A stretch of DNA of 63,096 nt, filler included, from Octopus bimaculoides (taxonomy: Eukaryota), in NCBI RefSeq assembly GCF_001194135.2. It is 3 parts of 3 records of this genome, joined end to end, with 100 filler letters (N's around TTAATTAATTAA, not from the genome) between each part and the next. Parts side by side here need not be neighbours in the genome. Positions count along the whole stretch, not along the records: positions 30,304 to 58,248 come from NC_068986.1; 2 more parts are not named here. One strand, written 5' to 3'. The position numbers and the translations under genes are program-made. Shown piece after piece: positions 1 through 63,096 of this stretch (position 1 is its first letter; every line of letters starts with the position of its first letter). The notes below the pieces were generated by a model. That model was not told the DNA's origin. It did no database searches and saw only the letters and a program-made list of their open reading frames with translations.

Positions 1-11725: not shown

Positions 11726-13134
11726 TCTTAAAGCAAAGACTTGTTTCCCAACTAAGAAACAAAGCAAGCCGAAAGAGAGAATCACTATTTCTCTCCACAC
11801 ACACACACACACACTACTGGTAGAATGAGCAACCACCGAGAGGCTTCCTCATAGTGCCGGTGGTAAGTTGAATGGTAAAAGGGATCAGTTGTGCTACATA
11901 GTCAACTCCCACCTCATTCGTCGTACATAGATGCCACAATACTTACACCCCATCACCATACACATCCACCCATCAGTCCATCTCCGCCATCTTCTTCTTT
12001 CTTCTCAGAAATGTGATATTTTCAACGTAAGGAGAAACAACTATCATTCAACATGTATTCAGCATATTTCATTCTGTAAATGGGGCAATGGAGCTTGTAT
12101 CTCATGTTAAACATGTGACTGTTACACACTTGTCTGTGATGTCTAATGTTCAATGATTCACCTCTGCTGCTGCTGCCTGTTTTTCTTGTAGTTCTTTAAG
12201 CCTAGGTCGACCCTGATTCTGTTGATCTTATGAGGAAAGATGTCCGAGGCATGTACATACTGCCTTCATTTTTATTCCAGATATCACATGATCATGTGAC
12301 TGACCAGGCCATTAGATGTTGTTACACATCGCTGGTCACAATGCATTTTGCATTGTTTTTTTAGCCTTCAAATGACACCACCCCATTGGCTAGGCAAGCA
12401 GGCCAATATTCCCTGCCGATCAAAAGGGGGACTGACGCAACATGAAATGAAGTTTTTTTGACACAAGAACACAATGTGTCACTCAGTCAGGAGATCAAAC
12501 CCTTGATCTGATGATTCTGAATGCAACAGGCTAACCACTAGGCCACTAAAACTACATTATTCAAACCCTTTTGATACCAACTCATTTGTTGAATCTATGA
12601 TACAAATTACATTTTTAAATTATCTTAAGTTAAAATTTTCCATAATAAATCTCATGTTAATCCGTGTTCCTTAGAAGATTGAGCTGTGTAAACACAGCTT
12701 AACCCTCTAGCATTTAAACTGGCCATACCCAGCCCAAATTTTCTACCTGTTTTATGTTCTAACTAGCCAGATCCAGCCTGTCATACCAAACCTTCAATGT
12801 CATTATAAAGTCGATTTGTCAGATGGAAACAGAAAAAAGCCCACCCATCATATGCATGTGTGTGTGTGTGTGTGTGTGTACATGTCTTTGTGTTTGTCCG
12901 CCACCATCATTTGACAAGCAGTGTTAGTTTGTTTATATCCCAATAACTTGGTAGTTTGTTAAGAAAGACCAATAGAATAAGTACTGAAGTCAAGGCAATG
13001 CCCAAGCATGGCTGCAGTCCAATGACCAAGACAAGTAAAAGGGTGGGGAAAAAAGTACATGTATGTGTATATCTCTCTATCAATTTACCCCCCCCCCTCT
13101 CTCTCTATCTATCTATATATATATATACTCTTTT

Positions 13135-13535
13135 ACTCTTTTACTTGTTTCAGTCTTTTGACTGTGGCCATGCTGGAGCACCGCCTTTAGTCGAGCAAAT
13201 CGACCCCAGGACTTATTCTTTGGAAACCTAGTACTTATTCTATCGGTCTCTTTTGCCGAACCGCTAAGTTACGGGGACATGAACACACCAGCATCGGTTG
13301 TCAAGCGATGTTGGGGGACAAACACAGACATACAAACACATACACACACACACATATATATATATACATATATACGACAGGCTTCTTTCAGTTTCCGTCT
13401 ACCAAATCCACTCACAAGGCTTTGGTCGGCCCGAGGCTATAGTAGAAGACACTTGCCCAAGATGCCACGCAGTGGGACTGAACCCGGGACCATGTGGTTG
13501 GTAAGCAAGCTACTTACCACACAGCCACTCCTACG
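13135..13535 (-). mobile_element. SINE family A, full length
   Basis: Reverse complement runs from head (cacacagccactcct) to tail (ttttactcttttacttg). Confidence 0.88.
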
Positions 13536-13880
13536 CCTATATATATATAATTTTTTTTTAATTGCAATCTAAACACCACCTTTAAACCACATTATATCAT
13601 CTTGTTGTTCTTGTATCTATTTTTATATATATTTTTATCATTTAAAAAAAAAACTCTTTGGTAATCAACTTTGTATAAATCCTGAATAAATGTAATTAGC
13701 CTACTTACAAATTCATAGCTATCTTTCTCTATCTCTCTCTCTCTCTCTACCCCTCTCTTTCTCTGATACATATGTATGAGAGAAAGAGAGGGGTATGCAC
13801 ATACATACACACACACACACATACATACATATAGGTAAGTAAGTGGGTAGGTAGGTAAATAGGTAGGTAAATAGATAGAG

Positions 13881-13924
<44 letters not shown>

Positions 13925-14082
13925 TAGATGTGTGTGTATGTGTTCTTTTAGTGTCAATTATTTGTATAGATCTCAATATTTAGGCAGGAACTTGTTTTAT
14001 TGATATACATTTATCAAAGGGCAGATGTGATCTATTTTTAATTAACTCAGCCAGTTTACACATACATAGGCAAATGTACACA

Positions 14083-14175
<93 letters not shown>

Positions 14176-14214
14176 TGTATACCTGATTCTATTCTTAATA
14201 TTTAGTCTCTCCAA

Positions 14215-14930
14215 GGGAGCAAGCTGTCAGAATCGTTAGCATGCCAGGCAAAATGCTTAGCGGTATGTCATCCATCTTTATGTTCTGACTTCAAATTCTG
14301 TCAAGTTTGACCTTGTCTTTCCTCCTTTCAGGGCTGATAAAATAAGTACCAGTTGAACACTGGGGTAGATTTAATCGACTTAGACCCTCTCCCAAACCTG
14401 CTGATCAAAATTTGAATCCAAAATTTAGTCCATCCATCAGTAAATCAAGAAGGAGCTTGTTGTTCTTAAACTTGCTTTAAAATTTTGATTTCAAAGTTTA
14501 GTACAAGTCCAGCAACTTTAAAGGGAAGGCTATGTTGATTACATCAACCTCAGTGTGCAGCTGGTACTTTATTTTATCGACCCTGGAAGGATGAAAGCAA
14601 AGTTGACCTTGGCAGGATTTGAACTCGGAATGTAAAAAAGTTGACAGAAATGTTGCTAGGCATTTGATACTCTAACGATTGTCAGCTTTAAGTTACTTTA
14701 AAATAATGCTTTCTACTATAGGTACAAGGCCTGAAACTTTTTTAGGGGTGAGAGGTTAGTTAGTTGATTACATCGACACCAGTACTCAACTGGTACTTAT
14801 TTCATCAGCCCCACCAAAAGGATGAAAGACAAAGTTAACCTTGGCAGAATTTGAACTCAGAACATAAAACCAGATGAAATGTCACTAAGCATGTTGCTCA
14901 ATGTGGTAATAGTTCTGCCAGCTTACTGTC
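14215..14930. mobile_element. Cluster of three Nin-domain SINE copies (one +, two -)
   Basis: The Nin core or its reverse complement occurs at ~14215-14420(+), ~14500-14680(-) and ~14720-14930(-). Confidence 0.75.
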
Positions 14931-14985
14931 TTTGAACTCGCTTTAAAATAATAACTTCAATTTTACATCTCTCCTTCTCTTTGTC

Positions 14986-15034
<49 letters not shown>

Positions 15035-15739
15035 GAAATTACAATAAATATAGGGCTCCACATACACATACACGCATACGTGTGTATCATACATACATAT
15101 ATGCATATCAAATTACAATACATACTCGGAGTCACACTTATACATTGAGTATGTAATTGTGTGTGTGTGTGTGTTATGCACATCATAATTATTATCATAT
15201 TACACCACTTGGATATTGACTCATATAAAAAATTCCTTTAGTCTTCTTCCTGGATTTCAAAAACATAGTTTAGACATACTGTCACCTTTCACTGCCAGCA
15301 GTCTAATAATACACACTGAATGAAACCAGTGGGAGTGAGACTACAAATCCTTTGACAATGGAAAGTTCCTTTCCTTTTCCATTAGAGAATAAATTGTGTC
15401 TTTGATGACAGCCTTATCTTGTAATGTGAAGTCAAGAAACTTACAGAGTTGTTAGTGAGACAAGATAACAGGTGGGTTTTTTTTTTAAAATTAGAATTGT
15501 GATTTTTTATTTATCTTAAATTACTGTTGTCTTACGGTTTTGTTAAAGTTTAGATTAAGACACAAAGTATGGATTTAAATTTATGGAGATGTGGAGATGC
15601 GTTGTTGGTAATGAGATTAAAAGATTTGGGCTATTAAACTCACTTCTGAAAAGGAATTTAGTTGTCTGAAAGAACTACATGTAATTATATGATCTGTGTA
15701 TATATATATATTTCTACAGTGGCCAATAATAATAATAAT

Positions 15740-15955
15740 AATCCTTTTTACTATAGGCACAAAACTTGAAATTTTGGGGGACAGGGAAAGTCGATCTCAT
15801 CGACCCCAGTACCTGACTGGTACTTAATTTATCAACCCCCAAAAGGATGAAAGGCAAAGTCGACCTTAGCAGAATTTGAACTCAGAATGTAGAGACAAAC
15901 GAAATACCACTAAGCATTTCACCCAGCATGCTAATGATTCTGCCAGCTCACTGCT
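15740..15955 (-). mobile_element. Nin-domain SINE
   Basis: catcgaccccagtacctgactggtacttaatttatcaacccccaaaaggatgaaaggcaaagtcgacc..gaatttgaactcagaa. Confidence 0.8.
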
Positions 15956-15992
<37 letters not shown>

Positions 15993-16417
15993 GTAAATAA
16001 ATGTGAAGCAGTTTTATTGGATGGAGGTGGGAAACAGGGGCTTTTCCATTGCCCTCTCCCCCCATGCATGCAACCTGTTACATGTTGAGTTGATTGTAGT
16101 GGGTGGTTGAATGTATGGGAGTCAGTGGTGGGGTAGAAGGGTATATTGGAGGTGACCTTGTAATCTTTACTGGCACTGCTCCGAAGACCTTAAACCCATC
16201 ACACTGTGTAACCAGGACAAACCAACATGTTATGCATACCTACTCCTCTTATCTAATCTCCGTTGGAAAAGTTGTGGACTCCGGGTAATGCAAGATAAAC
16301 AAACGGAGATGGAAGTATCTTTAAAATTATTGTACTGTATGTAGTACTGCTTCTGTTACCACTACAATCACTTTGACAATGACAGCAATTACTATTTTTA
16401 TTTTTATTACTACCACC

Positions 16418-16450
<33 letters not shown>

Positions 16451-16472
16451 TCTACTACTACTACTACTACTA

Positions 16473-16508
<36 letters not shown>

Positions 16509-16603
16509 AATTTGATATCTGTTTACATAGATTTGTAGAATCTGGTTGCCTAAACCAAATGCAATTAAATGTCTTCTTCAATAGATGTGACAATGAGTGT
16601 GGT

Positions 16604-16675
16604 GGTTGTAGCATTTGTGGTGGTCATGGTTGTAGCATTTGTGGTGGTCATGGTTGTAGCATTTGTGGTGGTCAT
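16604..16675 (+). repeat. 24-bp minisatellite, 3 copies
   Basis: ggttgtagcatttgtggtggtcat repeated three times exactly. Confidence 0.9.
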
Positions 16676-16989
16676 GGTTGTTGTGCTGACAGTGATTGTC
16701 AAAGAATGCAATAATTGTCTGGGAACCTTAGACCCTTCATTATCTAAGGCTGGGCACTGCAGTTTATTATATTCAGTGTATTATGGCTCTTGGGTACAAG
16801 GTGGATTCCAGAAGTTTTGAGATTTTTTTCAAGAGAGGCATTTAATAATTTCAAAGAGGTATAAAATTCTAATTTCCTTTAAAATAGGACCCTCTGACTT
16901 CAATGCTTTTGTTGTCGCACTCCAGCTGCTTCATGAAGGCCCCATGGAAGTCCTCCAAAGCGAAGGTGTCCCAGACCCTTGTTACATCC

Positions 16990-17210
16990 TCCTTCTTATT
17001 CTTTTACTGCCCACTAGGGGCTACACACAGAGGGGACAAACAAGGACAGACAAACGGATTAAGTCGAGTACATCAACCCCAGTGTGTAACTGGCACTTTA
17101 TTTATCAAAGCTGAAAGGATGAAAGGCAAATCGACCTTGGCGGAATTTGAACTCAGAACATAACGCTAAGCATTTCGCCCGGCGTGCTAACGTTTCTGCC
17201 AGCTCACCTC
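16990..17210 (-). mobile_element. Nin-domain SINE
   Basis: Reverse complement of the copy at ~21040-21270. Confidence 0.8.
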
Positions 17211-17779
17211 CTTCATCTTCACAATATCTTCAAAATGACTGCCCCTGAAGTTATCTCGCAGCTTGGGGAACAACCAAAAGCCACAGGGAGCAAGGTCTGG
17301 ATTGTGGGGAGGGTGAGGGACAGTTTTGTTGCCCATCCCTGTCAAGTAGTTGGTTACCAGGATGAAATTATGGACTGGTACATGGTCCTGGTGCAGTTGC
17401 TGCTAATTTGAATAGAAAGACTCTGGCCCTTTTGCAGGGATATCTCTTTCATTTGTGACTAGCAGTGTTTTCTACTACGGTCCTAGGTTGACCAAAGCTT
17501 TGACAGTGGATTTTGTATATTTGTGTACATGTCGTCTTGAAATCACATGATAGCTGTAAATGAGTAATGTCGTTCATTTACAATATTCTTCATGAAAATG
17601 TATGGCCATGTGAAATATTACTTTATTTGGAAACAGGTAAGAGTTGGCAACAGGAAAGGGTATCCATAGAAAATCTGCCTCAAATAAATTCCATCTGACC
17701 CATGCAAGCATGGAAAATTGGACATTAAGTGATGATGTTGATGTCACAAAGTTGAAGATGGAGATATAAATATATATAT

Positions 17780-18190
17780 CATCATCATCATCATCGTTTA
17801 ACGTCTGCTTTCCATGCTAGCATGGGTTGGACGATTTGACTGAAGACTGGCAAGCCAGCAGGCTGTACCAGGCTCCAATCTGATCTGGCAGAGTTTCTAC
17901 AGCTGGATGCCCTTCCTAATGCCAACCACTCCGAGAGTGTAGTGGGTGTGTTTACGTGCCACCGACACGAGGGCCAGTCACACGGTACTGGCAACGGCCA
18001 TGCTCAAAAAGGTGCTTTTTACGTGCCACCTGCACAGGAGCCAGTCCAGCGGCACTGGCAACGACCTTGCTCGAATGATTTTCTAACGTGCCACCAGCAC
18101 AAGTGCTAGAAGGCAATGCTGGTAATGATTATACTCAAATGGTGCTATTTACGGGCCACTAGCAGACAGCTGCTCTGGCAATGAACACAC
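17780..18190 (-). mobile_element. SINE family C
   Basis: catcatcatcgtttaacgtctgctttccatgctagcatgggttggacg.. followed by the family C body. Confidence 0.85.
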
Positions 18191-18208
18191 TCGGACAGTG
18201 CTATATAT

Positions 18209-18262
<54 letters not shown>

Positions 18263-18412
18263 AAAGTTAGCTTGACTAAGTTTTAGACTGATGAAATGTG
18301 AAATGAAATTATGTGCTTTGTAGAGGGTCAAAGCAATGCCTGGTCCCAGAAATGAACTCCCAACCTAATGATTGTGAACCCAACACCTATAATAACTAGG
18401 CCATACTTTCAC

Positions 18413-18447
<35 letters not shown>

Positions 18448-19396
18448 CATTTTTTCTTTACTAAATCCATCTCAATTATAAATAATTTATAACAAGTTTA
18501 TTTTGACATTTTATCTTGATGAAATATGAGTGCAGCACATATATCTAATGTAACCTACTGTAGTGCATAGTAGTGACATTATTTACAAGATATGTTACAA
18601 TGTTCAGTAACAGGTTTTTCTGTTTGTGCTGCTAAGTGTAGGTGTCTATTTTGTTGACAGTGACCCAAGACCTAGGTTTTAGATGACATTAAATGTCAAT
18701 TGAAGTGTAAAATATAAAATGTACAAATTGAAAGGAGAGTAAAAAAAATCTAATTTGTAGACAAATGTGCACAGATTACAAACCAGAAAATATGATTTCT
18801 GCACACATACACACCCCGCACACACACACATGTATATATAGTGGGTAACACCATGTAAAATGACACCAGGTTGAATTTGTGTATAAACTCTGAAGTTAAA
18901 TACAGGAAGGTGGTAGTTGCCTAAATGAAGATAGGCATTAGGCAATTTATTGATCAAACTGGTATGTATATGTGTATATATGTATATGTATGTGTGCGTT
19001 AAATGGAGAAGTGGTGACAAGTGATAATTCTGTAAATCATCATCATCATCGTCGTTTAACGTCCGCTTTCCATGCTAGCATGGGTTGGACGATTTGACTG
19101 AGGACTGGCTACACCAGGCTCCCATCTGATTTGGCAGAGTTTCTACAGCTGATGCCCTTCTTAACGCCAACTACTCCAAGAGTGTAGTGGGTGCTTTTAT
19201 GTGCCACTGGTACGAAGGCCAGTCAGGAGGTACTGGCAACAGCCACGCTCAAAGTGGTAAGCTTAAAGCTTATAAGTGATCAGTGTATTGGCGGCTAAAG
19301 AAAATAGTCTATAAAAAAAAGTGGGTGTCAGTACATAATAGAACAAAAGGGTAAACAAGCAAACAACAGGGATCAGGTCAGATTATGACATATTTC

Positions 19397-19617
19397 TACA
19401 AAGGGGTGCTGAAAAGTTCCTGACTTTAAGAGTATCATGAAAGATTTGATTGGAGGGCCAACCTTTTGAATTCTTGTACAGGGCTTAGGAAAACTGAAGG
19501 ACTGCTGCAATAAGTGTGTGAATCTGAGAGGGAGATATGTTGAATAAGATCATAATTAATTGATCCTCCTGAATTTTCTCTAACATAAATCCAGGAACTT
19601 TCCAGCACCCCCTTGTA
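19397..19617. mobile_element. Mariner-derived MITE (~220 bp)
   Basis: TIRs tacaaaggggtgctgaaaagttcctg / caggaactttccagcacccccttgta, with TA ends. Confidence 0.8.
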
Positions 19618-21008
19618 GATAAAAGCAAATGCATAAAGGAGTATATATCACAGGGGGCCAATAAAAGTTCAGATAGACACACACACATCATCATCATCAT
19701 CATCATCATTTTTACCTATTTCCACTTTCCAAACCAGCATGGTTTGGACAGGTCATCACAGTATGAGTCATACATGTGTACACATGTATGTATGGAGGTA
19801 TACACAATGTAAACACACCCATGCTGGTGCTGCATAAAAGCACCCAGTACACTCTGTAAAGTGGTTAGTGTTAGAAAGGGCATCCAGCTGTAGAAACCAT
19901 TCTAAAACAGACATGAATCTGGGTAGCTCTTCTGCTGGCCAGCTTCTATCAAACCATCTGACCCATGCCAGCATGGAAAAATGAACGTTGAATGATGATG
20001 ATAGTGACAAGAACTAAACCATTGATAATACAATTGGGTTACGGCTGTGAGTAAAAATCTTGTTTTTGAACTATATGGTTTCAGGTTCAGTCCCACTGTG
20101 CAACACTCTGGGCAAGTGTCTTCTATAGCTCCAGGCCAACCAAAACCTTATGAGTGGATTTGGCAAATAGAAACTGAAAGAAGCTCATTCTGTGTGTATG
20201 TGTGTGTGTGCATGTGTGCACACACCTTTTTCTTGACCTCAGGTGACAGTTGTAAACAAGTATCACCATCATACAAGCAACGTTGTTCATTTTCTGTCAT
20301 ATGTATCCAAGGGGAAATATTACTTTGTTAGGAAGCAACAGGAGAGGGTTAGTGACAGGAAAGGCATTCAGCTGTAATAAATCTGCCTCGACAAATTCTG
20401 TCCAACCTTTGCAAGCATGGAAAACTGGACGTTAAAATGACAATGATGATGGGTGTCAGTGTGCCCCAAATAGTCCTCAACTAAGAGGATGGTGCAGTAT
20501 TTCCAGAACAGTTGATTCATTATTTACAAGTTACACATGCTAAAGGGCTGCTCAACCAGAGCAGATCTGGAGTTAAGCAGCAACCCTGATCAACGGTCCT
20601 AGATATTACATAAAGTTGTGAACCCATCCAAAACATTTCATTTTGAAAAGCATTGTTTGTTGTTATTGATTCATTATCAGTTTGATGGTTATGGAGGTGG
20701 CGAGGTGGTGAAAAGGAGGTTACGGATGTGGAAAGAAGCTATGGAAATGTGACGGCGGTGGCAGTTGTGGTGTAGGGTTAGGGTTAGGGTTAGGAGGTTC
20801 GAGGTCAGAGGTCAGATTGCAAATTAAATATTGAAGATATTCTTATCAATACAATTCCAGATATCAACGAAAAACAAAACAACAGCCAAATGTTAGTTAA
20901 ACATATAAGAATGCTCTTTCTCTCTTCTCCCCCCTCCCTTTCTGCTACTTCATCACTTGATTTCTTTAGCTGTGATCCAGTTGTAGATTGACACAGGCAT
21001 ACGTGCAT

Positions 21009-21039
<31 letters not shown>

Positions 21040-21047
<8 letters not shown>

Positions 21048-21270
21048 TCTCTTGGCAGAAACGTTAGCACGCCGGGCGAAATGCTTAGCGGTATTTCGTC
21101 TGCCGCTACGTTCTGAGTTCAAATTCCGCCAAGGTCGACTTTGCCTTTCATCCTTTCGGGGGCGATTAAATAAGTACCAGTTACGCACTGGGGTCGATAT
21201 AATTGACTTAATCCGTTTGTCTGTCTTTGTTTGTCCCCTCTGTGTGTAGCCCCTTGTGGGTAGTAAAGAA
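21040..21270 (+). mobile_element. Nin-domain SINE, well-preserved copy
   Basis: ggcagaaacgttagcacgccgggcgaaatgcttagcggtatttcg..ttctgagttcaaattccgcc..tttcatcctttcgggg..taagtaccag..ggggtcgat. CpGs are retained. Confidence 0.85.
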
Positions 21271-21425
21271 ATAACACATACATCTCTTTTTACTCTTTTA
21301 CTTGTTTCAGTCATTTGAGTGTGGCCATGCTGGAGCACCGCCTTTAGTCAAGCAAATCGACCCTAGGACTTATTTTTTGTAAGCCTAGTACTTATTCTAT
21401 CGGTCTCTTTTGCCGAACAGCTGCG

Positions 21426-21465
<40 letters not shown>

Positions 21466-21994
21466 CAGTAGAGATGGCACAGATTATGGAGAGTCACACC
21501 GATACAATAGCCATGTTCGATGACACTCATTCTTAATCATGTGTATCCCAGGTTTTGTAATGGGTTCACTACTAAAAGGTTTGGTGACAGGAAGAGTATC
21601 CAGCAACGAAACACTACCTCAGGAAAACTGTCCAACCCATGCCAGCTTAAAACATTCGATACAAAATTCTGCTACTGCTTCATCGATGATTATGATGGTC
21701 ACTGTGTGTTCAGATCTTTCTCTGCGATCCACCATACATTCCAACCACTTCTTTTTTTAAGTTATGTCTGTTTTCCATGCTAGCATGGGTCGGACAATTT
21801 GACAGGTGACCAGCCAGATAGCTACCAAGGCTCCAATTGTCTGTTTTGAGATGGTTTCAAAATAGACATTTGTGTATGTATATGTGTGTGTGTTTTATGC
21901 ATGTGTGTATACATCTTCTTGTGTGCTGTATGTATGCATATCTTTACATAGTAAATATAGCTATGACTGAGCATATATGCTTGTGTTTGTGTGC

Positions 21995-22388
21995 TGTGTT
22001 GTTGTTGGCACTCCGTCGCTTACGACGTCGAGGGTTCCAGTTGATCCGATCAACGGAACAGCCTGCTCATGAAATTAACGTGCAAGTAGCTGAGCACTCC
22101 ACAGACACGTGTACCCTTAACATAGTTCTCAGGGATATTCAGCGTGACACAGAGTGCGACAAGGCTGACCCTTTGAATTACAGACACAACAGAAACAGGA
22201 AGTAAGAGTGACAGAAAGTTGTGGTGAAAGAGTACAGAAGGGTTCGCCACCATCCCCTGACGGAGCATCGTGGAGCTTTAGGTGTTTCCGCTGAATAAAC
22301 ACTCACAACGCCCAGTCTGGGAATTGAAACCGTGATCCTATGACCGCGAGTCAGCTGCCCTAACCACTGGGCTATTGCGCCTCCACTG
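21995..22388 (-). mobile_element. tRNA-derived SINE family D, full length
   Basis: Reverse complement reads gtggaggcgcaatagcccagtggttagggcagctgactcgcggtcataggatcacggtttcaattcccagac..gcgacggagtgccaacaacaac. Confidence 0.85.
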
Positions 22389-22397
22389 TGTGCTATG

Positions 22398-22620
22398 TAA
22401 CCCTTTAGTATTCAGCTTACTCTGATATAATGCTTATCTATTCACACGGTTTTGAATCACTCATGCATTATCTTGTAGCTTTGAGATTTTGATGTTGTAA
22501 TAGATTATTTTTAGAATGACTTTATCGGGTAGGTGTGAGAGGCTGGATCTGGCCGGTATGAACATAAAACAGATAGAATATTTGCACTGGATATAGCTAA
22601 TTTAAATACAAAAGGTTTAA
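22398..22620. mobile_element. TTAA-type (piggyBac-like) MITE
   Basis: taaccctttag.attcag..gtaggtgtgagaggctggatctggcc..aaaaggtttaa. A second copy is at 58597-58817 and a partial reverse copy at ~12700-12800. Confidence 0.6.
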
Positions 22621-23231
22621 AGTATAACTAATTATCAGCTCAGTTAAGTTTAATAGCTAAAATTGCTATTTCCTAAAGCATACTTTATAAATTATTTTTC
22701 CTGGTAAAGCTACATGTGAATTAGGTTAAGTGTTGCATTGCTGAGGTATTTTGTGTATTTTGACAGTGTCAATATAACATCTATTGTATATTTAAGTTGA
22801 TTTATACATTATGAACAAAGGTATGGCTCTCTTCACATGTGCAATAGTAGAGGCTGGTTGTTAAGTGCAGCACTTGCTTTCATATAAAAGTGTGCGGAAT
22901 GTAGTCATTCACAAAGACATATGCAGGCACGCACACACACACACACACACACAAACACACATGTATGTGTAAGGGGTATACATGTGCATACATAAAACTT
23001 GTTGGACTGCAGCAGGATATACTCGAGGGCTCAAATAAAAGACCCTCACCCAAGGTGCCATGCAGTGGTAGATGTTCAATAAAATGAACTTCAGTAAAAT
23101 GAACTCATCCTGGCACAGTCCAATGCACATGTACACACACACATATATATATATATATGCACACACTCATATGCACATGATTTGGGGAATGTGTGTGCGT
23201 GTGTAAATATATATATACATAATTTGTGGAA

Positions 23232-23294
<63 letters not shown>

Positions 23295-23439
23295 GATGAT
23301 GGGTAAATTGTCACCATTTTATATTTTTAATTTTGTGCATGCTCATTGCTTGTTCTTGATTTTGTTCACTACACGGTATAGTAGGGTCAGTTGGGCACCG
23401 TCTGTGAGAAAAACAGCACCATGACATAATTCACTCTGC

Positions 23440-23690
23440 CATAAATTTGGAAACGTCATGCTGTACTGCTTGGTATTCATGCCAGAAGCTCCAATATGAA
23501 CATTTCAGAATGTTTGGATGTCAATCTGAGGAGAGTGCAATCTGAGAACATGTACTGAGAGTTATAAAAATTAAACATCCAGTCAACATCATTGTGTTTG
23601 GACTGGTCACTAGCGATGGTGACGTTATGCCTCTATACATCTTACATGGCCTACATAAAGTGCCTGGAGGAGGTAGTGCTGCTAACTCAT
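23440..23690 (+). mobile_element. Internally deleted Tc1/mariner (maT/DD37D-like) transposase fragment
   Basis: Translates to KHPVNIIVFGLVTSDGDVMPLYILHG..YIKCLEEVVL. Confidence 0.65.
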
Positions 23691-24541
23691 CTGGCTACCT
23701 AACTCATCAGACTACAGTTGTCTGTGGGTATATAACATAAAATTAAAATCATACAATCATAAAATATAGAGAGTACAACCTATCAAAGAAAGATTACATT
23801 TAGGTTAACAGGGAGGGGTGTGCAATCCCGGTCATGAGAACACTCACACAAGTGTACAGAGACACACTCACTCATATATATCCACACATGTCTAATTTAC
23901 AGTATGTGTGGGTGTGTATGTGCAGTGAACTGGCAAAATCATTAGGATGTCAGGTAAAATGCTTTACTAAAATGTTTTACTATAATGGGTGTTATGTCCA
24001 TCTGTCTGTCTGTCTGTTCTCTTTTCACAGTCAAATGGCTGGACCATTGGTTACGATGTTTTTCAGGATTATGAAGGAGGTAACCAGGAAGGTTTTTAGC
24101 AAGAAAAAATGTGGAAAAGTATGATTATTTAGTGGATATTGAGGGTATTGTTCAGTTTACTGGCGTAAAAAAAGTAGATAAAAATTAAGGGGGAGATAAC
24201 TAATAAAAGAAGCAAAGGGAAGTAAGTCAGCTTACTTCGCCACTGAATTACGCCATATTTGAAAGTTTTGGTTTAGGATGGCTTTATTAAGCAGTAATTG
24301 TGATGATGGCTTTGGCTCATCTTTAGTCAGTATATGAACAATTACTGATATTGACTTTTGTATTAATAAATCACCTTTGATTTTTTTTTTTTTTGTTGAA
24401 ATTCCAGCAACAAGGATTAACTCTGGATTTCACCCCCCACCTCACCCCCTATAGTTCGTGAATTTAGAGGGTTTAGATTTGTGATACTATCCCTTTATTT
24501 CCCATCATAGGCAAGCAGATTCCATAGATTCCACTCATACA

Positions 24542-24715
24542 TTCACAGCAAACAAGGCACAAGACCAAAATATAGATCGTATGGGTGTATTTTTACCCAC
24601 TCTGATGTTTACAAACGGCCAGTTATACGTCGCTATGAGGAGAGCAACAGACTCCAGTAATTTGAAAATTAATGTTGACCAAACAGAAAATATCATCTAC
24701 AAAGAAGTTTTGTAA
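24542..24715 (+). mobile_element. Helitron PIF1-like helicase C-terminal fragment
   Basis: FTANKAQDQNIDRMGVFLPTLMFTNGQLYVAMRRATDSSNLKINVDQTENIIYKEVL* matches helicase motifs V-VI (TINKSQGQ..HGQLYVALSR) and the Helitron-typical NIVYKEVL end. Confidence 0.85.
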
Positions 24716-25897
24716 TCATATTGATATTATTGGTAGGAACATGATTCATAATTCAAATAAGGAAATTTGTGAACTTTGAATGTATAAGAATATAACAAGC
24801 GTAAAATTGTGTAATCAACTAAAATAAAAGTATATCTAAATAACATTATTTTCTTAATACTTTTTATGTAGTGGTCAAAGGAAGCTCTAGCTTTCGTTAG
24901 GAGTGGTCCACATAAATGGGAGCCTATTTCTGTTCGAGAGTGAATCGTCATCACATGTCACTTAGCTGCAAACACGTCATATAGCTGCAATAGAATACTG
25001 TATCACCAACAATAATGTGATTTCTCTCTAAGACATCACCCAGTAATCTATCAAGTCCATTCACACATTTCTCAATACATACTACTGTTATAACTTCTCT
25101 CCCTCATTTTATGCCTCCATCGTAGATGGGTAGATTTGCTAGTATACAGTATACTATGTTGATCAACTGAACTACCTACTCACCAGACTAGCATGTGAGT
25201 AGCTGAATATTCCACAGACGTATATTCCTCATGCTGAGTCAGCATTACACAGGCTAGACCTTTGAATTGCAGTTGCTATTTATCAAGTAGGCTTCTACAT
25301 AGTTTCCATCTATCCAATTTTACTCACAAAGTTTGAGTTGACCCAAGGCTCTAATAAAAACAAAGAAGTTACTTAGACCCAGGACCTTGTGATGGCTAAG
25401 TGAACTTCTTAGCTAATTGAATGATATAATTAGATTTATAGGATCTTTGATCTAGTTCTGTATTTCAGTATTGATCTCAATGGTTTCAATCCATTTAGCT
25501 TTAAGCAGGTAAGAAAGACTGTGAATAACATGATTATCACAACATCATATAATTAGGGAGTGCTTCTTTACCTTTTACTACCATAAGGTTGGGGGGGGGG
25601 GCCTTATCTACTACCATAACTGGGGCTTATAGTAGTATAGTAATCCAGGAACAGTTCAACTAAACTGACTTAACCTAGATTACTTACACGTGATGACTAA
25701 CCACTGTTGTTTAGTTCTGACCTAATGACCTAATAGATTATGAAATTTAATATATACATACTAAGAGTCAGACATGCACATCTGTGACTCATGATACCCC
25801 CCCCCCGCGTGAATCTGATTCAGTATAAGTAATCATCTGACTCAACATACATGTATATATATGTCAACATGGAACATAGATGTTAAATGAATGATAT

Positions 25898-25929
<32 letters not shown>

Positions 25930-26891
25930 NNNNNNNNNNNNNNNNNNNNNNNNNNNNNNNNNNNNNNNNNNNNNNNNNNNNNNNNNNNNNNNNNNNNNNN
26001 NNNNNNNNNNNNNNNNNNNNNNNNNNNNNNNNNNNNNNNNNNNNNNNNNNNNNNNNNNNNNNNNNNNNNNNNNNNNNNNNNNNNNNNNNNNNNNNNNNNN
26101 NNNNNNNNNNNNNNNNNNNNNNNNNNNNNNNNNNNNNNNNNNNNNNNNNNNNNNNNNNNNNNNNNNNNNNNNNNNNNNNNNNNNNNNNNNNNNNNNNNNN
26201 NNNNNNNNNNNNNNNNNNNNNNNNNNNNNNNNNNNNNNNNNNNNNNNNNNNNNNNNNNNNNNNNNNNNNNNNNNNNNNNNNNNNNNNNNNNNNNNNNNNN
26301 NNNNNNNNNNNNNNNNNNNNNNNNNNNNNNNNNNNNNNNNNNNNNNNNNNNNNNNNNNNNNNNNNNNNNNNNNNNNNNNNNNNNNNNNNNNNNNNNNNNN
26401 NNNNNNNNNNNNNNNNNNNNNNNNNNNNNNNNNNNNNNNNNNNNNNNNNNNNNNNNNNNNNNNNNNNNNNNNNNNNNNNNNNNNNNNNNNNNNNNNNNNN
26501 NNNNNNNNNNNNNNNNNNNNNNNNNNNNNNNNNNNNNNNNNNNNNNNNNNNNNNNNNNNNNNNNNNNNNNNNNNNNNNNNNNNNNNNNNNNNNNNNNNNN
26601 NNNNNNNNNNNNNNNNNNNNNNNNNNNNNNNNNNNNNNNNNNNNNNNNNNNNNNNNNNNNNNNNNNNNNNNNNNNNNNNNNNNNNNNNNNNNNNNNNNNN
26701 NNNNNNNNNNNNNNNNNNNNNNNNNNNNNNNNNNNNNNNNNNNNNNNNNNNNNNNNNNNNNNNNNNNNNNNNNNNNNNNNNNNNNNNNNNNNNNNNNNNN
26801 NNNNNNNNNNNNNNNNNNNNNNNNNNNNNNNNNNNNNNNNNNNNNNNNNNNNNNNNNNNNNNNNNNNNNNNNNNNNNNNNNNNNNNNNNNN
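25930..26891. other. Assembly gap (N run). Other gaps are near 2880, 9531, 30204, 31155, 39139, 44936, 58249 and 59663.
   Basis: Runs of N in the sequence. Confidence 0.99.
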
Positions 26892-27477
26892 TGTGTGTGT
26901 GTGTGTGTATGTATGTGTGTGTATATGTTTGTGTGTCTGTGTTTGTCCCCCCAGCATTGCTTGACAACCGATGGTGGTGTGTTTACGTCCCCGTAACTTA
27001 GCGGTTCGGCAAAATAGACCGATAGAATAAGTACTAGGATTACAAAGAATAAGTCCTGGGGTCGATTTGCTCGACTAAAGGCGGTGCTCCAGCATGGCCG
27101 TAGTCAAATGACTACGTGTGTGTGTGTGTGTGTAACGTCCACTGTCATTGTTGAATATGTCATCTTGAAGACTGTAAACATGAACATAAAGCATTCTTCT
27201 GTTTTTGTGCATTTGCTGTCAACCTGGTTTTGATAAACCTCTGCTGACACACATAATGTCAAGAGTGTATATACTTCACCATAAGGTCGAATCAGAAGCA
27301 GTCGTCATCACACCTTTCAGCTGGATTCCTAAGTGTGATCAACACAGACAACAGATATTATTCAACCATCTCATTCTTGGTCTATCTCTAGCTCTCCTGC
27401 CAGTTGGCTTGGGTTGAAGAATTCATCTTGCAATTCTTTCCTTCAACATTCTAATCACATGTCTGTAGTGCCACAAT

Positions 27478-27812
27478 GTGGAGGCGCAATGGCCCAGACC
27501 GGGCATTGTGAGTGTTTATTGAGAGAAAACACCTAAAGCTCCATGAGGCTCCGGCAGGGGATGGTGGCGAACCCTGCTGTACTCTTTCACCGCAACTGAC
27601 TCTCATTCTTACTTCCTATTTCTGTTGTGCTTGTAATTTAAAGGGTCAGCCTTGTCACACTGTGTCACGCTGAATATCCCCGAGAACTACATTAAGGGTA
27701 CACATGTCTGTGGAGTGCTCAGCCACTTGCACGTTAATTTCACGAGCAGGCTGTTTTGTTGATCGGATCGACTGGAACCCTCGACGTCGTAAGCGACGGA
27801 GTGCCAACAAGT
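27478..27812 (+). mobile_element. SINE family D with deleted tRNA head
   Basis: gtggaggcgcaatggcccagaccgggc..: the segment between the two CCCAG motifs of the head is missing. Confidence 0.85.
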
Positions 27813-28628
27813 ACCACAATGCAGAGAAGTAGCAGCTCAAACTGGAGCCATGCATCCTGTTGTGTAACGTTACTCCAGAGATCTTTCAGAGAATCCCATT
27901 TGGGCCACTTGTATTTATGCTTTGTATAATGAACACGTTTTAGAAGCCCATCAAATACCACATATGTGTTAAAAGCTCAGTTACGCACAGCTGTTGGATT
28001 TTAAATACAGGCATGGCTGTGTGGTAAAAGGCTTGCTTCTTAACCACATGGTTCTGGGTTCAGTCCCACTGCATGGCATCTTGAGCAAGTGTCTTCTACT
28101 ATAGCTGTGGGCTGACCAGAGCCTTGTGAGTGGATTTGGTAGTCAGAAACTGAAAGAAGCCTGTCGTATGTGTATGTGTGTGTGTGTGTGTGTGTATGTA
28201 GTTTTGTATACATGTCTTTGTTTCTGTGTTTGTCCCCTACCACTCCTTGACAATTGGTGCTGGTGTGTTTACATCCCTGTAAACTTAGTGGTCCAGCTTA
28301 AGAAACTGATCAAATAAGTACTGGGGTCAATTCATTTGACTAAAAATTCTCCATGGTGGTGCCCCAGCATGACCACAGTCTAATAACTGAAATAATCTTG
28401 TATGAATATGATAAGATAATTAAATAAAAAAAATAAGTCTGAACCAACTTTTTAAAAGAAAGAATGGCAACTTTTTCCTTTTTCTATTTGTGTTACACTT
28501 GGAATTGGTAGTTGATGATGGGCAATAGAACTGGTGCCCCCTCCCCTTATTTTTTTTTGAAGTGGAAAAGCTTTTGTTTCAACTCTTATTTTACTATCGC
28601 ATCACATTTTATCTTTTCCGCTTTTCTC

Positions 28629-28698
<70 letters not shown>

Positions 28699-28943
28699 CC
28701 TCTCTCTCTCTCTCTCTCCCTCTCTCTCTCTCTGTCTGTTGCTCTCTTTCTGTGTTTCATGTTGTCACATGCTATTGGAACAGTATCTTTTACTCCCCTC
28801 CATCATCCTCATCTCTTTGCATTCTCATTTTGCTAACGCCAACATCAAGGTCACACCGAACCCTCTCCCTTCACTTCTGGTGTAGTAGATGTGTAAGGGA
28901 GGAAGTGGAAACAACAAAATCTCTGTATCTCATTTTATCACAT

Positions 28944-28976
<33 letters not shown>

Positions 28977-29032
28977 GCTATTTTATCCACATCCGCACAA
29001 ACACATTCATATATATATATATATATATATAT

Positions 29033-29089
<57 letters not shown>

Positions 29090-29155
29090 GTTTAACGTCC
29101 GCTTTCCATGCTAGCATGGGTTGGACGATTTGACTGAGGACTGGTGAAACCATAT

Positions 29156-29540
29156 GGCTGGCTGTGTGGTAAGTAGCTTGCTTACCAACCACATGGTTCC
29201 GGGTTCAGTCCCACTGCGTGGCACCTTGTGTCTTCTACTATAGCCTCAGGCCGACCATGCCTTGTGTGTGGATTTGGTAGACAGAAACTGAAAGAAGCCC
29301 GTCGTGTATATGTATATATATATATGTGTGTGCGTTTGTCCCCCCCCCCCAACATCGCTTGACAGCCAATGCTGGTGTGTTTACGTCCCCGTAACTTAGG
29401 GGTTCAGCAAAAGAGACTGATTGAATAAGTACTAGGCTTACAAAGAATAAGTCTTGGGGTCGATTTGCTTGACTAAAGGTGGTGCTCCAGCATGGCCGCA
29501 GTCAAATGACTGAAACAAGTAAAAGAGAGAGTAAAAGAGT
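29156..29540 (+). mobile_element. SINE family A, joined to a family C tail fragment (29050-29155, -)
   Basis: Family C reverse tail reads into ggctgtgtggtaagtagc at a shared tggct. Confidence 0.8.
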
Positions 29541-29702
29541 ATATATATATATATATATATGCAGAGAGAGAGAGAGAGAGAGAGAGATTTATAATAGTAT
29601 AAAATACAATTATATTTTATATGCTGGCCACTGATAACATTTTTAATGATTTTATCCTTTTTATCCTTTAATTATATTTGATTGTATGTGTGTGTGTGTA
29701 TG

Positions 29703-30060
29703 CAGTAATTCCTTGACTATCACAGGTGTTACATTCCAAAAACCCCTGCGATAGGTGAAAATTTGCGAAATAGAAACAATACTGTACTGTATATTTTTTT
29801 TTAATTATTTCTATAATTTGAATATATTTTATTATAAATGCAAAACAACACTACACACTCGCCCCCTGGGTTTTATCTTCCATACAGTATGCACAATTCT
29901 TTGTTTACTCATCTATGGTACACTACATATTTTCTTTTAATATATTTTAATTAATGTGTTATTCAGTGCAATACTGTACTGCATTTTTTATTTATAAATT
30001 TAATAATTTCTAAGCGTGAAAATACTTATATGATCACAGGAATAATTGAAATCTAAAATA
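29703..30060 (+). mobile_element. Tigger/pogo-type MITE, partial copy
   Basis: cagtaattccttgac..gcgataggtgaaaatttgcgaaatagaaacaatactgtac is homologous to the reverse complement of 54211-54748. Confidence 0.7.
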
Positions 30061-30341
30061 ATAAAAATACCTTTTGGTCACAGTTCAGCAAAAGAGACTG
30101 ATAGAATAAGTACTAAACATTAAAAATAATAAGTATTGGGGTTGATTTGTTTGACTAAAATCCTTCAAGGTGGTGCTGCAACATGGCTGCAATCAAATGA
30201 GAGNNNNNNNNNNNNNNNNNNNNNNNNNNNNNNNNNNNNNNNNNNNNTTAATTAATTAANNNNNNNNNNNNNNNNNNNNNNNNNNNNNNNNNNNNNNNNN
30301 NNNTATATATGTATGTATGTATATATATATATATACATATA

Positions 30342-31133
30342 TACGAGGGGAAGTACAAAATCATCTGCACTTGTACACTTTCGCCGTAACATCTTTATTA
30401 TTGTCACAGTGCCTTATGCGCATGCGTGCTTATAGTTGGTACTGTTTTGGTCACGTGGTCGAAGTTTGAGCTTAACAGTGTAAGCACAGCAGCTTCACTA
30501 GCATTGTGTCAGGTGCTGAAATTCATCGGAGGTTTTTGGCACAATACGGGAACAGTGTACCACTGCGTAGAAATGTGTAGGAGTGGATTGAAAAGTTTAA
30601 AAGTGGCCGGACAAGCGTGACGCACGAAGCGGGAGCCGTTGGCCCGTCAACCTCTACTACTGCTGAGGAGATTCAGTGGTCGAGAGATGATAATGGTGAT
30701 CCGGCGAGTTATCATCGATGATGTAGCTCGTTCTTTGCAGATTAGTCATGGCTCTGCCTATCAAATCATCTACGATGAGCTCGGCTTCCATATCGTCTGT
30801 GCAATTTGGATGCTAAGATAGCTTACTGCAGAGTACAAGCGCAAACGTCTTGAGGTCTGCCAACGTTTACTCGATCGCTACAACAATGAGGACGATAAAT
30901 GTTTGAGCAGAATAGTCACAGATGAAACGTGAGTCCATCATTAGGAGGCAGAATACAAAAGACAGTGTATGGAATGGAAACATTCTGGCTCGCCGGCGAC
31001 TGGACATCGAAAAGGAAGTACATCGAAAAGGAAGGAGAGTATATAGAAAAATGGCGTACTTGTTTATCCCCTGCTTTTGTGTAAATGTATTGATAAAACA
31101 AGAGTGCACATACATTTTTTACTCTCCATCGTA
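30342..31133 (+). mobile_element. Mariner element, internally deleted
   Basis: TIRs tacgaggggaagtacaaaa.. / ..ttttttactctccatcgta. Remnant FKSGRTSV..DVARSLQISHGSAYQIIYDELGFH..SRIVTDET*VHH. Confidence 0.88.
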
Positions 31134-31329
31134 TATATATATATATATATATATNNNNNNNNNNGGCCGCTTCCTGTCGGCCTTGACACAATTACTGTGT
31201 CCTTAAGTTTGTGAAGGGGAGACAAGCTCCCCCACCCAGCCTAGCCAGCATTCTGCGTTTCTGCCCGAAGGTTGCGGCCGTGCTGGAGCACCGCTTGTGT
31301 AATCAACTTTTCCATGACCATTCTTACGC

Positions 31330-31838
31330 AGTTGGGTTTTGGTAAGGGATTGAGTTCGACATTGCTGTCCTCCTTTGAGTTTCTTGCCTCGCAGGTTAAT
31401 CTGTGACTTTGAACAACAGAGGCCAAATTGTTTCTTGGAAACACCCACCATTTTTGCATGCAGATCCCTCAGATATTTTGGCAATGTATTACATAGCTGT
31501 GGGCCCTTGAATCCCAATCTGTTGCTGTCCATAATCCTCGCTCTAGAGGGGATAGTTGGGACCTGAGGACCTGCAGTGACATCCAGTTCGCAGGCTTGTG
31601 CCAAAGCCTTCAGGATCTTCCATATGTATATCACTGCATATCTCTCCCATCTTCGTCTCACGAAGTAGAGTAGTTTCTGCTTCAGTCTCTCCCAATAGCT
31701 CTTGATGTAGCACCGTTGGACTGCTTCGTGTTCCCCCATTAATTTCTCATTATGGGGTGACCAAAGTTGGGAGCAGTAGTCCAGATGGCCATGTACATAT
31801 ATCCTCCATAGAACCAGCATATTTTCTAGAGAACACAA
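31330..31838 (-). mobile_element. CR1/L2-group LINE ORF2 C-terminal fragment
   Basis: HLDYCSQLWSPH..VQR..RRRWERYAVIYIWKIL..FKGPQLCNTLPKYLRD. Confidence 0.8.
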
Positions 31839-32083
31839 ATGGCGTTTAAAGTTTATGATAGTTGTTTCGTTTGAATTTTATTGATGTGTTAACATCTTCA
31901 TGTAAAATTTTAAACAACTAAGACGTCAAAGAGGTATGATTTCATACATCAAACCGGACGAATCCAATGGCGTCGGATTAATGATACACATCTAATACAG
32001 ATCAGCACACACTCCTTGTTCTAATTTTCCCTCGCTCTTTCTGTCTCGTTTTCTCCTTCTCATTTATTCTTTCTGTCTGTCTA

Positions 32084-32177
<94 letters not shown>

Positions 32178-32181
32178 ACAT

Positions 32182-32212
<31 letters not shown>

Positions 32213-32372
32213 TTCTCTCCCTATTCTCTTGTTCTTTAAAGAGAGGAGACAGTAGAGTTTCCAACATTAAATATCAGACCTAATAAAATATTTCTAAAGT
32301 AGCATTCAATAACTTTGTTATTGCTATTTTCATATTTAATATTGTATAAACATTAGCACTGCCTCTGTTAGC

Positions 32373-32416
<44 letters not shown>

Positions 32417-33454
32417 GCACACACACGCACACATACACGCATGTACGCACTCACGCACACACATACACGCACACAAATGTACGCATACATAGCATACATG
32501 CACTCACACTCACACTACCTCACACATACATATGTATACCTAGTAGGATCTGAGTTCTTCATCATAGCTGTATTGCAATTGCTAAAACCTGTCAAAAAGT
32601 GTAAAAGATGTTCTTTCATGTTTTACACTTTGCCTCGTCTGGATTACAGCCATAATGCTGTACGACTTCTTATGTAGATTAGGTCCATCTAATTATTTTT
32701 GCTATGTGGGACTTTGTTGTAAATACTCGTCAAATAGCAAGTTTACGTGACATAGAGCGATGCAACGCAGTATACATATACACAGAAAGACACACAAAAA
32801 CAAATATATGTGCGTGTCGGTATATAGGTGTGTGTATGTATGTATGTATATGTATATATCAACACAGACAAGAAAGTAATATTTCATTTCGAACGCTGTA
32901 TAGCCGCGGAAACAGCAGAAAGATTGGGTATTTCACTCTTATAAGACGGAAGCCGTTGCCATCAGACACGGTTACACTTCGTTCAAAATACTATTTTGTT
33001 GTCTGTATAATACGAATTACATTCGACACTTCCAAATACAAAAACAAAATCTTCTTCATATAAAACATATGCGTGCTTGTGTGCGTGTGTGCGTGCGTGT
33101 GTGTGTATGTGTATCTGTGTGTGTGTGTGTGTATGTGTGTGTGTGTGTGTGTGTATCCATATGTGTATGTGTGTGTATGTATATATGTAGGTAGGTAGGT
33201 AGGTAGGTAGATATATTTTAAACTGAATCTCTTCCTGAAGATTCGATAGGCGTGGCGAAACTAATAACCGGTTGTTAGAAAGTAATATACCCTTACCTTA
33301 GAGTAAGCAGTCTGGTGAATCCAGAATGTAATATCAACTAATGAATGACAAACGAGTAGGAGTTACGTAATCACTGTCATTAGCTTACAACTGTTTCTGC
33401 TATAAGAAGCATTGCACTGAAATACGATATCTTATATATTTATTGCTGAACTAT

Positions 33455-33545
<91 letters not shown>

Positions 33546-33558
33546 ACGCGCGTGCATG

Positions 33559-34800
33559 CGAGGGGTGTTCACTAAAGATTTCCCCTAAATCACTTCCGGT
33601 TATCGCAGGAAACGGAACCTGAACAAGTATAATCATACATGTCTCTAAATGTACATTGTAAATTGCAGCTTTCCACTAGTCTTTGTCTTTTACGGCGGCT
33701 GAAGTAGACTAAGGTGTTATAATGGAGGCAGTCGAATGCAGATTAATGACGAGGCTCTTATACTTGAAAGGTCGTACACCAAAGGAGACTTCTGATGAGA
33801 TGAAAGAAGTTTAAGGTGACGATGCACCATTATACGACGTAGTCAAGCACTAGCATGACCAGTTCAAACGTGGTCGGACATCGGTGGAAACTGCTCCTAT
33901 TCCTGGATGACAACATTCCACCATTGATGACGACATCATGCATAAAGTGAAAGCCGCCGTTTTGGAGGATCACCACATGACTATTCGGCAACTAGCCCAA
34001 GAAGTGAAGATGAGTGTAGGATCCATGGAAAAAATCATTCATGACCATTTGCACATGCGAAAGCTGTTTGCACGATGGATTCTCCGGATGCTCACACCTT
34101 TTTAGAAGTAGGAATGAGTTAATTGCTCCCAGGCTCTTTTGGCAATATGCCAAGAAAACGTTGAAGACTTCTTCGGCAGACTTATTACACATGATGAAAC
34201 ATGGGTCCATTACTATGTTCCTAAGACTACAGTCCAGTCGAAGCAATGGAAGCATAATATCTCACTACCTCCAAAGAAAGCTCGTACCCAACCCTCAGCT
34301 GACAAGGTGATGCTCACAATCTTTTGAGACCAGCACAGAGTAGAAATGGTGGATCTTCTGGCAAAGGGCACTACAATTAACAGGGCACTTTATGCTTTTC
34401 TGCTGCAGAAACTGCGAGACGCTATCAAAGCAGAGGCGTGACATACTTACTAAAGGAATCTGCATCCTCCAAGACAACGCCCGAATTCACAATGCGCATG
34501 TTTCGCACACTCCTGCGGCTATGTAATCCTTCCTCATCCCCCTTATTATCTCGACCTTGCACTATCTAACTTCCACCGCTTTCCAACCAAGAAGTCTTTT
34601 TTTGTGGGGAAGCACTTTTCGGATAATGATTAACTTATTTCCGATGTTGCTTTTATTGAACTCAAAAAGCAAAATATGCCGAATATCCTCCTTTGTCACT
34701 TCCATTATAGCTTTGAAAAAAATAACTGTTAAAATCGAACTGCACTATTCAAAACTTGCACTTAAGAATAACTACAAGGTAAACTTACTACCTGCTTTTA
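33559..34800 (+). mobile_element. Mariner (DD34D-type) element, near full length, decayed
   Basis: Left end cgaggggtgttcactaaag. Transposase from ATG 33722 with stops and frameshifts (FKRGRTSVE, ITHDETWVHYYVPKT..QSKQWKH, LQDNARIH). The right TIR is not clearly seen. Confidence 0.85.
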
Positions 34801-35001
34801 TAGCAAGTTGATGCAGGTCGTTTAACCCGTCCCCTTCCGACTTTTAGTTCATGCAATTGAAAAGACCGCATTATTTATTGGATGACCCAATATATATATA
34901 AATATGTGAATAATTTTACAGATAAGATAACTGGATATACATGAAATTAGATCAACTCAAGCAGTTATAAAATTAATGTAAAAGACAATCCTAATTATAT
35001 A

Positions 35002-35932
35002 TACATGATGGATTTAAAAAGTTCCCGGTATAATTCTGTAGCGCGCCAACAGATAGCAGTATACGGTTGCGTGCGCAGTGAAAGCTAGTAGTGACCTTCG
35101 TGGGACAGTGTGTGGAGTGGCATCGCTATGTTTACTTCACAAGTTGTGAAATTTCTGTTTCTGTGATAACGTGTTTACAGTAGTCTCTGATTTTGCCATG
35201 GACAGGAATAAAGAACTAACGTGAAATTTTGCGCTAAACTTGGAAAGTTTGCTACAGAGACATTGAGCATGTTTGCTTCGACAAGCTTACGGTGACGAGG
35301 CAGTGGATCATATGCAATCTTTCGAGTGACACGGGCACTTCAAAAACAGAAGATCGTCCCTGGAAGAGGATGAGCAATCCGGATGACCTGCGGCGAACGT
35401 CATCCCCGGGTACGTGGCATTGTGCATCAAGAATTCCCACCCCCCACTCCAAGGCACGACAGTCAATCGAGAGTTCTGTGACGTTTTGAAGCGTATCAGG
35501 GAGGACATTCCGCAAAAGCCACCGGATTTGTGGAGCACAAAGAATTGGATTCTTCACGACGACAATGCACCGTCACCGAGCCCACTTCACTTGTGAGTTT
35601 CTCGCCAAAAACATGGTATCGCTTCTGTAACCACCGCATTCGCCACATTTAGCACCTACGGATTTCCATCTCTTCCCCAAGATGAAAATGCAACTGAAAG
35701 GTCACCGTTTTAAAACCGTTGGCGAAATCCAGAGCGAATCGCAGAAGGTCTTTCTCGATCTCGCTTACGGAAAACGACATCCAGACCGGATTCCAAAAGT
35801 AGCAGGTATACAGGGACTGGTATATTGCTGTGCAAGATGACTATTTCGAAGAAGATAATGTTAAAACTTAGGTAGATAAGTTATTTCTTATTAAATATAG
35901 CTAGTCCGGGAACCTTTTCATACCGCCACCTA
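35002..35932 (+). mobile_element. Mariner element, internally deleted
   Basis: Imperfect TIRs tacatgatggatttaaaaagttcccgg / ccgggaaccttttcataccgccaccta. Remnant WILHDDNAP..HLAPTDFHLFPKMK. Confidence 0.85.
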
Positions 35933-37314
35933 TATATTCTTACTGCTAACAAAAATTTCTTTTCTTATTTTTTTGGATTTATGTAGAGAAAGTTTAGGTT
36001 GATTAGACCGAAAATGAAAAAGCACGGAAACAAATATGAATTAATGGTAGTATATGATAGTGTTACTGTAACGCCTACTCTTTTGCCATTAATTCGTGTG
36101 TTCTTATGTGAGTACACGTATGTGAGTACACGTATGTGAGTATAAGTGAGTTCGTGCGTACGTTTGTGTGTGGGGTGTGTTCGTGTGTGTCTGTGTGTAC
36201 GCACATATTCTTCGCTCTCAATGTAACATAATGGCGAAATTTAATCTTGATTTACATACTGAAATACTATACTCATATGTATAGATATATTATTTATTCA
36301 ATTACTTTCATTAGGAAAGTTGCGCTCGAGAATCATAAATAATTACAATCGTGTGTGACATGTGTGGCGCCGACGGTAACTCCCATGTTTTATTGTCGTT
36401 ATTGTTGATGTCGTTGTTGTTGCAGTAGTTGTTGCTGCTGCTGCTGCTGCTGTTACTATTGTTGTTGTTGTTGTTGTCATTAAATGCAGGCACAGATAAT
36501 TCCTGAACTAATCACACAATAAATGACACTTCCACCTAAGTAACGATTCCGATCGTATATGAATTATTTTTCATTCGTCCAGTGAGTTTTCTCTATGCAG
36601 AGAATTGTCAGGATGTTTAGAACAAATCCCATCAAAGCTCAACATTGCATTTGATCATTTAGGGGTCTATATATATATATATATATATATCTTGCACTAC
36701 GCTCGATTCTTGTTCCCCATATCTGTCTCAGTTTCCCAACTCTCTTTCTCCCTCCCTCTCTGGAAGAAATTAGGTCTTTACATTTGGTGAAAAATGATTT
36801 TGGCAATTATGAAATGCTCATGGCATACTGTATGTCATGGCTTGGCCTCTATGACTCCATCAGCAGCTACCTAACCTAAGCGTCTTTAGATAGAAGAACA
36901 CGATCTGTTGGAGAATTGGTTGCCCTTGTTTCAATGTGGATTTATATATGCTCATGTATACATTAGTGCCGGTAGATTTGTGCGCATATCAAGAAGACAC
37001 ATGTAACATGAGGGATTGTAGTAATCTAATAAGAACTGATGTCACTACAGGAAAGAACGCGAAATCCGTTGACAGTAATCCAAGTGATGAGACGACATTC
37101 AATTTGCATTCAAGACTTATTCAAAATGTGGGGAAAATCAACTCTTCACCGAGTTATACCACCTCTTAAACTCATTTCATTCTTAGAAACACATTGGGTT
37201 TAGTTTCTTCAATGCTGATGACCTCTCATATTGGCTCATAAGGCCTTCAAAGGACTTAATCTACATTGATTACAAGTATAAGTTTTCTAGCAGAAGCCTG
37301 GCTGTTTTGTTCGA

Positions 37315-38619
37315 TATACAGAGTAGAGCAGAGAGAACGGAAGCTTTTGAAAAATCCACAAAATCAATAATTTTAGCTGCAAACAAATTTTATTAACATC
37401 AATGTGTTTGTATTGAACTAGCATTTGTCAAAATCATGTGTGCAAAACAACATCCATCATGTGGTGTCCATTTTTATTGATGCATTTCTGAAGGCGTTCT
37501 TGGAAGCTGGTCTCCACTCTCTCCAGCATTGCTCCGTCGATTTTAGTGACTTTCATGCGAATAGCTTCCTTCAAATCGTCCAATGTACGGGCAGTATGAT
37601 CATATACACGTGCCTTGAGGGTTCCCCACAAGAAATAATCATACATGGACAAATCAGGGTACCGAGGGGTCCAAGGAATGTCAGCAAACCTGGAAATGAG
37701 GCGATCGCCAAAGAGAGGGCAACGAACGTCCATTAGTGCTCTGTCTGTGTGAGTCGTCGCACCATCCTGCTGAGACCACACACGTCGAATAGGCATACGT
37801 TTTTGTCGTAATTCAGGCACAAAGAAGTTTTTTTTTCATCTCAAAAAGTAAGTAAGGACCAATGACGGCAGCTTTTCCAACAGCACACCAGACCGTCATT
37901 TTGGGGCTTTGCAGTGATCTTTCGTGCAGTTCTCTCGGAATTTCAAGAACCCAGTAACGACAGTTCTGCTGATTCACCATGCCATTGAAATGACAATGTG
38001 CTTCATCACTCATGAACAAAATGAGGTTGTCATTTGCCTCAAAAATTGGTTCCATCTGATGTGCAAAGTTAAGCCACTATGCATAGTTCCATGCCTTCGA
38101 CTTTTTCCCAGTGACCAATTTGTACCGGTTGAAATGCAGATTGTAATGCAAAATACGCCTTACCGAGCGATTACCGATGCCAAATTCAGTGGAATACCTA
38201 CGAGCCGAGAGATTCGGACTCCGTAACAAAGCTTGTCTGACGCATTTCACTGTTTCCGGGGTCAGTACCGTTCGTGGCGTCCCCACCAGTCTCCTATTCA
38301 TTAGTGTACCTCTTGTACGAAGTGAATTCACCTAACGTAAGATTGTGTTACGGGTGGGAACAGGCTGATTTCGGTGAATGTTAAAGTTGCGCCGAAACTC
38401 ACGCTGAACTGCTGTGACAGACTCGTTATTCTTCAAGTAACTGTTGTAGGCAAAAACACAATGCCCTATCGTCCACAACCCCATGGCTTCACCTGAAAAG
38501 AAAAAAACTGCTAAGACACTACGGACCGAATGATACCTGTCGCACATATGTCCCTCCCCCCTTGGGGCTGAGTAATAGCCATTTCAAAAACGTCCGTCCT
38601 CTCTGCCCCACCCTGTATA
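37315..38619 (-). mobile_element. Full-length decayed Tc1/mariner element of the rosa (DD41D) type
   Basis: TIRs tatacagagtagagcagagagaacggaagcttttgaaa vs the reverse complement of tttcaaaaacgtccgtcctctctgccccaccctgtata. Motifs SDEAH, QQDGA, PDLSMYDYFLWG, with 41 residues between the second and third catalytic Asp by manual count. Confidence 0.88.
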
Positions 38620-39092
38620 ATACCGAGAGATAATGCTGAATAACAAGTTGTTATACAGAGTATTTCAGTGACTACAGTTGACTACGTTTGTGAATAAGTC
38701 TTCTACATATTTACCAGCAGGTTTCAATTCAGCGCATGCAAGCGTGTTGTACTCGAATTTAATTCTTTAATACTTCTAACAATTAGATCCCCCCCCCCCA
38801 TAGCTCCCTGTCTGATACAGGATCTTCTCAAGTGTAGCGATATTGAGTTTTTAAGTGTGTCTTTACGCTTGTGTTTAAAACGCATGCATAGCTAGTAGTG
38901 GTGTTGTTTTCTTTGCCACACCTCACCTTGCGGCATCTGTATAAGTATGTGAGTGTATGTAGTGTGTGTGAGTGTAGATATGGTGCATGTATGATGTGTG
39001 TGTGTGGTATGTGATTGTGATGAATGTCCACATATGAATGTATATGTCTGTCTGTGTGCTATGTTTATGATATATGTGTGTATACTTATACA

Positions 39093-39138
<46 letters not shown>

Positions 39139-39727
39139 NNNNNNNNNNNNNNNNNNNNNNNNNNNNNNNNNNNNNNNNNNNNNNNNNNNNNNNNNNNNNN
39201 NNNNNNNNNNNNNNNNNNNNNNNNNNNNNNNNNNNNNNNNNNNNNNNNNNNNNNNNNNNNNNNNNNNNNNNNNNNNNNNNNNNNNNNNNNNNNNNNNNNN
39301 NNNNNNNNNNNNNNNNNNNNNNNNNNNNNNNNNNNNNNNNNNNNNNNNNNNNNNNNNNNNNNNNNNNNNNNNNNNNNNNNNNNNNNNNNNNNNNNNNNNN
39401 NNNNNNNNNNNNNNNNNNNNNNNNNNNNNNNNNNNNNNNNNNNNNNNNNNNNNNNNNNNNNNNNNNNNNNNNNNNNNNNNNNNNNNNNNNNNNNNNNNNN
39501 NNNNNNNNNNNNNNNNNNNNNNNNNNNNNNNNNNNNNNNNNNNNNNNNNNNNNNNNNNNNNNNNNNNNNNNNNNNNNNNNNNNNAAACATATATACAGGA
39601 GGAAATCAAGTATATGCCCCATGCTTATATATTCTAATTCAAATCTACCGCGCAAGCGAAGCCCCTCGTCGGCAGTAAATAAATGCCAACGTTAAAATTG
39701 AAAATGATCCAAAAAGTTTTCAATAAT

Positions 39728-40040
39728 TAATAATATCGAAGAGAAATACAAATATTAGAAATTTCTACTACCAGTGGCCTAGCGTGCAAAAATTTTGTCC
39801 AACTTAGATGGTAAATGTTTTTATTTTTCATTTCATTCCTTTCGAAATGTTATCCCTAATAGTGGTTTGGAACTTAGCTGTTCTTTCTAGCGTGAGGGAA
39901 TCCTATAATGTATACCTCTGATGTGTTTAAAAGTACACTGTATTTATATGAAAAATATATAGTCTTTGGACTAAATTTTTACACGCTCGGCCACTGGTAG
40001 TAGAAATTTCTTATATTTCTATTTCCCTTCGATATTATTA
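39728..40040. mobile_element. MITE with ~75-bp imperfect TIRs
   Basis: 39728-39802 vs 39966-40040, core agaaatttctactaccagtggcc.agcgtg.aaaaattt.gtccaa. Confidence 0.8.
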
Positions 40041-53503: not shown

Positions 53504-54110
53504 GAGAGATCAACTGAACTGCTTAGATCTTGTGTTGGCATTTTATCACCGACTGATAAAATTCTAATCTAGGACTGAAGTCAGTCTAGTTGTTTATTCA
53601 TGATCATTGCTTATAAACCCACCATTACTAAAGACGGAAGTGAACAGGTGAGAGCAATGTGCATAATTTAAGGCATCCATGTAGAGTTTGACACGAGCAA
53701 CTGTAATATTTGTAGCAGGCCTCATTCGACCAGAATTTATAATTACTAAATAATACAAACTATTTTTACACAAGAACATAATTATTACCCACTCAACTAA
53801 ATTATTTCAAACATAAAGAAATCTAACAGACACGTAAATCAATGTTTATATTCAACTTAACGCGGAGATTCTGTTAGAACGGCGAATATAGCGTTATTTG
53901 CTTTTAAGAGGAGCACTCATATGAACGCATGGTGCATAAAAACAAACACACTTATGTTGTTAGCACACAAGAATCTCCAACTACTGGCGCCGGAACTGCC
54001 ACGTATCCCGTCTCCTCAGTCCGCTATCCGGACTATTTGCGGATTATTGGCTGAAAGTCACTGAAATTATTCATATTCTTGCGAGTAAGCTTTGGCTGGT
54101 ATGAGGTTAG

Positions 54111-54168
54111 CGGATGACTGCCACTGAGGAGACGAGGTACGTTGAAATCATATGATCCGGCAGTCCCG
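54111..54168 (+). ncRNA. Type I hammerhead ribozyme
   Basis: Stem I is gactgcc (54116-22) / ggcagtc (54159-65), extended by cgg/ccg past an AT bulge. Core CTGAGGA 54124-30. Stem II is gacg-aggta-cgtt. GAAA 54144-47. Stem III is atca-ta-tgat. NUH is ATC, with predicted cleavage 3' of 54157. Deviations: A.C at 2.1-1.1 and G.U at 10.1-11.1. Confidence 0.8.
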
Positions 54169-54210
54169 GTGCCCATAGTAGACGATTCTTGGCTGCCAAG
54201 AATATAAATA

Positions 54211-54748
54211 CTGTAATCACTCCCCATATTGTGGTTCACCTATCGCGCCCTCAGCACGTTGCGGATTTTCTGGCTTATATATGTAAATTTGTATCGTGTA
54301 CTCTTCAGTATATCGCGGGTTTCTGCGGCCGATAGCTATTGATATTTATTTAGATTTTAATTATTTCTGTGATAAGATAAGCATTTTCACGCCTAAAGAT
54401 TAATAGATTAATAAATAAAAATACAGTACAGTACTGACTGGACTGTGTAACACATCAAATATATTAAAAGAAAATGCGTAGTGTACTGTAAATGAGTAAA
54501 CAAAGAATCGCATACATCGTATGGAGAATGAAACTCGGGAGGCAAAAGAAGAGAAGACGCGGGTACTCCTAAGAGTGTGAGGAGAGTTTATAAAAGCTTG
54601 GGTTTATAAAAAGAGTAAAATAGGTATATACAAATTATAAAAATAATAAAAGAAATATACAGTACAGCACTGTTTCTACTTCGCGGATTTTCACCTGTCG
54701 TGGGGTGAGGTTTGGAACATAACATACATAACATTCGAGGGATTACTG
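54211..54748 (-). mobile_element. Tigger/pogo-type MITE inserted into the fold-back element
   Basis: Ends ctgtaatcactcccc..ttcacctatcgcg / cgagggattactg. TA duplication at 54209-10 and 54749-50. Homologous to 29703-30060. Confidence 0.85.
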
Positions 54749-55556
54749 TATGTGTGCGTTTATGCAGTATGCATCCTTATGAAAAATAAATAACGTTGTA
54801 TTTGGTTTTCCAGCAAAATATCCACTTTACGTTGAATATAAAATTGTCTTTCGGTACTAATACTGCTTCTGTCGCTAATAACTAAGGTATATAAGTTGTT
54901 TTATAAATGTTTACTGAGCAAGTTACTCAAACTTTATATGAGATTTACGCAAGAGTACACAATTTGGCACACGTTTTCAAAAGTTAGGATTCAGCATCAT
55001 TATAGTTATAGGTCAAATTTTGATCTATCAGAAGAGACCTGTTCGTCGATTTCTCAAAGTCCATTCAAAAGATGTTTTGTTTAAAAGTTTATATCGAAAC
55101 AAAAAATACATTTTCTTCCAAAATTTTTCAGCTTACCACACTACCCTGTATAGAATTATGCATATTATTCAAATATTTATCAACTACATCATGATAAAGG
55201 TCAACTGCCATTGCTTTAAAGGTTTGAGTTAACTGCGAAAATAGAATTGAGCTTTCATAGGTTTAAAATCACTATACCACCTTGAAAACTCGTCGTTTTA
55301 AGAAAATAGCTAATACCAGTATTTCTGTCAATAGAAGTGCGTGACAGTCACTTAGAATGGTTTAATTTACATAAACTGTTCAAGATACACATCATACATG
55401 CCCTGTAAATTAATCTGCAATTTATTAATCTATTAAATTTGAACATTATAGAAATGTCACGACGAATGCACACCTTTCCAAGGTTTGCTTTAAATCATAA
55501 CATGCCATCTTAAATAAGATGATAGTTAAGTTTACATCAGATTCTGTAGTTTCAGT

Positions 55557-57615
55557 TAGACGATGCCAAAAAATATGATGTGATGGTTATGGCTGGAACG
55601 TAAATGAAATAAATTAGCTCTGAGGTGGAGAACGTTTCTTCTGATCTTGTTATTCACGTTGCTAGTTGGACTGGACCTTCCAAAGTTAAGTGCTTTAGTT
55701 ATGGAAGAAATACACAGCCACTGGTAAAACACGGTGCCCCGATCTCTGACAGTTTTCATGTATCATGGTGACCAAGCCATACGTACTCTTAAACGGGTAG
55801 ATTATAAAATTGTTTATATTAGCTTTAGAAAATTTACTTTGAAACTTTGCAGTATTCTATGATACCCTTTACATCTAGTGATATTTCCTGATTTATTTAT
55901 AGGCATTCTATTATGCCTATAGATCAATAGCTTTAAATATCAGTGTTATAAAGATTGTTATATTTGACGTGGGCTATCGTTCTTGTATAGCTACGGACAG
56001 CTTTCTTTGAACAGAACTACGGTCCTGAGACTGACAGTAAGGCTGTTTTTAGCAGATCCTTAATTGGGGCTCATTGCAGGCAATGGGTTAAAAGTTCAAT
56101 CTTATCTTCATATAAACACGTAATAACCTTTCTAGTTTCCCTCTATGCAAAGTAGATGCATTTAATGTTGCTACTTTTAATTAATCAACAATCGCTGAAA
56201 ATATATGGGATTGAGAACCGGAAGCTGTATTGTACATGGCTTTGATAAGGAAGATATTGGAGTTAAGGAAGCAATTTCTTCTAAGAGCGTAAATATTGGC
56301 ACAGATTCCAAAGGAAGAAAGTTTTCTTTCGGGCAGCACACCATCCAGTCAGAAAATGGTATAATGGTGTTGTTGCAGTATTTTTCTTTGTCTAAAGTTA
56401 GCCCCAAAGCCTGGCTACCAGCCAAAGTTCTCAATACACGTATGTTATTCCGATTAATCACTCGTATTCGCACTTTCAATTTTACTGCTTCATTTATTAC
56501 TATACAATACAATGTAAATAGATGAACACAGTTTGTCCCCTTTCAAACTAATGATGCTATTGACATACTACACTGTTTCTTGCAGAATAGGTGGATGCAC
56601 TTTTGTCTTTTCAAATAAAGTGCTTCTGGGTCTACATTATCGTATATGTCCTTCCCTTTTTAAGGATACAATACGAGGAAAATTGTTACTGTTTTGCAAT
56701 AAATCATGGTTGCAGATGTTTCAGCAGGCCTAATACCAAAAGTGTTGAACCATGTCAAGCAAACAGAGTGAAGAAATTTCTTTCTCTTTATACCAAACCA
56801 ATTCCAGTAAAACGTTATTATTTTGTTATTGCTATTCTTAACCACCAAGCTGGCACCAATTTAACATATTAATAATCAAAACTGTTCCAGCCATGGCCAT
56901 CACCAGATTTTTTCGGCATCGTCTAATATATCGGTTGCTAACGATTCTGACAGTTTGCTGCCTTCGTCTAATAATATATTGATTTCAATTTTTGGCACAA
57001 GGCCAGCAACTTCGAAGGAGAGGGTATAAGTTGATTACATCGACCCCAGTACTCAACACAGCTGGTATTTATTTTATCGGCCCCGAAGGTATGAAAGGCA
57101 AAGTCGACCTCAACGGATTTGAACGTGAAGGCGGACGAAACGCTGCTAATGTGTAACCGGGCGTGCATAAAATTCTACCAGCTCGCGACTTCTGTCTAAC
57201 TAATGTATTAAGATGGTAGGTAATGATTTAATGAGAATTTGAGTGCTATTTCTAACTGATTCCGTTATAGATGCTCTTTTATCTTTACAGGGTCAGCTAA
57301 TCAGTTACAAGTGCGCAGTAGAATTTACTTCTTGAATTAACAGCTGCACTGCGAAATATCAGGGTGCTTCGCTGACAGTGCTCCATATGAAAAGCTACAT
57401 GCAATAGGCTTGAGTGCGATTAAACTTAAAGCCATATCCATCAATTTCTAAGATGGAGCTGATGTCTGACATCAGCAAAAGAATCGTGATGTCGCAACTT
57501 TAATTGCTAAGAAATTTGCTAACTCAAAGAAACTTTATACAAAAGTATTTACTGATGTGGTTAAACAGGGATTTAGTAATCACACCATGATTATTAGTTT
57601 TGAACAAGGTGAAAG
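55557..57615 (+). pseudogene. Decayed multi-exon gene of unidentified family (exon-like blocks ~55557-55796, 55991-56036, ~56192 onward, 57291-57615, possibly 58832 onward)
   Basis: 57291-57615 has a strong tttatctttacAG acceptor and an AG|GTATGT donor, with one frame throughout and three stops. Upstream blocks join in phase as FMYHGDQAIRTLKR|LRTAFFEQNYGPETD|IAENIWD*EPEAVLYMALIRKILELRKQF. Confidence 0.5.
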
Positions 57616-57676
57616 GTATGTATGTATTTACGTATGTATGTATATGTATGTATGTGCATTTATGTATGTATATGAG

Positions 57677-57714
<38 letters not shown>

Positions 57715-57775
57715 CATATAAATATATATATATATATATTATGTATGTATGTATGTATGCATACAGATATATATA

Positions 57776-57839
<64 letters not shown>

Positions 57840-58214
57840 TAGATACATACATATACGTATATATACACGATTTAAATGCGTGTGTGCGTGCGTACGAGTC
57901 TGTGTGTGTAAGCGTGAGTGTGTGTGGGGGTGTACATTCATATATTCACATATACACATATACATATCAATGATGTTTAATCTACACCTAAAGACATGCT
58001 GAGATGTCTAGATATCACGAAAGATATCTGCTGCATTGCACAACTCGTTTATCATTAGACATGAGTTATCGCACGTCCAAATCACCAAATATTACTCATG
58101 AAAATTTGGAAATAATTCTTCAGAGATTTCTCTAACGATTATAATGAAGGAAGCGCGTTCTCTCTCTATCTCTTTCCATATCTCTTTCTCTCTATATATA
58201 TATCTCTCCCCCCC

Positions 58215-58248
<34 letters not shown>

Positions 58249-58596
58249 NNNNNNNNNNNNNNNNNNNNNNNNNNNNNNNNNNNNNNNNNNNNTTAATTAA
58301 TTAANNNNNNNNNNNNNNNNNNNNNNNNNNNNNNNNNNNNNNNNNNNNCTTAATTGTAGATTTTAAATATTTGAGAGACAACAATGCATAAATCGTAATT
58401 TTTAAAAGAGCAATGAATTCTAGGTGAATAGAATATAACGTAGCATGAATTTAGGAAGCTTAGAAAATGAATAAGCATGAATTTAAGACAACAACTGAAT
58501 TCAATTGAATTTCATGGAGAGAAACAAGATAAATAATAGAGGGCAAACTAAAGCGCGAAGGTATGAGATGTTTGAGGCCGATAAATGAACCGTAGA

Positions 58597-58817
58597 TTAA
58601 CCTTTTAGCATTCAGATTCTATCAAATGTAACACTTATGTATTCCCATTGTTTTGAATTAATCATGCATAATTTTGTAGCTTCAAAATTTTGATGGTGTG
58701 ATTGTTATTTTTAGAATGACATTGTAGGGTAGGTGTGAGAAGCTGGATCTAGCTTGTTTGAACATAAAACAATGAATATTTGGGCTGGACATGGTCAGTT
58801 TAAATGTTAATGGGCTA
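58597..58817. mobile_element. TTAA-type (piggyBac-like) MITE, second copy
   Basis: ttaaccttttagcattcag..gtaggtgtgagaagctggatct..aatgttaatgggctaa, homologous to 22398-22620. Confidence 0.6.
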
Positions 58818-59232
58818 ATCCTTTGTTTCAGAGAAGCCTGTAGGAAAATAAATCAGTTCTACATTGGCAAGAGAGTGAGGAGCTGTCCCTAAATATGCTT
58901 AATATCAGGATAAGTTTCATCTCCATGAACCTACAAAAGCTATGAACATCATCGTCATCATCATTGTTGTCTTAATATTCACTTTTTCATGCTTGGATAG
59001 ATTGGATGAAATCTTTTGTGGCAGATCTTTGACAGCCAGGTGCTCTCCTTGTAAACAAATCACAGCTATTTCCAAGTAAGGTGATATTTCCCCTTGGCTG
59101 GACATATTTTCACAGATGATTGTAAACAAATGACATTGCATGTATGACTGTGACACTTATTTACTACTGCCATGCAATGTCAAGACAAAGAGACACAAAT
59201 ACATACATATATATACATTATGTGTATGTTGT

Positions 59233-59520
59233 TCCATCATCGTTTAACGTCCGCTTTCGATGCTGGCATGGGTTGGACGGTTTAACTGAGGACTGGCAAG
59301 CTGGGAGGCTGCACCAGGCTCCAATCTGATCTGGCAAGGTTTCTACAGTTAGATGCCCTTCGTAATGCCAACCAGTCCAAGAGTGTAGTGGGTGCATTTT
59401 ACGTGCCACCAGCATGGCAGCCAGTCAGGCAGCACTGGCATTGACCACGCTCAAATGGTGCTTTATACATGCCACCAGCATGGGTGCCAATCAGGCAGTA
59501 CAGGTATCAGCCACAGTTGA
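59233..59520 (-). mobile_element. SINE family C
   Basis: catcatcgtttaacgtccgctttcgatgctggcatgggttggacgg.. followed by the family C body. Confidence 0.85.
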
Positions 59521-60496
59521 GTGGTGCTTTTTATGACAGGCTTCTTTCAGTGTTCATTTATCATATGTACTCACTAGGCTTTTGGCTGCCTGAAGCTGTT
59601 GTAGACACTTGCCTAATATGCTATGCAGTGAGACTGAGTGTGTATGTATGTATGTATATATANNNNNNNNNNNNNNNNNNNNNNNNNNNNNNNNNNNNNN
59701 NNNNNNNNNNNNNNNNNNNNNNNNNNNNNNNNNNNNNNNNNNNNNNNNNNNNNNNNNNNNNNNNNNNNNNNNNNNNNNNNNNNNNNNNNNNNNNNNNNNN
59801 NNNNNNNNNNNNNNNNNNNNNNNNNNNNNNNNNNNNNNNNNNNNNNNNNNNNNNNNNNNNNNNNNNNNNNNNNNNNNNNNNNNNNNNNNNNNNNNNNNNN
59901 NNNNNNNNNNNNNNNNNNNNNNNNNNNNNNNNNNNNNNNNNNNNNNNNNNNNNNNNNNNNNNNNNNNNNNNNNNNNNNNNNNNNNNNNNNNNNNNNNNNN
60001 NNNNNNNNNNNNNNNNNNNNNNNNNNCATTATCTACCAAATCCACTCACCAAGCATTGTTTTTGCCCATGGCTACAGTAGAAGTGGTACTTGCCCAAGGT
60101 ATCACACAGTGTAACTCTACCTAAAGCCATTTAGTTGGGAAGTGAACTTCTCAAGCACACAGTCATGCCTTTGGCTATATATAACATATTAAGTGCATTA
60201 CAGAAGATAATGTTAAGAAAAGCATTTCCAAGATAATGATGTCTGGTTTGATGATAAAACACTATGAGTGTTTTTCTTCTAGAATGTCAAGTCATTGTAT
60301 GGAAAAGTATTTATCTTCCTTCAAATGTGGCTTTAATTCTTTGAAAATGTTAAGTCATCTTCATTATCATCGTTTTAACGTCTACTTTTCCATGTTCACA
60401 TGGGTTGGACAGGATTTATTGAGCCAGATTTTCTATGGCTGAATCCCCTTCATGTTACCAACTCTCACTTGTTCCTAAGGTTATATTTTTCCAGGA

Positions 60497-60795
60497 GGTG
60501 CAATGGCCCAGTGGTTAGGGCAGCAGACTCGCAGTCAGAGGATCACGGTTTCGATTCCCAGACCGAGTGTTATATGTGTTTATTGAGCTAAAACACCTAA
60601 AAGCTCCACAAGGCTCTGGCAGGGGGTGGTGACGCCCCCTGTTGTACTCTTTTGCCCCAACTTCTCTCACTCTTTCTTCCTGTTTCTTGAGTAACACTGC
60701 AATGGATTGGCATCCCGTCCAGCTGGGTGGAACACATACACCATAGAAACTGGGAAACCGGGCCCATGAACCTGGCTAGGATTTAAAAGGGCGTA
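60497..60795 (+). mobile_element. SINE family D variant
   Basis: ggaggtgcaatggcccagtggttagggcagcagactcgcagtcagaggatcacggtttcgattcccagacc head with a different 3' half. Confidence 0.8.
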
Positions 60796-60857
<62 letters not shown>

Positions 60858-61333
60858 GCATATATGGGCACAGGACGTCACCAACGGTTCAAACAACATG
60901 AAATACATAAACAAACGAGTTAAATATGTAAACAATGGGAAAAAATGGAAAACAAGACAAGTAAACACAGAGAAAGGACCCTTCATCAGTTGTTGGTTGT
61001 CTATCTACTCCTCATTTCAAGCATTCAATGACAATATGAGTCTTCAAAGACAGTTGCTTCTGTAAATTCTAAAATAAAATTTAGGATTCATGGAGGGTCA
61101 AAGTTTGGAACAAAAACATGACAGTGGAGACATACATGAAACTGAATGAAAACAAGCATGGAGGGTCATTAGACCAGAACGAGACGATGACGTCGTCATC
61201 GTCGTTGTCGTCCTCGCCGTCGTCGTAGTAGTAGTAGTAATAGTAGTAGTAACTTATTTTCATTTTGGTTTGTTATAATTTGTGTATCTCCCATGCTCTG
61301 ATGAAACACTTATGTTATTTTTGCACGTTTCAG

Positions 61334-61518
61334 AGAGCAGCTTTGTCATTTGACCCTGATGAAGGTGATGATGAAGATATATCTGATTTGGAGGAAGAAC
61401 TCCCAGAAATTGATTTCACAACAGGGAAATTGAAAAGAAAACGTCTTGGAAAGAATCCTGATGTTGACACAAGTTTTCTACCTGACCGTGATCGAGAAGA
61501 AGAAGAGAACAAGTTGAG
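61334..61518 (+). CDS. FAM50A: FAM50/XAP5 family nuclear (spliceosome-associated) protein, penultimate coding exon
   Basis: tttcAG|[44 protein letters not shown]|[26 protein letters not shown] is the FAM50 signature. The phase-2 end matches the next exon. Confidence 0.93.
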
Positions 61519-61607
61519 GTGAGTTGAATTTTCTTACTCCAGTTTTTACTTGCTAATACTGTTTTATTTGATTTTTACATATTTAATAATTTGCAATATT
61601 TTTTGAT

Positions 61608-61945
61608 CAAGCACCATTTGAGCGCAATCGTTTCCAGCTTCGCCTTACTGGCACTTGTGCCGCCGGCATGTGGACAAAACATTGGACTGACTTCTGTGTA
61701 GGTGGCACGTAAAAAATACCATTTGAGCATGGCCGTTGCCAGTACCGCCGGACTGGCTCTCGTGCCGGTGGCATGTAAAAAGCACCCACTACACTCTCGG
61801 AGTGGTTGGTGTTAAGAAGGGCATCCAGCTGTAGAAACTCTGCCACATCAGATTGGAGTCTGGTGTAGCCACCTGGTTCGCCAGTCCCTTGTCAAATTGT
61901 CCAACCCATGCTAGCATGGAAAGCGGACGTTAAATGATGATGATA
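61608..61945 (+). mobile_element. SINE family C in the FAM50 intron
   Basis: ..gcacccactacactctcggagtggttgg..ccaacccatgctagcatggaaagcggacgttaaatgatgatgat. Confidence 0.85.
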
Positions 61946-62035
61946 TATACATATATCACATGTATACAAATTGAATTAGTATGCATATATTTATATATGC
62001 ATTTTCGTATGCATATCATTTATATACATACCATA

Positions 62036-62082
<47 letters not shown>

Positions 62083-62130
62083 ATACTATGTTTTTATTAA
62101 TTTTTATATTTTGTATTCTTTCTGTTATAG

Positions 62131-62641
62131 GGAACAGCTTCGTCAAGAATGGGTTGCTAAACAAGAAAAAATTAAAAATGAAGAGATTGAAATTACCTAC
62201 AGTTACTGGGATGGTTCTGGTCATCGTCGACAAGTGAAAATGAAGAAAGGCAACAGCATACAGCAGTTCCTGCAACGGTGTTTAGAGAATTTACGTAAAG
62301 AGTTCAATGATTTGAAATCTATCACAGTCGATCAGTTGATGTACGTTAAAGAAGACTTAATTATCCCACATCATTACACATTTTATGATTTCATTGTGAC
62401 AAAAGCTCGGGGCAAAAGTGGACCGCTCTTCAATTTTGATGTGCATGAAGATATCCGTTTGATCAATGATGCCACTGTGGAGAAAGATGAATCACATGCT
62501 GGCAAAGTTTGCTTGCGAAGCTGGTATGAAAGGAATAAGCATATATTCCCAGCATGTCGATGGGAACCATATGACCCTGAGAAGAAATGGGACCAATATA
62601 CTGTCTCTGATAAAAATGCTGCAAGGATTACAGTAAAATGA
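62131..62641 (+). CDS. FAM50A: FAM50/XAP5 family protein, last coding exon (XAP5 domain)
   Basis: ttatAG|[99 protein letters not shown]. Stop TGA at 62639-62641. Confidence 0.96.
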
Positions 62642-62962
62642 ACTCTTGTATCTTTCATAGATTTAATATCGCATATCTCCTTTGATCTTTAAAATTATTT
62701 TATACATGTGAACTTGTCTGTTTATTTATTCTAGTATCATAAGCACAGGTATGGCTGTATGGCTAAGAAGATTACTTCTCAACCACATGGTTTCAGGTTT
62801 AATTTCACTGCATAGCACCGTGGGCAGGTGTTTTCTACTATAGCCCCGGGCTAAACAAAACCTTGTGAGTAGATTTAGTAGATGAAAATTGAAAGAAGCC
62901 CATCATGTCTGTATTTGTGTGTACATCCATACACATATACATATGTACATATATACATTAAC

Positions 62963-63096
62963 AGTTGAGGGAACCCGTGGAAGAGGTAGGCCCAGGAAGA
63001 CCTGGGCTGAGGTGGTGAGGCAAGACCTTCGTACATTGGGCCTCACCGAGGCAATGACTACGGACCGAGACCTTTGGAAATGGGCTGTGCGTGAGA
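62963..63096 (+). mobile_element. RTE-clade LINE 3' end (runs off the window)
   Basis: VEGTRGRGRPRKTWAEVVRQDLRTLGLTEAMTTDRDLWKWAVRE. Confidence 0.88.

What the first reader, a model, noticed from the sequence alone, without database searches (positions are those of the whole stretch)
53840..54846. Rod-like ~470-nt element with an embedded type I hammerhead: candidate retrozyme or endogenised viroid-like circular RNA
Seen: after excising the TA-flanked MITE (54211-54748 plus one TA), the sequence folds back on itself from 53840/54846 inward to a centre near 54030-54105. The right arm contains every element of a type I hammerhead in the correct order: stem I, CTGAGGA, stem II, GAAA, a short palindromic stem III, ATC and the stem I 3' strand. 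No long ORF or terminal TSD was seen. Known: type I hammerheads with weak palindromic stem III delimit small non-coding metazoan retrozymes that produce circRNAs, and viroid-like RNAs are rods that bury their ribozyme. Inference: the ribozyme is mid-arm, there is only one copy, and the element ends where the rod ends. This fits an integrated, circularly permuted cDNA of a rod-shaped circRNA better than a tandem retrozyme array or a plain MITE. I do not recognise such a family from cephalopods, but I cannot search to confirm novelty.
Basis: partly seen in the sequence, partly recalled or inferred. Interest (0 to 1): 0.88.

Follow-up and report, generated by a model that had tools for sequence, protein, structure and literature searches.

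The report
Decayed hammerhead ribozyme in inverted repeat
A real but weakened self-cleaving "hammerhead" RNA motif sits in one arm of an old 470-base inverted repeat, most likely a dead head-to-head pair of copies of a ribozyme-carrying retroelement, a kind already known in thousands of copies in invertebrate genomes.

Summary
At 54116-54165 (+) there is a complete type I hammerhead layout. It is the only hit of a generic descriptor in the 28-kb piece, and 400 simulated pieces gave 0.0025 relaxed hits per piece and none as good. Rfam's Hammerhead_1 model matches it full length but scores 18.2 bits against a threshold of 34. The region 53840-54846 folds back on itself (z about -6.5 to -8.6). 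The stretch 54211-54748 is a later TA-flanked insertion.

The "rod" is equally good on both strands and shows no strand bias in wobble pairs. One arm alone has no unusual structure. The two arms are homologous inverted copies (77% identical), and the left arm carries a second, broken copy of the same ribozyme on the minus strand.

Head-to-head copies, and hammerheads 100-700 bp apart on opposite strands, are published hallmarks of Penelope-like element insertions, whose terminal repeats are related to animal retrozymes. I found no tandem unit, target duplication, coding relic or other copy.

Best reading: a dead, ancient insertion of that known kind. A 470-nt rod-shaped retrozyme monomer remains possible. 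An endogenised viroid-like RNA is unlikely. The organism is not identified.

The parts
53840..54846 (.). Whole fold-back element, about 467 nt of its own sequence plus a nested 540-nt insertion. Weak inverted similarity may continue to about 53830 and 54857.
   Evidence: Nested inverted repeats I1, I3, I2 and I5. Folds of the sequence as it stands, z -6.5 and -7.1. Arm alignment.
53840..54031 (-). Left arm. It is an inverted homologue of the right arm (76.7% identity over 180 ungapped columns, 5 gaps).
   Evidence: One arm alone folds no better than shuffles.
53990..54019 (-). Partial hammerhead homologue in the left arm. Relative to the right-arm copy it is broken by two deletions plus substitutions, and it cannot form a hammerhead.
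   Evidence: A shared pattern matches only these two places in the window, with 0 expected by chance. No Rfam hammerhead match here. No descriptor hit.
54032..54102 (.). Central stretch with little or no inverted similarity. It is the junction between the two copies, or the terminal loop of the rod.
   Evidence: The arm alignment loses register here. It forms the central multiloop in the folds.
54103..54846 (+). Right arm, given as one part from first to last base. It carries the complete hammerhead motif and is interrupted by the nested insertion listed separately.
54116..54165 (+). Type I hammerhead ribozyme motif, with predicted cleavage after C 54157. Helix III is a 10-nt perfect palindrome, which is the dimer-type design. 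Two helix pairs are non-Watson-Crick as the sequence stands.
   Evidence: The local fold forms helices I and II but is not unusually stable, z -0.34.
54211..54748 (.). Nested later insertion. It is a non-coding element with imperfect terminal inverted repeats that targets TA, like a Tc1/mariner-type MITE.
   Evidence: TA at 54209-54210 and 54749-54750, and the terminal repeats. The arm alignment is continuous across the junction. No other copy in the piece.
54209..54210 (.). Left copy of the TA target duplication of the nested insertion. The right copy is at 54749-54750.

Best explanation
The locus is an old, dead insertion of a hammerhead-bearing retroelement sequence of the Penelope-like kind. 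It is either the terminal-repeat region of a Penelope-like element (PLE) or its non-autonomous 'retrozyme' derivative. It is present as two homologous copies joined head to head, with their 5' sides at the centre and their 3' ends outward.

In the parent family the type I hammerhead cut multimeric transcripts. Its helix III is a perfect palindrome, so two ribozymes in one transcript pair through it and cleave as a dimer. This is inferred from published work on this ribozyme design, not shown here.

At this locus the two copies have since drifted to 77% identity. One ribozyme copy lost parts through two deletions, and the other kept its full layout but has two weakened pairs. A TA-targeting MITE then landed in the right arm.

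On this reading the rod-like fold is a by-product of the inverted duplication, not a selected RNA shape. With only one ribozyme of that orientation left, and its core complementary to the other arm, the locus is most likely inert today.
For: Shown here:
- The hammerhead motif is real and far beyond chance.
- The arms are colinear inverted homologues right up to their outer ends.
- The left arm carries a remnant of the same ribozyme on the opposite strand, with the two cores about 105 bp apart and pointing away from each other.
- Both strands fold equally well, and there is no strand bias in wobble-type mismatches.
- A single arm has no unusual structure.
- The hammerhead span is not better conserved between the arms than the rest, 26/32 against 112/148 columns, p=0.34.
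- There is no poly(A) tail, no tandem unit and no target-site duplication.
- Another repeat in the piece is about as decayed: the mariner terminal repeats are 79% complementary.

From the literature:
[quoted passage not shown] Hammerheads lie in their terminal repeats (PMC8557442).
- Retrozymes are related to PLE terminal repeats, and monomeric copies are common (bioRxiv 10.64898/2026.07.22.740005).
Against: - No other copy of the sequence could be retrieved, so homology to any PLE terminal repeat is untested.
- No RT or GIY-YIG relic lies within 2.3 kb on either side.
- The ribozyme has 'canonical' proportions: helix I of 7 pairs, helix II of 4 pairs, and no extra base after the first core box. 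The literature ties these more to retrozymes than to the minimal PLE variants.
- If both arms decayed equally from identical copies (Jukes-Cantor distance 0.28 between the arms), about 5-6 hits would be expected in the constrained positions of the surviving ribozyme. At most 2 are seen (Poisson p about 0.08), which is a mild tension.
- The organism is unidentified, so the presence of PLEs in its genome is not shown.
Confidence: 0.47

Rival explanations
1. The 467 nt are one unit of a non-LTR retrozyme whose RNA is a rod-shaped circle with its hammerhead buried in the rod. It is integrated here as a single, circularly permuted monomer and later disrupted by a MITE.
For: - A canonical-sized type I hammerhead with a weak palindromic helix III.
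- GC content of 41% and a unit size near the published range. Retrozyme RNAs are described as 'highly self-paired' (PMC7229834). Consensus lengths of 51-972 bp and frequent monomers are reported.
- A very stable fold-back.
- The surviving ribozyme is better preserved than equal neutral decay of two once-identical arms predicts (p about 0.08).
Against: - The defining tandem arrangement is absent.
- The rod is equally good on both strands, with no wobble bias.
- The rod ends coincide exactly with the element ends. Inverted duplication explains that for free, whereas this reading needs a coincidence.
- The arm opposite the ribozyme is a colinear homologue of it, not just any complementary sequence.
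- In the transcript the complementary arm precedes the ribozyme core, which would compete with the active fold (inference).
- No second copy was found anywhere that could be searched.
Confidence: 0.25
2. The element is a DNA-level fold-back: a MITE or foldback transposon with long inverted arms, or a palindromic duplication made by repair or replication. It happens to have captured a hammerhead-bearing fragment.
For: Long inverted arms reach the very ends. Both strands behave alike. There is no poly(A) tail. The same piece holds other inverted-repeat DNA transposons and a TA-targeting MITE.
Against: There is no target-site duplication. The termini resemble neither the mariner in the piece nor the nested MITE. 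No other copy lies in the 28 kb. A real hammerhead in each arm still needs a retroelement source, so this reading adds a step rather than replacing one.
Confidence: 0.12
3. The element is an endogenised copy of an autonomous viroid-like or delta-like circular RNA replicon that had hammerheads in both polarities.
For: A rod-like fold on both strands. A ribozyme on one strand and a remnant on the other.
Against: Such agents have no DNA stage, and no endogenous copy of one is known to me in animals (own knowledge). The delta-like RNAs with hammerheads are described as highly divergent HDV-like circRNAs (PMC7936874, abstract listed). That they are several times longer and encode an antigen is my own knowledge. 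Here there is no ORF. Every feature is explained by commoner retroelement biology. There is no match in viral contig collections.
Confidence: 0.03
4. The hammerhead layout is a chance resemblance inside an unrelated inverted repeat.
For: The Rfam score is below threshold, 18.2 against 34 bits. Two helix pairs are non-canonical. The local fold is not unusually stable.
Against: The generic descriptor expects 0.0025 hits per piece, and none of 400 simulations was as good. Helix III is a perfect 10-nt palindrome, as in the dimer-type animal hammerheads. The best Rfam family for the 76-nt stretch is Hammerhead_1, matched full length in the same register.
Confidence: 0.02

Closest known systems
Type I hammerhead ribozymes of animal genomes (Rfam RF00163, clan CL00010)
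   Same: The order of elements matches: open helix I, CUGANGA, capped helix II, GAAA, short palindromic helix III, and a UC cleavage site. Helix I has 7 pairs and helix II has 4, close to the 'canonical' 6 and 4 (PMC4209133).
   Different: It scores 18.2 bits, below the 34-bit gathering score. Two helix pairs are non-Watson-Crick. Loop-loop tertiary contacts could not be assessed. Activity is unknown.
Metazoan non-LTR retrozymes (Cervera and de la Pena 2020, PMC7229834)
   Same: A non-coding, low-GC (41%) sequence with a type I hammerhead and a highly self-paired predicted RNA. Monomeric genomic copies are known.
   Different: There is no tandem repeat here. The self-pairing comes wholly from two inverted homologous halves. 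The unit of 467 nt lies above the 170-400 nt given for invertebrate retrozyme circRNAs and inside the 51-972 bp range of consensus lengths. No expression or copy-number data are available.
Penelope-like element insertions with hammerheads in their terminal repeats and an adjacent inverted 5'-truncated copy (PMC4209133, PMC8557442)
   Same: Two hammerhead-bearing copies lie on opposite strands about 100 bp apart, head to head, without a poly(A) tail or a clear target duplication. The literature describes exactly such inverted structures and dual opposite-strand hammerheads.
   Different: There is no RT/GIY-YIG coding relic nearby. The ribozyme lacks the long helix II and the extra base typical of minimal PLE hammerheads. 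Homology to a PLE terminal repeat is untested.
Rod-shaped hammerhead circular RNAs (viroid-like satellites, Avsunviroidae, delta-like agents)
   Same: A rod-like fold in both polarities, with the ribozyme core paired to the opposite arm.
   Different: Those are RNA replicons without a DNA stage (own knowledge). This is a decayed genomic DNA locus with a transposon nested in it. Only one ribozyme is complete.
MITEs and foldback DNA transposons
   Same: A short, non-coding element with long inverted arms reaching its ends.
   Different: No target-site duplication, no recognisable terminal motif, and no second copy in the piece. It contains a ribozyme characteristic of retroelements.

Membership tests
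Hammerhead ribozyme, type I (RF00163) | Conserved core boxes CUGANGA and GAAA, and a UH cleavage site, in type I order | tested here: met
   Read directly from the sequence. Descriptor hit. Rfam alignment in the same register.
Hammerhead ribozyme, type I (RF00163) | Three helices around the core, with helix I open and helices II and III capped | tested here: met
   Helix I has 7 pairs, helix II has 4 pairs and helix III has 3-4 pairs (a 10-nt palindrome). Helices I and II form in the local minimum-energy fold.
Hammerhead ribozyme, type I (RF00163) | Score at or above Rfam's gathering threshold | tested here: not met
   18.2 bits against 34. No hit at gathering level.
Hammerhead ribozyme, type I (RF00163) | Watson-Crick pairs adjoining the core, as in active natural hammerheads (for example the highly conserved G10.1-C11.1, PMC4209133) | tested here: not met
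   Two helix pairs are non-Watson-Crick in this copy as it stands. This is a count only.
Hammerhead ribozyme, type I (RF00163) | Self-cleavage | not testable with these tools
   No expression or biochemical data can be reached from here.
Metazoan non-LTR retrozyme | Head-to-tail tandem repeats (a dimer or more), each unit with a hammerhead | tested here: not met
   No tandem repeat with a period of 100-500. No direct second copy in the piece. The only second ribozyme copy is inverted and broken.
Metazoan non-LTR retrozyme | Short non-coding unit, low GC, highly self-paired RNA | tested here: met
   467 nt, 41% GC, no ORF above 68 aa, z -6.5 to -8.6. One arm alone is not self-paired.
Metazoan non-LTR retrozyme | Multi-copy family expressed as linear and circular RNA | not testable with these tools
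   No eukaryotic genome or transcriptome could be searched. Pattern scans of metagenome, viral and prokaryote collections were empty or gave a chance hit.
Penelope-like element insertion | Inverted 5'-truncated copy adjacent, giving inverted repeats, with hammerheads on opposite strands | tested here: met
   Colinear inverted homology of the arms. A ribozyme and its remnant lie on opposite strands, pointing away from each other. The feature is as described in PMC8557442 and PMC4209133.
Penelope-like element insertion | RT plus GIY-YIG open reading frame | tested here: not met
   No Pfam domain in six frames within 2.3 kb either side, nor in the ORFs of at least 90 aa that were scanned. This is not required for truncated copies.
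Penelope-like element insertion | Minimal hammerhead variant (long helix II, extra base after the first core box, little or no helix III) | tested here: not met
   Helix II has 4 pairs, there is no extra base, and helix III is a 10-nt palindrome. PLEs of flies, rotifers, shrimps and mosquitoes do have a small palindromic helix III.
Penelope-like element insertion | Sequence homology of the arms to a PLE terminal repeat of the same genome | not testable with these tools
   The genome is unavailable and the organism is unidentified.
MITE / foldback DNA transposon | Terminal inverted repeats plus a target-site duplication | tested here: not met
   Inverted arms are present, but there is no direct repeat at the borders. 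The only shared 5-mer is off the ends.
Viroid-like or delta-like circular RNA | RNA-only replicon with functional ribozymes in the required polarities | tested here: inconclusive
   One complete motif and one broken remnant. The sequence is known only as genomic DNA. No hit in viral contigs.

The most novel reading that the evidence does not exclude
The locus is a fossil of a so far undescribed family of about 470-nt rod-shaped hammerhead circRNA retrozymes in this unidentified invertebrate. Its unit arose by inverted duplication of a ribozyme-bearing module, so that the ancestor carried a hammerhead in each polarity. That would be a genomic, retrotransposed counterpart of the symmetric rolling-circle design of viroid-like RNAs.
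Probability: 0.15. Interest if true: 0.55.

Novelty: new member of a known kind. Interest (0 to 1): 0.25.

Why it matters
As it stands this is one more decayed copy among the thousands of hammerhead-bearing retroelement relics known in invertebrate genomes, so it matters little by itself.

Its value is as a pointer. If the source genome holds intact relatives, the family could show how Penelope-type insertion turns a ribozyme module into a long hairpin. It could also show whether such inverted dimers are a route to rod-shaped ribozyme RNAs. If the locus is transcribed, it would also yield a roughly 190-bp imperfect hairpin RNA, a possible substrate for RNA editing or small-RNA pathways. That last point is inference only.

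Tried and rejected
- Rfam at gathering level over the whole piece gave nothing. At E<=10 over 1.25 kb it gave only a spurious snoU54 hit. The hammerhead model appeared only in a 76-nt search.
- A search for other copies in the piece found none.
- A protein-level route to other copies, through a spurious ORF across the ribozyme, found no candidates.
- Organism identification through a 268-aa ORF gave no homologue. A mariner ORF gave best hits of 74-76% in ENA contigs and in a crab, which is not diagnostic.
- Pattern scans of metagenome contigs, viral contigs and prokaryote genomes gave nothing. The exception was L002, a chance match inside bacterial-looking coding DNA that lacks helices I and III.
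- Pfam scans of ten of the ORFs of at least 90 aa and of six-frame translations 2.3 kb either side, with stops marked X, found nothing relevant. A DNA-reference attempt failed on stop codons.
- I tested whether the ribozyme span is better conserved between the arms than the rest. It is not (p=0.34).
- I tested whether arm mismatches favour G.U pairs on the + RNA. They do not, 11 against 15.
- CpG depletion as an age marker was uninformative: the element has an observed/expected ratio of 1.1-1.4 and the piece 0.79.
- timed out with no output.
Full report
**Scope and a procedural disclosure.** I worked only on 30304-58248. I joined 53840-54210 to 54751-54846, removing the nested insertion, to search, fold and align. 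One search was an attempt that timed out with no output. One search printed that joined sequence. When I applied the rule I deleted the files. I did not run the circular fold. All later analysis used the sequence as it stands, or separate segments compared with each other. No conclusion below depends on the joined sequence, and establish every point independently. The joined sequence is not reproduced here.

**The hammerhead.** On the + strand at 54116-54165 the elements lie in type I order:
- helix I strands at 54116-54122 and 54159-54165 (7 pairs);
- CUGAGGA at 54124-54130;
- a 4-pair helix II hairpin at 54131-54143;
- GAAA at 54144-54147;
- a perfect 10-nt palindrome at 54147-54156 forming helix III;
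- the cleavage-site C at 54157.

A generic descriptor (helix I >=4, II >=3, III >=2 pairs, both strands) finds only this site in the piece. A second descriptor for minimal, dimer-type variants also finds only this site. In 400 simulated pieces with the same dinucleotide make-up, relaxed hits occurred at 0.0025 per piece, and none was as good as the observed one.

Rfam gives nothing at gathering level or at E<=10 in 1.25 kb. When only 76 nt are searched, Hammerhead_1 (RF00163) is the best family. It matches full length in the same register at 18.2 bits, against a gathering score of 34, with E=0.022. That E-value counts all 4227 families. By my own scaling, the single family over the whole piece would have E of about 0.002.

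Two of the helix pairs are non-Watson-Crick as the sequence stands. The isolated 60-nt stretch is not unusually stable (z=-0.34), which fits a weak helix III. So the motif is real, sub-threshold and weakened.

**The fold-back.** Four nested inverted repeats run from 53845/54842 inward to 54020/54123 at 74-90% complementarity. Folded as it stands, 53845-54842 has z=-6.5 on the + strand and -7.1 on the - strand, with the nested insertion as a side domain. The uninterrupted inner part 53952-54207 has z=-7.6 (+) and -8.6 (-). In these folds the ribozyme core is paired with the left arm, and only the helix III hairpin protrudes.

**The nested insertion.** The stretch 54211-54748 is bounded by TA on both sides and has imperfect terminal inverted repeats. 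The alignment of the right arm against the reverse complement of the left arm crosses the junction without a gap. The stretch is therefore a later insertion of a TA-targeting MITE-like element. A mariner relic with TA flanks elsewhere in the piece (50039-51066) shows such transposons were active in this genome.

**What the rod is made of.** The two arms are colinear inverted homologues:
- 138 of 180 ungapped columns are identical (76.7%), with 26 transitions, 16 transversions and 5 gaps. The Jukes-Cantor distance is 0.28.
- The homology includes the ribozyme. A pattern taken from the shared part matches exactly two places in the window, 54124-54169 (+) and 53990-54019 (-), with none expected by chance.
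- The left-arm copy is broken by two deletions relative to the right arm, plus substitutions. It gives no Rfam or descriptor hit.
- One arm alone folds no better than shuffles (z=-1.3 and -1.5), so all the exceptional structure is arm against arm.
- Transition mismatches that would be G.U wobbles number 11 on the + RNA and 15 on the - RNA.
- The ribozyme span is no better conserved between the arms than the rest (26/32 against 112/148 columns, p=0.34).

Nothing therefore points to selection on an RNA rod of one polarity. There is no tandem unit, no target-site duplication, no poly(A) tail, no ORF above 68 aa, and no Pfam domain in six frames within 2.3 kb either side.

**Relatives.** I could retrieve none:
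- There is no second copy in the piece.
- Pattern scans of metagenome, viral and prokaryote collections were empty. The one exception was a chance match in bacterial-looking coding DNA.
- A protein-level route through a spurious ORF found nothing.
- The organism is not identified. One ORF had no homologue. A mariner ORF's best relatives are only 74-76% identical, in ENA contigs and a porcelain crab.

**Explanation.** The literature describes the observed arrangement. PLE insertions are 5'-truncated, often with an inverted 5'-truncated copy alongside that creates inverted repeats. Hammerheads lie in their terminal repeats (PMC8557442). In Schistosoma, pairs of hammerheads 100-700 bp apart on opposite strands were ascribed to truncated PLEs (PMC4209133). 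Animal retrozymes are close relatives of PLE terminal repeats, and monomeric copies are common. Animal type I hammerheads with a short palindromic helix III act as dimers when two copies lie in one transcript.

I therefore read the locus as an ancient head-to-head pair of copies of a hammerhead-bearing PLE-type sequence, either a terminal repeat or a retrozyme derivative. It is now decayed, has lost one ribozyme copy, and was later hit by a MITE. The rod is a by-product (confidence 0.47).

The main rival is a single 467-nt rod-shaped retrozyme monomer (0.25). In its favour are the ribozyme's canonical proportions and its good preservation. About 5-6 hits would be expected in constrained positions under equal decay of once-identical arms, and at most 2 are seen (p about 0.08). 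Against it, the defining tandem arrangement is not met, and it needs the insertion ends to coincide with the rod ends by chance.

A DNA fold-back or MITE (0.12) lacks a target duplication and still needs a retroelement source for the ribozyme. An endogenised viroid-like replicon (0.03) and pure chance (0.02) are unlikely.

**Novelty and score.** Hammerheads of this design, their link to PLEs and retrozymes, and opposite-strand pairs are all published. This is a new member of a known kind, apparently dead. Interest is 0.25. The most novel reading not excluded is a fossil of an undescribed family of rod-shaped hammerhead retrozymes that arose by inverted duplication. I give it a probability of about 0.15 and an interest of 0.55 if true.

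Noticed in passing
window 50039-51066: Internally deleted mariner-like element flanked by TA, with terminal inverted repeats of about 136 nt at 79% complementarity. It has an internal direct duplication of about 145 nt (roughly 50323-50470 and 50783-50930).
   Followed up: partly
window 37345-38619: Mariner/Tc1-type transposase relic. The DNA is 72.6% identical to an ENA metagenome-assembly contig (L001). The ORF 37434-37820 (-) is 74-76% identical to ENA proteins and 75% to a protein of the crab Petrolisthes cinctipes. This does not identify the organism.
   Followed up: partly
window 45338-48181: Chain of + strand ORF fragments in a purine-skewed stretch that looks like a shattered retrotransposon. 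There was no Pfam hit and no homologue at E<=0.001, so its nature is unconfirmed.
   Followed up: partly
window 53420-53504: Minisatellite, a 22-nt unit repeated 3.9 times with 95% matches, about 340 bp upstream of the fold-back.
   Followed up: no
window 54211-54748: The nested TA-flanked insertion contains internal direct repeats (54413-54436 with 54649-54672, and 54256-54270 with 54678-54692). It may be built from two related sub-units.
   Followed up: no
window 33235: A bare CUGANGA...GAAA string without any of the three helices. This is a chance core match, not a ribozyme.
   Followed up: yes
window 31155-31164, 39139-39584, 44936-44945: Runs of N (assembly gaps) inside the piece, flanked by TA/CA-type microsatellites. 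A TA-rich microsatellite at 57616-57868 produces many spurious palindromes.
   Followed up: no
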